DNA of 64,000 nucleotides from an uncultured bacterium. Lineage in GTDB: Bacteria > Patescibacteriota > Minisyncoccia > UBA6257 > GWB1-50-10. The stretch is from assembly GCA_903827975.1 (NCBI GenBank), contig CAIKKG010000001.1, forward strand, positions 26,175 through 90,174, written 5' to 3'. This document shows, in pieces, positions 1 through 64,000 of this stretch. Positions within the stretch are counted from its first letter, which is position 1, and every line of letters starts with the position of its first letter. The translations under genes and the position numbers were made by a program. The notes beneath the pieces were generated by a model, which saw nothing but the letters and a program-made list of their open reading frames with translations, had not been told where the DNA came from and made no database searches.

Positions 1-73
1 TAATAGGATCGTTGTAGATAACGAGCACTTATCAAGCGAATCCGAACGTATTAATTCACAGCAATTTTACGCA

Positions 74-436
74 GTGAGGGCGCGCATAGCAAAACAAGAG
101 GGCATACCTGAGGATGAGATATTAGATATATCAGAGAAAAAAAAGTCTTTTACAAGATTCGATTATTATTCCCAGAGAAGGGTGTTGAATTTTATTGTTG
201 ATGCTGTCTATGAAAATAATAAAGAGTCATTTCAAAGCAGGGATGAAATACTAAAACAATTTTTTAGGGCACATTTTCAAGGTAATATTGTTCCAATTGC
301 GAGACTTATCGAGAAAACATTTGGGGAGGGATCATTTAGATTTATTAGTGTGATGGGAGATAACGAAGGTAAGACCTCCAGCATGGTTATGGATTATCTT
401 GTGAAGCAGAAAGCTAGGATTGTGAAAACTGAATAA
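74..436 (+). CDS. hypothetical protein; may be 5'-truncated at the window edge, GTG start
   Basis: 120 aa ORF with no recognisable motifs, followed by a hairpin terminator at 484-508. Confidence 0.35.
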   Translation: MRARIAKQEGIPEDEILDISEKKKSFTRFDYYSQRRVLNFIVDAVYENNKESFQSRDEILKQFFRAHFQGNIVPIARLIEKTFGEGSFRFISVMGDNEGKTSSMVMDYLVKQKARIVKTE

Positions 437-483
437 CGGGTAATTAATTTTTCATGTGACCGTAATAGCTACTTCACATAATC

Positions 484-508
484 AAAAAAGCGCTTTCGCG
501 CTTTTTTC
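484..508. terminator. bidirectional rho-independent terminator (hairpin AGCGC-TTTC-GCGCT flanked by an A-run and a T-run)
   Basis: Perfect 5 bp GC stem with A6 upstream and T6 downstream, lying between a plus-strand ORF and a minus-strand tRNA. Confidence 0.5.
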
Positions 509-511
509 TTG

Positions 512-594
512 TGCCTGAGGTGGGACTCGAACCCACACAGGATTTACCTACACGATTTTGAGTCGTGCGCGTATACCAGTTCCGCCACTCAGGC
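512..594 (-). tRNA. tRNA-Leu (anticodon CAA), CCA not encoded
   Basis: Reverse complement folds as a type II tRNA: acceptor GCCTGAG/CTCAGGC, anticodon loop CT-CAA-AA, long variable arm, T-arm GGTTCGAGTCC. Confidence 0.8.
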
Positions 595-652
595 ATAATT
601 TGTATTCTATGCACATTGAGAATGCCACAGAAATACGATAGAGTAAAGAGTA

Positions 653-1636
653 ATGGCGAGAGTAATCGCGGTATATAACCAAAAGGGCGGTGTCGGAAAA
701 ACGACGACTGCTATGAACCTGGCAGCATATCTTGCAATACACGGGTATCGCACACTTCTTATAGATTTTGACCCGCAATTTAATGCGACGGTTGGACTTG
801 GAGTTCGTCACGCACCTGACGAAACAATTTATCATGCACTTCTAGCAGGACAAATTCCTGAGAGAGTTATAAAACCAACCCATCTTGCAAATCTTCATCT
901 AACCCCATCGTCAGGTGATCTTGCTGGTGCACTTGTCGAATTAGTAAACTTACCAGAGCGCGAGTTCTTTTTGAGAAATTTTGTAATGCATGTTAGACCG
1001 CGATACGATTTTATTTTTATTGATCTTCCTCCAAGTTTAAATTTGTTAACAGTAAACGGACTTTTGGCGGCGGACGAAATTATTGTTCCAGTTCAATGCG
1101 AATATTATAGCCTTGAGGGGATAGCGCAGTTGTTGCAGACAGTAGACCTAATTCGTAATAATGCAGGTCACCCAATTAAAGTGGGGGGTGCACTACTTAC
1201 CATGTACGATAAGCGCGAGCGATTGTCGCGCGAGATAGCCCGCGAGGTTAGAAGGAGGTTTCCTCATCATGTCTATGAAGTAGAGATTCCACGTTCAGTA
1301 AGTTTGGCTGAGGCGCCAAGCTTTCAAAAACCAGTTGCGCTGCACGCCCCTCACAGTTCTGGAGCAGAAGCATATGAGAAATTAGCAAGAGAGGTTGCAA
1401 CGCAATTCTCGACCAGCATTCCTGAGGTACCAAGAGTGATAGTTCCAAAAATTGAAATACCAACAATTGAAACGCAAAGGCAGGAAGTTATTGTGGAAAA
1501 TCTAATGCAGAATATTGAGGACATTCCGGTTAGACAATCATATTTTGAGGAAATTTCTGAGGAGCCATTCATGCTTTTTTCATTGGAAAATGATTCTGAA
1601 AATAATGAAGAAATATCCAGGTTTGGTCAAGTTTGA
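653..1636 (+). CDS. parA: ParA/Soj-family chromosome partitioning ATPase with an about 70 aa acidic C-terminal extension
   Basis: Deviant Walker A KGGVGKTTTAMNLAAYLA at the N-terminus and ParA-like core; 327 aa against about 255 typical. Confidence 0.85.
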   Translation: MARVIAVYNQKGGVGKTTTAMNLAAYLAIHGYRTLLIDFDPQFNATVGLGVRHAPDETIYHALLAGQIPERVIKPTHLANLHLTPSSGDLAGALVELVNLPEREFFLRNFVMHVRPRYDFIFIDLPPSLNLLTVNGLLAADEIIVPVQCEYYSLEGIAQLLQTVDLIRNNAGHPIKVGGALLTMYDKRERLSREIAREVRRRFPHHVYEVEIPRSVSLAEAPSFQKPVALHAPHSSGAEAYEKLAREVATQFSTSIPEVPRVIVPKIEIPTIETQRQEVIVENLMQNIEDIPVRQSYFEEISEEPFMLFSLENDSENNEEISRFGQV

Positions 1637-1956
1637 CACTAGTTTTTCTCAGTAATATTATTTTAAACAGTTCTCATCAGACCAAACCTCGAGATTTTTG
1701 TGCTTCTATATCGGCCGGTATCTTAGCATATTTTGATTGTTGTGAGGTGTGGTGTTGGGCTAACGTATACGTTTTTTAAAACAGAGGTAAGTCATGTAAG
1801 TAACTGGTAGCGCAATATTTTCGGATTTCGAGTTGTTCTTTCTTTAATATATTTTCACTCGAAATTAAACGAATGCGTGTATTAGTTGCTTATAAGGCAC
1901 CTCTGTTTTATTTATTAACTTTTGTTTTTTTGTGGTTAGTATAGAATTAAATAACT

Positions 1957-2988
1957 ATGTTAGGACGAGGACTTGAATCTCTAATTCCAAATAATAATAA
2001 TGGTGGTGCAGGCGATAAGGACGAGTTTTTTGCTCCACAAAAACCGAGTCAGCCTACAAGTGTGCCACAAGGTGCACCTCAACCATATCAACATGTTGCA
2101 CAGCAACACTCAAATTTTACTCAGAATAATAGCCACACAATACCAGTGAGGGTTCCACAACAAATTCATGAAGATACTCGCGCTAATTATGAGCCACGTG
2201 AAAAAGAGCAAAGAGAGTCGGTATTTTTAATAGAGGTAGAGAAAATAAAAGCTAACCCATACCAACCAAGACATGAGTTTGAGGCGGAGGCTCTTCAGGA
2301 GTTGGCGCAATCAATTCGTGAGTTTGGAATTATTCAGCCGATAACAGTTTCTAAGGTAATTAAAGAAGCGGAGACTGGTGCTGATGTCGAGTATCAACTA
2401 ATTGCAGGTGAGAGGCGTTTGCGCGCAGCAAAAATGGCAGGACTAGAAAGAGTTCCAGCTATAGTAAAAAAAATTGATTCTAGTCGCGCAAAATTAGAAA
2501 TTGCGCTTATAGAAAATATTCAGCGCAGTAATTTAAATCCTTTAGAATCTGCAAAAGCGTATGCGAGGTTACAAGATGAATTCGGACTTACTCAGAGAGA
2601 AGTCGCTGTGCGTGTAGGGAAGAGCCGTGAATCTGTTGCAAACACAGTTAGACTACTTAGCCTGCCGACGCAGATTCAAGATGCAATCTCTCAGTCCAGG
2701 ATAACGGAGTCACAAGGGAGAGCGTTACTTACAATGCAAGATCCAAACGAACAGATAAGAATGTTCGAGGAATTATTGCACAAACGAACAAGTGTTAAGG
2801 ATATTAGAGAGAGGTCTGCTCCACAGGATGATCCACAACAAAAGTTTTGGGAAAGAAAGCTTGAAGAAAAATTCGGAGCTCCAGTTAAAATTAAAAAACA
2901 GGGTGGTGGTGGAACAATAGGTATTCAGTATTATTCTAGGGAAGAACTACAGGGAATTTTGGAGCGCCTAATTGGCGAGGGGGACTAA
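1957..2988 (+). CDS. parB: ParB/Spo0J chromosome partitioning protein with an about 90 aa Q/P-rich N-terminal low-complexity extension
   Basis: ParB box LIAGERRLRAAKMAGL and an HTH region (GLTQREVAVRVGKSRESVANTVRLL). Confidence 0.85.
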   Translation: MLGRGLESLIPNNNNGGAGDKDEFFAPQKPSQPTSVPQGAPQPYQHVAQQHSNFTQNNSHTIPVRVPQQIHEDTRANYEPREKEQRESVFLIEVEKIKANPYQPRHEFEAEALQELAQSIREFGIIQPITVSKVIKEAETGADVEYQLIAGERRLRAAKMAGLERVPAIVKKIDSSRAKLEIALIENIQRSNLNPLESAKAYARLQDEFGLTQREVAVRVGKSRESVANTVRLLSLPTQIQDAISQSRITESQGRALLTMQDPNEQIRMFEELLHKRTSVKDIRERSAPQDDPQQKFWERKLEEKFGAPVKIKKQGGGGTIGIQYYSREELQGILERLIGEGD

Positions 2989-2998
2989 TTATATTTTA

Positions 2999-4702
2999 TT
3001 AAATGAAACGATATGTTACCTCACGGGTTCCCTGAGTTTTTTTTAGTTTTACAAGTAATTTAGCTACTTTTTGTTCTGGCAATGCGTCACACCTTATTGA
3101 TATAGTATCGAATGTTTTTCTTGGGTCACTCTGACCGTGAATAGAATTCATACTTATCTTAAATTCTGATAGTACAGCAGTTATCTCGTTTAAATAACCA
3201 TGTCTGGTTTGTCCGATAACTTTAAACTCAACATGAAGAGGGCCCGCCTTTTCCCGAAATGCTTTTGTCTTTTCTCTAAGGGCACTTCGTATGTGACCTT
3301 TAGCTTGTTCAGTTTTTACAAAGCGTAGCCAGTCCTCAGTAGGTTTCTTTCCTTTGTGAGTTATTATTTCAACGACATTTCCAGATTGTAACTCATAGTC
3401 TAGTGGAACTATCTTCTGGTCTACTTTCGCGCCAGTGCACTGATCTCCAATATCCGAGTGAATGCAATATGCAAAGTCTACTGGGGTCGCTCCCTTTGGA
3501 AGATCGATTATGTCATTATCAGGAGTCACCACAAATATTCTATCCTTAAAGAAATCAACTTTTAGTGATTGAACAAATTTTTCCTGGTCCGTGAAATTCT
3601 CCTGCCAATTTTTAAGTTGTTCAACCCAAAGCAATTCTCCGCTCTTTTTTATGCCACTCCAGTTTTGTGTATTATAACCCTTCTTATCGCGAGCCTGCTG
3701 ATATGCCCAGTGCGCTGCAATACCCATCTCTCCCTCCTCATGCATCTCTTCAGTTCTTATCTGAATCTCTGTGATCCTATTATCAACGCAGAATACGGTT
3801 GTGTGTAAGCTACGGTATCCATTTGGTTTTGGGCGGGCAATATAATCTTTAAAACGATTTGGAACGGGCGTCCAGAGGTGGTGGACTACTCCCAATACTG
3901 CGTAGCACTCCTCAATTGTTTTTACGATAATTCTAATTGCAATAAGGTCATGAATTTTTTCAATATCCATGTCGTAGCGTTGTAATTTTTTATAAAGACT
4001 TGAATAACGCTTTGCTCTTGAATCAACCTTAAGCGGGCGAATGTGATTTTCACTAAGTGCCCGCAATAGAATTGGGTTAACTTTTTCTGCATAGCGAATT
4101 CGGGAGCTATAGGAGTCTTTAACTGTTTCAACAAGCCACTTATATTCTTCTGGGTGAATAAATGGAAATGCAAGATCTTCAAGTTCACCAGAAAGTTTCT
4201 GCATACCGAGGCGGTAGGCTAGTGGTGCGTAAATTTCCGTAGTTTCCCACGCAAAGCGATTCTGACGTTCCTTAGTAAGGAATTTCAGTGTCTGCATATT
4301 GTGCAGACGATCCGCAAGTTTGATTATGACAACGCGAAGATCCTTTGTGAATGAAACGACAAACTTACGAAGACTCTCAACCTCCGTATATCTAGTATCC
4401 TCTGGATACTCAAGTGTATGAAGCTTCGTCAATCCATCAACAAGAAATGCAACCTCTACGCCAAAAAGTTTTTCTATCTCTGGTAATTCTGTTTTAGTAT
4501 CTTCTATAACATCGTGCAGGAGTGCGGCCGCAATTGAGGCCTCATCTAAGTGCCACTCGCAAACTGACTCAGCAACTTGTTCACAATGAGAAAAGTATGG
4601 CTCTCCGCTTGCGCGTGTCATGCCCTTGTGAGCTTGTTCTGCAAAAACATATGCTCTTCCCACCAGACTATTTGAATCAAATTGTTTTAATAGTGGAAAC
4701 AT
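2999..4702 (-). CDS. rel: bifunctional (p)ppGpp synthetase/hydrolase Rel (small RelA/SpoT homolog)
   Basis: HD hydrolase motif (LLHDVIEDT), synthetase domain, TGS region (VFVVTPDNDIIDLPKGATPVDFAY) and a C-terminal ACT-like segment. Confidence 0.85.
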   Translation of the reverse strand: MFPLLKQFDSNSLVGRAYVFAEQAHKGMTRASGEPYFSHCEQVAESVCEWHLDEASIAAALLHDVIEDTKTELPEIEKLFGVEVAFLVDGLTKLHTLEYPEDTRYTEVESLRKFVVSFTKDLRVVIIKLADRLHNMQTLKFLTKERQNRFAWETTEIYAPLAYRLGMQKLSGELEDLAFPFIHPEEYKWLVETVKDSYSSRIRYAEKVNPILLRALSENHIRPLKVDSRAKRYSSLYKKLQRYDMDIEKIHDLIAIRIIVKTIEECYAVLGVVHHLWTPVPNRFKDYIARPKPNGYRSLHTTVFCVDNRITEIQIRTEEMHEEGEMGIAAHWAYQQARDKKGYNTQNWSGIKKSGELLWVEQLKNWQENFTDQEKFVQSLKVDFFKDRIFVVTPDNDIIDLPKGATPVDFAYCIHSDIGDQCTGAKVDQKIVPLDYELQSGNVVEIITHKGKKPTEDWLRFVKTEQAKGHIRSALREKTKAFREKAGPLHVEFKVIGQTRHGYLNEITAVLSEFKISMNSIHGQSDPRKTFDTISIRCDALPEQKVAKLLVKLKKTQGTREVTYRFI

Positions 4703-4807
4703 ATCTTCCTAATAATGATAGTAAAATATGCTGAATTGCGCGAACGACCCCACTTTTGGTCAGTATGTTTGACAGCGTTTCAGCCACGCATATACTTATC
4801 TATGAAA

Positions 4808-4834
4808 TTAGCAATGGATAGTCGCCTTTGCTAA
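4808..4834 (+). promoter_or_regulatory. CIRCE-like HrcA operator variant upstream of groES (TTAGCAATG-N9-CTTTGCTAA)
   Basis: 9-N9-9 inverted repeat matching the CIRCE consensus TTAGCACTC-N9-GAGTGCTAA at 7 of 9 positions per arm; located 40 bp upstream of groES. Confidence 0.5.
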
Positions 4835-4872
4835 TAAAGACCACAAAAGTGGTCTCAATAAATTAAAATCAT

Positions 4873-5178
4873 ATGAAATTAAAACCACTATTTAATCGCG
4901 TGCTTATTGAGGCGGTATCAGATGAGGCAAAGGCCACAAAATCAGGGATAGTGCTACCAGATAGTGCTGAAAAGAAAAAGCAAAGCAAGGGCATTGTTGT
5001 GGCGGTTGGCGATGGGAGGTTAAGTGAAAAGGGTGAGCTTCAACCAATGAGTGTAAAAATAGGCGATAAGGTCCTATTTAAAGAACCATGGTCAGACGAA
5101 AGCAAGATTGAAGATAATGGTAAAAAACTTTTCTTGGTCGAAGAGGAAGACATATTAGCAACAATTATTGAGAATTAA
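4873..5178 (+). CDS. groES: co-chaperonin GroES
   Basis: MKLKPLFNRVLIE...GIVLPDSAEKK...GIVVAVGDG matches canonical GroES. Confidence 0.9.
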   Translation: MKLKPLFNRVLIEAVSDEAKATKSGIVLPDSAEKKKQSKGIVVAVGDGRLSEKGELQPMSVKIGDKVLFKEPWSDESKIEDNGKKLFLVEEEDILATIIEN

Positions 5179-5181
5179 ATT

Positions 5182-6819
5182 ATGGCAAAACAGATTTTAT
5201 TTAATGAGGAGGCGCGTATCGCAATGAAGAAGGGAATTGATAAACTTGCAGAGGCGGTAAAAATGACACTCGGTCCTCGCGGAAGAGCAGTTGTAATAGA
5301 AAAGGGATATGGAGCGCCACAAGTAACATTTGATGGAGTGACGGTTGCAAAAGAAATTGAGCTCGAAGATAAGTATGAAAATCTTGGTGCTGAGTTCATT
5401 AAACAAGCGGCAGACAAAACAAATGATAATGTAGGTGACGGAACAACAACATCTGTTGTTTTGGCACACGCAATGATAGAGGAGGGTGAGAAGGCAATTC
5501 GTGAAAAGGGGTTCAATGTAATAAGTCTTGCTGAAGAACTTAAAAAGGGAAGCAGTATTGTTATTAAAGCGTTAGAATCACAGAAGGAAGAAATAGACGA
5601 CAATAAAAAAATTCGCGAAGTTGCAACACTTTCAGCAAAAGATGCTGAGATTGGTTCACTTATTGCCGAGGTTATGGATAAGGTTGGGCGAGAGGGCGTT
5701 GTAACAGTTGAAGATTCAAATACGGTTGGAAATTCATACGAGCTTGTAGAGGGTATGCAGTTTAATAACGGATATATTTCTCAGTACATGGTCACAAATC
5801 AGGAGCGCATGGAGGCCTCACTTGATGAGCCGTATGTTCTAGTGACCGATAAAAAAATATCCTCAATACAGGAAATCTTGCCTGTTCTTGAAAAAATTGT
5901 TGCGAGTGGAAAAAAAGAACTTGTAATTATAGCTGAAGAAATTGACGGGGAGGCACTCGCCACACTGGTAGTAAATAAGATTCGTGGAATATTTAATGTA
6001 CTTGGCGTAAAAGCGCCTGGATATGGAGACCGTAAAAAAGAAATGTTACAGGACATTGCAGTTGTAACTGGAGCATCACTTATAACAGAAAGTCTTGGTA
6101 GGAAGTTCGAGAGCATTGAACTCTCTGATCTTGGCTCAGCACACAGAATTGTTTCTGAAAAAGATAAAACAACAATTGTCGGTGGTAGTGGAGAAAAGAA
6201 GGAGATTGATGAGCGCATTAAGCAATTAAAGGCGCAGATGAAGTCTGCCGATTCCGATTATGATAAAGAGAAGTTACAGGAGCGCCTTGGTAAGCTAGCA
6301 GGCGGTGTTGCTGTAATCAAAGTTGGTGCACCTACAGAATCTGCACAGAAGGAGCTGAAGCAGCGCGTTGATGATGCAGTTTTTGCAACAAAAGCAGCAA
6401 TGGAAGAGGGTATTATTCCAGGTGGAGGAATAGCACTTTTTAATGTTTTCTCATTAATTGAAAAAGCAGAAAAAAATTCAAACCCAGTCGCTGACGCAGC
6501 GCACATAATTCTTAAGCATGCTACCGAGGCACCGCTTATGGCGATCATAATGAATAGCGGAGAAAATCCAACAAAGGTTGTTGAGCAACTTAGTGCACGC
6601 ACAGAAAAAGATATTTGGAAAGGATTTAATGCATTCAAGAACGAGATTGATGATTTAAAGGCGGCCGGCATTATTGATCCACTTAAAGTTTCGAAGACGG
6701 CATTTATGAACGCGATCTCTGTAGCCGCAAACTATTTGACGATTGGAGCCGCAGTTACAGATATTCCAGAAAAGAAGGAAAAGACACAAGGAGGAATGCC
6801 TGGAATGGGTGATTACTAA
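5182..6819 (+). CDS. groEL: chaperonin GroEL
   Basis: MAKQILFNEEAR...GPRGR N-terminus, 545 aa, C-terminal GGMPGMGDY tail. Confidence 0.95.
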   Translation: MAKQILFNEEARIAMKKGIDKLAEAVKMTLGPRGRAVVIEKGYGAPQVTFDGVTVAKEIELEDKYENLGAEFIKQAADKTNDNVGDGTTTSVVLAHAMIEEGEKAIREKGFNVISLAEELKKGSSIVIKALESQKEEIDDNKKIREVATLSAKDAEIGSLIAEVMDKVGREGVVTVEDSNTVGNSYELVEGMQFNNGYISQYMVTNQERMEASLDEPYVLVTDKKISSIQEILPVLEKIVASGKKELVIIAEEIDGEALATLVVNKIRGIFNVLGVKAPGYGDRKKEMLQDIAVVTGASLITESLGRKFESIELSDLGSAHRIVSEKDKTTIVGGSGEKKEIDERIKQLKAQMKSADSDYDKEKLQERLGKLAGGVAVIKVGAPTESAQKELKQRVDDAVFATKAAMEEGIIPGGGIALFNVFSLIEKAEKNSNPVADAAHIILKHATEAPLMAIIMNSGENPTKVVEQLSARTEKDIWKGFNAFKNEIDDLKAAGIIDPLKVSKTAFMNAISVAANYLTIGAAVTDIPEKKEKTQGGMPGMGDY

Positions 6820-6840
6820 ATAAATTTATAACCCTATAAA

Positions 6841-6895
6841 TTGTGTAAACCCCGCACTATTTTAAAGAAGCGGGGTTTTACACACAATTTGAATT
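6841..6895 (+). terminator. rho-independent terminator after groEL (long imperfect hairpin TTGTGTAAACCCCGC...GCGGGGTTTTACACACAA)
   Basis: About 15 bp inverted repeat followed by a T-rich run. Confidence 0.55.
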
Positions 6896-6947
6896 TTTGA
6901 AGATTCAAGGGTAAAGTGAAAGGGTTCAATTTTGTAACTAAATACAC

Positions 6948-7952
6948 ATGTTTATACGAAAAATCGGCATTGATCTTGGAACTACAAATACATTGGTTTT
7001 CTTGCCTGAGAAAGGCATCGTTATAAACGAGCCTACTGTTGTGGCGCTCAGAAAGCCAGATAACACAGTGCTTGCTGTTGGGGCTGAGGCAAAGGAAATG
7101 GTTGGTCGCACACCTGATGATATAGTCACTTATCGTCCGCTTAAGGATGGAGTAATTGCAGAGTATTACATTACGCAGGCGATGCTCAAATATTTTATTT
7201 CAAAAAGCATAGGCTCTTTTAATATTATTCGTCCTGAGGTTGTAATCTCAGTACCTGCTGGAATAACGTCAACAGAACATCGCGCTGTTATGAATGCTGC
7301 AAAAGAAGCTGGTGCAAAAGAAGTCTATCTTGTAAAAGAACCACTACTCGCATCACTTGGTGCGGGAATTCCAATTCACTCAGCAGAAGGAAATATGATT
7401 GTAAATATTGGCGGAGGAACTACTGAGGTTGCTGTAATCTCACTCGGCGGAATTGTTACATGTTCAAGCTTGCGCGTTGCTGGAAATCGTTTTGACAATG
7501 CGATAAGTGAGTACATAAAGAAAAAGTATAACCTAGCGATAGGTGAGAATACCGCTGAGAATATAAAAATTACAATCGGAACAGCTATGCAGAATCGTAA
7601 TAAATTAGAGATGAAGATTCGCGGTCGCGACCTTCACTCCGGACTGCCTAAGGATATGATAATTAATTCTAATGAGGTTGCTGAGGCGATTAACGGACAT
7701 TTAGTGGATATTATGAATTCAGTTCAGGCAGTATTCAATGTGACACCTCCAGAACTAGCAGCTGATATTATGGAGAAGGGGATAATTCTCTCAGGTGGTA
7801 GCTCACAACTAAGAGATCTCGAGGAGTTCTTTAAGCGTTCACTTGGTGTGTCGGCATATGTTGCAGAGAATGCAATCCTATGTGTTGCAAACGGAACCGC
7901 AACAATCCTGAATCATTTAGATGTCTACAAGAGAACACTTTTGAGACGATAA
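6948..7952 (+). CDS. mreB: MreB/Mbl-family actin-like protein (paralog 1)
   Basis: [18 protein letters not shown] phosphate-1 motif and full-length MreB architecture. Confidence 0.8.
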   Translation: MFIRKIGIDLGTTNTLVFLPEKGIVINEPTVVALRKPDNTVLAVGAEAKEMVGRTPDDIVTYRPLKDGVIAEYYITQAMLKYFISKSIGSFNIIRPEVVISVPAGITSTEHRAVMNAAKEAGAKEVYLVKEPLLASLGAGIPIHSAEGNMIVNIGGGTTEVAVISLGGIVTCSSLRVAGNRFDNAISEYIKKKYNLAIGENTAENIKITIGTAMQNRNKLEMKIRGRDLHSGLPKDMIINSNEVAEAINGHLVDIMNSVQAVFNVTPPELAADIMEKGIILSGGSSQLRDLEEFFKRSLGVSAYVAENAILCVANGTATILNHLDVYKRTLLRR

Positions 7953-8716
7953 TGATAGGTCATGAATCAATACAAAAAGCATTTGAGAAACTTGAGCGTG
8001 AAGACTCATTGGGGCACGCATATCTTTTTTTTGGTGACTCTCAGATAGGAAAGGCTTCATTTGCGGAATGTGTCGCATCTTATATTGAAAAAGGCATTTT
8101 TGAAGTTTCAGAAACACAACTCATTGACTCCACTTTATTTCTACCAAACGAGAAAGGAAATATAGGAATTGATGAGGTCAGGAGTATCAGGAGATTTTTG
8201 TGGCAGACCCCACTCTCATCAAAAAAAAGAATAGCAATTATTGATGGAGCAGAGTCATTAACAAATGAAGCGCAAGGAGCAATTCTAAAAATTGTGGAAG
8301 AACCGCCAAAACATGGACTTATAATTTTTGTGACACACGATCCGAGCGCAATTGTGTCCCCACTAGTATCACGTTGTTCAAAGGTTTATTTTTCCAGACT
8401 AAGCACTCAGAAAATTGAAAACTATTTAATTGATGAGAAAAAAATATCAAAAACAGTTGCGCATGAAGTCGCACTAAGGTCATATGGAAGAATAGGTAGG
8501 GCACTAAGATTATTAAATAAAGAAACTAAATCTCCGGAAAACTTATCAGAAGAAATTATAGAAAGAATAATAGAACTTAGAGAGGCTGGCGTAGAGAAGA
8601 ATAGCTCTAAATTAGCATGGTTACTGGAGCGCGAGTCACTAATTGCCAGATTTAATGTAAATCCAAACATTCAAAAGAAGGCGGTTGAATATGTTGCCAG
8701 TCATTCCTATAATTGA
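7952..8716 (+). CDS. holB: DNA polymerase III clamp-loader delta' subunit
   Basis: AAA+ fold with a degenerate P-loop (GDSQIGKAS) and the SRC motif (LVSRCSK). The true start is probably the ATG at 7952 (MIGHESIQKAFEKL), overlapping the mreB stop as TAATG; the 7880 start in the ORF track is an in-frame upstream extension. Confidence 0.6.
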   Translation: MIGHESIQKAFEKLEREDSLGHAYLFFGDSQIGKASFAECVASYIEKGIFEVSETQLIDSTLFLPNEKGNIGIDEVRSIRRFLWQTPLSSKKRIAIIDGAESLTNEAQGAILKIVEEPPKHGLIIFVTHDPSAIVSPLVSRCSKVYFSRLSTQKIENYLIDEKKISKTVAHEVALRSYGRIGRALRLLNKETKSPENLSEEIIERIIELREAGVEKNSSKLAWLLERESLIARFNVNPNIQKKAVEYVASHSYN

Positions 8717-8723
8717 ACTATAT

Positions 8724-9272
8724 ATGAATCCATTAGAAGAATTTAAAGCAGGAATAGCAGGCGCGATACAAGAACTCAAAAAGGAGGTTGGTGGGGTGCG
8801 CGCGAATCGTCCATCGTCAGCTCTTTTAGAAGATATAAAAGTAAATTATTATGGACAACTTACACCAATGAAACATGTTGGTACTGTTTCAGTTGCGCCA
8901 CCACGCGAGCTTATCATACAGCTCTGGGACACGAATGCAGTTCAACCAGCAGCGAAAGCAATTGAGAGTGCGGCACTTGGACTCACTCCAAACACAGAAG
9001 GAAATACAATTCGCATTTTTCTTCCAGAACTTAGTTCCGAGAGACGCGATGAGTTAAAAAAATATGTAAAAAAGATTGCTGAGCAATTTAGAATTCAGGT
9101 GCGTCAGTTAAGGGATGCAGCAAATAAACAAATCGAGTTGCAGTTCGGCGAAGGGGAGATTGGAGAGGACCAGAAATTTAAACTCAGGGAAGACGTACAG
9201 AAACACACAGAAGCCACCAATAAGGATATAGAAAAAATTGTTGACGCAAAGATTGTTGAAATAGACGAATAA
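8724..9272 (+). CDS. frr: ribosome recycling factor
   Basis: RRF core ELIIQLWDTNAVQPAAKAIESAALGLTPNTEGNTIRIFLPELSSERRDELKK. Start is ambiguous (8685 or 8724). Confidence 0.8.
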   Translation: MNPLEEFKAGIAGAIQELKKEVGGVRANRPSSALLEDIKVNYYGQLTPMKHVGTVSVAPPRELIIQLWDTNAVQPAAKAIESAALGLTPNTEGNTIRIFLPELSSERRDELKKYVKKIAEQFRIQVRQLRDAANKQIELQFGEGEIGEDQKFKLREDVQKHTEATNKDIEKIVDAKIVEIDE

Positions 9273-9275
9273 TAA

Positions 9276-10355
9276 ATGATCCCATTAATTGTAATATTAG
9301 GTTTAATAATTCTTATTCTCGCTCATGAGTTCGGGCATTTTATAGCCGCAAAAATATTTGGCGTTAAAGTTGAAGAATTTGGTATTGGATATCCGCCACG
9401 CCTTTTTGGGAAGAAAATTGGAGAGACGACTTATAGTGTAAATCTTCTACCACTTGGTGGCTTTGTTCGCATTCATGGTGAGGACGAAAAAGAAGAGTGC
9501 ACTGAAAATGATAAATTAGATAAGGAATCAAATAGTAGGAGTTTCGCAAGTCAAAAAATTTGGAAGAGAACTATTATTTTAATAGCTGGGGTTACCATGA
9601 ATATGTTTGTTGGCTGGATTATTTTCTCTGGTATTTTTATGTTTGGAAGTCCAGAACATCTTGTAATAACTGAGGTTGCAAAGGAGTCACCTGCTTATGT
9701 TGCTGGATTAAAATCTAATGATTTTATAGTTGGTGCGCGACTTGGTGATGTCACACTTTCTGACCCGATTAAAGGTGATGATTTTATTAGTAATATAAAG
9801 AAAGTTGCGGGGCAGAAGGTTTCTATTGATGTTATACACGAGGGTAAGACATCAACAATCGAAATAACTTCTAGATTGAATCCTCCAGCAGGCCAGGGAT
9901 CTCTTGGTGTATCACTTGCAGATGCCGGTGTAAAAAGCGAACCATTTTTTAAAAGTATTAAAAGTGGATTTATTGCAACGGCCTCAATCTTTTGGCTTAC
10001 TTTAAACGGATTTTTCTCACTTATAATTGGAATATTCACATCACCGGGAACAGCTCTTAGCGGTGTCGCCGGCCCAGTTGGTGTTTTTGGAATCGCATCT
10101 GAAACTGGAAAGATGGGTTTGGTCTACCTATTTCAGTTGGTTGCCTTAATCTCAGTTAATCTTGCGGTAATAAATCTTATACCTTTCCCAGCGCTAGATG
10201 GCGGTAGAGTTCTCTTCTTACTTATTGAGAAATTTAAAGGCTCGCCAGTTTCAGCAAATACTCAGAGAGTTGTAAATATGGTCGGCTTTATAGCGCTTAT
10301 TATTTTAATGGTGTTCGTAACAATTCATGATGTCGGTAAAATTATAAGCAATTAA
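9276..10355 (+). CDS. rseP: RIP site-2 metalloprotease RseP (M50 family with a PDZ domain)
   Basis: HEFGHFIAAK zinc motif near the N-terminus, a central PDZ-like region and the C-terminal LDGGRV motif. Confidence 0.8.
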   Translation: MIPLIVILGLIILILAHEFGHFIAAKIFGVKVEEFGIGYPPRLFGKKIGETTYSVNLLPLGGFVRIHGEDEKEECTENDKLDKESNSRSFASQKIWKRTIILIAGVTMNMFVGWIIFSGIFMFGSPEHLVITEVAKESPAYVAGLKSNDFIVGARLGDVTLSDPIKGDDFISNIKKVAGQKVSIDVIHEGKTSTIEITSRLNPPAGQGSLGVSLADAGVKSEPFFKSIKSGFIATASIFWLTLNGFFSLIIGIFTSPGTALSGVAGPVGVFGIASETGKMGLVYLFQLVALISVNLAVINLIPFPALDGGRVLFLLIEKFKGSPVSANTQRVVNMVGFIALIILMVFVTIHDVGKIISN

Positions 10356-10412
10356 ACTAATGGTCTGATAGAAGCTGTTAAAACTAAGTAAATAAATAAA
10401 AACCATAAAAGC

Positions 10413-12116
10413 ATGAGACAATCCAAATATTTTTTAAAAACAAGCAAGACATTTTCAGAAGAAGACAAAATAACCTCAGCCAGACTTTTAAAGCAGGCCG
10501 GATTTATTCAAGAGTCGGTTGCGGGCAGATACTACTTTTTACCAATAGGGCATAAGGTACAACAGAGAATAGTCAGTTTAATAAAAGATGAGATGGATTC
10601 TGTCGGCGCACAGGAGATGATTGTACCTACGCTACACCCACTCGAATTATGGAAGGAGACAAACAGAACAAGCACAACTGGGTTTGAGCTTATGAGAGTT
10701 AAGGATCGACGTGGTTCTGAATTTGCACTTGGTGGAACGGCAGAAGAGATGTTCGTTGATTTGGTTAGAAAGTATCAGATAAGTTATAAAGATCTTCCAT
10801 TTCAGCTTTATCAGTTTTCAAATAAATTTCGTGATGAGTTGCGCGCGCGCGGAGGATTATTACGCGTTAGAGAATTCATAATGAAGGACTCCTACTCATT
10901 TCATAGGGATGAGGAGGATTTCAAAAAAACATATGAGGAGATGAAAAGTACCTATAGTAGAATTTTTGAAAGGCTTGGTCTTAAAACTATCGCAGTTGAG
11001 GCTGATAATGGATATATAGGAGGTGAGTATAGCCATGAGTTTATTGTTGAGTCAGAAATTGGAGAGAGTAGATATTTCGTTTCTGATGATGGTGAATACG
11101 CAGCACATGAAGACGTGGCTAAATTCAAAAGAAGTCCAGCTAATCTTGGCGAAGAAGTTAAAGAATTGGAAATAATAGAACAACCAGAGTGGGTTCAGAC
11201 GATGGATGACAACCTAAAGCATTATGGTAAGCCAAAAAATAATTTTCTAAAAAACGTTGTTTATAAAAACAGCAATAACGGAGAAATTATTATTGCTGTA
11301 GTTACTGGGGATCTGGAGGTTAATAAGACTAAACTTGAAAATGTGTTGGGTGCCGTTGGGCAACTTGTTCCTGCTGAGGATGGAGATTTGTCCGCAATGG
11401 GAACGAAGAGTGGGTATGTGCATTGTTGGGGGCATAAAGGAGCAAGGTATATAGGAGATATAGTCTTGAAGGATTCTCGCAACCTAATAGGCGGGCAGAA
11501 AGAAGAGAAGACAGATTCAGTAAATGTTAATTATGGAAGAGATTTTACTTGTGAGATTTTGGGAGACATCTCAATGGCAAAACCAGGAGATCTTTCAGAA
11601 AATGGAAGTGAATTGAAGGAAGGTCGTGGAATAGAGGTTGGAAATACATTTCAGCTTGGATTCCATTACACAAAACTAATGAAGGGCGCATCATATCGCG
11701 ATGAGGACGGAGTAGAAAAGCCTTATTATATGGGTTGTTATGGCATTGGCATCGGACGAACAATGGCGGCTCTTGTTGAAAGATTTAATGATGAAAAGGG
11801 TATTATCTGGCCGAGGAGCGTTTCTCCATTTGACGCACACATCATTTTACTTGGTAATATAACACCTGATTTGAAAAATGCAGCAGAAGGGTTATATACT
11901 ACGCTTAGAAGTAATAAAGTTGATGTTCTTTTTGATGATAGAGATGGGCTGTCTGCTGGTGAGAAGTTTTCTGATGCTGACCTAATTGGAATTCCATTTA
12001 GAATTGTTATCAGCGCTAAGACACTTGCTGGTGGTAAGTTTGAGGTTAAGATAAGGGGTGAGAAAGAAGCCAATCTTGTTACTGAAGATGAGTTATTAGA
12101 GCTTATTAAAAAGTAG
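10413..12116 (+). CDS. proS: prolyl-tRNA synthetase
   Basis: Class II motif FRDELRARGGLLRVREFIMKDSYSFH and a C-terminal anticodon-binding domain; 567 aa. Confidence 0.9.
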   Translation: MRQSKYFLKTSKTFSEEDKITSARLLKQAGFIQESVAGRYYFLPIGHKVQQRIVSLIKDEMDSVGAQEMIVPTLHPLELWKETNRTSTTGFELMRVKDRRGSEFALGGTAEEMFVDLVRKYQISYKDLPFQLYQFSNKFRDELRARGGLLRVREFIMKDSYSFHRDEEDFKKTYEEMKSTYSRIFERLGLKTIAVEADNGYIGGEYSHEFIVESEIGESRYFVSDDGEYAAHEDVAKFKRSPANLGEEVKELEIIEQPEWVQTMDDNLKHYGKPKNNFLKNVVYKNSNNGEIIIAVVTGDLEVNKTKLENVLGAVGQLVPAEDGDLSAMGTKSGYVHCWGHKGARYIGDIVLKDSRNLIGGQKEEKTDSVNVNYGRDFTCEILGDISMAKPGDLSENGSELKEGRGIEVGNTFQLGFHYTKLMKGASYRDEDGVEKPYYMGCYGIGIGRTMAALVERFNDEKGIIWPRSVSPFDAHIILLGNITPDLKNAAEGLYTTLRSNKVDVLFDDRDGLSAGEKFSDADLIGIPFRIVISAKTLAGGKFEVKIRGEKEANLVTEDELLELIKK

Positions 12117-12122
12117 AGCAAT

Positions 12123-13145
12123 ATGATATTAAAGAAATACATTGGAATAGATTTAGGAACCGACACAACGCAGATTTATTTAAAAGGCGTTGGAGTTGTT
12201 GTTAATGAGCCAACAATTGTTGCTTTTAATAACAGGACGGATCGCGTTGTTGCAGTTGGTACAGAGGCAAAGAAAATGCTTTCTCGTACGCCATCACACA
12301 TCACAGCAAGTCGTCCAATTAGTAACGGAGTAATTGCGGACTTTGATATGGTAAAAGAGATGCTTCAGCATTTTCTTAAAAATGAGAAAATCCCATGGTC
12401 CTGGATGACACACACAATCGTAAGCGTTCCAACAAACCTAACAGAGGTTGAGCGAAAGTCCGTTGAAGATTTATTGAAGGAGAGTGGCGCAAACTCGGTT
12501 CATCTAATCGAACAACCGCTCGCTGCGGCATTTGGAAGCAGGTTGGATATTAATCTACCGTCTGCGTTTTTGGTTGTAGACATTGGCGCTGGTACAACTG
12601 ACATGGCAATTATTTCAATGAATGGCGTTGTTGTTTCAAAACGTCTTAAGATAGCTGGAGATTTTCTTAATAATGAAATAATTAAGGGTGTGCGTGATGA
12701 ACTAAGGTTGCACATCGGAGAGCCGACAGCAGAAGAAATAAAAATTGCAGTTGGGTCAGCAATTCCAACGGGGGAGAGACTAGAAATAGTTATTCGCGGA
12801 CGCGATGTCGGAAATGGACTACCTAGAGAAATCGCTATTCGTGATACGCAAGTACGAATGTGGCTTGTTCGTCCGCTGAAGTTAGTAATTGAAGCGCTAA
12901 AAGATTTGATCGAGTCAGCCCCACCCGAGCTCGTTGGAGATATTTATAAGAATGGAATGTATTTTTGTGGCGGTGGGAGTTTATTGCGTGGCATAGATCA
13001 GGTTGCTGAAAAGGAAATCGGAGTTAAGGTGCAAATAGTTGAGGATCCACTGGCTTGTGTTGCGCGCGGAACCGGCCTAATTTGCGAACATTTTGAAGAG
13101 CACAAACAGTTGCTTAATAATTTTTCGCGATTGAAGTTAAATTAA
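12123..13145 (+). CDS. mreB: rod shape-determining protein MreB (paralog 2, encoded with mreCD-mrdA)
   Basis: GIDLGTDTTQIY N-terminus with MreB-like core; followed directly by mreC, mreD and PBP2. Confidence 0.85.
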   Translation: MILKKYIGIDLGTDTTQIYLKGVGVVVNEPTIVAFNNRTDRVVAVGTEAKKMLSRTPSHITASRPISNGVIADFDMVKEMLQHFLKNEKIPWSWMTHTIVSVPTNLTEVERKSVEDLLKESGANSVHLIEQPLAAAFGSRLDINLPSAFLVVDIGAGTTDMAIISMNGVVVSKRLKIAGDFLNNEIIKGVRDELRLHIGEPTAEEIKIAVGSAIPTGERLEIVIRGRDVGNGLPREIAIRDTQVRMWLVRPLKLVIEALKDLIESAPPELVGDIYKNGMYFCGGGSLLRGIDQVAEKEIGVKVQIVEDPLACVARGTGLICEHFEEHKQLLNNFSRLKLN

Positions 13146-13193
13146 ATTAACTTACGCTGATCTCCTGTGGTGCAAAACGCAGAATTGTAAACA

Positions 13194-13883
13194 ATGAAAA
13201 CACTACGAGGTTTTTTTAAAGCATTTATTCTCATTGCTTTTTTTGTAGCAATGTTTTTTTTCAGAAACAATATGACTGGCGCATTTTCAGGGGCGCGAGG
13301 TTTTTTTGTTAGTTTTTTTCATTCAGCAGACTACAGAACATTTGTAGATATGAGATTGGAGAATGCATCACTGAAAAAAGCAGTTGAGAGGCTTAGTGCT
13401 ATTGAGGCAAGCAAAAAGGCCGATTTATTAGAGGCGCGCATTTATTCGCAATACCCATTTAGTTACAAAAATATAATAGTGGTTGATAAGGGTAGCGCAG
13501 ATGGAGTGTCTATTGGAATGCCGGTTCTTGTTAAGGAAAACATACTTCTCGGAAAGGTTAAGAAGGTGGGAAAATTTCAAAGCGAGGTTATTACAATTTT
13601 TGACCCAGATTGGAAATCAAGTGTATCCATAGGTGATGGCAAGATAAAGGCTGTTTTTCATGGTGCAAATACACCCATTGCAGAACTAATTCCAAAAGAT
13701 GCTCTAATAAAGTCCGGAGATAACGTACAAAACATAACAAAAGAATTGCCACTAGGACTATCAATGGGCTTAATCAGTTCTACCTCAACCGATGAGAAAA
13801 AAGTATGGCAGATTGGTAACATAGAGACCGACTTTTCAATTGAAGATATAAGCTCGGTTTTTATAATGACCAATTTTAATTGA
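13194..13883 (+). CDS. mreC: rod shape-determining protein MreC
   Basis: N-terminal transmembrane segment, coiled-coil and beta-rich C-terminal domain; located between mreB and mreD. Confidence 0.6.
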   Translation: MKTLRGFFKAFILIAFFVAMFFFRNNMTGAFSGARGFFVSFFHSADYRTFVDMRLENASLKKAVERLSAIEASKKADLLEARIYSQYPFSYKNIIVVDKGSADGVSIGMPVLVKENILLGKVKKVGKFQSEVITIFDPDWKSSVSIGDGKIKAVFHGANTPIAELIPKDALIKSGDNVQNITKELPLGLSMGLISSTSTDEKKVWQIGNIETDFSIEDISSVFIMTNFN

Positions 13884-13884
13884 T

Positions 13885-14346
13885 ATGATGAGCTCATTTA
13901 ATAGATTCTTTATATTATTCCTATTAGCAACCCTTGCAATTTTTATTCAGCGGGGCGGTTTTTTAAATATATATGGTATAGTGCCAAATCTTGTGATGGT
14001 CTTTTTTATTTCAAGAATTATTTCCGGAGAAGGATTCAGCATGATTGCAACAGTATTTCTTGCTGTTATCGCATCAGCATTTATTGTAGATCCATTTTGG
14101 ATTTCAGAATTTAGCATAATGGGGGCCATAATATTAATAGTTTTTGGTCTTAGAAAGAGATTTACTGGAAACGCTATTACAGATCTTTTTATAATGACAT
14201 TTTTAGCAGAACTACTTTTTTATGGGTCTATAAGATTACTCAACATAACATCATCATTCTCAGTAATTACGGTTGCATTTGAGTTTTTGTATACAATATT
14301 AGTCGGTGTGCCAATACTGGTATTAAGCAGGCGGTATTTTAAATAA
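13885..14346 (+). CDS. mreD: rod shape-determining protein MreD (polytopic membrane protein)
   Basis: 153 aa hydrophobic protein between mreC and PBP2; assigned by synteny only. Confidence 0.5.
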   Translation: MMSSFNRFFILFLLATLAIFIQRGGFLNIYGIVPNLVMVFFISRIISGEGFSMIATVFLAVIASAFIVDPFWISEFSIMGAIILIVFGLRKRFTGNAITDLFIMTFLAELLFYGSIRLLNITSSFSVITVAFEFLYTILVGVPILVLSRRYFK

Positions 14347-16205
14347 TGAGGAATAATATACAGTTCGAGGATATTCTAAGTGACGGTGGGGTAGAGGAAA
14401 ATTTACGTGAGGTGCCAATACCTCGCTCTTCATTTTTTTCGCTAATATTAATTTCATGCATAATAATTTTTATTGCATTCGCACAACTACTAAATCTCAA
14501 TATCTATAAGGGTTCTCTGTATTCTGAGCGAGCACTTGATAATGTTAGCGACGCAAAGGTTAAAGTTGCCCCACGTGGAATTATTGAGGATAGATTAGGG
14601 AAGCCAATAGCTGAGAATGCGCCGTCATTTAACATATTTTTATATCCACGCTTATTATCTAAAGATATAACAGTAAGAGATGCGGAATTAAGAGAGCTTG
14701 GAACTATTATTAAAATTAATTACGAAGAGATTCTACAAAAACTAGCTGAGCGAGATTGGAGCCTTAGCGATAGGATATTACTAACCAATGATATTTCTCA
14801 GGAGGAGCTTGTGGCACTGAGCGCCAGGGATGACCTCGGTATTAAAATTGAGGAGGGATTTAAGCGCAGCACGTCTCCCGCATTTTCACAGATTGTTGGT
14901 TACACTGGACTTGTTGGTAAGGATGATCTTGATGTAAATAAAAAACTCTCGCTTGATGACCAGATAGGTAGGAGCGGTTTAGAATCATATTACGACCTGT
15001 TTATTAGGGGAGAGAATGGAAAGGACGTCACATTTAAAAGTGCAAGCGGCGAGATTAAGGGTGAGATGGTTGAGAAGGAATCCAAGGCCGGTAAAAATAT
15101 TCACACCTACATAGATAAGGAGTTTCAGGATTATTTTTATAATCGAATCGCAGACCAGTTGAAATCAATGGGCCGTGAGGTTGGACTTGGAATTGCTATA
15201 GACCCAAGAAATGGTGAGATACTTGCACTTGTTAATGTGCCTGGATTTGATGTAAATAAAATTGGATCCGCGATGATAGATTCTAGAAGGCCGCTTTTTA
15301 ACCGCGCAATTAGTGGCGTATATAGCCCTGGCTCAACAATAAAACCACTTGTTGCAATAGCGGCGTTAACAGAAAAAGTTATTGATCCAAAAAAGCAGAT
15401 TCTTTCGATTGGTTATATAGAACTTCCAAATCCATACAACCCAGATAAGCCAAGTAGATTTCTCGATTGGAAAGCGCAGGGATGGGTTGATGTTTATTCT
15501 GCCTTAGCCCGTTCGTGCGATGTTTATTTTTATGAGGTTGGTGGCGGGTTTAAGGATCAGAAAGGACTTGGTATTTATAAGTTAAAAGAATGGTGGGATA
15601 TATTTGGTCTTGCAAATAAAACAGGTATAGATCTTCCTGGTGAGAAGGTGGGATTTCTTCCAGATCCAGAATGGAAGCAGAAAAAAACAGGTCAGCCTTG
15701 GAGGATTGGTGATACATATAACGTTTCAATAGGTCAGGGGGATTTCATGATTACCCCAATTGAGCTAATTAATTACATAGCATCGGTTGCAAATGGTGGC
15801 GTGATTTATAAGCCGCGTATAGTTGAGTCAATAAGTGATTCAAAAGGTAAGGAGATTTTGCGAACATATCCAAGTATTAATACTGACATTACTGAAAAAA
15901 TAAAAGATGCCATTCCAGATGTTCAGCAGGGCATGAGGGATGTTGTAAGTAAGCCATATGGAACAGCTAGCTTATTGGGCAATCTTCCGTTTGAGGCCGC
16001 TGGTAAGACGGGAACTGCACAGATTGAGAACAATGCAAAAACAAATGCATTCTTTGTTGGATATGCGCCATACAAGGATCCAAAAATCGCAGTACTTGTT
16101 CTGATTGAGAATTCTCTTGAGGGCGGCTCAAACACCATTCCGGTAGCCAAGGACGTAATGCTATGGTACTATAATAACCGCTTAAAGGACGGGACAAAAA
16201 ACTAA
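14346..16205 (+). CDS. mrdA: penicillin-binding protein 2 (elongasome transpeptidase)
   Basis: SXXK (SPGSTIKP), SXN and KTG (KTGTAQ) motifs; N-terminal transmembrane segment; follows mreBCD. Confidence 0.8.
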   Translation: MRNNIQFEDILSDGGVEENLREVPIPRSSFFSLILISCIIIFIAFAQLLNLNIYKGSLYSERALDNVSDAKVKVAPRGIIEDRLGKPIAENAPSFNIFLYPRLLSKDITVRDAELRELGTIIKINYEEILQKLAERDWSLSDRILLTNDISQEELVALSARDDLGIKIEEGFKRSTSPAFSQIVGYTGLVGKDDLDVNKKLSLDDQIGRSGLESYYDLFIRGENGKDVTFKSASGEIKGEMVEKESKAGKNIHTYIDKEFQDYFYNRIADQLKSMGREVGLGIAIDPRNGEILALVNVPGFDVNKIGSAMIDSRRPLFNRAISGVYSPGSTIKPLVAIAALTEKVIDPKKQILSIGYIELPNPYNPDKPSRFLDWKAQGWVDVYSALARSCDVYFYEVGGGFKDQKGLGIYKLKEWWDIFGLANKTGIDLPGEKVGFLPDPEWKQKKTGQPWRIGDTYNVSIGQGDFMITPIELINYIASVANGGVIYKPRIVESISDSKGKEILRTYPSINTDITEKIKDAIPDVQQGMRDVVSKPYGTASLLGNLPFEAAGKTGTAQIENNAKTNAFFVGYAPYKDPKIAVLVLIENSLEGGSNTIPVAKDVMLWYYNNRLKDGTKN

Positions 16206-16206
16206 T

Positions 16207-16677
16207 ATGATGGCAACACAAAATAAAAATTATCTATCAAAAGAGCGCCGTGACGAGATTACAGCCGAGGTCGCTAAATTGAAGACAGCCGGCCGTAAGG
16301 ATGTGGCAGAGCGCTTAAAACAAGCAAAAGACCTAGGTGATTTGTCAGAAAACTCAGAATATCAGGAGGCTCGCGAGGAGCAATCCAGACTCGAAGTCCG
16401 CATTAATGAGCTCGAGGACATTCTTCGCACATCAGAAATTATAAAAAAAGAAGTCGGTGGAGTCTCAGTTCGTATTGGCTCCGTTGTAAAGGTGAAAAAG
16501 GGCTCAACAATTATCTCATATACAATTGTTGGCTCAAATGAAGCAAAACCACTAAACGGACTCGTTTCAAATGAATCACCGATTGGCCGCGCATTGCTCG
16601 GCAAGAAGGCGGGGGATGCTGTAAATGTTAGTGCTCCAAGCGGAATAATAAAGTATGAGATTATAGAAATCGGATAA
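16207..16677 (+). CDS. greA: transcription elongation factor GreA
   Basis: Coiled-coil N-terminus (NSEYQEAREEQSRLEVRINELE) and FKBP-like C-terminal domain. Confidence 0.85.
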   Translation: MMATQNKNYLSKERRDEITAEVAKLKTAGRKDVAERLKQAKDLGDLSENSEYQEAREEQSRLEVRINELEDILRTSEIIKKEVGGVSVRIGSVVKVKKGSTIISYTIVGSNEAKPLNGLVSNESPIGRALLGKKAGDAVNVSAPSGIIKYEIIEIG

Positions 16678-16684
16678 TATTTAT

Positions 16685-18133
16685 ATGTTAGAAGAAATAT
16701 TAGAAGAACGCCGCAAAAAACTTGAGAAATATAAAGAGACGGCAGACCCGTATCCAGCGGAAGCGAGGCGCGATATGTCGCTCTCGGAACTTTCTGAGCA
16801 ATTTAATGAACTAGTTGAAAAAGGCGGCTCACTCGATATTGTCGGGCGTGTAAGTGCATGGCGGGACCAAGGAAAGATAATTTTTTTAGATATTAAAGAT
16901 GAGCTAGGAAAGTTTCAGATAGTACTAAGCGAAACAGAATGCGCTGATTTTGTGCGTGCGCAGGAAACAACCGATATCGGAGATTTCGTTGAGGCGTCCG
17001 GAATAGTTTTTAAAACAAAAAGGGGGGAACAAAGCCTACAAGCAAAGAATTTTAGAATCATATCTAAAAATTTACGACCACTGCCTTCAGAGTGGTATGG
17101 CATTGAGGACATAGAGCTAAAGTTGCGAAAGCGCTACCTTGACTTAGCATTAAATCCTGAGGTGCGCGAAATGTTTATTAAAAAAGATATTTTCTGGAAC
17201 ACCATCAGAGAGTTTTTGAAAAAGGAAAAGTTTCATGAAGTAGAAACATCAGTTCTAGAGGCCGTGCCTGGCGGCGCTGAGGCGGAGCCCTTCGTTACTC
17301 ATCACAATGCACTTGATCAGGATTTCTTTCTACGCATCTCATTGGAGTTGCCACTCAAAAGACTTCTAGTAGGTGGATTTGAAAAAGTATTTGAGATTGG
17401 TCGCATTTTTAGAAATGAGGGAATAGACAGAGAGCACCTACAGGACTACACACAGATGGAGTGCTATTGGGCATACGCAAATTACGAGGACATGATGAGG
17501 CTTACACGTGAAATGTATCAGCTCGTAATAAAGAATATGTTTGATTCTCTTGTAACTCATCGTGGCGATATGGATATAAACTGGGGAGGTGAGTGGCCAA
17601 AAGTTGATTACTATGAGGCATTCAATCGCGAGGCTGGAATAGATTTAACATCCGCAACTGTTGATGATTTGAAAAAGAAGGCAATAGAATTAGGCGTAAG
17701 ACTTGAACCAAATCTAGGAAGGGGACGCCTAATTGATCTTGTATATAAGAAAACTGTTAGACCTACTTTATTACAACCATGTTTCTTAGTTAATCCTCCG
17801 GCTGATATTGAGCCATTAGCAAAGCGTTTGGTAAATGATCATCACAGAGTCGCTAGGTTTCAAATAATAGCGGGTGGAACTGAGCTTGGAAAAGGATTCT
17901 CTGAGTTAAATGATCCAATTGATCAAAGAGAAAGATTCGAAGATCAAATGAAACTACGAGAGGCAGGTGATCAGGAGGCCCAGATGATTGATGAGGACTT
18001 TGTTGAGGCATTGGAATATGGTATGCCACCAGCAGCAGGATTCGGAATGTCAGAGCGCCTTTTCGCAGTTCTAATGGATAAACCAGTTAGAGAGACTGTG
18101 ATATTTCCACTCATGCGTCGAGAAGAAAAATAA
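16685..18133 (+). CDS. lysS: lysyl-tRNA synthetase (class II)
   Basis: OB-fold N-terminus (GRVSAWRDQGKIIFLDI) and the motif FEIGRIFRNEGIDREHLQDYTQMECYWAY. Confidence 0.9.
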   Translation: MLEEILEERRKKLEKYKETADPYPAEARRDMSLSELSEQFNELVEKGGSLDIVGRVSAWRDQGKIIFLDIKDELGKFQIVLSETECADFVRAQETTDIGDFVEASGIVFKTKRGEQSLQAKNFRIISKNLRPLPSEWYGIEDIELKLRKRYLDLALNPEVREMFIKKDIFWNTIREFLKKEKFHEVETSVLEAVPGGAEAEPFVTHHNALDQDFFLRISLELPLKRLLVGGFEKVFEIGRIFRNEGIDREHLQDYTQMECYWAYANYEDMMRLTREMYQLVIKNMFDSLVTHRGDMDINWGGEWPKVDYYEAFNREAGIDLTSATVDDLKKKAIELGVRLEPNLGRGRLIDLVYKKTVRPTLLQPCFLVNPPADIEPLAKRLVNDHHRVARFQIIAGGTELGKGFSELNDPIDQRERFEDQMKLREAGDQEAQMIDEDFVEALEYGMPPAAGFGMSERLFAVLMDKPVRETVIFPLMRREEK

Positions 18134-18147
18134 AATAATTTTTAATT

Positions 18148-19404
18148 ATGATTGATATAACATTTATTAGAGAAAATTCAGAAAAGGTAAAGAAGGGAAT
18201 GGAGAGTAAGAGACAGGACCCTAAAATTATTGATAAATTTTTACGCCTCGATGAGGAGTGGCGCGCAAAAACATCCGCATATGACCAAATGAAGGCGGAG
18301 CAAAATACTCTAAGCAAAGAAATGTCAGCTGGGCAGAGCGAGAACTTATTAAGCAAGGCGCAGTTTCTTAAAAAGAGACTTTCTGAGATTGAGTCAGAGC
18401 AGGATGATTTAAAGAAAAGCCGCGAGGATTTATTATCTAGAATCCCAAACATACCCTTTGATGATGTGCCTGCTGGGCGCAATGAGGAAGAAAACAAAGT
18501 GCTCCGAGAGGTAGGGAAAAAACCAGAGTTTGATTTTACTCCAAAGGATTATCTTACAATTGGTGAGAAACTAGGCCTTATTGATGTAAAAAGAGCTTCT
18601 GAGGTTTCAGGAAGTAGGTTCGGATATATTTTGCGTGATGCAGCACTTTTAGAGTTTGCGTTAATTCAGCTCGCATTTGATACATTAACAAAGAAAGGAT
18701 TCATTCCAGCAGTTCCTCCAGTAATGATAAAGCCAAAGGTATATGAGGGAATGGGACGTCTCGCAGCGGATCAGAAAGAAGAGAGATACTATTTTGAAAA
18801 AGATGATGTTTATCTTGTTGGAAGCTCTGAGCACACAATGGGTCCTATACACATGAATGACGTGTTTGAGGAAGAGAACCTACCAAGAAGATATGTAGCG
18901 TTCTCAACATGCTTCAGGCGCGAGGCAGGCTCATACGGAAAGGATACTAAGGGCATCTTGCGTGTACACCAATTTGATAAAGTTGAAATGTTTTCTTTTG
19001 CGCATCCTGATAAGTCTGAGGAGGAACACAAATTTTTACTATCATGCCAGGAAGAACTTATGCAGAAGCTGGAGATTCCGTATAGAGTTGTTGAGATTTG
19101 TACTGGAGATATGGGGTGGACAGATGCACGCCAGTTTGATGTGGAGACGTGGTTCCCTGGTCAGGGTAGCTATCGCGAAACAAACTCATGTTCAAATACA
19201 ACAGATTTTCAGTCGCGTGGGATGAATATTAAATACAAGACTAAGGATGGTAAAAAAGCACTTGTTCACATGCTTAATGCAACCGGATTTGCTATAGGTA
19301 GGGTGCTAATAGGAATAATAGAAAACAACCAGACTAAAGAGGGTAATATAAGGGTCCCTAAGATATTGCAGGCATATGTTGGCAAGGAAGAGATAACAGG
19401 GTAA
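18148..19404 (+). CDS. serS: seryl-tRNA synthetase
   Basis: N-terminal coiled-coil arm and class II motifs (FRREAGSYGKDTKGILRVHQFDKVE). Confidence 0.9.
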   Translation: MIDITFIRENSEKVKKGMESKRQDPKIIDKFLRLDEEWRAKTSAYDQMKAEQNTLSKEMSAGQSENLLSKAQFLKKRLSEIESEQDDLKKSREDLLSRIPNIPFDDVPAGRNEEENKVLREVGKKPEFDFTPKDYLTIGEKLGLIDVKRASEVSGSRFGYILRDAALLEFALIQLAFDTLTKKGFIPAVPPVMIKPKVYEGMGRLAADQKEERYYFEKDDVYLVGSSEHTMGPIHMNDVFEEENLPRRYVAFSTCFRREAGSYGKDTKGILRVHQFDKVEMFSFAHPDKSEEEHKFLLSCQEELMQKLEIPYRVVEICTGDMGWTDARQFDVETWFPGQGSYRETNSCSNTTDFQSRGMNIKYKTKDGKKALVHMLNATGFAIGRVLIGIIENNQTKEGNIRVPKILQAYVGKEEITG

Positions 19405-19417
19405 GGCAATAAGTAAA

Positions 19418-19446
19418 AGTCCGCCATTAGGCGGATTTTTGTTTTT
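19418..19446 (+). terminator. rho-independent terminator after serS (TCCGCC-ATTA-GGCGGA followed by a T-run)
   Basis: Perfect 6 bp GC stem followed by T-rich sequence. Confidence 0.6.
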
Positions 19447-19470
19447 TAATAGAAAAATTCTTGTGCTACA

Positions 19471-20130
19471 ATGAAAATAATGGAGTTTATAAAAAAAGTT
19501 CTCTGGGTAGTAATAACAATAGCAGTTATTTATTTCGGATATCTCGCGTATATAAATTGGTGGAATGCCGGCTCCTCACTTGATGCAAAAAAACAGGCAG
19601 CAGAGCAATATGTCGCACAAAAAAAAGATGAGGTTATAAAAACTGTTGGAGATAAAACAAATGAGTATACAGGCGTTGTTGTTCAGGAAGCAAAGAAGGG
19701 TGTGCTTGATTATGTGAAGGGTAAAATTTCAGATGGGTTAACAAGTGTTGGAGATGGGTTAATTAATTCCGCAGAGTCTCTTCTTGGTGCAAGCTCAACA
19801 GAACTTTTGCGCCCAGTTACTGTAAACTCGGTTTCGGGTAACGACGCAGGAAAACTCCCAATCCCCACAGGAGCGGGATTTTTAACACCAGCATCACCAG
19901 CAACAATAACAACTAAAATTGGAGCACAAATTATATTTTCAATAAATCGCGGGGCGACGTATTCTGTTGATTGGGGGGATGGAGTAAAAGATCAGGGAAG
20001 TGTAGAGACTGAGTCAGTAAAGCTTGTAAGTCATGCGTGGCAAAAAGAAGGCGACTTCAGCATTAAAATATTAGTTCGTGGTAGCGGTGTATCACAGGAT
20101 TATACATTTCCTATTCGCGTTTACCCATAA
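19471..20130 (+). CDS. membrane-anchored hypothetical protein with a C-terminal PKD-like domain
   Basis: N-terminal transmembrane helix; the C-terminus contains DWGDG...VSHAW...G.F.IKILV, resembling the PKD WDFGDG fold signature. Confidence 0.4.
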   Translation: MKIMEFIKKVLWVVITIAVIYFGYLAYINWWNAGSSLDAKKQAAEQYVAQKKDEVIKTVGDKTNEYTGVVVQEAKKGVLDYVKGKISDGLTSVGDGLINSAESLLGASSTELLRPVTVNSVSGNDAGKLPIPTGAGFLTPASPATITTKIGAQIIFSINRGATYSVDWGDGVKDQGSVETESVKLVSHAWQKEGDFSIKILVRGSGVSQDYTFPIRVYP

Positions 20131-20135
20131 AAAAT

Positions 20136-20936
20136 ATGCCACATTTTTCTGAACCAAATGAAATGCTTACACCTTCTAAGCGAAAGATAAGAAGGCGTCA
20201 TCTAATTATTTTTTGGTCAATATTTTTGACGTCAGTTTTTATTATTAGTGCGACCGTTTATTTTGTATTTTTTTCCCAAATAATCAAGGTTCAAAAATTC
20301 TCAATAGACGGCAATAGGGTAGTGGGGAGAAGCGAACTTGAGGAACTGATAATAAAGAAACTTAATTCAAGGGGGTGGTTCGTAAGAAAAATAGGTGAGA
20401 ATAATATTTTATATTGGTTTGGGGTTAAGGAGATTAGGGATTCGGGAATTGCTGCAGCAGATGAGGTCCTTGTTCATACAAATCTAACAGACAGAACCGT
20501 AGCAGTTGAAATAAAAGAAAGGGTATTTGCTGGTATCTGGTGTGGGGATAGCTGTTTCGGATTCGACTCTAATGGGGTTGCATACTTTTTAGCGCCAGAT
20601 ACAGAGGGTTCACTAATACTAAAGATTAAGGATGAAAATAATGTGGGCCTAACTCTTGGACAACCAGTAATAGCAGACGAAAAAGTTCTTAGTAATATAT
20701 TTAAGACAATTGCAATAATAAAAGAAAACAATATTTTAATTGATGGGGTTACAATAAAGGACGCTACACTTCGTGAGTGGGAGCTAAAGAGCACGAAGGG
20801 AACGCAGTTTAAATTTAGTCTCGACTTTGTTCCTGATAAGTTAAAGAGCGTTATTGATAATCTCAAAGGTAGGACAAAACTAGAGGCATTAAATTATATA
20901 GATTTTAGGGTACAGAACAGGGTCTACTTTAAGTAA
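20136..20936 (+). CDS. ftsQ: FtsQ/DivIB-like cell division protein (transmembrane + POTRA + beta domain)
   Basis: Basic N-terminus, a single transmembrane segment, IDGNRVV POTRA-like start, and the VAVEIKERVFAGIWC motif typical of FtsQ. Confidence 0.5.
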   Translation: MPHFSEPNEMLTPSKRKIRRRHLIIFWSIFLTSVFIISATVYFVFFSQIIKVQKFSIDGNRVVGRSELEELIIKKLNSRGWFVRKIGENNILYWFGVKEIRDSGIAAADEVLVHTNLTDRTVAVEIKERVFAGIWCGDSCFGFDSNGVAYFLAPDTEGSLILKIKDENNVGLTLGQPVIADEKVLSNIFKTIAIIKENNILIDGVTIKDATLREWELKSTKGTQFKFSLDFVPDKLKSVIDNLKGRTKLEALNYIDFRVQNRVYFK

Positions 20937-20942
20937 TGTGTT

Positions 20943-21782
20943 ATGATTAATATATTGAAGTGGTTTAAGCAATACATTATGGATGAGAGAGGGGGCTTTA
21001 CATTAGTTGAGCTTCTTCTTTATGCTGTAATTTTTGCAATTAGTTCGGTATTTCTTGTAAATATTCTGACATCCATAACACAGACAGAGGTAAGACAGAA
21101 TTCAATAAATGGCGTGAGTCAGCAGGTATCATTTGTTGCAGACACAATTCAGCGCATTGTGCGTCAGTCTAGTCTTATAGAAAATCCTGCGGGGGTTGCA
21201 AGCACAACGCTCGCTCTTCGTATGACCTCAACCTCGACAGACAGAACATCTATTTATATGGATGCTTCTTCAACCGGAATATTTTTGAAGCAGATTGATG
21301 CGAATGGTATTACAAATATAGTTCCTCTTACAGATAGCAGTGTTACGGTCGGAAATTTTTCAGTTACTAAATTCGAACCTGCTGGTGGCCAGGCGATAGT
21401 TAGGGTTGATTTAACATTGAATTACAATACGGCCGTTGAACGCGCAAAGGTTGCGCGAACCTGGAGCGGTGCAATTTCAAGAATATCCGCGGCAACTTTT
21501 GATTCAACTCTCACACCTAACTCCACAAACACGTACGACCTTGGAGGCTCTGGGTATCAGTGGAAGAACGGGTTTTTTTCAGGGAATGTTTCCATATCTG
21601 GAAACATAGGTCTTGGTGGAGCGGATCCTGCAGCAACAACGGCAAAGATTAAATCGAGTGGAGATATTATGGTAACGAACTCAGCATCTGGACTAATACT
21701 CACAGCATCCAACGGTTCATGTTTTAGAATAGGTGTTAGTACTGCTGGAGCGCTAACAACCTCAACTGTATCCTGTCCGTAA
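20943..21782 (+). CDS. type IV pilin/pseudopilin-like protein with an unusually long (17 aa) leader
   Basis: Prepilin cleavage/methylation motif G|FTLVELL (Glu at +5) followed by a hydrophobic helix. Confidence 0.65.
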   Translation: MINILKWFKQYIMDERGGFTLVELLLYAVIFAISSVFLVNILTSITQTEVRQNSINGVSQQVSFVADTIQRIVRQSSLIENPAGVASTTLALRMTSTSTDRTSIYMDASSTGIFLKQIDANGITNIVPLTDSSVTVGNFSVTKFEPAGGQAIVRVDLTLNYNTAVERAKVARTWSGAISRISAATFDSTLTPNSTNTYDLGGSGYQWKNGFFSGNVSISGNIGLGGADPAATTAKIKSSGDIMVTNSASGLILTASNGSCFRIGVSTAGALTTSTVSCP

Positions 21783-21794
21783 TAGAAGAAATAT

Positions 21795-21826
21795 AAAACC
21801 CCCGCATTACGCGGGGGGATTTTCAT
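21795..21826. terminator. bidirectional terminator between convergent genes (CCCCCGC-ATTAC-GCGGGGG)
   Basis: Perfect 7 bp GC stem with an A-run upstream and a T-run downstream. Confidence 0.6.
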
Positions 21827-22191
21827 TTAGTGAAGGCCCAGGCAACTAATCGAGAGCCAGATAGACTGAGGTTCGCAATCATTATCCCTGGGAGTAGTCC
21901 ACTAGCAGATTTTATCGATACGAATCCAATTATGCAAAATATGATGCCGAGAATTAATGATATGAATATGGCACCGAGTGAGATTATATCATCTGGTATA
22001 AGGCCGTCATCATTTATGTCGTAGACGGTAAAGAAGGCCTCAAGCCCGAAGAATATTGCGCCGAACGAAACTAAAAATATCGAGGCGGGACTTTGCATTT
22101 TCACAAAGGATGCAATAACGGCTGAAAGCATGCTTCCGGTCAAAAGCATAATCAGGGCTCCGAAGATCCTATTTTTCATGAACACGTGCAT
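21823..22191 (-). CDS. small polytopic membrane protein A (122 aa, 3-4 transmembrane helices), hypothetical
   Basis: Hydrophobic ORF with AAGGAGG RBS, its own promoter and terminator. Confidence 0.5.
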   Translation of the reverse strand: MHVFMKNRIFGALIMLLTGSMLSAVIASFVKMQSPASIFLVSFGAIFFGLEAFFTVYDINDDGLIPDDIISLGAIFISLILGIIFCIIGFVSIKSASGLLPGIMIANLSLSGSRLVAWAFTK

Positions 22192-22211
22192 TTAACACCT
22201 CCTTAAGGGCT

Positions 22212-22246
22212 GGCAGTAAATTAAACCATTTTTACGGTATTGTCAA
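22212..22246 (-). promoter_or_regulatory. sigma70-like promoter for membrane gene A (minus-strand TTGACA-17-TAATTT)
   Basis: Plus-strand TGTCAA at 22241-22246 and AAATTA at 22218-22223; consensus -35 with 17 bp spacer. Confidence 0.4.
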
Positions 22247-22254
22247 TGTGAGAC

Positions 22255-22292
22255 ATAAAAAATCCCCACACCATGATGCACAGTGTGGGATT
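22255..22292 (-). terminator. terminator of membrane gene B (hairpin CCCACAC...GTGTGGG followed by a T-run on the minus strand)
   Basis: 7 bp stem; the A-run on the plus strand is a T-run on the minus strand. Confidence 0.55.
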
Positions 22293-22295
22293 ATA

Positions 22296-22544
22296 TTATT
22301 TGCGCTCAAGTGATCTAAGTATTAGTAATGTAAAATATGCCACTACGGGCACCTCAGTCATACCAAGAAAGAAATTACTTGAGATAGCGCTTAATGTGAG
22401 ACCACCCAAAATTCCTGAGAAGATTGAGAATCCGATATTACGCTTATGCTCATTGAGGGTACCTCTTTTTTTGATAATGACTACCTCAGTAATGAAGAGA
22501 GCCAGGGCCAAAAAAGAGATTAGGAAAATGAGGAAATAAATCAT
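22296..22544 (-). CDS. small membrane protein B (82 aa, 2 transmembrane helices), hypothetical
   Basis: Hydrophobic ORF with AGGAGG RBS, its own promoter and terminator. Confidence 0.5.
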   Translation of the reverse strand: MIYFLIFLISFLALALFITEVVIIKKRGTLNEHKRNIGFSIFSGILGGLTLSAISSNFFLGMTEVPVVAYFTLLILRSLERK

Positions 22545-22574
22545 GTAGCACCTCCTATTTAAGTTGCTAAAAAT

Positions 22575-22603
22575 AAATTAAATTATATTTCAGATTCTGT
22601 CAA
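22575..22603 (-). promoter_or_regulatory. sigma70-like promoter for membrane gene B (TTGACA-17-TAATTT on the minus strand)
   Basis: Plus-strand TGTCAA at 22598-22603 and AAATTA at 22575-22580; same architecture as the gene A promoter. Confidence 0.45.
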
Positions 22604-22612
22604 TTAAGCGTG

Positions 22613-22652
22613 GTAAAAAAAGTCCCCACACCGCGCGTACGCAGTGTGGGGT
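22613..22652 (-). terminator. terminator of membrane gene C (CCCCACAC-N12-GTGTGGGG followed by T7 on the minus strand)
   Basis: Perfect 8 bp stem; same CCCCACAC arm sequence as the gene B terminator. Confidence 0.6.
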
Positions 22653-22660
22653 TGTTACCT

Positions 22661-23014
22661 CTACCTCTGGTCAACTGCCTCAAGAATGATGAGGCAAACG
22701 AGGGCGATCAGCGGCGCGATGCCGAATAATACCCACGTTTCCTGAAAGAGGGCTAGGAGCCCGCCACTTAGGACGCCCAGCAGGCTGGCAACTAATACTG
22801 CCCAGCCTGTGCCTTCTTGCGGCCTCTCCTTCACGAAGGAGGCAGACTCAACCACGAAGCCGGCAAGGCCGACTCCAGCAACAACTGCCAGCCAGGCAGC
22901 TGTAAATACTGTGGCGTGCATCACCAACGCGACGCACCAGATTGCTAGTGCTGTCGAGAATAAAACTACGGCGGTGGTGGCCATTCTTACTTGCGTTGCA
23001 AGTGAGTAAAGCAT
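22661..23014 (-). CDS. small polytopic membrane protein C (117 aa), hypothetical; GC-rich relative to its surroundings
   Basis: Hydrophobic ORF with Ala/Gly/Val-rich GC-rich codons, AAGGAG RBS, its own promoter and terminator. Confidence 0.5.
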   Translation of the reverse strand: MLYSLATQVRMATTAVVLFSTALAIWCVALVMHATVFTAAWLAVVAGVGLAGFVVESASFVKERPQEGTGWAVLVASLLGVLSGGLLALFQETWVLFGIAPLIALVCLIILEAVDQR

Positions 23015-23071
23015 TTTTCTTTCTCCTTTTTGGCGCAGATGCGCGTGGGTTGTTGTAAGGGAACTGGTATA

Positions 23072-23100
23072 ATTAAAACCTATTTATGCCATTTTGTCAA
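23072..23100 (-). promoter_or_regulatory. candidate promoter for membrane gene C (-35 TTGACA; weaker -10)
   Basis: Plus-strand TGTCAA at 23095-23100; AT-rich -10 candidates (TTTAAT/TAATTA) 17-19 bp downstream on the minus strand. Confidence 0.35.
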
Positions 23101-23150
23101 TAGGATACTTTCCGCTTAAAATGACAATAATACGCGGGTAAAGTGCTAAT

Positions 23151-23177
23151 TTAGCACTTGACTCGCATGAGTGCTAA
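23151..23177 (+). promoter_or_regulatory. CIRCE operator (TTAGCACTT-GACTCGCAT-GAGTGCTAA) for hrcA-grpE-dnaK, with an extra half-site GTGCTAA directly upstream
   Basis: 9-N9-9 inverted repeat closely matching the canonical CIRCE; it overlaps the GTG of the long ORF call, which supports the downstream ATG start for hrcA. Confidence 0.8.
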
Positions 23178-23194
23178 TTCTATACTTTACTCTG

Positions 23195-23905
23195 ATGAAG
23201 GATCGTACACGAGAAATTCTTGAATTTGCAGTTAAAGATTTCATAAGGGTCGGGAAGCCGATTACGTCGGAATATCTTTATGAACTGCACAATTTTGGTA
23301 TTAAGCCAGCAATGATTCGTTGGGAACTTAATGATTTATCAGAAAACGGATTTTTCTTCCAGACACATCCGTCAGGTGGTAGGTTTCCAACTAATAAAGC
23401 ATATCAGTTTTTTGTGAATGAGCTTCTTTCAAGTGAGAATGATGAGCAGTCCGCGGGTAGTGATTTAACCGATAGTTTTTTTGAAAATAATACAAAGGTG
23501 ATGGTTCATAGAATATCAGAATATCTTGAGGGGTTGAGCGTTGGGTATGACCTCTACTCTCATGAGGTTTATGGAAGTGGGTTAAATGATTTGTTGTCAC
23601 ATCTTGAAACAAACGCAAAAGAAGAGTTAGTAAATGTTGTTAAGGATTTTGAAATGTTAGAGGAAAGACTTCAGAAGAAGAGTGACTGGTGGAAAGGCGA
23701 GGAATTATGGCCGCGCGTTTTTATAGGGGAGAGTCCTGTTACAAAAAGTGAACATCTTTCGGTTGTTGTCGGAAGATATTTTTGTGAGGGTAGGGATGTA
23801 TTACTTTTTTCAATTGGGCCAACTAGGATGGATTATAAAAAGTCAGTCAACCTATTCAAAACATTTACAAAGTCGCGAACAGAAAAGCAGAAGAAACAAA
23901 AATAA
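23195..23905 (+). CDS. hrcA: heat-inducible transcription repressor HrcA
   Basis: N-terminal wHTH (REILEFAVKDFIRVGKPITSEYL); heads a grpE-dnaK operon and is preceded by CIRCE. Start placed at ATG 23195 rather than GTG 23171. Confidence 0.8.
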   Translation: MKDRTREILEFAVKDFIRVGKPITSEYLYELHNFGIKPAMIRWELNDLSENGFFFQTHPSGGRFPTNKAYQFFVNELLSSENDEQSAGSDLTDSFFENNTKVMVHRISEYLEGLSVGYDLYSHEVYGSGLNDLLSHLETNAKEELVNVVKDFEMLEERLQKKSDWWKGEELWPRVFIGESPVTKSEHLSVVVGRYFCEGRDVLLFSIGPTRMDYKKSVNLFKTFTKSRTEKQKKQK

Positions 23906-23907
23906 TT

Positions 23908-24411
23908 ATGGATGAAGAAATAAAAAAAGAAGAAGAGGTGGTTATAGAAGAAACAGAGTTGGATAGGTGTAGTAAAGAGAGGGAAGAGTATTTAGATGGA
24001 TGGAGAAGGGCGAAAGCCGACCTCATAAATTTTAAAAAGGAGGAGGCCGGAAGATTAGCTGGGTTTCTGAAAAACGGGAATGAGAATATCATAAAGGATC
24101 TTATTACAGTACTGGATAGTTTTGAGCTTGGAATTGCAGCAACAACAGAAGTAAATCCAGAAGTAATGAAGGGAATGATACTGATTAAAAATCAACTTGA
24201 AGACGCACTAAGAAGGCATGGAACAGAAAAACTAGAGGTTAAAAAGGGGGAGATGTTTGACCCCGCACGCCACGAAGCAATAGGAGAGATGCACTCAGAG
24301 TATCCAGATGGTTCAGTAGTGGAGGAGGTGGAGGGTGGGTATCTGCTCTACAATAAAGTAATAAGAGCATCAAAGGTTAGACTTTCAAAAGGCGAAATAA
24401 ATAATAAATAA
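23908..24411 (+). CDS. grpE: nucleotide exchange factor GrpE
   Basis: Acidic N-terminus, the WRRAKADLINFKK coiled-coil motif and a C-terminal beta domain. Confidence 0.85.
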   Translation: MDEEIKKEEEVVIEETELDRCSKEREEYLDGWRRAKADLINFKKEEAGRLAGFLKNGNENIIKDLITVLDSFELGIAATTEVNPEVMKGMILIKNQLEDALRRHGTEKLEVKKGEMFDPARHEAIGEMHSEYPDGSVVEEVEGGYLLYNKVIRASKVRLSKGEINNK

Positions 24412-24421
24412 TTAAAAAAAT

Positions 24422-26317
24422 ATGGCAAAAATTTTAGGAATTGATCTCGGTACAACAAATTCAGCAATGTCAGTAATGGACGGTGGAGAGCCTACGGTAT
24501 TAGAAAATCAGGAGGGGAATAGAACAACACCATCTATTGTCGCGATGAGTAAGACGAATGAACGTCTCTCTGGGCTTTTAGCAAAGCGTCAGGCTGTTGT
24601 TAATCCAAAGAATACAATATTCTCAGTTAAGCGCTTAATAGGAAGAAAGTTTAGTGATGTGGAGGTTCAGCGCGACAGTAAATGGCTTCCGTACGAGATT
24701 AAGGAATCTGCGTCGGGGGGCGTAGACGTAAAAATGGGTGATAGGTGGTACACACCAGAAGAAATCTCATCAATGATTTTGCAGAAGCTTAAGGCTGATG
24801 CGGAGGCAAAGTTGGGTGAGAAAATAGATGAGGTAGTTATTACAGTGCCTGCCTATTTTGATGATAGCGAGAGACAGGCAACAAAAAACGCTGGTGAGAT
24901 TGCCGGATTCAAAGTGCGTCGAATTATCAATGAGCCGACTGCGGCTGCATTCGCATACGGAGCAAATAAAATGAAGAATGAGAAGATTGCAGTTTATGAT
25001 TTCGGTGGTGGCACATTTGATATTTCAGTTTTAGAAATTGGATATGATGCGGAGTCAAAAGAACAGACGGTTGAGGTTCGCGCGACTGGTGGAGATACAC
25101 ATCTCGGCGGTGATGATCTTGATAAGCGCGTAATCGATTATTTGGTCTCCGAATATAAGAAGCAGGAAGGAATAGATGTATCAAAGGATCCTCTTGCTAC
25201 GCAAAGATTAAAAGAGGCTGCGGAGCGCGCAAAGCATGAGCTCTCAACATCTCTCGAGACTGAGATTAACATTCCGTATATTACTTCAGATGCTACAGGG
25301 CCGAAGCACTTCCTAATAAAACTTACCCGCGCAAAATTAGAAGATCTTGTGCGCGATCTTATTGACCGCTCCATAGAACTTGTTAAAGAGGCGGTTACAG
25401 CGCAAGCCCCAAAGGGTGCTGGTATGAAACTAGAGGATATAAATGAGATTCTACTTGTTGGCGGACAGACAAGAATGCCAGCGATTCAGGAGGCTGTTAA
25501 AAATTTATTTGGTAAGGAGCCCCACAAAGGAATTAATCCTGATGAAGTAGTTGCAATGGGAGCATCAATTCAAGCGGGCATTCTTCAGGGAGATGTAAAA
25601 GACATTCTTCTTCTTGATGTGACTCCATTATCTCTTAGCATTGAAACCATGGGTGGCGTTGCTACGCCGATGATTCAGAAGAATACAACAATGCCTACGG
25701 CAAAGACTCAGGTCTTCTCAACGGCGGCAGACAATCAGACCTCAGTAGAGATTCATATTGGTCAGGGAGAGCGACCAATGATGGCGGATAACAAAACACT
25801 CGCACGTTTTATTTTGGATGGAATTCCACCATCTCCACGCGGAATGCCGCAAGTTGAGGTTACATTTGATATTGATGCAAATGGAATTTTGAGTGTTTCT
25901 GCAAAAGATAAAGCATCTGGAAAATCACAATCAGTAAAGATTGAGGCATCAACAAGTCTTAATAAAGAAGAGATTGAAAGATTGAAGCAGGAGGCTGCAG
26001 CGCATGCAGCAGAAGATGAGAAGCGTCGAATAATTATTGAGATAAAAAATCAGGCGGAATCTATGATTTACGTTTCTGAAAAAGGAGTTCGCGATGCTGG
26101 AGAAAAGGTACCAGCCGAATTAAAAGAGAGTATAGAAAAGAAAATTGCTACACTAAAGGAGGTAAAAGAAAAAGATGATGCGGATGCAATTAAAAATGCA
26201 ACGCAGGATCTTTCTGCAGAGCTTCAAAAGATCGGCGAAATAATGTATAAAGATAATAAGGAGACACCTGCCGCAGGTGAGCCAAAAGATGCGGGCGAGG
26301 AACAGGGGACACAATAA
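24422..26317 (+). CDS. dnaK: molecular chaperone DnaK (Hsp70)
   Basis: [17 protein letters not shown] and other Hsp70 signatures; 631 aa. Confidence 0.95.
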
Positions 26318-26318
26318 A

Positions 26319-27362
26319 ATGAATTTTAACGAGACATCAATAGATAGACAATCAAAAGTAGAGGAGGTTGATTTTAGTGCTCTAAAAATATTGATACTCA
26401 CGTTTCTTTCTGTCGCAGCCAGCATGGCAATGATATATGAGTTCAGCGCATTCTCAATATCATTAAATTATTTGTCTTTGTGGCTCGGACTTTCAGCACT
26501 CTTCATATTTACAGTCCTAAACATATTGAATGCATTCTTTATCAAGCACATTTCTATGTTAGCTGGAATTGCATTTCTTGAAACATGTCTTCCTATCGTG
26601 TTTTATCCTAATCAGATATTTTCTATAAACATGGTTGGATTTCTATTGTTTTTTGCATTTGTATTGTACGGATTACTCGCAGGCCGAAATCATTTGATGA
26701 ACAGTATAAAGATTAGGTTCTTTTCAGTTGTAAGCTTAATAACACCAAAGATAGTTACTGGCGCATTAATTTGCATGAGTATGCTATTTTTTACGAACTG
26801 CCTCTCTTATGGAAATGGAGTCTGCACTGAAAGCTTTGGTAAGAGTATCGTGAATAATGCATTAGATGCGTCGACACCAATTGTTAATATTTGGATTCCA
26901 GGTGTTTCGGCTGATCAGACAGTAAGCGATTTTTTTAACAGTTTTGCAATTTCCCAAATGAGCAAGGTAAAACTTGGAGATGGATTTCCTGAAAATATTA
27001 ACCTAAGTACCGGCATTTCTGAAATTCCTAAATTATTGCGTGAAAAAATAATAAATAAATTTTCAAGCGATATAAGGAGTGCGTTTGAACAAACGACTGG
27101 ACCATTAGACTCAAATAAAAGTGTTAAGAGCGAGGTATTCAGAATTATCTCGGAATATGTGAAGAAGTTTTCAGATAAAACAAAGGCAATAGCATCTATT
27201 GGTCTAGCCGTTCTAATTTTCTTTTCACTTAAAGGAATTGCATTCCTAACTTATTGGTTGGTAAATCTGGTCGCGTTTCTAGTATATAAACTATTAATTG
27301 CAGCTAATTTTGCCGTAGTTAATTATGAAACACGAAACAGAGAGTTTGTAATTCTACCGTAA
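26319..27362 (+). CDS. uncharacterised polytopic membrane protein encoded between dnaK and dnaJ
   Basis: 347 aa; 4-5 N-terminal transmembrane helices, a soluble middle region and a C-terminal transmembrane pair. Likely start is the ATG at 26319, directly after the dnaK stop. Confidence 0.5.
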   Translation: MNFNETSIDRQSKVEEVDFSALKILILTFLSVAASMAMIYEFSAFSISLNYLSLWLGLSALFIFTVLNILNAFFIKHISMLAGIAFLETCLPIVFYPNQIFSINMVGFLLFFAFVLYGLLAGRNHLMNSIKIRFFSVVSLITPKIVTGALICMSMLFFTNCLSYGNGVCTESFGKSIVNNALDASTPIVNIWIPGVSADQTVSDFFNSFAISQMSKVKLGDGFPENINLSTGISEIPKLLREKIINKFSSDIRSAFEQTTGPLDSNKSVKSEVFRIISEYVKKFSDKTKAIASIGLAVLIFFSLKGIAFLTYWLVNLVAFLVYKLLIAANFAVVNYETRNREFVILP

Positions 27363-27365
27363 ATA

Positions 27366-28478
27366 ATGGCAAAAGATTTCTACTCAACCTTAGGCGTTTT
27401 AAAAAACGCCTCAGAGGAAGATATAAAAAAAGCATATCGCAAATTAGCACATCAATTTCACCCAGATAAGCCTGGTGGTGATGAGGCAAAGTTTAAGGAG
27501 GTCAATGAGGCCTACCAGGTTTTGTCGCACAAAGAAAAGCGTGCTCAGTACGATCGTTTTGGTCGCGTGTCTGATGCACCAAATGGTGGTGGTGCGCAGG
27601 GTTGGGATGGATTTAATGGGTTTGGAGGAAATGGCGCGCAGTGGAATGTGAATTTTGGAGAGGATATGGGAGACCTCGGTGATATTTTTGAAACATTTTT
27701 TGGTGGCGGTATGGGAGGCGTTGCACAGAAGCCCGCACATAAGAGAGGTGCAAACATTGAGGCACATGAGCGCATAACCCTTGAGGAGGCCTTTAGTGGT
27801 ACAAAGAGGGTACTTAGATTTGAAACATATGTTGATTGTCCACAATGTAAGGGAATCGGATATGAAAAAAGTAAGGGCGTAACAAAGTGTGTAAAATGTA
27901 ACGGAAAGGGAGAGACGCAGGAAGAACGAAGAACTGTATTCGGCAGTTTTGTACAAAAAAAGGTTTGCACAGAGTGTAGGGGAAGGGGTGAAGTACCAAA
28001 AGAAAAATGTACTGAATGCAAAGGAAGTGGAAGAAAATTAAGCACACGCGAGGTGGACGTTGAGATTGCAAAGGGTGTGGAGGATGGTCAAGTTATTAAA
28101 ATAACGGGCATGGGTGAGGCTGGAGAGCTTGCAAGTGGCACTGGAGATTTGTATGTGGTAGTGCGTGTTAAGCCTCACACACATTTTGAGAGACACAAGG
28201 AAGATCTTATAACAGAGAAAGAAATTAAAGTTACTGAGGCGCTTTTGGGTAAGGAAATTGAAATGGTTGATATTGATGGAGAGAAATACAAAATACTTAT
28301 TCCAACGGGTTTTAATTTAAACGAACCATTGAGGGTTCCTGGACGCGGAATGCCAAAGTTTGGCATATTTGGTTCATCATCTCGCGGAAATCTACACGTT
28401 CGTCTTAATGCTAAACTTCCAAAATCACTTTCACACAAAGCTAAAAAGCTTTTAGAGGATCTCGATAAAGAGCTTTAG
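27366..28478 (+). CDS. dnaJ: co-chaperone DnaJ
   Basis: J domain ([12 protein letters not shown]), Gly/Phe-rich linker and four CxxCxGxG zinc-finger repeats. Confidence 0.9.
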
Positions 28479-28485
28479 AGATTCG

Positions 28486-28514
28486 TTGACATTTCAGTGA
28501 GATTCGGTATTATA
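28486..28514 (+). promoter_or_regulatory. sigma70 promoter of the rplJ-rplL operon (TTGACA-16-TATTAT)
   Basis: Consensus -35 with a near-consensus -10 upstream of a 160 nt leader. Confidence 0.5.
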
Positions 28515-28674
28515 TGTGAGCAATCCGTAGAAAGTAGGTGTCGAGATAAAATGACATAAGTCCTACCGAGGAGTAACCCTATTTTGGGCAAATCTCTCTG
28601 CGGCAAAGGTCGCGGTTTTTTATTGGTCGCACAGCAATGTGAGAGCAGTAAAACGAGCCGGAAGTTAAAATGAT
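28515..28674 (+). promoter_or_regulatory. rplJ 5' leader (probable L10-L12 autoregulatory leader RNA)
   Basis: Long structured untranslated region between the promoter and rplJ. The L10 leader is a known cis-regulatory element in many bacteria; the structure was not verified. Confidence 0.35.
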
Positions 28675-29166
28675 ATGAAAACAAAAGCACAAAAATTATC
28701 ACAAATAGAAGCAGGTGCAAAAGAACTTAAGACAAGTCAGACGGTGGTAATCACTGATTTCACAGGTCTTACAGCGAACGAGTTAAATGCGTTCCGTAAA
28801 GAAGTCTTTGCGCTTGGCGGTACAATGAGCGTTATTAAAAAACGTCTCTTGAAATATGTGTTTGAGAAAGAGGGAATAGAGTTTGATCCTAAACAATTTG
28901 AAGGCCAGACCGGTGTCGTATTTTCTCCAAAAGATATGGTGGAAACTGCGGGTACTGCGTATAAATTTTCAAAGCAAAATAAGCTTTTCAAAATTCTTGG
29001 CGGATATGAGGTTAGCGAGAAGAAGTTTGTTCCTGCGACTGAGGTTGTAATGATAGGACAGTTGCCTTCAAGAGAGGTTCTCTTGGGTCAGTTGGTCTAC
29101 ATGCTTGGCAGCCCAATTCGCTCATTTCTCTATGTATTAAGTGAAAAGTCGAAACAAACAAAATAA
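28675..29166 (+). CDS. rplJ: 50S ribosomal protein L10
   Basis: Characteristic L10 N-terminus (KAQKLSQIEAGAKELKTSQTVVITDFTGLTANELNAFRKEV). Confidence 0.9.
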   Translation: MKTKAQKLSQIEAGAKELKTSQTVVITDFTGLTANELNAFRKEVFALGGTMSVIKKRLLKYVFEKEGIEFDPKQFEGQTGVVFSPKDMVETAGTAYKFSKQNKLFKILGGYEVSEKKFVPATEVVMIGQLPSREVLLGQLVYMLGSPIRSFLYVLSEKSKQTK

Positions 29167-29172
29167 TTAACT

Positions 29173-29532
29173 ATGGAAAAATTTAACGATATTATCACAA
29201 AGGTTGAATCAATGTCTGTATTGGAACTTTCAGAATTGGTAAAAGCTTTGGAGGAGAAGTTTGGAGTATCTGCGGCTGCTATGGCAGTTGCCGGTCCTGC
29301 AGCAGCTGTTGCAGAAGAGAAGACATCTTGGGATGTAGTTCTCACAAGCGGCGGAGAGCAGAAAATCAACGTCATCAAAATCGTGAAGGAAGCAACTGGA
29401 TTGGGACTCAAGGAGTCAAAGGATCTAGTTGATGGAGCTCCGAAGGAGGTGAAGAAAGGATTGAAGAAGGAAGAGGCAGAAGAGTTGAAGAAGAAGCTCG
29501 AAGATGCAGGAGCAGTAGTAGAACTCAAGTAA
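29173..29532 (+). CDS. rplL: 50S ribosomal protein L7/L12
   Basis: N-terminal dimerisation helix, Ala-rich hinge and C-terminal domain ending ...GAVVELK. Confidence 0.9.
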
Positions 29533-29542
29533 ATAGTTCTAT

Positions 29543-29574
29543 TAAAAAACACCCCTCACGGGGTGTTTTTTGTT
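29543..29574. terminator. bidirectional terminator (AACACCCC-TCAC-GGGGTGTT flanked by an A-run and a T-run)
   Basis: Perfect 8 bp hairpin between convergent genes. Confidence 0.6.
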
Positions 29575-29580
29575 TGTAGA

Positions 29581-30270
29581 TTATTCAGTAGCCGGAAGAA
29601 ATTTACTAAAATATTTAAATATTAATTTCTCATACAAAATGTAGTAACCGAAATATCCCATTGCTACTCCTCCCAATAGACCAATGAATGTATGAAACTT
29701 CAGTAATACTGTGCCGGACACACCAAAAACAGCGAAGGGTAAAAACATCCAGAACAATGAGCGCCAGTGTTTATAAAGAAATAATGATATGAAGACCATT
29801 GGTATGACGTGTAGGCTAGGAAAATCGCCAAGAGGAGTACTTGATCCGTATAAATTTTGTAATACACGGAACATTCCGTCATTCATTATTACAGGATTAA
29901 AAGAGGTAATCATGACGCCATTAGCCGTAGTCGGAAAAACTAAGTAAATCGCGTAAGTAACAAAATATATAAATATCGCAGAAAAATAAAATGAAACTAG
30001 CTGTATCGTGCTAATTCTTCGATTGAAAGCGTAAAATATTCCCAAAATCGGAAGATAAAAAAGACAAAGAATATATGGGTAGATTATGTAGATATTGAAT
30101 GGTATCCAATCATCAACGAATGTTTTGAGTGAGACTGCTTCACGCAGAACACCTCCCAAATTACAAACCGCCTCATACTGTATCATTATCACCAATAGGA
30201 GAAATATAAGCGGAATGAGTAAAATAAGCTGGAACCAAATGCTATTATTGAGTTTTTTTGATAACCTCAT
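29581..30270 (-). CDS. polytopic membrane protein, possibly PAP2-like phosphatase superfamily
   Basis: 229 aa, 6 or more transmembrane helices, PSLH and KFH motifs reminiscent of PAP2 motifs; weak assignment. Confidence 0.3.
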   Translation of the reverse strand: MRLSKKLNNSIWFQLILLIPLIFLLLVIMIQYEAVCNLGGVLREAVSLKTFVDDWIPFNIYIIYPYILCLFYLPILGIFYAFNRRISTIQLVSFYFSAIFIYFVTYAIYLVFPTTANGVMITSFNPVIMNDGMFRVLQNLYGSSTPLGDFPSLHVIPMVFISLFLYKHWRSLFWMFLPFAVFGVSGTVLLKFHTFIGLLGGVAMGYFGYYILYEKLIFKYFSKFLPATE

Positions 30271-30301
30271 TATATTTATGAGTTAATAATTTTTAGATTT
30301 G

Positions 30302-30375
30302 TGGGCAATACTGGATTCGAACCAGTGACCTTTGCAATGTGAATGCAACGCTCTAACCAACTGAGCTAATTGCCC
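30302..30375 (-). tRNA. tRNA-Val (anticodon CAC)
   Basis: Reverse complement GGGCAAT-TA-GCTC-AGTTGGTTA-GAGC...anticodon loop TT-CAC-AT...T-arm ACTGGTTCGAATCCAGT...ATTGCCC-A. Confidence 0.85.
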
Positions 30376-30415
30376 TGTATGAATATTTATAACAGTCAAA
30401 ATATAAAAACGCAAT

Positions 30416-31696
30416 TTAGAGTCCCATTCCAAGTGTGACAAACAATAGAATGGCCGAGACACCCATTAATACAAATGTTGCCCAAACAAAAGTGTTTGAA
30501 AGGGTTCCACTTCTATAATCTCCCATAATTTTTTTGTTTCGCGCAATAAGCGCAATTATAAATATTAACGGAACCGCGGCAACTCCATTAAATACAGCAG
30601 TAAATACAAGTGCCTTCATCGGGTCTATTCCAATAAAATTAATTGCGAGTCCAATGAGCGTTGCAATTGTTATGATGCCGTAAAATCCGTGTGCTTTTTT
30701 AAGCTTTAAATTAAGGCCCTCCTTTAGATTAAGTGTTTCAGATAGGGCGTACGAAGCTGATGCAGATAGTACAGGGATGCCTAGAAGCCCAAGACCGATT
30801 ATGCCTGTTGAAAAAATAATTTTTGCAATCATTCCAGCATTAGGGAATGTATTTACCAATGGCTCAAGTGCTTTTGCAGCATCAGCTGCTGTACGAATAT
30901 CTAAAATTCCATTTGAATGCAACACAGTCGCAGCAACAACGATAATACACCACGTCGCAATCTCCGATGACAGCATTCCAAAGAATGTATCCAATCGAAC
31001 CGCGCGCATAAATTGTTTTGTTATGCTAGGTTTTCCATCATGAATCATGTGCATTTTCTTTTCTTCCTCAACTTCTTCTGATGCCTGCCAAAAAAACATG
31101 TATGGTGAAATTGTTGTTCCAAATACTCCGGTAATTATGAAAAGAAATGAGAAATTTAGATCTACGTGTGGAATAAATGTTGCCTTAAGTAATTCTCCCC
31201 ATGGTTGCTTAACAAGAAACACAGTAAGTGGATAAGAAATTAGAGAGAGTGCAAACCATTTTAAAATTTTAGAGTAAGTTTTATATGAAATAAAAATCTC
31301 TAATACCAAAATTAAAGCAGTAAAGAAAAGAACAAGCACACCGAAGGGGAGCGGTATTATGAGTTGCGCAGCAGCGCCCATGGCCCCAAGGTCCGCGCCT
31401 ATGTTTATTGTGTTTGCTATTACAACAAGACCGACCATCGCATAAAGAATCTTTTTACTATAATTTTCTTTTACAACGGCGGCGATTCCTTTTCCCGTGA
31501 CGGCGCCTATTCGCGCACAAGCCTCCTGTATGGCAATCATGAACGGTAAAAGAGCTGCAGCAGTCCATAACTGCGCATATCCAAACTGAGCACCAGTCTG
31601 TGAGTAGGTCGCTATTCCTGACGGATCATCATCAGCTGCGCCAGTTATAATCCCAGGTCCGGCAGTTTTAAATAAATTTCGTGCGCCTTTAAACAT
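30416..31696 (-). CDS. mntH: NRAMP-family divalent metal (Mn2+/Fe2+) transporter
   Basis: NRAMP signature GPGIITGAADDDPSGIATYSQTGAQFGYAQLW and about 11 transmembrane helices. Confidence 0.7.
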   Translation of the reverse strand: MFKGARNLFKTAGPGIITGAADDDPSGIATYSQTGAQFGYAQLWTAAALLPFMIAIQEACARIGAVTGKGIAAVVKENYSKKILYAMVGLVVIANTINIGADLGAMGAAAQLIIPLPFGVLVLFFTALILVLEIFISYKTYSKILKWFALSLISYPLTVFLVKQPWGELLKATFIPHVDLNFSFLFIITGVFGTTISPYMFFWQASEEVEEEKKMHMIHDGKPSITKQFMRAVRLDTFFGMLSSEIATWCIIVVAATVLHSNGILDIRTAADAAKALEPLVNTFPNAGMIAKIIFSTGIIGLGLLGIPVLSASASYALSETLNLKEGLNLKLKKAHGFYGIITIATLIGLAINFIGIDPMKALVFTAVFNGVAAVPLIFIIALIARNKKIMGDYRSGTLSNTFVWATFVLMGVSAILLFVTLGMGL

Positions 31697-31940
31697 AAAT
31701 ATATTAAATAATTATTCAATTATATCAGTAGCTCACGTTTACTGCTAATTAATTTCCACACGTAGTAACATAATTTTTATTATTTTAAGCCAATCTCCCT
31801 CTATCTAATCGAGGTGGGGAAGGGTAATAAAGAACAAATAGAAGATTTATCAAAATACGATTGTGCATAACTTCCTGAAACCTAAAAAATACGTAGTAAA
31901 TAAAGGGTTAATTAGGCATTTTATATCTTATCTGGTGTTT

Positions 31941-31968
31941 TTGACTGCATTTCGCCTGGTGGTATACT
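31941..31968 (+). promoter_or_regulatory. mraZ promoter (TTGACT-16-TGgTATACT, extended -10)
   Basis: Near-consensus sigma70 elements about 80 bp upstream of mraZ. Confidence 0.5.
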
Positions 31969-32040
31969 GATGTGGAGATGTGGGGCAAAGTGGATAAACG
32001 TGTGGATAAGCCCTGATTCTGGGGATAAGTAGCTAAAAAC
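31969..32040 (+). promoter_or_regulatory. direct GTGG[A/G] repeats (candidate MraZ binding boxes) between the promoter and mraZ
   Basis: GTGGAGAT / GTGGGGCAAA / GTGGATAAAC / GTGTGGATAA / TGGGGATAA spaced about 10 bp apart. MraZ is known to bind GTGGG-like direct repeats. Confidence 0.35.
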
Positions 32041-32047
32041 AACGACA

Positions 32048-32479
32048 ATGTTATTAGGAGAATTCAAACATAACGTAGATGAAAAGAATCGCCTGGCAGT
32101 TCCAGCGAAGTTTCGTGAGCTATTTACTAATGGCGCTATTGTTACGCGTGGTTTAGACCACTGTCTTTTTGTTTTTAGTTTGCATGAGTGGGAAAATCTG
32201 GCTAATAAACTTATTGCACTTCCGCTAGCACAGGCAAATTCACGTGCATTTGCGCGACTCATGCTTGCAGGCGCAACAGACGTGAAGGTTGATGTTCAGG
32301 GTAGAATCCTCGTACCAGACTATCTCCGCAAATACGCGGGGCTAAAAAAACAAGTGGTTGTAGCAGGTCTGTATAACCGCCTTGAAATCTGGGATGCGGA
32401 TAAGTGGGAAGAGTATAAAGCGAAAACAGAATCCGCGTCGGATGAAATCGCTGAAAAGCTCGGCGAGTTAGGAATTTAG
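32048..32479 (+). CDS. mraZ: division/cell-wall cluster transcriptional regulator MraZ
   Basis: MLLGEFKHNVDEKNRLAVPAKFRE and a duplicated DXXXR-like MraZ fold; heads the rsmH-ftsL-ftsI-murF cluster. Confidence 0.85.
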   Translation: MLLGEFKHNVDEKNRLAVPAKFRELFTNGAIVTRGLDHCLFVFSLHEWENLANKLIALPLAQANSRAFARLMLAGATDVKVDVQGRILVPDYLRKYAGLKKQVVVAGLYNRLEIWDADKWEEYKAKTESASDEIAEKLGELGI

Positions 32480-32480
32480 T

Positions 32481-33362
32481 ATGACGATTCACAAGCCAGT
32501 TCTTTTACACGAAACAATAGAGATTCTTAGTCCTCAGTCAGGAGAATTTTTCATAGATGGAACGCTGGGGGGTGGAGGTCACGCAAATGCGATTCTGGAT
32601 AGAATCGGAAAGAGCGGAACACTTCTTGGTATTGATTGGGATGCAGATGCAATCTCAAGATTTGAAAAAACAAACGAAGGACGAGCAAAAATTTTTGTAC
32701 GTAATTCAAATTACAATTCAATTCCAAAAATTCTAACAGATGAGAAAATGCCTAAGGCGGATGGTTTACTTCTTGATCTAGGGTTTTCTTCATTCCAAAT
32801 AGAAGATGCAAGCAGGGGGTTTAGCTTTCAGTCCGATGGGCCACTAGACATGAGGTATTCAAGAGAAGGCCTAACAGCTGCTGAAGTAGTGAATGGATTT
32901 AGAGAAGAAGAGCTAGCAGATATATTTTGGAAGTTCGGAGATGAGAGTTTTTCGCGACAGATTGCAAAGAAAATTGTCGAAGAGAGGAGAAAGGAAAGAA
33001 TATTAACAACTGGAAGGTTAAGAGATGTAGTCGTTGAGGCATTCCCAGTCAGATTCAGGAATGGAAGGGTTAGTCCAGCGACTAAGGTGTTTCAGGCGCT
33101 TAGGATATATGTAAACAAGGAATTCGAGAACATAGAATCAATATTGGGAAATCTTTCGGAGTGTGTTAAGTCGGGTGGTCGGGTTGCAGTGATAACGTTT
33201 CACTCATCGGAAGACGGAATAGTAAAAAAAGCATTTCAAGGATTGGTGAAGTCGGGTATCGCGGAACTTATTAATAAAAAACCGATAGCACCGACACGAG
33301 AAGAGGTACTTGAAAATCCAAGAAGTCGTTCAGCAAAACTTAGAGCAATAAAACTAAAATAA
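32481..33362 (+). CDS. rsmH: 16S rRNA (cytosine1402-N4)-methyltransferase RsmH (MraW)
   Basis: HKPVLL...DGTLGGGGHA SAM-binding motif; position after mraZ. Confidence 0.9.
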   Translation: MTIHKPVLLHETIEILSPQSGEFFIDGTLGGGGHANAILDRIGKSGTLLGIDWDADAISRFEKTNEGRAKIFVRNSNYNSIPKILTDEKMPKADGLLLDLGFSSFQIEDASRGFSFQSDGPLDMRYSREGLTAAEVVNGFREEELADIFWKFGDESFSRQIAKKIVEERRKERILTTGRLRDVVVEAFPVRFRNGRVSPATKVFQALRIYVNKEFENIESILGNLSECVKSGGRVAVITFHSSEDGIVKKAFQGLVKSGIAELINKKPIAPTREEVLENPRSRSAKLRAIKLK

Positions 33363-33377
33363 TTTTTAAAAAATAGA

Positions 33378-33668
33378 ATGACCATTATTTGTCCACAGAA
33401 AAAAAAGAATATTAAATATTTTCTAATAACACTTTTTGCGTTAGTATTAGTGGGCGGAGCATTTTATATTATTCAAACTGGAGCAATAGTTGAAAAGCGA
33501 CACGAGTTGGAGGCATTAAAAAAACAACTCAATGAACTAAAGACTGCTAATGCAGACCTAAAGAATAAATATTATCGCATTGTTGACCCTGCAAAATTAG
33601 AAGAGGTTGCGAGTGCTTCCGGTCTGACACTTGAAAAGCGCCCGATGTATATAACAAGCACTCAATAA
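33378..33668 (+). CDS. ftsL: FtsL-like cell division protein (single transmembrane helix plus coiled-coil)
   Basis: 96 aa with a transmembrane helix followed by leucine-zipper-like ELEALKKQLNELKTANADLKNK; position between rsmH and ftsI. Confidence 0.5.
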   Translation: MTIICPQKKKNIKYFLITLFALVLVGGAFYIIQTGAIVEKRHELEALKKQLNELKTANADLKNKYYRIVDPAKLEEVASASGLTLEKRPMYITSTQ

Positions 33669-33776
33669 ATCCCGTATAGAGGCGGGGTATTACGGCGCAA
33701 GCAAGTAAAAGATATATTCTGAGTAAAAACAAAATGACGCGTCGATATACAAAAAAATTAAGTCGCCTCTAACTGG

Positions 33777-35384
33777 ATGAAAAAAAGGTTTTTCATACTG
33801 TTTAGTTTTTTTGGCATTCTATACATCCTTTTGGGATGGAAAATGTACACCCTTCAAATAGACAAGGGTGCTTCTTTTTCAAAAAAGGTAGCTGCGCGAG
33901 ATGAACTTGCTGAGCATCAGGTATTAAGGCGCGGGCAGATATTATTTACAGACAAAAACGGGGCAAATATTCAGGTTGCATTAAATAAAGAGTTTTCGCA
34001 TATAGTAGCAATACCAAAGGAAATTATAGATGCTACAAGTACTGCAAAATTATTGGCTCCAATTGTTGAAATAAATGAGGCCCGATTAGCATCGGCATTT
34101 TCGGATAAGAGTTCTCTTTATTACTCTCTAGTAGATAAGGCGAGTGATGAAACAGTTGATGCTATTAAGGCACTTAATATAAAAGGTGTCGATTTTAGAG
34201 ATACGCAATATAGGTATTATCCTTTTGAATCACTCGCAGCACAGTTATTGGGTTTTGTCGGTAAAACAGAAAATAATCCTGAGGCTGTGGGTCTGTATGG
34301 AATTGAGAAGCTGGATGACGCCAAGCTTACATTAGGTGAGGACGTCCAATTAACGATTGACCGCAATCTGCAGGCTGAGTCAGAACGAATACTTTCAAAA
34401 TTAATAACCGAGCACAGTGCAGAGGGTGGAACAATAATTATTCAGGATCCAAAAACAGGCAAAATACTGGCTTTAGCTAGTGCGCCATCTTTTGACCCAA
34501 ACATATACGGCAAATCTAGTTATAAGAATTTTTTAAATCCAGCAGTACAGGCTATTTATGAGCCAGGCTCAGTTTTCAAACCACTTACAATGGTTGCCGG
34601 AATTGATTCAGGAATATTTACTCCAGACACGACATATGTAGATACTGGCCACGTTACGTTAAACGGTAAAACCGTTACTAACTGGGATCATAGTGCACAT
34701 GGGAAAATAACAATGACTGGGGTTATTGAAGACTCAGTGAATACTGGTGCTATCTGGGCAGAACAAAAAATCGGAAGAAAAATATTTTATGATTACCTAA
34801 AAAAGTTTGGATTTGGCGAATACACAAGTATAGATTTACCAGACGAGGTAAGTGGAAGTTTAAGTAACCTTGAGCGCAAGAATGCACAGGATATTGATTA
34901 TGCAACAGCATCTTATGGACAGGGCACGAGCGTAACGCCAGTTCAACTTGTTTCTGCATTTTCGGCAATTGCAAATGGAGGTCTTCTTATGCGACCTTAT
35001 ATACATGCGAGCGGTGAGCCATATGTTGTGCGTCGTGTTATGTCAGGAGAGACGGCCACAAAGGTTACAAAAATGATGGAGTCAGCAGTAATAAAGAATA
35101 TATTAGCAGCAATACCCCAGTACAGGATTGCAGGAAAGACTGGAACAGCATTTATCCCTGAAAACGGAAAATATTCAATGACAGATCTAATACATTCATA
35201 TATGGGATTTGCTCCAGCTGAAGATGCAAAATTTGTGATTCTTATGAAGTTAGAAAAACCTGACAAACCTCTTGCAGGACAGACAGTTGTACCAAAGTTT
35301 AAAGAGCTCGCACAATTTGTGTTAAATTATTACAACATTCCGCCTGATGCTTTGGTTGAGGCGACATCAACAAAATCACAGTAG
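33777..35384 (+). CDS. ftsI: penicillin-binding protein FtsI/PBP3-like transpeptidase
   Basis: N-terminal transmembrane helix, SVFKP (SXXK), SVN (SXN) and KTGTA (KTG) motifs; located in the dcw cluster. Confidence 0.8.
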   Translation: MKKRFFILFSFFGILYILLGWKMYTLQIDKGASFSKKVAARDELAEHQVLRRGQILFTDKNGANIQVALNKEFSHIVAIPKEIIDATSTAKLLAPIVEINEARLASAFSDKSSLYYSLVDKASDETVDAIKALNIKGVDFRDTQYRYYPFESLAAQLLGFVGKTENNPEAVGLYGIEKLDDAKLTLGEDVQLTIDRNLQAESERILSKLITEHSAEGGTIIIQDPKTGKILALASAPSFDPNIYGKSSYKNFLNPAVQAIYEPGSVFKPLTMVAGIDSGIFTPDTTYVDTGHVTLNGKTVTNWDHSAHGKITMTGVIEDSVNTGAIWAEQKIGRKIFYDYLKKFGFGEYTSIDLPDEVSGSLSNLERKNAQDIDYATASYGQGTSVTPVQLVSAFSAIANGGLLMRPYIHASGEPYVVRRVMSGETATKVTKMMESAVIKNILAAIPQYRIAGKTGTAFIPENGKYSMTDLIHSYMGFAPAEDAKFVILMKLEKPDKPLAGQTVVPKFKELAQFVLNYYNIPPDALVEATSTKSQ

Positions 35385-36698
35385 ATGAAAAAAATTCTTC
35401 TAAAAATATTGCAACTTAATCTGAAGTTCCTTGCACGTGCAACCCTTGCGCGTTATTCACCTGGAATAGTTGGTATTACTGGAAGCGTAGGCAAAACATC
35501 GACAAAAGAAGCGGTTAGAACTGTACTAGCCTCAGAGCGTACAGTAAGGGCGCCAGCAAAAAATTTTAATAATGAACTTGGTCTTCCACTAGCAATATTG
35601 GGTGACTGGGAAACAACTGGAGGCGTTTTCTTTTGGTTAAAAGTTTTACTTGTCTCAACTTGGAGATTAATTATTAAATCGAGTGATTATCCAGAGATAC
35701 TAATTCTTGAATATGCAGTAGATAAGCCAGGGGACATGAGGTATCTTCTTGAGATTGCAAGGCCTCATATAGGAATTTTTACAGCAATGGGCGAGATTCC
35801 AGTGCACGTTGAATTTTTTACAGGTCCCGAGGCTATCATGCGTGAAAAGTCGCGACTTATAAGTCAGTTACCAGCAACAGGATTTGCAATTTTAAATGCG
35901 GATGATGAGTTGGTTATGGAGGCAAAGTCACAGACACGTTCGCAGGTTATGACGTTTGGATTTGATGAGAAGGCAGATTTGAGAATAAGTAATTTCACTA
36001 ATAATTTTGACGGTAAGTCCGGTGGAATTGCATGTAAACTTACATACGGTGGGAGCGTGGTACCAGTTAGGATTGATCGTGCATTGGGAAAGGCTCAGGC
36101 ATATTCGATTGGAGCAGCTGCAGTTACTGGACTTATCTTTGGACTAAATCTTGTAAAAATTGCTGAAGCACTTTCCGCATATGAGGCGCCAGCAGGAAGG
36201 TTGAAATTAATTCGAGGAGTAAGAGAAAGTTTTTTGATTGATGATACATATAATGCTGCTCCGACAGCGATGCATTCTGCACTCGATACATTAAAGTCAC
36301 TTAATGCAAAAAGAAAAATTGCTGTGCTGGGTGATATGTTGGAAATCGGAAAATATACGCTTGAGGTTCATGAGGGCGTTGGTAAATCATTAAAGAAATT
36401 AGGCGTTGATATGCTTATAACAGTTGGGATAAGGGGAAAGCTAATTGCTGAAGCGGCTATTAGAGGTGGATTATCTGAGAAGGTAGTATTCACATTTATG
36501 GATGTGAATGAGGCGGCTACATTTTTAGAGTCAGAGATTCAGAAGGGAGATTTAATACTTGTTAAGGCGTCGCAGGGTGTAAGACTAGAGAAATTAGTAA
36601 AAGAGGTAATGGCTGAGCCAACGCGGGCTAAGGAGTTATTAACAAGACAAGATGATGAGTGGGTTAAAAGATTGGGTATGTATGAGAGTAGTGAATAA
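35385..36698 (+). CDS. murF: Mur ligase, probably UDP-MurNAc-tripeptide--D-Ala-D-Ala ligase
   Basis: GITGSVGKTSTKE P-loop and Mur ligase central/C-terminal domains; position after ftsI. Confidence 0.7.
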   Translation: MKKILLKILQLNLKFLARATLARYSPGIVGITGSVGKTSTKEAVRTVLASERTVRAPAKNFNNELGLPLAILGDWETTGGVFFWLKVLLVSTWRLIIKSSDYPEILILEYAVDKPGDMRYLLEIARPHIGIFTAMGEIPVHVEFFTGPEAIMREKSRLISQLPATGFAILNADDELVMEAKSQTRSQVMTFGFDEKADLRISNFTNNFDGKSGGIACKLTYGGSVVPVRIDRALGKAQAYSIGAAAVTGLIFGLNLVKIAEALSAYEAPAGRLKLIRGVRESFLIDDTYNAAPTAMHSALDTLKSLNAKRKIAVLGDMLEIGKYTLEVHEGVGKSLKKLGVDMLITVGIRGKLIAEAAIRGGLSEKVVFTFMDVNEAATFLESEIQKGDLILVKASQGVRLEKLVKEVMAEPTRAKELLTRQDDEWVKRLGMYESSE

Positions 36699-36745
36699 TT
36701 TGAGGTTGCACTTTACTATAAAATACGTACAATAATTCTTGCTAT

Positions 36746-36816
36746 GGCCTTATCGTCTAGTGGTAGGACAATGCCCTCTCACGGCATAAACAGGGGTCCG
36801 ATTCCCCTTGGGGCTA
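36746..36816 (+). tRNA. tRNA-Glu (anticodon CTC) with three G-U pairs in the acceptor stem
   Basis: GGCCTTA-TC-GTCT-AGTGGTA-GGAC-A-ATGCC-CT-CTC-AC-GGCAT-AAAC-AGGGG-TCCGATT-CCCCT-TGGGGCT-A; close to canonical bacterial tRNA-Glu apart from the acceptor wobbles. Confidence 0.7.
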
Positions 36817-36990
36817 CATGATTAAAAATACCCTACTGATTAAGTAGGGTATTTTTAATCATCATATCTTATTAGGGGAAGCGGACAGTGGAGGGGGTCG
36901 GGGAACCGCGTTCGGTTCCCCGTGTAGGAAAATATTAAAAACCGAGGGTTTTTAAAAGCGGAACCAGTCTTACTTGTGAAGCGCGTTCGC

Positions 36991-37008
36991 TTCCCCTTGG
37001 GGCTACAT
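36991..37008 (+). repeat. direct repeat copying the tRNA-Glu 3' end (TTCCCCTTGGGGCTACAT, 18/18 identical to 36802-36819)
   Basis: Exact 18 bp repeat 189 bp downstream of the original; a further degenerate copy (TTCCCCGTGTAGG) lies at 36914-36928; each copy is followed by a hairpin. Confidence 0.6.
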
Positions 37009-37209
37009 TAGTAAAAACAACTCCATGCTAGGGGTTGTTTTTAATTTTCAATAAACAATTTTAAATTTTAAAACTGGTAACTAGACAAGTAGACTGCATA
37101 AAAGCATGGAAATCCATTTTTAAAATTTACTATAATCTACGTAAAATAGTGTGGATTTTGCAGCATTGTGCTTACTCTAATTTTTCTGTATCTTGTATGT
37201 ATATAATCG

Positions 37210-37872
37210 ATGTTTAATGAATTAATTTCACAAATCACTCCTCTTATTCAACACTACGGCGCGTGGGGTGTTTTCTTTATTTCCGCCATTGAAGAAATAA
37301 TTGTGCCAATTCCGTCTTCATTCTCGCTCCTTGCTGCGGGTTTTTTCTTAGTTCCTGTTGGCGCAGCTCTTGGAGACTCGATGCTAGTGCTTATTTTAAA
37401 AGTAGTTATTCCTGCTGGACTTGGATTTGCAATCGGATCACTATTTCCATATGCGCTCGCTTATCTTGGTGGCGAGCCGATTATAAATAGATGGGGAAAA
37501 TGGATAGGAGTTTCTTGGAAAGATGTTGAAAAAATTAATAGATTTTTTAATGGGACGTATAAAGATGAGTTAGTATTAGTAGGATTACGATCAATTCCTG
37601 TTGTACCAAGCGGACTAATTTCAGTTGCGTGTGGCGTAGTGAGATATCCAATAAAACATTTTTTCCTTACAACATTTTTCGGTTCAGCGCTACGCTCTTT
37701 CTTTATGGGGCTCCTAGGGTGGTCACTTGGCGAGGCGTTTGTTATTTATGCCGACCAGATTTCAGAATTCGGTATGTATGTTGTTTATATTGTGACTGGC
37801 TTAGTGGCAATTCTGGTAGTAGCATTTTTAGTCAGGAAATGGCTAAAAAAACATAGGCACAAAGCGCATTAA
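37210..37872 (+). CDS. dedA: DedA/VTT-family membrane protein
   Basis: DedA core FISAIEEIIVPIPSSF; 220 aa with multiple transmembrane helices. Confidence 0.7.
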   Translation: MFNELISQITPLIQHYGAWGVFFISAIEEIIVPIPSSFSLLAAGFFLVPVGAALGDSMLVLILKVVIPAGLGFAIGSLFPYALAYLGGEPIINRWGKWIGVSWKDVEKINRFFNGTYKDELVLVGLRSIPVVPSGLISVACGVVRYPIKHFFLTTFFGSALRSFFMGLLGWSLGEAFVIYADQISEFGMYVVYIVTGLVAILVVAFLVRKWLKKHRHKAH

Positions 37873-37983
37873 ATACACATTATCCACGAAACCAAGTAAT
37901 TGTTTTTGGGGAAATTTAATGCTATAATTCATTTATAAGTGAAGCTACTCTGGCTTCATTTTTGATGAGAAACAAACAAATTT

Positions 37984-39906
37984 ATGGCTGAAAAAATAAA
38001 AAAAGAACAAGCATCATATAGTGCAAAAGACATTCAGGTTTTGGAGGGTCTAGACCCTGTTCGAAAGAGGCCGGGAATGTATATCGGTACAACAGGACCT
38101 GACGGACTTCACCACCTTGTGTGGGAAATTATAAATAACTCAATTGACGAGGCTATGGCAGGCTCGGCAAATTATGTGAAGGTTGAACTCCTTCATGACG
38201 GTGGAGTTTCTATAACTGATAATGGTCGCGGAATTCCTGTTGATATTCACCCAAAGACAAAAAAGTCCGCACTTGAAACGGCACTTTGTACGTTGCACGC
38301 TGGAGGAAAATTTGCAGAAGGTTCATATAAAGTATCAGGTGGTCTACACGGTGTTGGTGTATCTGTCGTGAATGCACTTTCAACAAAAATGAAGGCGGAG
38401 GTTTGGCGCGATGGCGGTGCATACATGCAGGAATATAAAATCGGTGTTCCGCAGTACAACGTAAAGAAAGTTGGAAAGGCAGATAATACTGGTACTCGTA
38501 TAACATTTTATGCGGACCCAACAATTTTTTCTGTAATTGAGTATGACCTAAAAAAGATTTTGGATTATTTGAGAAACCAGGCATACCTTACGAAGAGTAT
38601 TCGCATTGATTTAGTTGATGAGCGTGGCGAGATACCATCCTATTACGGATTTTATTTTGAGGGGGGATTACTTTCATTACTCGCGCATCTATTAGGAGAG
38701 AGACAGCCAGTTCACAACACATTATTTTATGCGCAGAAAGAAGTTGATGGAATCGACATAGAAACCGCATTCGCATACACGGGTGATACGGATGTTGAGG
38801 AGTTAAGTTTTGCTAATAATATTTACACGCCAGATGGTGGAACCCATCTTACTGGTCTTCGCTCCGCACTTACTCGCACATTGAATGATTTTGCGCGTCG
38901 CGAGGGTTATTTGAAAGAATCAGAAGAGAATTTGACTGGAGATGACGTGCGCGAAGGACTTGTGGCTGCAGTTTCTATTAAAATTAGAGAACCACAATTC
39001 GAAGGTCAGACAAAGGCGCGACTTGGTAATACAGAGGCTCGTGCAGCTGTAGAGTCAGCAGTCTCCGAGAACCTAAAAGAATTTTTAGAAAGATATTCAG
39101 GAGATGCAAGGAAGATTATAGAGAAGAACCTCTTGGCTGCGAAAGCAAGAAAGGCCGCTAAAGCAGCGAAGGATACGGTAATGCGCAAAGGAGCTTTCGA
39201 GGGGCTCACGCTTCCAGGCAAGCTAGCTGATTGTAGTTCACGCAGACCAGACGAGTCAGAACTATTTATTGTTGAGGGAGATTCCGCAGGAGGTTCATGT
39301 AAGCAGGGAAGGGATAGGCGCACCCAGGCCGTACTTCCACTCAAAGGAAAAATTTTAAATGTGGAGAAGGCGCGCATTGATAAGATGTTGTTGAACAAAG
39401 AAATTCGTTCACTTGTTGTTGCACTTGGAACTGCTATTTCAGATCAGTTTGATATTGAAAAACTTAGATATCACAAAGTTATTTTGATGACAGATGCTGA
39501 TGTTGACGGCGCTCACATCCGAACCTTGTTACTCACACTTTTTTACCGATACTTCCCACAGATTGTAAACGGCGGATTCCTATATATTGCACAACCACCA
39601 CTTTTTAGAGTTCAGAAGGGTAAGGAGGTTCAGTATGTTTTCAATGAGGATAAGCTTCAGGAGGTATTAAAGGTATATGGAAAGGAGTCAGTAAACATTC
39701 AGCGATACAAAGGTCTTGGAGAGATGAACCCAGAACAGCTCTGGGAGACCACTCTAAACCCAGGAAATCGTGTTTTAAAGCAGGTTAATGTGGAGGATGC
39801 AGTCCAGGCTGATAAAATGTTTGATATTCTTATGGGTGAGGCAGTTGAACCACGCAAGAACTTCATTCAGGCCCACGCGGCATCAGTGAAGAACCTTGAC
39901 GTCTAG
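37984..39906 (+). CDS. gyrB: DNA gyrase subunit B
   Basis: [18 protein letters not shown] ATPase, TOPRIM (EGDSAGGS) and a C-terminal tail; 640 aa. Confidence 0.95.
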
Positions 39907-39955
39907 ACCTTGATTTAGTGGTAAATTAAATGGTATAGTTGATTTCGTAACATTT

Positions 39956-40150
39956 ATGTCAAATATTATTGAACGAATGAGAGTGTTTTGGCAGGAGTCA
40001 CGCCAAGAACTTAAAAGGGTAAATTGGCCAACGCGCGAAGAGACAATTCGCTACACATTATTTGTGGTGGGATTTTCAATTTTCTTTGCGATATTTTTGG
40101 GCATAATAGATTACGGATTCGTAAGAATACTTGAAAAAATAATCTCATAA
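39956..40150 (+). CDS. secE: preprotein translocase subunit SecE
   Basis: 64 aa with a single C-terminal transmembrane helix; immediately upstream of nusG. Confidence 0.7.
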   Translation: MSNIIERMRVFWQESRQELKRVNWPTREETIRYTLFVVGFSIFFAIFLGIIDYGFVRILEKIIS

Positions 40151-40153
40151 TTC

Positions 40154-40711
40154 ATGAGCGAAAAAAAAGAACAAATGATTAATCACGAGCGTCGCTGGTA
40201 TGCGGTGCATACGTATGCCGGATACGAGGACGCTGTCTCTCGCTATCTTAAACAACGCGTAGAATCGATGTTTATGTCAGATAAAATCTTTAATGTCATT
40301 GTTCCTAAAGAAACAAAGATTAAGGTTAAGGGCGGAAAGCGCTACACAATAGAAGAGAAGACATTCCCTGGTTATGTATTAGTTGAGATGATATTGGATC
40401 ATGATTCATGGTCAGTAGTCCGAAACACACCACGCGTAACAGGATTCGTTGGTTCAGATAGTACGACACCAACACCACTTTCAGACGAAGAAATTAAATC
40501 ACTTCTCATGAAAATGAGTGGAGAGGAGACAAAGTACACAATCGATATTAAGGTGGGTGAGATAGTAAAGATTACAGACGGTCCATTTAAGGAGCAGGAG
40601 GGCAAGGTTGCTGATATTGATGAGGAGCATGGTAAGGTAAAGGTCTTGGTTCCAATCTTTGGTCGCGACACACTTCTTGAGCTAGACTCATTGCAAGTAC
40701 AGAAAATTTAA
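40154..40711 (+). CDS. nusG: transcription termination/antitermination factor NusG
   Basis: NGN domain (WYAVHTYAGYE) and a C-terminal KOW (VGEIVKITDGPFKEQEGKV). Confidence 0.9.
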   Translation: MSEKKEQMINHERRWYAVHTYAGYEDAVSRYLKQRVESMFMSDKIFNVIVPKETKIKVKGGKRYTIEEKTFPGYVLVEMILDHDSWSVVRNTPRVTGFVGSDSTTPTPLSDEEIKSLLMKMSGEETKYTIDIKVGEIVKITDGPFKEQEGKVADIDEEHGKVKVLVPIFGRDTLLELDSLQVQKI

Positions 40712-40727
40712 GGTATAAAATAACTCT

Positions 40728-41153
40728 ATGGCGAAACCGATAAAAACAGTATTAAAACTCCAGATTGAGGCGGGAAAGGCAAATCCAGCGCCTCCGATCG
40801 GACCTGCACTTGGTCAGCATGGTGTAAATATCCAGCAGTTCTGTCAGCAGTTTAATGCTGCAACGCAGGAGATGGTTGGGGATATCATTCCAGCTGAGAT
40901 AACCATTTACGAGGACCGCACATTTGATTTCAAATTGAAGACATCTCCTTCCTCAGCTCTTTTGAGAAAGGCTGCGGGAATTGCAAAGGGTTCAGCAACA
41001 CCACAATCAGTTAAGGTTGGTAAGGTGACGCGAGCACAGCTCCGCGATATCGCAGAGAAGAAGATGATTGATCTGAATGCGAATGATGTTGAGGCTGCGA
41101 TGAAAATCATCGAAGGCAGCGCTCGTAATATGGGAATTGAAATAGTAGACTAA
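40728..41153 (+). CDS. rplK: 50S ribosomal protein L11
   Basis: Canonical L11 N-terminus ([34 protein letters not shown]). Confidence 0.9.
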
Positions 41154-41154
41154 G

Positions 41155-41180
41155 AAAAAGACCCGAAAGGGTCTTTTTTT
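41155..41180 (+). terminator. rho-independent terminator after rplK (GACCC-GAAA-GGGTC followed by T7)
   Basis: Perfect stem and T-run; notable because rplA/rplJ do not follow. Confidence 0.6.
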
Positions 41181-41243
41181 AATTTACGTATTCTTATTTT
41201 TAAATATATATATGTTAAACTAAATTAAATAACCTCAATCAAC

Positions 41244-43319
41244 ATGAACTCAAGAAGCAAAGCAGGATTCACATTGGTTGAACTCCTTATTGTAATCGCA
41301 ATTCTCGCAATACTTTCGGTCGCGGCAATCTTAGTTATAAACCCAGCACAACTCCTAAAGCAGGGAAGAGATGCCACTCGTCTATCTGATATGGCTGCTC
41401 TTAACTCAGCTCTCGCGCTTTACAATACTGACGCAGCTAACGGTTTCATGGGAACTTCAACGTATATTTATGTTTCAATTCCTGACTCCAGTCCAACGTG
41501 TGCAAATCTCGGTCTACCAACACTTCCAAGTGGTCAGTACAGTTGTGTTGCCTCCTCAACTCTCAGAAAGACTGATGGCACGGGATGGGTTCCTGTGAAT
41601 TTCAGTAGTCTAACATTTGGAAATCCATTACCGAATCTCCCTATCGATCCAATTAACGCAACTTCAACTGGAACATACTACACATACGCAGGAGGAAGCT
41701 GGGCCCTTTCTGCTGTTATGGAATCCACCAAGCAGGCCGTTGTAATGGCATCTGACGGAGGACGAAGTGCATACGCATATGAGGTTGGCTCTAATCTTAC
41801 GCTTACTCCAACATCAACACTTAGAAGGGCGATGCCAGTTGTTGCTCTTACAATAAACGCACCAGCACTTACAACATCAAAGGTGTATGACGGAAACACA
41901 TCTGCTGTGGTTGCTGCTGGCACACTTTCCGGAGTTGCAAGTGGAGATGTGGTTACAGTGTCTGCAACTGCAACTTATAATTCAGCTACAATCGAAACAG
42001 GAAAAACAATCACGGTTGTATATACGCTCGGAGGAGCTGACGCCGCTCAATATTCAGCTCCAACAAATTATGTTGTAAATACGGGCGCAATTACAACCGT
42101 TCAGTTATCAATAGGTAATCCAACAATTACAACATCAAAGACATATGACAGGACTACGTCCGCCGGGGTTACTGCTAGCACGCTTTCTGGAGTTGCTAAC
42201 GGTAATACAGTTACGGTGTCCGCAACTGCAACGTATGATTCAGCATCTGTTGGCACAGGAAAAACAATAACCGTTGTATACACATTGGGAGGTGCAAATG
42301 CATCGAATTATACGGCTCCAACAAATTATGTTGTTAATACTGGAGTTGTTTCAGCCATAGAACTACAAATAGGTAGCCCAACGGTCACAACATCAAAGAC
42401 ATATGATGGCACAAAATCCGCTGCGGTCACTGCTGGTTCACTCACGGGAGTTATTAGTGGTGACACGGTTACAGTATCCGCAACCGCAACATATGATTCA
42501 GCATCTGTTGGAACTGGAAAAACAATAACCGTTGAATATACATTGAGCGGAGCGAGTTCTGGAAATTATTCAGCTCCAGGAAATTATATTTTGAATACTG
42601 GAATAATAGTTTCAAATATTGCTAACACAACTTGTAAGGCAATTTTGGATGCTGGTTCTTCTACTGGTAGCGGCGTCTATACAATAGATCCGAATGGAGG
42701 TTCGAATGCTGACGCATTTCAGGCGTATTGCGATATGACTACTGATGGCGGTGGATGGGCGCTTGTGGCATTACCAACTGATTCGTACAGCATTTTTAGT
42801 GAGCCAACGGGTCTTCTCGATCCTACGGCATCGCTTGGAGCAAGAAATTCAAATTATTGGAGCTCGGGTTCAACAAATACATTTACTCAGATTAGATTTA
42901 CTGACTCTTGGCCTTCTCGCTCGTATTATGATATCGCGACGTTTGGTTCAGCTGTATCAATGTCGAGTCTCATGACTTCCTACCCAACATATTCTCAGTA
43001 TCCAGTAGCAACAACAAATATATCATCAAGTATTGGGTCAACATGCTTCATAGTTAGGGGGAAGAGTTCCGCTGATATGCAATGGAGTGACGGAGCCGAT
43101 TGGTTATTTATGGGATTCCATTCTCTTTGTTCGGTGCCAATATCCAATACAGATGCTTGGGATGTGTACAGTTACTCCAATCAGTGGGTGGTAGGCGCGA
43201 GAGATAACAGTGGCGATCCACAAAGTAACCCAACGGCTGTCGGGCGCATGACGGGCGGTTGTCATTGGAACGCAAATTCCTGTCCAGCAACAAATAGAAC
43301 CATAATCTGGGTTAGATAA
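41244..43319 (+). CDS. large type IV pilin-like protein with three tandem YDG-type (MBG-like) repeats and a C-terminal fibrinogen-related domain; candidate pilus-tip adhesin
   Basis: Prepilin motif KAG|FTLVELLIVIAILAIL; three about 82 aa repeats (TTSKVYDGNTSA...TITVVYTLGGA...YSAPTNYVVNTG); C-terminus GVYTIDPNGGSNADAFQAYCDMTTDGGGWALVA matches the fibrinogen C-terminal domain signature. Confidence 0.6.
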   Translation: MNSRSKAGFTLVELLIVIAILAILSVAAILVINPAQLLKQGRDATRLSDMAALNSALALYNTDAANGFMGTSTYIYVSIPDSSPTCANLGLPTLPSGQYSCVASSTLRKTDGTGWVPVNFSSLTFGNPLPNLPIDPINATSTGTYYTYAGGSWALSAVMESTKQAVVMASDGGRSAYAYEVGSNLTLTPTSTLRRAMPVVALTINAPALTTSKVYDGNTSAVVAAGTLSGVASGDVVTVSATATYNSATIETGKTITVVYTLGGADAAQYSAPTNYVVNTGAITTVQLSIGNPTITTSKTYDRTTSAGVTASTLSGVANGNTVTVSATATYDSASVGTGKTITVVYTLGGANASNYTAPTNYVVNTGVVSAIELQIGSPTVTTSKTYDGTKSAAVTAGSLTGVISGDTVTVSATATYDSASVGTGKTITVEYTLSGASSGNYSAPGNYILNTGIIVSNIANTTCKAILDAGSSTGSGVYTIDPNGGSNADAFQAYCDMTTDGGGWALVALPTDSYSIFSEPTGLLDPTASLGARNSNYWSSGSTNTFTQIRFTDSWPSRSYYDIATFGSAVSMSSLMTSYPTYSQYPVATTNISSSIGSTCFIVRGKSSADMQWSDGADWLFMGFHSLCSVPISNTDAWDVYSYSNQWVVGARDNSGDPQSNPTAVGRMTGGCHWNANSCPATNRTIIWVR
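41862..42600 (+). repeat. three tandem about 246 bp coding repeats inside the pilin-like gene
   Basis: Near-identical protein repeat units visible in the translation (aa about 207-452). Confidence 0.6.
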
Positions 43320-43362
43320 AATAATTTTAATTTTTTCTAATATAATTTTTCTACTAGTGTAT

Positions 43363-43388
43363 AAAAAAACGCCCGATGGGCGTTTTTG
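43363..43388 (+). terminator. terminator after the pilin-adhesin gene (CGCCC-GAT-GGGCG followed by T5)
   Basis: GC hairpin preceded by A7 and followed by a T-run. Confidence 0.55.
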
Positions 43389-43414
43389 ACAAAGCTGGTG
43401 GTAAGCGTTATTTT
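43386..43414 (+). promoter_or_regulatory. sigma70-like promoter (TTGACA-17-TATTTT) for the small Cys-rich gene and tmk
   Basis: Consensus -35 overlapping the terminator T-run; GGAGGA RBS 7 nt before the GTG start at 43450. Confidence 0.45.
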
Positions 43415-43449
43415 TCTACAGGCACCTTAACATATATGGAGGATAGAAA

Positions 43450-43722
43450 GTGAATAAAATTGTTTTATCTGATTATGGCGATGCAACGCATCATAGCTTC
43501 GCAGACGATTATAAGCTAGTTGATAGAATAGGGAATCACAATAAATGTGGTGGTGAGATGTGCATCATTCCAATTCACACACGCAGGATAATCTTGTGTT
43601 ATAAATGTGGATGGATGAGTGACGTATTGCAAAGCAATGTAAAAACAATCGGGGCACTAAGAGATTATTTTTGGTGCTACAATAATAAAATAGGAGGAAC
43701 TGATGAGCAACAAGAAAAATAA
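43450..43722 (+). CDS. small Cys-rich (zinc-ribbon-like CxxxxC...CxxC) hypothetical protein, GTG start, translationally coupled to tmk
   Basis: 90 aa; CGGEMC...CYKCGW; strong RBS; 3' end overlaps the tmk start by 20 nt. Confidence 0.45.
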   Translation: MNKIVLSDYGDATHHSFADDYKLVDRIGNHNKCGGEMCIIPIHTRRIILCYKCGWMSDVLQSNVKTIGALRDYFWCYNNKIGGTDEQQEK

Positions 43723-44509
43723 AAAAAGGGGGAAGTTCATTCTTTTAGAAGGAATTTCCGGTTGCGGAAAATCAACACTCGCAAAGCGCTTAGTTAGTTA
43801 TCTTGTGGAGCGCGGAGTAGAAGTGGTTCTCAATGCTGAGCCAACCAAAACGAGTTCGTTCGGCAAGACTGTTCGCGCTGTTATTGAGGGGAACGAGGTA
43901 TCTTCAGAAGATTTGTTGAAGCTAAAAACAGATACAATGTTTCTTGAGGTAATGTGCGGTAGCACCGTAGATATTAAGAAGTTCTGTGGAATTCTAGATC
44001 GCGTACCGAGAAAGTTATTAATTGGAAAAGAATTGACCGAGCTGGAACGTCAGGCATTATTTATTGCCGACAGATTCACTGACATTGTTGAGACCATAAT
44101 CCCAGCACTCGACGCGGGTAAGTGGGTTGTTCAGGACAGATATGATCTATCCAATTTTGCGTATGGTTCTGCGCACGGAGTCGCACTCGCAGAATTATCA
44201 AGATGGCATGATATTGTACTTGAAGATGAGTATATTATTCCTGACATAACATTTTTGATTGATATTGGACCAGCGGAGGCGGTAGAACGTCTTAAGAAGT
44301 CTGGTAAGCCAATAGACCTACACGAAGGGCTTGAGAGCCTTACGGCTATTCGTAACGAATATGACGTGGTTATAAAGGCCCAAGCCTCATTGGCCGACGA
44401 GGGCAAGGAGGCCCACAGCGTAGTCATTTTGGACGGAGATCAGCCAGTTCACGAGGTATTTGAAGACATGAAGGGTAAGCTTATTAAATATCATATTCTC
44501 AAAAAGTAA
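43703..44509 (+). CDS. tmk: thymidylate kinase-like P-loop kinase with an about 50 aa insertion
   Basis: GKFILLEGISGCGKST P-loop, the DRY motif region (VVQDRYDLSNFAYG) and a lid-like PDITFLIDIGPAEAVERLKK; 268 aa against about 210 typical. Confidence 0.55.
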   Translation: MSNKKNKKRGKFILLEGISGCGKSTLAKRLVSYLVERGVEVVLNAEPTKTSSFGKTVRAVIEGNEVSSEDLLKLKTDTMFLEVMCGSTVDIKKFCGILDRVPRKLLIGKELTELERQALFIADRFTDIVETIIPALDAGKWVVQDRYDLSNFAYGSAHGVALAELSRWHDIVLEDEYIIPDITFLIDIGPAEAVERLKKSGKPIDLHEGLESLTAIRNEYDVVIKAQASLADEGKEAHSVVILDGDQPVHEVFEDMKGKLIKYHILKK

Positions 44510-44522
44510 TTAATTTATACCA

Positions 44523-44548
44523 GACCCCCGCTTATGCGGGGGTTTTTG
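44523..44548 (+). terminator. terminator after tmk (CCCCCGC-TTAT-GCGGGGG followed by T5)
   Basis: Perfect 7 bp GC hairpin; it overlaps the upstream ATG of the long gatB ORF call, which argues for the downstream start. Confidence 0.6.
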
Positions 44549-44587
44549 CGTTATGTTAATCCTCTGCTATTATTGAATAGAAATACT

Positions 44588-46024
44588 ATGTATATCCCCA
44601 CAATCGGACTCGAGATTCATATGATAGCAAAAACGCGCACCAAGATGTTTTGTGCGTGTCCAAATAGTTTTGACGAGAATAATCCAAACGCAAATACTTG
44701 CCCAGTCTGTCTAGCGCACCCAGGCGCACTACCCGTTGCAAACGAGGAGGCTGTTAAGGGTATAGTAAAACTCGGTCTTGCTCTAAACGGACAGATTGCA
44801 AAACGCTCTCACTTTGATAGGAAGAGTTACTTCTATCCCGATCTTCCAAAAGGATATCAGATTTCACAATTCGATAGTCCATTTGTTCAAGGCGGAAATC
44901 TAAAAGGTGTTCGAATTACTCGCGTACATCTTGAAGAAGATGCTGGAAGATCTCTTCACGAACTTCCGGGTGGTGTTAAAACAAAAGATAGCGCAACCTA
45001 CATTGATTACAATCGCGGTGGTTCTCCGCTTTTTGAGTTAGTAACTGAGCCCGATATCAAAACATCAGATCAGGCCGTTGTCTTTGCAAAAGAGTTACAA
45101 CTTATTTTACGTTATCTTGGATTGTCTGACGCCGATATGGAAAAGGGTCATATGCGCGTTGAGGCAAATATTTCAATAAGTAAAAAAGATGGCGAGCTCG
45201 GAACTAAGGTTGAGGTAAAAAATATCAATTCATTTAGGGCGGTGCACGATGCAATTGAATTTGAATTAAAGCGACAGGAAGAAGTTCTTGAGTCAGGAGG
45301 AAAAATTATTCAAGAGACTCGTGGATGGAATGATGTTAAACACATCACAGAAAGTCAGCGCTCAAAAGAATCAGCACATGATTATCGTTATTTCCCTGAA
45401 CCTGATTTGCCAGAGATAGATCTGAGTGATTGGGATCTGGACGCAATGCGAAAAGAGCTACCAGAGCTTCCAGAGGAAAAGCGCGTTCGTCTTGTTGCTT
45501 CATTTGGCCTTACATCAGAACAGGCTGAGTCTCTTGTTGAGGATAAACAACTTGCACAATTTTTTGAGGAGTCGGCTTCAGAACTTGCGGATAAAACAAA
45601 GCCAGCGAATTTTCAATTGTTGCTTAATTACATAACGAGCGATTTACGTGGACTTTTAAATACGCGCGGACTCGCACTTTCAGATACGAAAATAAACCCA
45701 GAACATTTTGCGCACCTAGTTGCACTTGTTTCTGACGAAACACTCTCAAGTAGACTCGCAAAAGATTTATTGGTGAATATGTCTGAAACAGGAGAGGATC
45801 CAGAGTCTCTTATGAATGCATCAGGTATACGCGTAATTGGAGGGGAGGATGAGCTTGGAACAATTGCAGATGAAATAATTGGTAAAAATCCGAAAGCTGT
45901 TGAGGATTTTAAAAAAGGAAAAGAAAATGCTCTTCAGTTTCTTGTTGGACAGGGAATGGCAAAAACAAAAGGCCAGGCAAGTCCTGATAAACTTCGGGAA
46001 GTATTCTCCAAAAAACTTAAGTAA
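44588..46024 (+). CDS. gatB: Asp/Glu-tRNA amidotransferase subunit B
   Basis: IGLEIHMIAKTRTKMFCACPNSF...NTCPVCLAHPGALPVANEEAV and a C-terminal YqeY-like domain; start placed at MYIPTIGLEIH. Confidence 0.85.
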   Translation: MYIPTIGLEIHMIAKTRTKMFCACPNSFDENNPNANTCPVCLAHPGALPVANEEAVKGIVKLGLALNGQIAKRSHFDRKSYFYPDLPKGYQISQFDSPFVQGGNLKGVRITRVHLEEDAGRSLHELPGGVKTKDSATYIDYNRGGSPLFELVTEPDIKTSDQAVVFAKELQLILRYLGLSDADMEKGHMRVEANISISKKDGELGTKVEVKNINSFRAVHDAIEFELKRQEEVLESGGKIIQETRGWNDVKHITESQRSKESAHDYRYFPEPDLPEIDLSDWDLDAMRKELPELPEEKRVRLVASFGLTSEQAESLVEDKQLAQFFEESASELADKTKPANFQLLLNYITSDLRGLLNTRGLALSDTKINPEHFAHLVALVSDETLSSRLAKDLLVNMSETGEDPESLMNASGIRVIGGEDELGTIADEIIGKNPKAVEDFKKGKENALQFLVGQGMAKTKGQASPDKLREVFSKKLK

Positions 46025-46056
46025 ATAAAAAAGCGCCCCATTTGGGGGCGCTGAAA
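46025..46056. terminator. bidirectional terminator (AGCGCCCC-ATTT-GGGGCGCT)
   Basis: 8 bp GC stem flanked by an A-run and a T-rich run between convergent genes. Confidence 0.6.
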
Positions 46057-46437
46057 TTAAACACGGTTCCTATTGCCGTGACCATCGGCCTCATAGATAT
46101 AGGCGAGGGTCGCGACAACCGAAACCGTCACGAAAACCAAGAGGAAGATTGCTCCGTGGAGCCCATAGAGATGACCAGTTGTCACCTCAAAGAACCCAAC
46201 GAAGCTTAAGAGAAAGGCGATAAAGGCCGATGCCCTCATCTTCTCGATCCCCACTTGGTATGAGACAACCAGTAGCAGGCCAATTATAATGCCTGCGTCT
46301 GGACTGTGCGTGATTTCACCAACCCCATTCCTGAGGTGGTGAAACATTGAGTATGTCAGGCCTATGGTGAGACCCATAAGCGGGCCAGCCCCGAGGGCCA
46401 GAACTATTCCGGCCAGCATCTGCCTTAAGTTACTCAT
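46057..46437 (-). CDS. small polytopic membrane protein (126 aa), hypothetical; GC-rich relative to its surroundings
   Basis: 4 predicted transmembrane helices; GC-rich codon usage; its own strong promoter and an AAGGAG RBS. Confidence 0.5.
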   Translation of the reverse strand: MSNLRQMLAGIVLALGAGPLMGLTIGLTYSMFHHLRNGVGEITHSPDAGIIIGLLLVVSYQVGIEKMRASAFIAFLLSFVGFFEVTTGHLYGLHGAIFLLVFVTVSVVATLAYIYEADGHGNRNRV

Positions 46438-46464
46438 AAATCTCCTTTGTGAATGAGCACTAAC

Positions 46465-46493
46465 AATCTACAACAAAAAGAGTATAATGTCAA
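46465..46493 (-). promoter_or_regulatory. strong sigma70 promoter (minus-strand TTGACA-17-TAGATT) for the GC-rich membrane gene
   Basis: Plus-strand TGTCAA at 46488-46493 and AATCTA at 46465-46470; followed on the minus strand by AAGGAG and ATG. Confidence 0.5.
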
Positions 46494-46496
46494 TAA

Positions 46497-47390
46497 CTAT
46501 TTTAAAAATACTCTCGCAAGTTTTTCCGCTTCTGCGGACTTTGTAACCCAGTGAATTCGTATGTCAGGCTTAAACCAGGTAATCTGTCGCTTTGAGTAAT
46601 CAAGAATCTGCTTTGTAAGTTCATGTATAAAAGTCTCCTTATTAATCTTATTTTGTAATAAAAGAGCGGTATAGCGATATTCAAGGCCAAACGATTCAAG
46701 TTTTTTCCAAGATAAGCCACCGGCATGAAGCTTTTTTATTTCCGCGAGCATTCCAAGTTGAATTCTCTTCTCTAATCTTTTAATTACAAGATTTTTTAAT
46801 AATTCCTGCTTTTTAGAAATACCAATAAAGAGCGTTGGATATGGAAGTGGATTTTTTTTAATTTCAGGAACCCTACCAAGAGCATCTATAATTTCAAGTG
46901 CGCGAATAAGACGCCTTGGATTTTTAGAATCAATTGTTGAGGCTCTCCCAGGATCTTTTTCCTTGAGAATTTTAAATAATTCATCATTTGTTTTCTTCTC
47001 TAACTCCTTGCGAAGTTTTGCGTTTGGTTTAGCATCAGGAATAACTAGCCCGTCAACAAGCGCACGAATATAAAATCCTGTTCCTCCACAAACGATTGGT
47101 GTTTTTCCACGACGAACAATATCTTTAATGACTTTACCGCCGAGCCTTGCGTAGTGAGATGCTGTAAATGTGCGTTTTGGATCTGCAACGTCCAACATGT
47201 GGTGGGTGATACCATCCATTTCCTTTTTTGTAACCTTACCTGAGCCAAGATTAAATCCACGGTAAACCTGGCGAGAGTCTGCTGAGACAACCTCACCATT
47301 AAATTTTTTGGCAAGCAAAACCGCAAGCGAACTTTTACCACTTGCGGTCGGACCTACAACTACTATGAGTTTGGGAGTCAGTTCGTTCAC
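46497..47390 (-). CDS. miaA: tRNA dimethylallyltransferase
   Basis: IVVVGPTASGKSSLAVLLAKKFNGEVVSADSRQVYRGFNLGSGK P-loop/DMAPP-binding N-terminus. Confidence 0.85.
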   Translation of the reverse strand: MNELTPKLIVVVGPTASGKSSLAVLLAKKFNGEVVSADSRQVYRGFNLGSGKVTKKEMDGITHHMLDVADPKRTFTASHYARLGGKVIKDIVRRGKTPIVCGGTGFYIRALVDGLVIPDAKPNAKLRKELEKKTNDELFKILKEKDPGRASTIDSKNPRRLIRALEIIDALGRVPEIKKNPLPYPTLFIGISKKQELLKNLVIKRLEKRIQLGMLAEIKKLHAGGLSWKKLESFGLEYRYTALLLQNKINKETFIHELTKQILDYSKRQITWFKPDIRIHWVTKSAEAEKLARVFLK

Positions 47391-49156
47391 AGAGCTTTTT
47401 CTTGTACTGCAATAACAATGTCCTCTACAAATGCATCTATTGATTTAACCTCACTCATCTTGTTGCCGTGCTTTCTTATGGAGACGGTTCTATCGGAAAC
47501 CTCCTTATCACCAATAACTATTGTAAGCGGAATTTTTCTAAGTTCGGCCTCACGTACGCGTTTCCCAAGCGTTTCATTTGCTGGAGAAAGTTCGGCGCGA
47601 ATTGATGCTTCTTTTAGTGTGCTCAATAATGCTTTTGCATATTCAGCATGAACATCATTTATTGGAACTATCATAACCTGAACTGGTGCAAGCCAGAAAG
47701 GAAATAGACCTGCGGTATGTTCAATTAGAATTGATAGGAAGCGCTCTATTGAGCCCATTACGGCCGCGTGAATCATCACAATGCCTTCTTTCTTACCCTC
47801 TTCATTTACACAGCTTAAATCAAACCTCTCAGGCATATTCATATCCAATTGGATAGTCGCAACCTGCCACTCTCGTCCAAGTGAATCCTTTGCAAGAAAA
47901 TCGAGCTTAGGTCCATAAAATGCAGCCTCACCAAGTCCGTCAATTGCATTAACCTTCTTCTCATCAGCGATTGATTTGAGCATTGACTCAGCCATTTTCC
48001 AGCGCTTTGAATCACCAAGATATTTTTCTGGGTGCTTTGGGTCGTGTCTTGAAAGACGAACATTAAGGTTGAATCCAAATTTCGGATAAAACTCATGTAT
48101 GATGTCCCAGATTTTCAAAAACTCTTCTCTTACCTGATCCATGCGACAGAAGACGTGTGCATCGTCCTGCGCAAATGCACGTACGCGCGAAAGACCGGAA
48201 AGCTCTCCAGACTGCTCATCTCTGTAGCACATCGTGGTGTTTGCGTATCGCTGAGGAAGTTCACGATAGCTCCACTGCTTACGCGCATAAATCTGAGTGT
48301 GGTGTGGGCAGTTCATCGGCTTCATTGCAAACTCATGTCCCTCACGAGTTCTTACGTGGAACAAATCATCTTTATATTTATCCCAGTGTCCGCTTTTTAT
48401 ATATAAATCCTTTTTCGTTATGTGAGGAATCTCTACGCGTTCGTAACCGTGTTTTTCGCGAAGCTCCCAAACAAAATCATCAAGAAGCATGCGAACCAAT
48501 GTTCCTCTTGGTGTCCAAAGGGGGAGTCCGCTACCAACAAGGTCAGAAAATGTAAAAAGATCCAACTGCGGTCCCAATATTTTGTGGTCACGTTTTTTTG
48601 CCTCCTCCTGCATGGTGACAAAATCATCAAGCTCTTTTTTAGTTTCAAAAGCCAACCCGTAAATGCGAGTTAACATTTTATTTTTCTCACTTCCTCTCCA
48701 GTATGCTCCGGCAAGTGTCGTGAGTTTAAATCCATCAGGATTTATTTCAGAAGTATTTTTTACGTGAGGTCCTGAGCAGAGGTCAAAAAATACTACTTTT
48801 TTAGCCTTTCCCTTACCGCTCGCTGTTTCAAATATAGAAATTGATGCTTTCTTCTTTTTAAGCTCTGCGATTAGTTCTTTCTTATAGGGCTCTTTCTTAA
48901 AAGAATTTGAAGCCTGAATAGGAGTTATTATCTTCTTACTAAATGATAGTTTCTCCCTTGCTAGTTCGCGTACGCGCTTCTCGAGCACCTTTACGTCAGC
49001 CTCTGAAATAGGTTCCTGAAATTCAAAGTCATAATAAAAGCCGTTTTCGATTACGGGACCTATGCCAAGCTTTGTTTTTGGGTATTTTTCCAAAACCGCG
49101 GCCGCCAAAAGGTGCGAGAGTGAGTGTCGCACATTGAACATTTTATCCGTTTTCAT
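47387..49156 (-). CDS. thrS: threonyl-tRNA synthetase (short form lacking the N-terminal TGS/N1 domains)
   Basis: Begins with the second editing-like domain (HSLSHLLAAAVLEKYP), class II catalytic core and a C-terminal anticodon-binding domain; 589 aa. Confidence 0.85.
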   Translation of the reverse strand: MKTDKMFNVRHSLSHLLAAAVLEKYPKTKLGIGPVIENGFYYDFEFQEPISEADVKVLEKRVRELAREKLSFSKKIITPIQASNSFKKEPYKKELIAELKKKKASISIFETASGKGKAKKVVFFDLCSGPHVKNTSEINPDGFKLTTLAGAYWRGSEKNKMLTRIYGLAFETKKELDDFVTMQEEAKKRDHKILGPQLDLFTFSDLVGSGLPLWTPRGTLVRMLLDDFVWELREKHGYERVEIPHITKKDLYIKSGHWDKYKDDLFHVRTREGHEFAMKPMNCPHHTQIYARKQWSYRELPQRYANTTMCYRDEQSGELSGLSRVRAFAQDDAHVFCRMDQVREEFLKIWDIIHEFYPKFGFNLNVRLSRHDPKHPEKYLGDSKRWKMAESMLKSIADEKKVNAIDGLGEAAFYGPKLDFLAKDSLGREWQVATIQLDMNMPERFDLSCVNEEGKKEGIVMIHAAVMGSIERFLSILIEHTAGLFPFWLAPVQVMIVPINDVHAEYAKALLSTLKEASIRAELSPANETLGKRVREAELRKIPLTIVIGDKEVSDRTVSIRKHGNKMSEVKSIDAFVEDIVIAVQEKAL

Positions 49157-49227
49157 ACCAGTATATTATAAGGCAGATTTATAGGATTTGCGAGAAATTA
49201 AAATAAAGCACGTCAGGCGCAAGTAAT

Positions 49228-52200
49228 TTAATTTTTTGGTTCTACAAGAATGCGAACCTCATCACAAATAAACTTCTGCTCGTCATTTTTGAATGAAACC
49301 CTTCCTGCAATTGCTATACATTTACCAACCTCCCACGCTAATGGTGTTTTTTTCATTGACTCTTCGAACACAAGAACCTCAATTTTTTCAGTGTGATCTT
49401 CTATTGTTACAAAAAGCATGGGCGTTCCCTTTTTTGTAGTAATCTTCTCAATAATAGTTACCGCTCCAGCAACCCATTCACGTGGACCGCCCTTACGCTC
49501 GAACTTTACTGGTGGGAGTGCGAGTACAACCTTAATAGGTTTTATCTTGCCGCGCAAAAGAGGAATAAATGGTTCAAACGGGTGACCAGTAATATATAGG
49601 CCCAATAATTCCTTCTCCCATTTTAGTATTGTATTTTTATCTACTGGCGGAGCAGGTTTGATTCGTAATTTTGAAACATGAGCGTCTGCGCCAAACAGAG
49701 AGTTCTGGTTTGCTAATCTGCTACGCTTTGCAGTCTGGTTGAATTGCAAAATCTCCTCAATGTTTGCAATTATATCTCCGCGTGTAACTCCGAAAGAATC
49801 AAATGCTCCAGCCATCGCAAGGTTTTCAAAAGACTTCTTATTCAAATCTTTGTGCTGAATCCTGTTTATGAAGTTTGTTAAATCAGAATATGGACCGTTG
49901 CTATTTCGTTCCTCAATTATATATTGAACAATATTTGCGCCGACATTCTTTATTGCCATTAGACCAAAGCGAATATTCGGGCCATCGACAGCAAAATCCT
50001 GAGCGCTCAGATTTATGTCAGGAGGTAATACTTTTATATTTAAATGCTTCGCCTCGCTTACAAGGAAATTAATTCTATCAATGTCAGTTCCTGAAACATT
50101 AAGAAGGCTTGCGGTGAACTCAACAGTATAGTGAGCCTTTAGGTATGCAGTCTGATAACTTATTGTCGCATAGCATGCCGCGTGACTGCGGTTAAAACCG
50201 TATCTAGCAAATGGAGGGAAGAGTTCCCAGATTTCTTTCGCAATCTTTTCACTAATACCATTCTTAACCATTCCATCAATTAATTTTCCACGTTGTTCCG
50301 CCAAAAGCTCCTTAATCTTTTTTCCTATTGCCTTACGAAGCGTATCGGCTTCTGCAAGTGTGAATCCTGCAAGGTCGCGCGCGATTCTCATCATTTGCTC
50401 CTGATACACACCAACTCCGTATGTTTTTCTTAAAATTGGTTCAAGTCGTGGATGTATGTATTCCACTTCTTCCTTGCCATGCTTACGCAAAATATATGAT
50501 GGAATAAGTTCCATCGGCCCAGGACGGTAAAGAGAAATCATAGCAATAATATCTTCTAACTCAGTTGGTACGAGATCTTTAAGATAATGTCGCATGCCAG
50601 AAGACTCAAGTTGGAATACACCAGTCGTATCGCCAGCACGAAGAAGCTCAAATGTTTTCTGGTCATCAAGTGGAATTGCATCAATATCAATTTTGACCCC
50701 ATGAAGCTCATTGATAATACGAAGTGTCTTTTCAATAATCGTAAGATTTTTTAGTCCCAAAAAGTCCATCTTTAGAACACCCAAGTCTTCAACTGCGTGC
50801 ATTTCGCACTGCGTAACAATAGAGTCCTCGCCCTGAGGAGCTCTCTGTAGTGCCATGTAGTTCGTAAGAGGTTCTGCAGAAATAACAACGCCACAAGCAT
50901 GGACAGATGCGTGGCGGGCAACACCCTCTAATTTTTTTGCAGCATCAATTAGTTTTTTAGCGTCAGGGTTCTTATCGTATATTGCTTTTAATTCTGGTAT
51001 GGCCTGTAAGCTCGCATCAAGCCAACCCGTTTTCATTCCTTGTGTTGGGTTGAAGGGGATTAACTTTGCAATCTCATCACAAAGACCGTATGAAAGTCCA
51101 AGTGCGCGACCAGCGTCACGAATTGCAGCGCGTGCCGCCATTGTTCCAAATGTAATAATCTGCGCAACACGGTCATTACCATATTTTTCTCGCACATAAG
51201 AAACTACCTCGTCACGACGAATATCAGTAAAGTCTGTATCAACGTCGGGAGTCTGTATGCGGTCAGGGTTTAGGAAACGCTCAAAAAGTAGGTCATATTT
51301 TATGGGGTCAATATTTGTAATGCGCAAAATATATGCGATAACGCTGCCAGCAGCAGAACCTCTTCCTGGGCCCACAACAATTCCATGGTCCTTTGCCCAA
51401 TTTATGTAATCCTGAACAATTAAGAAGTAATCAGAGAAGCCAGTCTTTTCAATTACGCCGAGCTCCATTTCAAGTCGCGCCTCTATTTCTGGAGTCATCT
51501 CTGGGTATCGCGTTCCTATCCTCTCATTAATTAGTTGCTTCAGATATTCAAATGAAGTCGAAATACCATCAGGTGGCTCGAATCTAGGAAGAAGAGTTTT
51601 ACCAAGAACAATTTCTAGATTGCACGCATCTGCAATACGATATGTATTTTCAATTGCCTGTGGAATATCTTTAAATATTTCTACCATCTCTTCTTCTGGG
51701 CGGAGCGACAAATCATATTTCTTTAATGTGAGACGGTCCTCATCATCAAGTTTTGTAGATGTCTGTACGGCAAGAAGTATTTCATGAACCGGTCTGTCTT
51801 CAAGTTTTGCGTAGTGCGTGTCTTGTGTTGCAACAACGGGAATGCCGAGCTCATGAGAAAGTTTTAAAAGTGGCGCATGTAGTTCAGGTGAGTGTGGTTG
51901 TAGTTCTAAATAAAAATCATTACCAAAAAGATTCTGATACCAGCGCGCAGCCATTTTTGCCTCATCGATTTTCTTTTCAGCTATAAGTTTTGAAACCTCA
52001 CCACCGTAACATCCGGAAAGACAAATTATTCCTTCGTGATGCTCTTCTAATAATTCTTTATCAATGCGTGGTTTGTAATAAAATCCATCAAGGTTTGATT
52101 TCGTAACGAGCTGAATAATGTTTAGCCAACCCTCAGTATTTTTTGCTAGAAGTATTAAGTGATAGCGCTTCTCATCAACGCCTACGCGTTTATTTAGGCG

Positions 52201-52422
52201 ACCATACGGAGCCATATATGCCTCAACGCCGAGTATTGGTTTTATTCCAGCCTTCTTGGCTGCTTTATAAAATTCAATTGCGCCATAAAGATTGCCATGA
52301 TCGGTGAGTGCTAGAGACTCCATTCCTAATTCCTTTGCGCGAGATACAAGGTCATTCACTTTTGCGAGACCATCAAGAAGAGAGTAATGAGAGTGAACAT
52401 GGAGATGTACGAATTTATTCAT
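49228..52422 (-). CDS. dnaE: DNA polymerase III alpha subunit
   Basis: PHP domain start MNKFVHLHVHSHYSLLDG, polymerase core and OB fold; the ORF call includes a 13-codon upstream extension to 52461. Confidence 0.9.
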   Translation of the reverse strand: MNKFVHLHVHSHYSLLDGLAKVNDLVSRAKELGMESLALTDHGNLYGAIEFYKAAKKAGIKPILGVEAYMAPYGRLNKRVGVDEKRYHLILLAKNTEGWLNIIQLVTKSNLDGFYYKPRIDKELLEEHHEGIICLSGCYGGEVSKLIAEKKIDEAKMAARWYQNLFGNDFYLELQPHSPELHAPLLKLSHELGIPVVATQDTHYAKLEDRPVHEILLAVQTSTKLDDEDRLTLKKYDLSLRPEEEMVEIFKDIPQAIENTYRIADACNLEIVLGKTLLPRFEPPDGISTSFEYLKQLINERIGTRYPEMTPEIEARLEMELGVIEKTGFSDYFLIVQDYINWAKDHGIVVGPGRGSAAGSVIAYILRITNIDPIKYDLLFERFLNPDRIQTPDVDTDFTDIRRDEVVSYVREKYGNDRVAQIITFGTMAARAAIRDAGRALGLSYGLCDEIAKLIPFNPTQGMKTGWLDASLQAIPELKAIYDKNPDAKKLIDAAKKLEGVARHASVHACGVVISAEPLTNYMALQRAPQGEDSIVTQCEMHAVEDLGVLKMDFLGLKNLTIIEKTLRIINELHGVKIDIDAIPLDDQKTFELLRAGDTTGVFQLESSGMRHYLKDLVPTELEDIIAMISLYRPGPMELIPSYILRKHGKEEVEYIHPRLEPILRKTYGVGVYQEQMMRIARDLAGFTLAEADTLRKAIGKKIKELLAEQRGKLIDGMVKNGISEKIAKEIWELFPPFARYGFNRSHAACYATISYQTAYLKAHYTVEFTASLLNVSGTDIDRINFLVSEAKHLNIKVLPPDINLSAQDFAVDGPNIRFGLMAIKNVGANIVQYIIEERNSNGPYSDLTNFINRIQHKDLNKKSFENLAMAGAFDSFGVTRGDIIANIEEILQFNQTAKRSRLANQNSLFGADAHVSKLRIKPAPPVDKNTILKWEKELLGLYITGHPFEPFIPLLRGKIKPIKVVLALPPVKFERKGGPREWVAGAVTIIEKITTKKGTPMLFVTIEDHTEKIEVLVFEESMKKTPLAWEVGKCIAIAGRVSFKNDEQKFICDEVRILVEPKN

Positions 52423-52574
52423 TGAGTTTCGGAATAGTTGCCCCGACCTATGCAAGCCCATCGAGGGAAATTAATTTCCTTCTCATTCTACTTTTCTATT
52501 CAGAATGAAACAATGTGTGGATAGTGAGATTTGTGGCATAGTAGGGGAGCAATATCTTGTCAACAATTAAGGTT

Positions 52575-52604
52575 TTACGTAAAAATACGTAAATATGCTA
52601 TAAT
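52575..52604 (+). promoter_or_regulatory. lexA promoter region: TATAAT -10 at 52599-52604, 7 nt before the ATG (leaderless), overlapped by tandem palindromes TTACGTAA-AAA-TACGTAA (candidate LexA operator)
   Basis: Perfect -10 hexamer and no room for an SD; two self-complementary TACGTA motifs occupy the -35/spacer positions. Confidence 0.35.
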
Positions 52605-52610
52605 TTAGCC

Positions 52611-53270
52611 ATGCATCAAATACAGGAATCACTTTTAAAACTTGCAGGCGAAAAAAATCTCGGTCAGTTCACACTCCGAGAAATAGGCGCATTTATAGGT
52701 GAGGATTCACCACAAAAAGTTAAACATCATATTCAGCAGTTACAACAGAAAGGATTAATTAAAATTGATAAAGTGAAAGGAACAATACAAAAAACAAAAC
52801 AAGAGTGGGAGAAAAGTCTTTTGGGTGCTGTGAGACTTCTATCTATTCCTATTCTGGGTGCGGTGAACGCGGGGCCTGCGCAGATTTTTGCAGAAACAAA
52901 TATTGAGGGATTTTTGAAGGTCTCTAGTGCACTTCTCGACAATACACCTCGCGATGTACAGACATTTTTAGCACTTAAGGTTGTAGGCCCGAGCATGAAC
53001 CGCGCGGAGATAAACAAAAAGCGAATTGAGGACGGGGATTATGTGATTGTGGATATTGGTGACAGGAATGTCAGTGATGGAGATATAGTTTTATCTATCA
53101 TTGATGGCATGGCCAACATAAAAAGATTCCGCCACGATAAGGAGAATGGTCATGTTGTCCTTATGTCAGAATCAACAAAAGATTTCCCACCTATCTATAT
53201 TCATGAGAACGATAATTTCATGATTAACGGTAAGGTTATTCAGGTTATTAAAAAACCTATGTTTGGCTAA
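52611..53270 (+). CDS. lexA: LexA repressor (wHTH plus S24 peptidase)
   Basis: N-terminal HTH, Ala-Gly cleavage region (VNAGPA), and catalytic Ser (VGPSM) and Lys (NIKRF) of the S24 fold. Confidence 0.8.
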   Translation: MHQIQESLLKLAGEKNLGQFTLREIGAFIGEDSPQKVKHHIQQLQQKGLIKIDKVKGTIQKTKQEWEKSLLGAVRLLSIPILGAVNAGPAQIFAETNIEGFLKVSSALLDNTPRDVQTFLALKVVGPSMNRAEINKKRIEDGDYVIVDIGDRNVSDGDIVLSIIDGMANIKRFRHDKENGHVVLMSESTKDFPPIYIHENDNFMINGKVIQVIKKPMFG

Positions 53271-53341
53271 AAGTCATTTTTATCTTCTAAAAATATAACT
53301 ATGCAATTTCACGGCATTCACTGTATGCTGAAATTATATAG

Positions 53342-54007
53342 ATGAGAAAAATTAAGAGTGGTAAGTGGATCATAGGAATAGATGAAGTTGGGCGTGGCGC
53401 ACTCGCCGGACCGGTTACAGTCGGTATTTTTGCAATACACTCAAAAAATTCAAAATTAATTAAATCATCTGGTCTTACGCTTAGAGATTCAAAAAAGTTG
53501 TCAGCACTTCAGAGGGAGGTATGGGTAAGGCATATGAACTTATGGAAGAAGGAGGGGCGGGATGTATATTTTGCAACGTGCAGTATGTCTCACAAGGTTG
53601 TAGATAAGATTAATGTTGCTGAGGCAGCAAATAAGGCAGCAACAAGGGCACTAGATAAACTTCTTATAGATTCCGCAATAAATCCGAATAATGCTAAAGT
53701 TTTTTTGGACGGCGGACTATACATAAAAGACAAGTATCTGATTAAAAACAGGGGCATGGCCAGAAAACTTCCAAAATCAGAAACACTCATTAAAGGTGAC
53801 GAGAATGTGCCAGTTATTGCACTCGCATCTATCCTTGCTAAGGTTACTAGGGACAGAAAACTAACTAAGTTGGATGCAGAGTACCCAGTATATAAGTTCG
53901 CAACCCATAAGGGGTATGGTACTAAGGTTCATATACGCGCAATTAAGGCCAATGGTATTTCCGATATTCACAGATTGACCTTCACGAAGAAATGGGCTAA
54001 TATCTAA
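53342..54007 (+). CDS. rnhB: ribonuclease HII
   Basis: IIGIDEVGRGALAGPV catalytic motif; 221 aa. Confidence 0.85.
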   Translation: MRKIKSGKWIIGIDEVGRGALAGPVTVGIFAIHSKNSKLIKSSGLTLRDSKKLSALQREVWVRHMNLWKKEGRDVYFATCSMSHKVVDKINVAEAANKAATRALDKLLIDSAINPNNAKVFLDGGLYIKDKYLIKNRGMARKLPKSETLIKGDENVPVIALASILAKVTRDRKLTKLDAEYPVYKFATHKGYGTKVHIRAIKANGISDIHRLTFTKKWANI

Positions 54008-54012
54008 CCGAT

Positions 54013-54207
54013 ATGTCAAGAACAAGTCATCACGCAAAATCAAAAGTTGGCAGAAGGCGTTCCCAGTTGGCAAGAAAGCCACAACACCTTACAGCATGTG
54101 TAAACTGTGGAGGACCTACACTCGCACACAAAGCATGCCCACAGTGCGGAACGTATAAGAAAGCCGAAAAGAAAGTTGTAGCGAAAGTTAGCAAGGTGGC
54201 GAAGTAA
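54013..54207 (+). CDS. rpmF: 50S ribosomal protein L32 (zinc-ribbon form)
   Basis: Basic N-terminus (SRTSHHAKSKVGRRRSQ) and CxxC...CxxC (CVNCG...CPQCG). Confidence 0.7.
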   Translation: MSRTSHHAKSKVGRRRSQLARKPQHLTACVNCGGPTLAHKACPQCGTYKKAEKKVVAKVSKVAK

Positions 54208-54258
54208 TTCGCCCCCTTTTGTTTTTTATTAGATAATTTACAATTATATAAGTAACCT

Positions 54259-54723
54259 ATGGCTACCAGACACCTTGTAAGAACAATAGTTTTACAGTCC
54301 CTTTACGAGTGGGATTTTTATAAGCAGCAAACCGACCTTACAAAGATCGTTGAGAGAAACATAGTCGAATTTGGACCCGGCATTGATGAGCCGGATTTTG
54401 TTTGGCGCACTGTTAAGGGCGTTATTGAGCATTTACCAGCAATTAACAAAGTAATTGAAAAAGCAGCACCAGAGTGGCCGCTTGAGCAGATTGCAATAAT
54501 CGATAGAAATGTACTAAGAATAGGGCTTTATGAACTGCTTTTTGCAGACAAGGCCGAGGTGCCAGCAAAAGTCGCAATTAACGAGGCGATAGAAATTGCA
54601 AAAGCATATGGCGGGGTGAACTCACCTAAGTTTATTAATGGCGTACTAGGCACTGTTTATAGGGAGATAACCGGAGATGTCGGAGAGGAAAAGAAGGAGG
54701 AAGAAAAAACAACTAAAGAATAG
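54259..54723 (+). CDS. nusB: transcription antitermination factor NusB
   Basis: All-helical NusB fold; [14 protein letters not shown]-terminus. Confidence 0.85.
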
Positions 54724-54746
54724 TATTTGCATTTCGCAGAGTTTCA

Positions 54747-55451
54747 ATGAAAAAACCGAAAGACTTGGAAGAGAAATTAAATATTGTTTTCAATAATCAG
54801 GATTTATTGAAAGAAGCGCTCACTCATCGTTCATATTTGAATGAAAATCAATCCTGGGGATACAAGAACAATGAGCGTTTGGAATATCTTGGCGATGCTG
54901 TACTCGAGCTAATTGTTACAGAAAATTTATTTTCACGTTTCCCAGACTTTCAAGAGGGTTATTTAACAAGTCTTAGGGCGGCACTCGTTAATTATCAGAT
55001 GCTCGGACGCGTTGCAAAGGAGATTACACTTGATAAATATCTATATCTTTCTAAAGGAGAGTCTAAGGATTTTGGTAAGGCACGAGAAGTTATTCTTGCA
55101 AACGCAATCGAGGCACTCTTCGGTGCAATATATCTTGATAGAGGTTACGACGTAACACGAGATTTTGTTATTCGCATCTTACTATCACATCTAGATGAGG
55201 TTATTGAGAAGAGACTATATCTTGACCCAAAGAGCCTACTTCAGGAATTCGTGCAGGATAAGTATAAACTAACTCCGACATATTCCGTTATTAAAGAAGA
55301 GGGTCCAGATCACCAGAAAATATTTTTAGTTGGCGTGTTTATTGGAGACAAAAAAGCAGCGGAAGCGACTGGTTCGTCGAAGCAGGAGGCAGAAACAAAA
55401 TCAGCGCTTGTGGCACTAGATGAATTTGAAGTAAAAAAAGTAAGTAACTAA
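54747..55451 (+). CDS. rnc: ribonuclease III
   Basis: RNase III signature ERLEYLGDAVLEL and a C-terminal dsRBD. Confidence 0.9.
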   Translation: MKKPKDLEEKLNIVFNNQDLLKEALTHRSYLNENQSWGYKNNERLEYLGDAVLELIVTENLFSRFPDFQEGYLTSLRAALVNYQMLGRVAKEITLDKYLYLSKGESKDFGKAREVILANAIEALFGAIYLDRGYDVTRDFVIRILLSHLDEVIEKRLYLDPKSLLQEFVQDKYKLTPTYSVIKEEGPDHQKIFLVGVFIGDKKAAEATGSSKQEAETKSALVALDEFEVKKVSN

Positions 55452-57641
55452 ATGCAGACCTTTTTAAAAAAATTGGAGTTGCAGGGATTTAAATCATTCG
55501 CACAGAAAAGCGACTTTGAATTTCCATATAGAGTTGTTGGTATTGTGGGTCCAAACGGCTCAGGTAAATCAAATGTAATCGACGCATTACGTTGGGTTCT
55601 TGGCGAAAGAGAGGCAAAACAACTTCGCGGAGATACGCTTGGTAATTTAATTTTTGCTGGTACACCGAAGCGCGCGGCCGTAGGATTCGCAAAGGTTACT
55701 TTATATTTTGATAATCGCGAGAGACTTTTTCCTATTGATGCGCCAGAGGTAATGCTTTCGCGCAGAATTGATAGGTCTGGAAACTCACAATTCTTTCTGC
55801 AAGACGCAGAAATTAGATTGAAAGATTTACAACCAATACTTGCAAGAGCAAAGTTGGGGGCCAGAGGTCTTACTATGATAGGTCAGGGGCAGAGCGATCT
55901 TTTTGTGCGAGCAACTCCAGATGAGAGAAGATTAATGATTGAGGAGATTTTGGGACTTAGAGAATTTCGTCTGAAGAAAAACCAGGCAGAAAGACAGCTT
56001 GCATCGAGTGAGGTAAATATGGAAAAGGTTGCGGCCATGCTCGAGGAGATAGCTCCGCACCTCAAATTTTTAAGAAAACAGAAATCACGTTTTGAAAAGA
56101 GATCTGAGATAGAAAAAGACCTACGCACATTTGAAAATACGTATTTTTCACATCGTTTTCAGGCGCTACATAGGGATATAAGCGTCACAGAAAAACCATT
56201 TGCTGAAGCAGAGGATGCGCGCAATATAAAAGAAAAAGAGGTAAGTGAATATGAAAGAGAATTAAAAGCGGTTAGTGGAGGTGAGACGCATGATGCAGAA
56301 CACGCAAAGAAACTTCGCTCAATACTCTCAGAGTTTTTCACAAAGCGTGCAGAGATTGAAAAATTACTCGCTCGTGCTGAGGCAAAGTTGGAATTTTTAT
56401 CAGCAACACCAACACACGCAGAACGCTCATCAATCGAAATGAAGGCGATTCTTGAAGCACTTGAGCAGGAAATTCGCGTAATGGATGAATGGCATGAGTT
56501 AGACAAGATTAAAAACTCATTAAAAACTATGGCTGTTCGAATCTCAGATTTTTTCAAAACTGAGCCAAAGGCTGATACAAAACCATTTGAGGCAGAAATC
56601 GAAAAACTAAGAAGTGAATTGCGTTTTGTTGAGGCAGAAATCGCCAAATCAAGAATAGAGGAGGAGAGAGTTGCTGAAGAGCAACAAAGTTCTAATAAAG
56701 AATTTAGAACCAAAGTAGAGGCACTCGAAATTAAGAAAAATGAGTTGAGAAAATTAGATCAACTCGTTCAGCAGTTAAAGTTTGATAGAGAGAGGTTAAA
56801 AATTAAAATGGAAGAGTTAGAGAGGGACTGGGCAATTCTAGGCCGCTCTATGGACGAGTTGCACACAATTGGAGAGGTTAGAGATATTGTGGAATTTAGT
56901 GATCTTGAACGTAAGATGCTACGTTTGCGCGGAGAACTAGCCGCAATTGGAGAAATAGACGAGACGCTTGTAAAAGAGGCGACTGAGACCGAAACAAGGT
57001 TTGAATTTTTAACCAAAGAACTCGAGGATCTAAGAAATGCAGTCTCTGATTTGCGTTCACTAATCAAGGAGTTGGATCATAAGATTCATATGAATTTTAA
57101 GAGTGCCTTCTCTGCAATAAGCGATGAGTTTAATAATTATTTTCAGCTTATGTTTGGAGGTGGCAAGGCAAAGATGAAGTTGAAAATGCCAGAGGTACAG
57201 ATTCAGGACATAATTCCTATAACAGCTGAGGATTCTGTGAATACGGAAACTGGAGAAGTAAAAGAAGAAAAGAAGGAAAAACTATCAGAGCTTTCAGCTG
57301 GAGTTGAGATAGAGATATCAATACCTCGTAAGAAGATTGGTAGTCTTGATATGTTGTCTGGAGGAGAGAAGAGTTTGGTTTCGTTAGCAGCACTTTTTGC
57401 GCTCATCTCGGTAAGTCCGCCACCATTTTTAGTATTGGATGAAATTGACGCACCTCTTGATGAAGATAATGCGCGTAGATTTTCTGATTTAGTAAAAGAA
57501 TTCTCAAAGAAGACTCAGTTTATTATTGTGACGCATAATCGTACAACAATGGAGTCAGCAGATATCCTGTATGGAGTAACCATGGGTGATGATGGCGTGT
57601 CTAAAACACTATCTCTTAAGCTAGATACCGCAAAAAGCTAA
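55452..57641 (+). CDS. smc: SMC-family chromosome segregation ATPase (short, 729 aa)
   Basis: N-terminal Walker A (GPNGSGKSN), long coiled coil, C-terminal signature LSGGEKSLVSLAALFAL and Walker B/D-loop (FLVLDEIDAPLD). Confidence 0.8.
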   Translation: MQTFLKKLELQGFKSFAQKSDFEFPYRVVGIVGPNGSGKSNVIDALRWVLGEREAKQLRGDTLGNLIFAGTPKRAAVGFAKVTLYFDNRERLFPIDAPEVMLSRRIDRSGNSQFFLQDAEIRLKDLQPILARAKLGARGLTMIGQGQSDLFVRATPDERRLMIEEILGLREFRLKKNQAERQLASSEVNMEKVAAMLEEIAPHLKFLRKQKSRFEKRSEIEKDLRTFENTYFSHRFQALHRDISVTEKPFAEAEDARNIKEKEVSEYERELKAVSGGETHDAEHAKKLRSILSEFFTKRAEIEKLLARAEAKLEFLSATPTHAERSSIEMKAILEALEQEIRVMDEWHELDKIKNSLKTMAVRISDFFKTEPKADTKPFEAEIEKLRSELRFVEAEIAKSRIEEERVAEEQQSSNKEFRTKVEALEIKKNELRKLDQLVQQLKFDRERLKIKMEELERDWAILGRSMDELHTIGEVRDIVEFSDLERKMLRLRGELAAIGEIDETLVKEATETETRFEFLTKELEDLRNAVSDLRSLIKELDHKIHMNFKSAFSAISDEFNNYFQLMFGGGKAKMKLKMPEVQIQDIIPITAEDSVNTETGEVKEEKKEKLSELSAGVEIEISIPRKKIGSLDMLSGGEKSLVSLAALFALISVSPPPFLVLDEIDAPLDEDNARRFSDLVKEFSKKTQFIIVTHNRTTMESADILYGVTMGDDGVSKTLSLKLDTAKS

Positions 57642-57789
57642 AAAGCGAGCTCACCGTCTTTAGTCCCATAGCAATAGAGTGCGTGGGGCTTTTTAATGCT
57701 ATTTATTGTTGACTTGAATTGGTTTTGGTGGCATTTTTATTCAAGCACAAACGATAGGAGGCACGTCGTCTCCAAAACAAGGAGGATTT

Positions 57790-57945
57790 GTGGAACAGGT
57801 GAAGATTTTTGAATCAAGGATGCGCAATGAAATTGAGGCGCAGATAAATACCTGGCTTGCTGAGAACCCAGCTCTCGAGATTACTCGGAGAACTCAGTCG
57901 GCGGACTCAAACAGGCTCGTAATCGCTATCTGGTATAAGGCATAG
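57790..57945 (+). CDS. candidate small protein (51 aa, GTG start), not in the ORF track
   Basis: AAGGAGG RBS 4 nt upstream of GTG; the ORF VEQVKIFESRMRNEIEAQINTWLAENPALEITRRTQSADSNRLVIAIWYKA ends 20 nt before a strong hairpin terminator; it sits in an otherwise empty 390 bp gap. Confidence 0.35.
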   Translation: MEQVKIFESRMRNEIEAQINTWLAENPALEITRRTQSADSNRLVIAIWYKA

Positions 57946-57964
57946 TAATATTTTATAAAATATT

Positions 57965-57991
57965 TACCCCGGAGAATATCCGGGGTTTTTA
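57965..57991 (+). terminator. rho-independent terminator (CCCCGGA-GAATA-TCCGGGG followed by T5)
   Basis: Perfect 7 bp stem and T-run immediately before the rpsP promoter. Confidence 0.6.
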
Positions 57992-58020
57992 GTTGACAAT
58001 ATTTCGTATAGCATTTAATC
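57992..58020 (+). promoter_or_regulatory. promoter of the rpsP-KH-trmD operon (TTGACA-17-TAATCT)
   Basis: Consensus -35 and an acceptable -10 about 12 bp upstream of the rpsP RBS. Confidence 0.45.
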
Positions 58021-58031
58021 TGTAGAAGATT

Positions 58032-58316
58032 ATGTTAGCTATAAAACTTAAACGAGTAGGAAAAAAGGGGCAGGCAACATTTAGAGTTGTTGTAAACGAA
58101 AAGCGCTCAAAGGTTCAGGGTAAATTTAATGATGACCTTGGATGGTATAACCCACACACAAATGAGGTTAAATTAGACGCAGTAAAAGCTGCTGATTGGA
58201 TGAAAAAAGGCGCACAGCCGACAGAGACGGTGCACAATCTTTTAGTACGAACAGGAGCCATTAAAGAGCATAAGGTTGCACTACATGTGAAACCTGTTAA
58301 GGCGAAAAAGAAATAG
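58032..58316 (+). CDS. rpsP: 30S ribosomal protein S16
   Basis: MLAIKLKRVGKKGQATFRVVV matches the S16 N-terminus. Confidence 0.9.
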   Translation: MLAIKLKRVGKKGQATFRVVVNEKRSKVQGKFNDDLGWYNPHTNEVKLDAVKAADWMKKGAQPTETVHNLLVRTGAIKEHKVALHVKPVKAKKK

Positions 58317-58361
58317 TAGTTTTGTATAATAAATTAATAAGAAAGGTCGGGAACACAGAAA

Positions 58362-58664
58362 TTGATTTTACGAACGAATATGGTATCTGACCAAGAATTT
58401 TTGGAAAAATTGGTGAAGGCAATCGTTGACCATCAGGATGATGTGAAAATTGACCGAAAGGTTGATGAGATGGGTGTTTTACTCACTCTTCATGTTAATG
58501 CCGCAGATATGGGTCAGGTTGTTGGTCGCCAGGGCGTGACAGCGAAAGCTATTCGCACACTTCTCAGAATTATCGGAGTAAAAAATAATGCTCGAGTGAA
58601 TTTGAAGATTGAAGAGCCAGAAGGTTCAACAAGAGGCGAACACAGAGCAGAGCCAGTAGTATAA
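58362..58664 (+). CDS. KH-domain RNA-binding protein (KhpA/YlqC-like, UPF0109)
   Basis: GxxG KH loop (VVGRQGVTAKAIRTLLRI); conserved position after rpsP. Confidence 0.7.
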   Translation: MILRTNMVSDQEFLEKLVKAIVDHQDDVKIDRKVDEMGVLLTLHVNAADMGQVVGRQGVTAKAIRTLLRIIGVKNNARVNLKIEEPEGSTRGEHRAEPVV

Positions 58665-58736
58665 TTAATTAAAACTCCGTCATAGAAATATGGCGGTGTT
58701 TTTGTTTTGATGCTACGATTGTGTTTAAGAAGATAT

Positions 58737-59393
58737 ATGAAAAAGTTTCACGTCATATCACTATTTCCAGAGTCACTTGAGTCTTATATAAACGCCTCAA
58801 TAATAGGACGGGCTATAAAAAGTAAATTAATCGCAATAAATCCTATTGCGCTTCGTCCATTTGGCATCGGAAAGCACAAAGTAACAGATGAACCTCCTTA
58901 TGGCGGTGGTCCAGGCATGGTTATGAAAGTTGAGCCAATTTACGCGGCACATAAAAAAGTACTAAGTAAAATTAAAAGTGGTAAGACCAGAACTATTTTA
59001 TTTTCAACACGCGGAAAGGTATTTACTAATACTGACGCAAAGCGTCTTTCAAAATACGATAATATAATTTTAATTTGCGGACGGTATGAGGGTGTGGATG
59101 AGCGCGTCGCTGACTATATAGCAGATGAGGAGGTATCAATCGGAGACTTTGTGCTTTCGGGAGGTGAGCTTCCAGCACTCGTTCTAATTGATGCAATTTC
59201 ACGCCAGATTCCCGGGGTTCTTGGGAAAACTGATTCACTCGAGGAGATTAAAGGTTCATACCCAGTATATACAAAGCCTGCTGAATTCACGCTTAATCTT
59301 CCTGGAAAGAAGAAAAAGGTCTGGAAGGTTCCTGATGTTCTCCAGTCTGGAAATCATAAGCTAATAGAGGAGTGGCGCTCTGGTAATGCATAG
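58737..59393 (+). CDS. trmD: tRNA (guanine37-N1)-methyltransferase
   Basis: SPOUT/TrmD motifs (FHVISLFPE...PYGGGPGMVM...ICGRYEGVDERV). rimM is absent between the KH gene and trmD. Confidence 0.85.
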   Translation: MKKFHVISLFPESLESYINASIIGRAIKSKLIAINPIALRPFGIGKHKVTDEPPYGGGPGMVMKVEPIYAAHKKVLSKIKSGKTRTILFSTRGKVFTNTDAKRLSKYDNIILICGRYEGVDERVADYIADEEVSIGDFVLSGGELPALVLIDAISRQIPGVLGKTDSLEEIKGSYPVYTKPAEFTLNLPGKKKKVWKVPDVLQSGNHKLIEEWRSGNA

Positions 59394-59515
59394 GGTATTG
59401 GCATACCAAAAGAACTAGGAATATGGGTGATGGGGTTAGTTAATAAGGGGTTTACAAAATAATCGTTATTGTATACAGTAGAACGTGGACAAAACATATG
59501 ACCAAAGAAAAGGAA

Positions 59516-60226
59516 ATGACTAGTGAAATAGTGTCAGAACTCGTATCAGCCGGCGTTATCGCGGGCCATAAGCGTTCAAAGACACATCCAAAGATGAAAC
59601 CGTTTATCGCGTTGAACCGCAACGAGATAGATTTTTTGGATCCTGATTCAACAATCTCAAGCATCGATGATGCTGTAGAGTTTATTGCAGGAAGACTCGG
59701 CCCAGAAGATTTTATGTTGTGTATTGGAACAACTGTTCCTGCACGCGAAACACTTCTTGCGTTTGCTGAGCACTTTCAGTTCCCATATGTTATTACAAGA
59801 TGGCTTGGTGGAACACTAACAAACTTCAAGGTCATTAATGACAGAATGAAGTATTATGTTGATCTAAAAGCAAAGAAAGAGAAGGGTGAGTTAGATAAGT
59901 ATACAAAGAAAGAACAGCTTAAGTTTTCCGAAAAGATTATAAAGCTTTCAGTATCGTTTGATGGTTTGTTAAAAATGACAAAACTTCCTGCGATTGTATT
60001 CGTTATCGACCCAGCAGTAAACGACACAGTAGTTAAGGAGGCAAAACTTTTGAAGATTCCTGTAGTAGCAATCCTTGATACGAACGATAATCCTAAGGAA
60101 ATAAACAAACCGATTTTTGCCAACGATCACACAAAGCAAAGCATCGAGTGGGTAATGAATAAGATAAAGACTGGTGTTGATGCTGCAAAGATTGAGATGA
60201 TGAAGAAGGAGACGGTTATCAAATAA
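59516..60226 (+). CDS. rpsB: 30S ribosomal protein S2
   Basis: LVSAGVIAGHKRSKTHPKM matches the S2 N-terminal signature; AAAGGAA RBS before the ATG at 59516. The ORF track start at 59498 is an in-frame extension. Confidence 0.9.
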   Translation: MTSEIVSELVSAGVIAGHKRSKTHPKMKPFIALNRNEIDFLDPDSTISSIDDAVEFIAGRLGPEDFMLCIGTTVPARETLLAFAEHFQFPYVITRWLGGTLTNFKVINDRMKYYVDLKAKKEKGELDKYTKKEQLKFSEKIIKLSVSFDGLLKMTKLPAIVFVIDPAVNDTVVKEAKLLKIPVVAILDTNDNPKEINKPIFANDHTKQSIEWVMNKIKTGVDAAKIEMMKKETVIK

Positions 60227-60248
60227 ATAATATTTTAAATATACATAT

Positions 60249-60689
60249 ATGAGCGACGACATTAAGAAGTTGCGTGAGATGACGGGCGTAGGTGTCATGG
60301 AGTGCAAGAAAGCACTTGATGACGCAGGAGGCGATTTTGATAAGGCAATAGCACTTATTAACGAGAGAGGTATTGCAAGAGCTGATTCAAAAGCACACAG
60401 AACTGCAGGCGCAGGAATGTTGAAGTCATATATTCACAACGGACGCGTAGCAGTCTTGCTACAGATTCACGCAGAGACAGATTTCGTTTTGAAATCAGAT
60501 CCTTTCCAGGAACTAGCACATGATGTAGCAATGCATATTGCTGCAATGAATCCGGATTCAGTGGAAACTCTTCTTACTCAGCCATTCGTAAAGAATGAGT
60601 CAGTTGTCATTGGTGATCTTATAAAAGGCGTAACAGCAAAAGTAGGTGAGAATATTAAGGTAGAGCGTTTCTGCAGATACGAAGTATAA
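60249..60689 (+). CDS. tsf: elongation factor Ts (short single-core form, 146 aa)
   Basis: UBA-like N-terminus (LREMTGVGVMECKKALDDAGGDFDKAIALI) and a single dimerisation core. Confidence 0.8.
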   Translation: MSDDIKKLREMTGVGVMECKKALDDAGGDFDKAIALINERGIARADSKAHRTAGAGMLKSYIHNGRVAVLLQIHAETDFVLKSDPFQELAHDVAMHIAAMNPDSVETLLTQPFVKNESVVIGDLIKGVTAKVGENIKVERFCRYEV

Positions 60690-60711
60690 TTATTCGTAAA
60701 AATTACGAGGC

Positions 60712-61038
60712 ATGTTCACATTTCTTCTCCAAATTACAATGGTGGTATGTCTCGGTTTTATAGTGTATCTTTTTGGCAGGGTAGTGCCGCGTATTAGCGA
60801 CGCGGATATTGAAAAAGCAAAAGAGCAATCACTATTCCATTGGCTTGTTGGTTATTTCGAACAGGTTGATGTATGGCTTCTCGGGCTTTTCGAAAAGTTC
60901 TTGAGGAGATTTCACGTAGCAATTTTGAAAGTTGATAATGTTGTTACAAAGAAACTTGGACGTTTTAGAAGAGATGCAGATAAGCAGACAGGGTTTGCAG
61001 TTGAGGAGAAGAAGGAGGAAGAGGCTAGTGATAAGTAA
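60712..61038 (+). CDS. hypothetical membrane-anchored protein with an acidic C-terminus
   Basis: N-terminal transmembrane helix; no recognisable motifs. Confidence 0.35.
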   Translation: MFTFLLQITMVVCLGFIVYLFGRVVPRISDADIEKAKEQSLFHWLVGYFEQVDVWLLGLFEKFLRRFHVAILKVDNVVTKKLGRFRRDADKQTGFAVEEKKEEEASDK

Positions 61039-61142
61039 CTAGGAATTGTATAGCGCATACAACTCGTGGTATTGTTGCAGAAGTAAGATTTTTAAAAAAT
61101 ATGCGCAGCCACCGCCTATGGCGGGGTCTCGTCAGAACGAGA

Positions 61143-61192
61143 GTGACAGAGTGGTCAATTGTACCCCGCTGTAAGCGGGGCGCCTTCGAAGG
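61143..61192 (+). other. tRNA-Tyr-like partial element: D-arm identical to the downstream tRNA-Tyr, an anticodon arm with different stem sequence but preserved pairing and GTA anticodon, and a variable-arm-like hairpin; no T-arm or acceptor 3' half
   Basis: GTGACAGAGTGGTCAATTGTA is 21/21 identical to 61441-61461; the stem CCCCG/CGGGG replaces ATAGA/TCTAT around the loop CTGTAAG; CGCCTTCGAAGG resembles the CGCCTTCGGGC variable arm. Confidence 0.5.
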
Positions 61193-61195
61193 AAT

Positions 61196-61444
61196 ATGTG
61201 GTTTGTCTACATTTTAAAAAGTTTGAAGGATGGGCGATATTATATCGGATCAACTTCCGATATTGAAAAGCGAGTAGAGCGCCATAATCATGGGGGTAAC
61301 GTTTCTACAAAAAATCGTAGACCACTTGAATTAGTTTATTTTGAATCATACAATACACGTGTAGATGCTACTCATCGCGAGAGAGTAATAAAGAGCTACA
61401 AAGGCGGCGAGGCGTTTGGCAAATTAGTTAATATGCGCAGGTGA
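61196..61444 (+). CDS. small GIY-YIG nuclease-superfamily protein (UPF0213/YhbQ-like)
   Basis: FVYILKS...GRYYIGSTSDIEKRVERHN matches GIY-x10-YIG plus the conserved Arg and Glu; 82 aa; the stop overlaps the first 10 nt of tRNA-Tyr. Confidence 0.75.
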   Translation: MWFVYILKSLKDGRYYIGSTSDIEKRVERHNHGGNVSTKNRRPLELVYFESYNTRVDATHRERVIKSYKGGEAFGKLVNMRR

Positions 61445-61517
61445 CAGAGTGGTCAATTGTAATAGACTGTAAATCTATCGCCTTCGGGCTACGGAGGTTC
61501 GAATCCTCCCCTGCGCA
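61435..61517 (+). tRNA. tRNA-Tyr (anticodon GTA), type II with a long variable arm
   Basis: GCGCAGG-TG-ACAG-AGTGGTCAA-TTGT-A-ATAGA-CT-GTA-AA-TCTAT-CGCCTTCGGGCTAC-GGAGG-TTCGAAT-CCTCC-CCTGCGC-A. Confidence 0.85.
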
Positions 61518-61526
61518 CAAATATAA

Positions 61527-61556
61527 TAAAAACTTCCTAATCAGGAAGTTTTTATT
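61527..61556 (+). terminator. terminator after tRNA-Tyr (ACTTCCT-AATC-AGGAAGT followed by T5)
   Basis: Perfect 7 bp stem with A5 upstream and a T-run downstream. Confidence 0.55.
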
Positions 61557-61638
61557 ATATCTAGTATTGGAGGATTCGAACCGCGGGCCGCAGTCCCCGA
61601 AGAGGGGACGCAGGTTTCGAGTTCAGTAGAACGAGAGG

Positions 61639-61670
61639 CGAATCCTCCCCTGCGCACAAATGTAATAAAA
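61639..61670 (+). repeat. direct repeat of the tRNA-Tyr 3' end plus trailer (CGAATCCTCCCCTGCGCACAAAT[A/G]TAATAAAA; 31/32 identical to 61500-61531)
   Basis: Exact 23 bp core repeated 139 bp downstream of the original. Confidence 0.6.
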
Positions 61671-61695
61671 CCCCCGCGAAAGCGGGGGTTTGTTA
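61665..61695. terminator. bidirectional terminator (CCCCCGC-GAAA-GCGGGGG)
   Basis: Perfect 7 bp GC hairpin flanked by an A-run and a T-rich run; serves the convergent GH1 gene and the tRNA region. Confidence 0.6.
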
Positions 61696-61704
61696 TTAAA
61701 TAAA

Positions 61705-63093
61705 CTATTTATAATCATTCAGCATTTTTTCCGTAACGCCATTTGCACTAATAATGTCACGATAGAGATATGCGGATTTGCGCACCGTCCGCACATTCGT
61801 GCGAGTATTAACGGCAATCAATCCGAATGCTGAGACATGGAACTTCTCCCACTCGAAATTATCTGCAAGCGTCCAGTAGAAGTAACCAATAATTGGTGAT
61901 GCAGTATTTTTCAACTCTTCGGATACCACATGTAGTTCACGAAGGTGATCAATAATGAATTTGCCACGCAACTTATCGGTTCGGTCACCAATTCCATTTT
62001 CAGTAATGATGATTGGTTTACCGTACTTCTTATATCGCATTGCAAGAAGGCGAATTCCCTCAGGGAAGACAACCATGCCTTCCTCCGTGACTTTTCCTTT
62101 CGGTCTGTGATATGAGGCCGCTATTGGCATGTTATTGCGCCCAGGAGCTATCTCACTATATGCGACGACGCACGGACTGTAATAATTAATTCCGATATAT
62201 TCGACGTGATCACAAAGCGCATCCATCATTGCCCGCCCCTTGGCATCAAGAAGCTCAGCAACACGAACGTCATCGCGATCATTACTATTGCGTGGAATAT
62301 ATAGATGGTCAAAATATGCTACACCAACCTCAGGCTTTATGAACGCAGTATTTAACTCTCGATGAATTTCCTTATAGGCAAGCTTATGAGCGCGAATAAT
62401 ATTCCACTCGGCTCGATTTGCTCCAGCAATGTCCATTTTCTTAAGTGGAGGCCAGAGCCCATTCAGATATCCCATCTCAATAGGAACCATAGGCTCATTG
62501 AATGTCATCCACCGTTTAATTTTTAAAGGGCGCATTTTTGCGGCAACTCGTTTTGCATATATAGAGAAAAGAGCGGGGAAATTTTCGCTTTCAAGTCCAC
62601 CCTTATCAGCAACCCATTTTGGTATGGTAAGGTGATGAAGGTTTATGAGTGGTCGTATTTTCTGACTCTCAATTTCTAAAGCAAGATCATAATAGCGACT
62701 AAGTTCCTTCTCATCCCACAAGCCTTCCTGTGGCTCTACGCGAGCCCACTCAATAGAAAAGCGTAACTCTTGAATTCCAATTTCTCTTGCATGCTTAATG
62801 TCTTCTTTTGTGAGACCTGGGTGAGTGGGGTGAGATTTTTTGTACTTACTCCAAGCATCCCAGTCAGTTTTTCCATTTCCGCCGTCAGTCTGGAATGCAG
62901 ATGTGGCGACACCCCAGGTAAAATTCTCAGAGAAAATAAGATCGTTTTTTGAAGCTTTGTTTTCACGCACCGAGATATTTGGAAGTGATTTAGTAGAATT
63001 GACGCGGCTATGAGAGGGACAATATTTCAGAGGAATAAGAAGAACAAGAACAAGCAAAAGAAAGTGCACTCTTGAGCGGTTGAAGAATTTCAT
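61705..63093 (-). CDS. secreted glycoside hydrolase family 1 enzyme (beta-glucosidase/beta-galactosidase-like)
   Basis: N-terminal signal peptide; GH1 motifs ENFTWGVATSAFQTDGG, catalytic acid/base TFNEP and nucleophile IITENG. Confidence 0.8.
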   Translation of the reverse strand: MKFFNRSRVHFLLLVLVLLIPLKYCPSHSRVNSTKSLPNISVRENKASKNDLIFSENFTWGVATSAFQTDGGNGKTDWDAWSKYKKSHPTHPGLTKEDIKHAREIGIQELRFSIEWARVEPQEGLWDEKELSRYYDLALEIESQKIRPLINLHHLTIPKWVADKGGLESENFPALFSIYAKRVAAKMRPLKIKRWMTFNEPMVPIEMGYLNGLWPPLKKMDIAGANRAEWNIIRAHKLAYKEIHRELNTAFIKPEVGVAYFDHLYIPRNSNDRDDVRVAELLDAKGRAMMDALCDHVEYIGINYYSPCVVAYSEIAPGRNNMPIAASYHRPKGKVTEEGMVVFPEGIRLLAMRYKKYGKPIIITENGIGDRTDKLRGKFIIDHLRELHVVSEELKNTASPIIGYFYWTLADNFEWEKFHVSAFGLIAVNTRTNVRTVRKSAYLYRDIISANGVTEKMLNDYK

Positions 63094-63288
63094 TTCTTCT
63101 CCTTTTTGTTTGAATGTTTTTTAGTTCTAGAAGTAGATTAATGATTGTATCGCATTTGGCGATAAAAAAGGTTGGTAAATATCTGACCATATATTAGGAT
63201 TTTGTGGAGAATACTTCAATGGGGTGTGGTATATTCTGAGTATTGCGGTGTTTGATAAAATTTGATAAATTTACCTATGTATTTACTT

Positions 63289-63360
63289 GCCACCTTAGCT
63301 CAGCGGTAGAGCAACGCTTTTGTAAAGCGTGGGTCCTCGGTTCAAATCCGAGAGGTGGCT
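63289..63360 (+). tRNA. tRNA-Thr (anticodon TGT)
   Basis: GCCACCT-TA-GCTC-AGCGGTA-GAGC-A-ACGCT-TT-TGT-AA-AGCGT-GGGTC-CTCGG-TTCAAAT-CCGAG-AGGTGGC-T. Confidence 0.85.
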
Positions 63361-63505
63361 CACTTAGATTTTGCCACACGTAGTGTTCGCAAAATAAAGT
63401 GCCCCGAAGAAGCGAAGCGTAAGCGGGGCATTGAAAGGATTTGAACCACTAATACTTGCTATTAACAGTACCGCATAAGAGGGTATAATTAGTTTGATAT
63501 ACATT

Positions 63506-64000
63506 ATGGAAAGACCAATAATCGAAGTAAAAAATCTCGTAAGAAAATTTGATGAATTAATAGCCGTGAACGACGTCTCATTCGATGTGAAGAAAGGTGA
63601 GATTTTTGCATTCCTAGGGCCAAACGGTGCGGGCAAGTCAACGACAATTAAAATACTTACGACACTACTTAATCCAACTTACGGAAGTGTAAGGGTAAAT
63701 GGATTCGATGTGGTGAATAATGAGGATGATGTACGTCATTCATTTGGAATCGTATTTCAGGATCCAAGCCTAGATGATGAACTTACCGCGTGGGAGAACA
63801 TGGAATTTCATGGCGTGCTTTATGGTGTTCCTAAGGCGATTAGAAATAGTAAAATCGAGGAGCTTATGAAGTTCGTCGAACTGTGGGACCGTAAAGACGA
63901 GATAGTAAAGAATTTTTCAGGAGGAATGAAGCGGCGCTTAGAAATCGCACGTGGACTTTTGCATCACCCAAAGATTTTATTTTTAGATGAACCAACGCTT
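63506..64000 (+). CDS. ABC transporter ATP-binding protein (3' end truncated at the window edge)
   Basis: Walker A GPNGAGKST, Q-loop, signature LSGGMKRRL variant (FSGGMKRRLEIA), Walker B ILFLDEPT; TATAAT 17 nt upstream of the ATG. Confidence 0.8.
   Translation, partial: MERPIIEVKNLVRKFDELIAVNDVSFDVKKGEIFAFLGPNGAGKSTTIKILTTLLNPTYGSVRVNGFDVVNNEDDVRHSFGIVFQDPSLDDELTAWENMEFHGVLYGVPKAIRNSKIEELMKFVELWDRKDEIVKNFSGGMKRRLEIARGLLHHPKILFLDEPTL

Follow-up and report, generated by a model that had tools for sequence, protein, structure and literature searches.

A tRNA-Tyr gene of an uncultured bacterium as the probable residence of a mobile, homing-like minimal GIY-YIG nuclease gene

The window, that is, the whole 64,000-nt stretch of DNA that we analyzed, contains a tRNA-Tyr gene that is flanked by partial copies of itself. 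A remodeled copy of its 5' part (psi5') lies upstream of a small GIY-YIG nuclease gene, while a structured element (psi3') and a copy of its 3' end lie downstream. The features of the locus are as follows.

61098..61108, plus strand: start of psi5', consisting of the 5' flank AATAT and the acceptor 5' strand GCGCAG; exact 11-nt repeat of 61430-61440
61109..61142, plus strand: double-hairpin insertion of 34 nt, CCACCGCC-TAT-GGCGGGG and then TCTCG-TCAGAA-CGAGA
61143..61163, plus strand: D-arm copy, a 21/21 match to tRNA-Tyr 61441-61461
61164..61180, plus strand: GC hairpin CCCCGC-TGTAA-GCGGGG in the position of the anticodon arm
61181..61195, plus strand: variable-arm remnant CGCCTTCG, then AAGGAAT with a likely ribosome-binding site, a role read from the sequence alone
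61196..61444, plus strand: GIY-YIG nuclease ORF, 82 aa, catalytic domain only (Pfam PF01541, E=1.1e-15)
61435..61518, plus strand: intact tRNA-Tyr (GTA), found by ARAGORN; 60.5 bits with the Rfam tRNA model RF00005
61519..61560, plus strand: trailer CAAATATAATAAAA and a perfect 18-bp AT-rich hairpin, terminator-like (inverted repeat)
61569..61638, plus strand: psi3' element, made up of the T-stem 5' strand, ATTCGAA and a structured 60-nt insert (fold z = -5.6)
61639..61670, plus strand: tRNA-Tyr repeated from the T-loop CGAAT through the 3' end, with a 14-nt trailer, 31/32 against 61500-61531
61668..61691, no strand: bidirectional intrinsic terminator AAACCCCCGC-GAAA-GCGGGGGTTT, shared with the convergent GH1 gene

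All of the sequence features listed in the initial annotation were recovered where it had placed them. These include the reuse of the tRNA start together with the 34-nt insert and its CCGCC-TAT-GGCGG hairpin (61098-61142), the exact copy of the D-arm, the exchange of the anticodon stem ATAGA/TCTAT for CCCCG/CGGGG around a CTGTAA loop, an AAGGA 5-9 nt ahead of the ATG of the ORF, an ORF stop that overlaps the tRNA, and a repeat of the tRNA 3' end 139 nt downstream. AATATGCGCAG is present twice (61098-61108 and 61430-61440), the two hairpins of the insert occupy 61112-61124 and 61127-61142, and the last codons of the ORF along with its TGA (61442-61444) come from the 5' end of tRNA-Tyr. Exact repeats of 21-32 nt inside 900 nt are far beyond chance. 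The terminator at the end of the locus resembles other terminators of the window in style.

The ORF encodes a minimal nuclease. Residues 1-67 match the Pfam domain with 58.1 bits against a cut-off of 22.6, and the positions that are invariant in a 33-sequence family alignment (Y5, Y16, I17, G18, R26, H30, and E50) are all found in the window protein. In a profile search of the PDB, the UPF0213 structures 1zg2 (7e-14) and 1ywl (2e-11) came first, followed by SLX1 (8e-6 to 1e-4) and I-TevI (8e-4), such that the closest solved relatives are UPF0213 and SLX1, before I-TevI and UvrC. The protein is a single domain without an auxiliary domain, and there is no Asn among the invariant or nearly invariant columns after E50; an invariant C-terminal Asn is a trait of the UvrC/I-TevI lineage (Dunin-Horkawicz 2006, PMC1564403). 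It has no NUMOD or HTH DNA-binding domain, and its 82 aa compare with about 200 aa or more for Seg-type proteins. The NCBIfam model for group I intron endonucleases scored 23 bits against a cut-off of 56. Judged by these matches, the protein is of the minimal YhbQ/UPF0213/Slx1-like type and not of the I-TevI/Seg type with its DNA-binding domain, which answers the question of clade raised in the initial annotation in favor of the first option. Because there is no DNA-binding domain, sequence-specific cleavage of a tRNA gene is left unexplained.

The upstream copy resembles a tRNA in part. A 46-nt repeat (61143-61188 and 61441-61486) has 76% identity, with differences that cluster in the anticodon stem, and the loop reads CTGTAAG compared to CTGTAAA in tRNA-Tyr. 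It had been proposed that psi5' could act as a tRNA-like leader in which the GTA anticodon is preserved, but our results speak against this. ARAGORN called no tRNA in psi5', and Rfam (E<=10) returned no second tRNA match. The copy lacks both the T-arm and the 3' acceptor strand, and for that reason cannot be a substrate of RNase P. In relatives, the loop of this hairpin is AAA, TGCAA, CGTA, GCA, or GTG; with the GTA anticodon not conserved, a true tRNA mimic is not supported. A scan upstream of psi5' revealed no convincing promoter.

The accompanying claim, that the copy is under selection for RNA structure rather than in passive decay, held in part. The fold of psi5' is more stable than that of shuffled sequences (z = -3.1). 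Among eight tRNA-Tyr-linked relatives, 94.5% of cells in the anticodon-position hairpin are paired, two pairs have changed on both sides, and pairing persists through C-G<->U-A changes. In addition, the segment CCCCGCTGTAAGCGGGGCGCCTTCGAA is identical (27/27) in the window and the relative L001, despite a pS of 0.57 and a dS of 1.06 at synonymous sites of the adjacent ORF. With this identity and with hairpin pairing kept, psi5' is not in passive decay. Yet, when we compared G.U with A.C beside the GC stems in order to separate RNA-level from DNA-level pairing, there was no excess of G.U (16 versus 21), and the stems are constrained in sequence, beyond pairing alone.

These observations bear on an explanation at the level of RNA, in which psi5' and psi3' are the structured leader and trailer of a co-transcript of nuclease mRNA and tRNA. 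The arms would be kept as processing sites (RNase P/Z, RNase E/J) or as protection of transcript ends, and duplication would have furnished the raw material. We view this as possible but rather unlikely. It is consistent with the both-sided changes, the stable fold and the unchanged segment next to saturated synonymous sites, and the ORF stop inside the tRNA would couple RNase P processing to translation. It is at odds with the variable loop, with the missing T-arm and 3' acceptor strand, with the lack of a match of psi5' to the tRNA or any other Rfam model, and with stems that are conserved in sequence. It could hold beside the mobile-element interpretation developed below, but not replace it.

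The D-arm of psi5' carries, in each relative, the variants of its own genome (L001, GGTAGAGCGG..TTAC; L088, GGCAGAGCGG..TTGC), a pattern that indicates concerted evolution or gene conversion. We considered a foreign origin for the pseudo-copy of L001 but rejected it, as its sole basis was one T/A difference in the variable loop.

The hairpin at 61164..61180 is a member of a type that recurs throughout the nuclease family, (T/C)CCCGCC-loop-GGCGGG(A/G), and that replaces or interrupts arms of the extra tRNA copies. Its site varies by lineage, falling in the D-arm, the anticodon arm, or the T-loop, and such shifting positions would not be predicted from the RNA-level explanation. GC hairpins reach 3.52/kb beside family ORFs compared to 0.24/kb in the far flanks, a 15-fold enrichment. 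Their arms are CCCGC, CCCCG, or CCGCC in 131 of 173 cases, T-runs are found in only 4 of the 173, and the closing pair of the stem is T-A in 59 instances versus A-T in 4. It is the enrichment, the scarcity of T-runs and the closing-pair bias that set the family hairpins apart. We also considered the C-first orientation as a specific mark and rejected it, given that ordinary terminators of the window show the same style. The module CCACCGCC-N3-GGCGGGG-T(CCCGCC..) is found beside family ORFs at tRNA-Ser and tRNA-Glu loci in other phyla (L060, with an identical 20-mer, L024, L099, L103, L119, L120, and L127). Within the window, AGAACGAGAG is present in both the upstream (61134) and the downstream (61628) insert. 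We also asked whether upstream copies in the family always end in the T-loop just before the ATG. A T-loop remnant (<=3 mismatches) was present in 10 of 52 loci, while 9% of control windows had one, and a remnant of T-stem+TTCG was present in 4-5 of 52. A T-loop junction is thus visible in few loci and is only suggestive, which counts against the mobile-element interpretation developed below.

On the other side of the tRNA, the T-arm recurs as a perfect inverted copy, GGAGGATTCGAACC, at 61569-61582. The stretch 61569-61578 is paired with 61639-61648, and the structured insert lies between the two. The repeat of the tRNA 3' end, which matches at 31 of 32 positions in the window, is perfect (32/32) in conspecific assemblies. 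One conspecific, L185, is without exactly the 139-bp unit, including the trailer and the 18-bp hairpin, and its two 32-nt repeats have collapsed to one. The direct repeats are shown to be recombinationally active within the species of the window. The psi3' element is conserved in L090/L184, L174, and L004, with four compensatory pairs, and a longer version of ~150 nt in L169, L173, and L179 has compensatory changes in 13 of 43 pairs. Both versions contain G-U pairs that work only on the plus strand, and the same layout is found at the tRNA-Ser loci L111 and L030. Searches of Rfam 15 with the region of the locus in the window (E<=10) and with L179 and L111 (E<=5) yielded only terminator-like matches at chance level. 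This tRNA-framed, structured downstream RNA is a candidate for a new RNA family. Its wealth of compensatory pairs, with G-U pairs that suit one strand, is also the downstream counterpart of the evidence for an RNA-level role. Such elements are dispensable, however: L001 has no 34-nt insert, L185 has no psi3', and the 3'-end copy is absent from L004 and L088 as well as from L185.

The downstream repeats invite two further interpretations. A 32-nt direct repeat of a tRNA 3' end and trailer is the classic signature of a tRNA-integrating element, and the two copies could be its attL/attR pair. We find such an island scar extremely improbable. Just 107 unique nt separate the repeats, with no integrase or other ORF; the GIY-YIG gene is the sole ORF between tRNA-derived repeats at the locus, and the structured insert is conserved in relatives and, within the GIY-YIG family, at tRNA-Ser loci. 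Alternatively, psi5' (61103-61190) and psi3' (61569-61656) could be halves of a second tRNA-Tyr that are joined at the RNA level, given that both acceptor strands (5' GCGCAG and 3' CCTGCGC) are there and that the T-stem strands GGAGG and CCTCC lie on either side of the psi3' insert. We attach almost no credence to this scenario. The anticodon arm has been replaced and the anticodon lost in relatives, the 3' half is missing in L004, L088, and L185, and a terminator-like hairpin stands between the parts. There is also no match to a group I/II intron or ribozyme model: Rfam found no such intron around the ORF, either in 60900-61800 (E<=10) or in 20 related loci at gathering score, where it returned genuine tRNAs and chance terminator-like matches only. 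Bacteria, as is well established, lack the archaeal splicing endonuclease system, which counts against a split tRNA as well. The initial annotation had drawn a link to homing GIY-YIG enzymes, which are associated with tRNA genes and introns. The association with tRNA genes is family-wide, but there is no intron, and the protein is of the YhbQ type.

Empty and occupied sites, whose comparison had been suggested, are both found among close relatives. The tRNA-Tyr site is occupied in the window, L001-L007, and L088, whereas the same rpsB-tsf-hyp-tRNA-Tyr synteny is present without the ORF in L169-172, L173, L174/175, L176-178, and L179/180. Over 2885 bp, L001 and L169 have an identity of 93.1%; what separates them is 258 unique nt together with a 39-nt repeat that covers tRNA positions -1..38. 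The host flank that runs into psi5' in L001 is found ahead of the intact tRNA in L169. As in Seg-type systems, the gene is polymorphic in presence at an otherwise conserved site. At the same time, the order rpsB-tsf-hyp-ORF-tRNA-Tyr is common to relatives down to 70% protein identity. Therefore, much of the inheritance is vertical, and absence of the ORF could be loss instead of non-invasion. Between species, purifying selection acts on the ORF (dN/dS 0.06-0.15). Within the species of the window, one extra G in the G-run at 61292-61296 shifts its frame in three of four assemblies, and the ORF of L116 is also frameshifted. Selection between species combined with frameshifts is the pattern that would be expected of a homing-endonuclease life cycle.

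To place the locus in a broader context, we sampled 162 loci with GIY-YIG proteins of ~80 aa (UPF0213/Slx1-like, catalytic domain only). A tRNA abuts the ORF on the same strand in 103 of these loci and on the opposite strand in 1; tRNA density in the far flanks is 0.14/kb. The tRNA starts a median of 10 nt past the last conserved codon of the ORF. Of the 87 testable loci, i.e., those with an intact tRNA on one side, 66 have part of that tRNA duplicated across the ORF; each of these copies was significant in a controlled test that replaced permissive gapped alignments, which over-align. In 10 further loci, intact tRNAs are present on both sides, and tandem [tRNA-ORF] arrays occur in the family. 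The layout of ORF and tRNA is found at >=16 tRNA isotypes and in many bacterial phyla. Across phyla, protein similarity is 52.7% for loci that share an isotype versus 50.2% for those that do not (0/2000 permutations), while sharing a phylum adds nothing (49.7%). Similarity of the protein tracks tRNA isotype and not host phylum, with a small effect of 2.5 points.

An argument can be made that the nuclease serves the cell in tRNA or DNA metabolism and is encoded in tRNA operons so as to be co-expressed. It could, for instance, be a structure-specific enzyme that resolves conflicts at highly transcribed tRNA genes or an enzyme of tRNA quality control, with duplications as side effects of its activity. 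Strong purifying selection and a conserved position inside the clade agree with such a host function, Slx1 is a structure-specific nuclease, and relatives in the subfamily are fused to TrmH-like and class I methyltransferase tRNA-modification enzymes (Dunin-Horkawicz 2006, PMC1564403). Nevertheless, we judge it distinctly unlikely. The gene is patchy in close relatives, frameshifted in several lineages, tandemly amplified in [ORF-tRNA] units and similar across phyla by isotype rather than by host, all of which makes it look dispensable and horizontally moving. Frameshifts in most conspecific assemblies might instead point to a neutral history, in which tRNA-Tyr was tandemly duplicated, an unrelated small gene was trapped and the redundant copies are decaying. 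Slippage or unequal crossing-over yields direct repeats of this kind, and the repeats are recombinationally active, as L185 demonstrates. Still, this account is very improbable, as the family statistics contradict it: the layout recurs at many different tRNAs and phyla, and hairpins of one type are strongly enriched. Moreover, psi5' is strongly constrained, and its substitutions fall in stems while the D-arm still matches at 21/21.

Our interpretation, which we consider probable, is that the tRNA-Tyr gene is occupied by a mobile, homing-like cassette from a large family of minimal GIY-YIG genes that reside in bacterial tRNA genes. This is in line with the suggestion of the initial annotation that the locus is the scar of a mobile GIY-YIG insertion or a tRNA duplication with an insertion, and it draws on the family pattern, the empty sites and the isotype-linked clades; the RNA-level explanation leaves presence/absence and these clades without a cause. 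In the layout of the locus, the ORF is placed between the remodeled partial 5' copy and the intact copy, and the terminator hairpin plus psi3' insert, flanked by the 32-nt repeat, form a second, ORF-less unit. The predicted nuclease would break or nick the tRNA gene, e.g., within GGTTCGAATCC, and recombinational repair would take the tRNA sequence itself as homology, with the ORF being copied in as a tRNA segment duplicates. Owing to that duplication, one working tRNA would always be left. Recombination between repeats would in turn excise the cassette, leaving the site empty once more. In this view, the GC-clamp hairpins found in place of arms in the redundant copy would be cis elements that the cassette conserves. 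Their most likely role would be to disrupt homology and tRNA identity in that copy or to act as the stem-loop recognized by the nuclease; they may also stabilize the 5' end of the mRNA. As a counterpoint to homing, any target internal to the tRNA also sits in the intact copy of an occupied allele.

Several known systems share parts of this arrangement. Genomic islands and prophages that integrate into tRNA genes do so by means of an integrase and duplicate the tRNA 3' end as an att site. Like the window locus, they use the tRNA as an insertion site, produce direct repeats of tRNA segments and keep a functional tRNA. In contrast, the window locus has no integrase, its insert is ~260 nt, its ORF-side repeat is the 5' part of the tRNA, and its redundant copy is remodeled by GC hairpins. 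Group I introns in bacterial tRNA genes can also carry homing-endonuclease genes, which likewise places a nuclease gene within a tRNA gene whose function is retained. The window locus has no intron ribozyme, and it is duplication, not splicing, that keeps the tRNA functional.

The closest experimental analog is SegB of phages T4/T6, a free-standing GIY-YIG homing endonuclease in a phage tRNA gene cluster (PMC2330249, PMC13096335). SegB cuts inside tRNA genes with a preference for RAWTSGAAC and drives recombination-dependent tandem amplification of [tRNA-Tyr + segB] (PMC13096335). By our reading, the preferred motif would be the complement of the T-loop box. Both systems have a GIY-YIG domain, lie among tRNA genes and show no isotype preference across homologs. 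SegB is selfish and horizontally spread, as the family of the window probably is, and cleavage within tRNA genes is predicted for the latter. SegB is a phage protein of ~220 aa that has a DNA-binding part at its C terminus and is of the I-TevI/Seg lineage, while the window protein has 82 aa, belongs to the Slx1/UPF0213 lineage, and has its family in bacterial chromosomes. Hairpin-remodeled pseudo-tRNAs and a stop inside the tRNA, both features of the window, have not been reported for SegB. With respect to fold, size, conserved residues and the lack of both the invariant C-terminal Asn and an auxiliary domain, the window protein is like the UPF0213/YhbQ/YazA proteins (PDB 1zg2, 1ywl; the "Slx1 non-eukaryota" cluster of Dunin-Horkawicz 2006). 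Those, however, are described as cellular proteins of probable repair or unknown function that are mostly vertical, and nesting in tRNA genes, pseudo-tRNA flanks, or mobility were not described for them in the literature that we searched. Similarly, the full-text literature that we searched, the coverage of which is incomplete, yielded no account of small GIY-YIG genes nested in tRNA genes or of pseudo-tRNAs remodeled by hairpins, so that an earlier one is possible. Phage and plasmid databases held distant homologs only, and in the one context examined, a Rhizobium phage, no tRNA was adjacent.

A bolder proposal, which we hold to be unlikely, is that the cassettes are an undescribed class of bacterial mobile element in which stem-loops and pseudo-tRNAs, including the ~150-nt RNA, are recognition partners of a nuclease that lacks its own DNA-binding domain. 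In one version, the nuclease would bind or cleave the stem-loops as DNA or RNA; in another, pseudo-tRNA transcript segments identical to the tRNA would guide it to the matching tRNA gene. If true, either route would explain why isotype is kept and why copy and tRNA evolve in concert.

Among bacterial proteins whose function is unknown, stand-alone GIY-YIG proteins of ~80-100 aa (UPF0213/YhbQ/YazA type) rank with the most common, and at least the branch described here seems to live selfishly in tRNA genes. Such a reading gives these small proteins a testable role, and it would account for many of the tRNA fragments, pseudo-tRNAs, and assembly breaks near tRNA genes in genomes and MAGs. It would also extend the SegB principle, namely, nuclease-driven duplication of tRNA genes, from phages to bacterial chromosomes. 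The replacement of arms by hairpins in redundant tRNA copies is a recurrent phenomenon. The family in which it recurs comprises about 8000 protein clusters at 50% identity.

The intact tRNA-Tyr of the window lies between two altered copies of parts of itself, and a small GIY-YIG nuclease gene is lodged between the upstream copy (psi5') and the tRNA. The repeats described in the initial annotation are present in the sequence, and its account of them was accurate: the D-arm of psi5' matches tRNA-Tyr at 21/21 positions, the stem at the anticodon-arm position has been swapped with the loop retained, the ORF stop codon falls within tRNA-Tyr, and the tRNA 3' end is repeated 139 nt downstream (31/32), where it forms part of a second element (psi3'). 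Neither psi5' nor psi3' was called as a tRNA by ARAGORN or Rfam; the intact tRNA-Tyr was the only one recognized.

Features of the tRNA-Tyr locus (window positions)
61098-61108, + strand: AATAT-GCGCAG, flank and acceptor 5' strand of psi5'
61109-61142, + strand: 34-nt insert
61143-61163, + strand: GTGACAGAGTGGTCAATTGTA, D-arm copy
61164-61180, + strand: CCCCG-CTGTAAG-CGGGG, anticodon-arm position of psi5'
61181-61195, + strand: CGCCTTCGAAGGAAT, directly 5' of the ORF
61196-61444, + strand: GIY-YIG ORF, 82 codons
61435-61518, + strand: intact tRNA-Tyr(GTA) (ARAGORN, Rfam)
61519-61560, + strand: trailer and perfect 18-bp AT-rich hairpin
61569-61638, + strand: GGAGGATTCGAACC and structured stretch, psi3'
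61639-61670, + strand: CGAATCCTCCCCTGCGCACAAATGTAATAAAA, tRNA 3'-end repeat
61668-61691: bidirectional terminator

Proteins 70 to 88% identical to the ORF product occupy the same site in related genomes (rpsB-tsf-hyp-ORF-tRNA-Tyr, hyp encoding about 108 aa), and every such relative has its own remodelled upstream copy of tRNA-Tyr. The copy in L001 is without the 34-nt insert and carries CCCCGCTGTAAGCGGGGCGCCTTCGAA identical to the window; L004 has a CCCCGCAAACGGGG insert and an anticodon arm replaced by TCCCGC-AAA-GCGGGA; L088 has two pseudo-copies (TCCCGC-TGCAA-GCGGGA) that flank the ORF on both sides, before the intact tRNA; and in L116, L089, and L003 the D-loop holds two to four GC hairpins. 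The D-arms of pseudo-copies share variants with the same genome's own tRNA-Tyr. The hairpin segment is under purifying selection. At the anticodon position the hairpin remains paired in 94.5% of cells, and two pairs have changed on both sides. Its loop varies freely among the relatives, so the anticodon is not conserved, and the retention of GTA in psi5' that the initial annotation noted does not extend to them. On the 5' side of psi5', window 61046-61060 reads GGAATTGTAT, and the corresponding site of the closest relative (L168 2862-2885; hyp 89% identical) reads GCAGAGGGTGGTCAATTGTATCTCGCC; this is a further, older D-arm-like tRNA-Tyr remnant, which suggests repeated rounds of duplication here.

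The ORF itself comes and goes. A search with the upstream hyp gene recovered loci where an intact tRNA-Tyr comes straight after hyp, with neither ORF nor upstream copy (L169-172, L173, L174/175, L176-178, and L179/180), so that the comparison of occupied and empty sites proposed in the initial annotation finds both states. Occupied L001 and empty L169 are 93.1% identical across 2885 bp, and their common flank continues into the L001 pseudo-copy. L001 is longer by 258 unique nt and by 39 nt that repeat tRNA positions -1 to 38. This comparison shows that the ORF was gained or lost between close relatives. Recombination between the tRNA repeats would restore the exact empty site.

Downstream of tRNA-Tyr, the 31/32 repeat ends psi3', which runs from the T-stem 5' strand through ATTCGAA, a structured insert, CGAAT, the T-stem 3' strand, and the acceptor 3' strand to the trailer, and which is conserved, with compensatory substitutions, in both L174 and L004. 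A version of about 150 nt, starting with the acceptor 5' strand, lies 3' of tRNA-Tyr in three ORF-less loci (L169 2963-3110, L173 2947-3085, and L179 1973-2141; short form at window 61569-61656), and 13/43 of its pairs are compensatory across these three sequences only. Framed by tRNA-Tyr acceptor strands and containing the conserved motifs GGATTCGAACGCCGG, GAGGCGGTGCCCAG, and GAGAGGCGAGGGAGAATCC, this longer version is a candidate new structured RNA; neither it nor the psi3' of the window matched an Rfam family. L185, from the window's species, is missing precisely the 139-bp unit that lies between the 32-nt repeats. The downstream copy is thus a second, ORF-less unit that is bounded by a tRNA-segment repeat and gained or lost via repeat recombination. 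The full five-part layout (psi5', ORF, tRNA, terminator, psi3') recurs at tRNA-Ser loci L111 and L030, and a second tRNA 3' end was found at 12/59 evaluable loci versus 0 controls.

The ORF, single copy within the 64-kb window, encodes a GIY-YIG domain (Pfam E=1e-15). The family profile matches UPF0213 structures 1zg2 and 1ywl, next SLX1, and weakly I-TevI; on these matches, we assign the protein to the Slx1/UPF0213 branch of the GIY-YIG superfamily. The family comprises 8000 clusters at 50% identity (E<=1e-10). Two independent scans, of a species-representative genome collection and a metagenome collection, yielded 162 non-redundant loci. A same-strand tRNA (ARAGORN) abuts the ORF at 103 of the 162, and an opposite-strand tRNA occurs at equivalent positions in only 1. 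The tRNA starts within 100 nt on either side of the last conserved codon at 64 loci (median +10) and ends 0-150 nt ahead of the ATG at 49, with tRNAs on both sides at 10. At least 16 isotypes are occupied. Where an intact tRNA lies on one side only (87 loci), a partial copy of that tRNA is present across the ORF in 66, each with a higher score than any reversed-sequence control. Tandem arrays of [tRNA-trailer-ORF] units are common (e.g., L029, L011, L014, L044, and L065). The conserved part of the protein stops at the tRNA 5' boundary, and the variable C-terminal tails are thus translated tRNA sequence.

In a neighbor-joining tree, family members from different phyla cluster according to tRNA isotype: Glu (Omnitrophota and Planctomycetota), Ser (Parcubacteria, Gammaproteobacteria, Lentisphaeria, and Omnitrophota), Pro (Bacteroidota, WOR-3, Calditrichota, and Poribacteria), and Cys (Ignavibacteria and Elusimicrobia). 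Between phyla, identity was 52.7% for the same isotype versus 50.2% for different isotypes, a difference reached in 0/2000 label permutations; within phyla, different-isotype pairs were 49.7% identical. The effect is small, and its direction is as expected if the tRNA sequence itself were the landing site.

In the family, GC stem-loops replace or interrupt whole arms of the redundant tRNA copies. The D-arm is replaced in a tRNA-Pro clade of Bacteroidota (GTAG-CCCCGCC-N3-4-GGCGGGG-CA) and the anticodon arm at Tyr, Lys, Met, and Gln loci; L084 resembles the window in having a compensatorily altered stem, with its loop (TTTTAA) retained. Elsewhere the T-loop is interrupted (L008, L011, L014, L025, and L028) or the D-loop carries hairpin insertions (L016, L059, and L082). 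G/C-only hairpins occur in 98/162 loci, at 3.52/kb beside ORFs versus 0.24/kb in far flanks. The arm is CCCGC, CCCCG, or CCGCC in 131/173, a T-run follows in just 4/173, the stem closes with T-A in 59 cases versus A-T in 4, and G.U was not favored over A.C at the hairpins of family loci. These figures place the constraint on a given stem sequence and leave the loop (3-9 nt) free, a pattern that agrees better with recognition of a stem-loop than with generic RNA stability or with a double-stranded operator of fixed spacing. The window insert starts with CCACCGCCTATGGCGGGGTC. The identical 20-mer is found beside the family ORF of a planctomycete tRNA-Glu locus (L060), and tRNA-Ser loci also have the double-hairpin module of the insert. 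A second module, the 19-nt hairpin CTGCCYGACGGCRGGCRGG, sits at the same T-arm position, directly 3' of the T-loop AATCC, in unrelated genomes: in a tRNA-Cys pseudo-copy (L074 1954-1972) and a tRNA-Tyr-derived element (L179 2110-2128). Hairpin modules are therefore either transferred or installed site-specifically. Candidate roles include breaking homology and so blocking deletion between repeats; abolishing the tRNA identity, processing, or cleavage site of the redundant copy; providing a stem-loop recognized by a domain-less, Slx1-like, structure-specific nuclease; and protecting mRNA ends. The intrinsic terminators of this genome (window 19421, 21799, 43370, 44525, 46033, and 57967) consist of an A-tract, a CCCCCGC-type stem, and a T-tract; the pseudo-tRNA hairpins share the C-first GC stem style, without the A and T tracts.

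Purifying selection acts on the ORF: comparison of the window with L001 (dS 1.06) gives a dN/dS of 0.06, and the other pairs that could be resolved give 0.10-0.15. The G-run at 61292-61296 has five G in the window and six in the conspecific assemblies L184 (26x coverage), L185, and L186, where the extra G breaks the nuclease frame and public annotation calls a fragment of 51 aa. Possible accounts of this difference are a fixed pseudogene, polymorphism through slippage, or misassembly of one version. The L116 ORF is likewise frameshifted. Homing-type selfish genes keep their function between species and are frequently inactivated within them, and we infer that the ORF matches this pattern.

The nuclease may start recombination at tRNA genes, with repair copying the ORF and duplicating a tRNA segment, such that one intact tRNA would always remain and the tRNA repeats would permit precise loss of the cassette. 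Among experimentally studied systems, SegB of phages T4/T6 offers the best precedent: a GIY-YIG enzyme whose gene lies among tRNA genes, which cleaves within tRNA genes with a preference for RAWTSGAAC and which is needed, alongside the phage recombination proteins UvsX and UvsY, for a [tRNA-Tyr + segB] segment to be amplified in tandem (PMC13096335; PMC2330249). The motif GATTCGAAC, which we read as the complement of the T-loop box, is also found at 61573-61581. The best-preserved upstream copies (L042, L045, L084, and L016) extend from position 1 to the T-loop, ending 2-9 nt ahead of the ATG, an arrangement seen at a minority of loci only. The ORF probably behaves like a free-standing homing endonuclease gene, but it is without the DNA-binding domain that is the architectural criterion of that family; it also differs from intron-encoded homing endonucleases in not being intron-encoded and from integrase-type elements in having no integrase association.

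Selfish nuclease genes at tRNA genes are already known as a kind. Bacterial stand-alone GIY-YIG proteins have been treated as vertically inherited repair candidates (Dunin-Horkawicz et al., PMC1564403), and a search of full-text literature, of incomplete coverage, turned up no account of small GIY-YIG genes lodged inside tRNA genes of bacteria, nor of pseudo-tRNAs remodelled by hairpins. On these grounds, we rate the locus as a variant of such selfish genes; there is a real chance that its hairpin and pseudo-tRNA component is new.

Other features of the family and locus deserve mention. Directly 5' of the family ORF on a Poribacteria chromosome (OY282444.1; L046 1367-1976), six tandem tRNA-like units with a 107-nt period, labeled 'tRNA-???' by ARAGORN, form an extreme amplification of a tRNA segment. 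Many family members have N-terminal extensions of 20-55 aa that resemble translated pseudo-tRNA or hairpin sequence (e.g., P0016). Two predicted proteins, P0136 (214 aa) and P0137 (205 aa), contain the GIY-YIG domain twice in tandem, probably through read-through over a tandem [ORF-pseudo-tRNA-ORF] array. Finally, the Tsf homologue in the window is just 146 aa (60249-60689), and the conserved 108-aa protein that follows it (60712-61038) has no Pfam family and is confined to this clade (15 homologues); both are in keeping with the genome reduction of Patescibacteria-like organisms.
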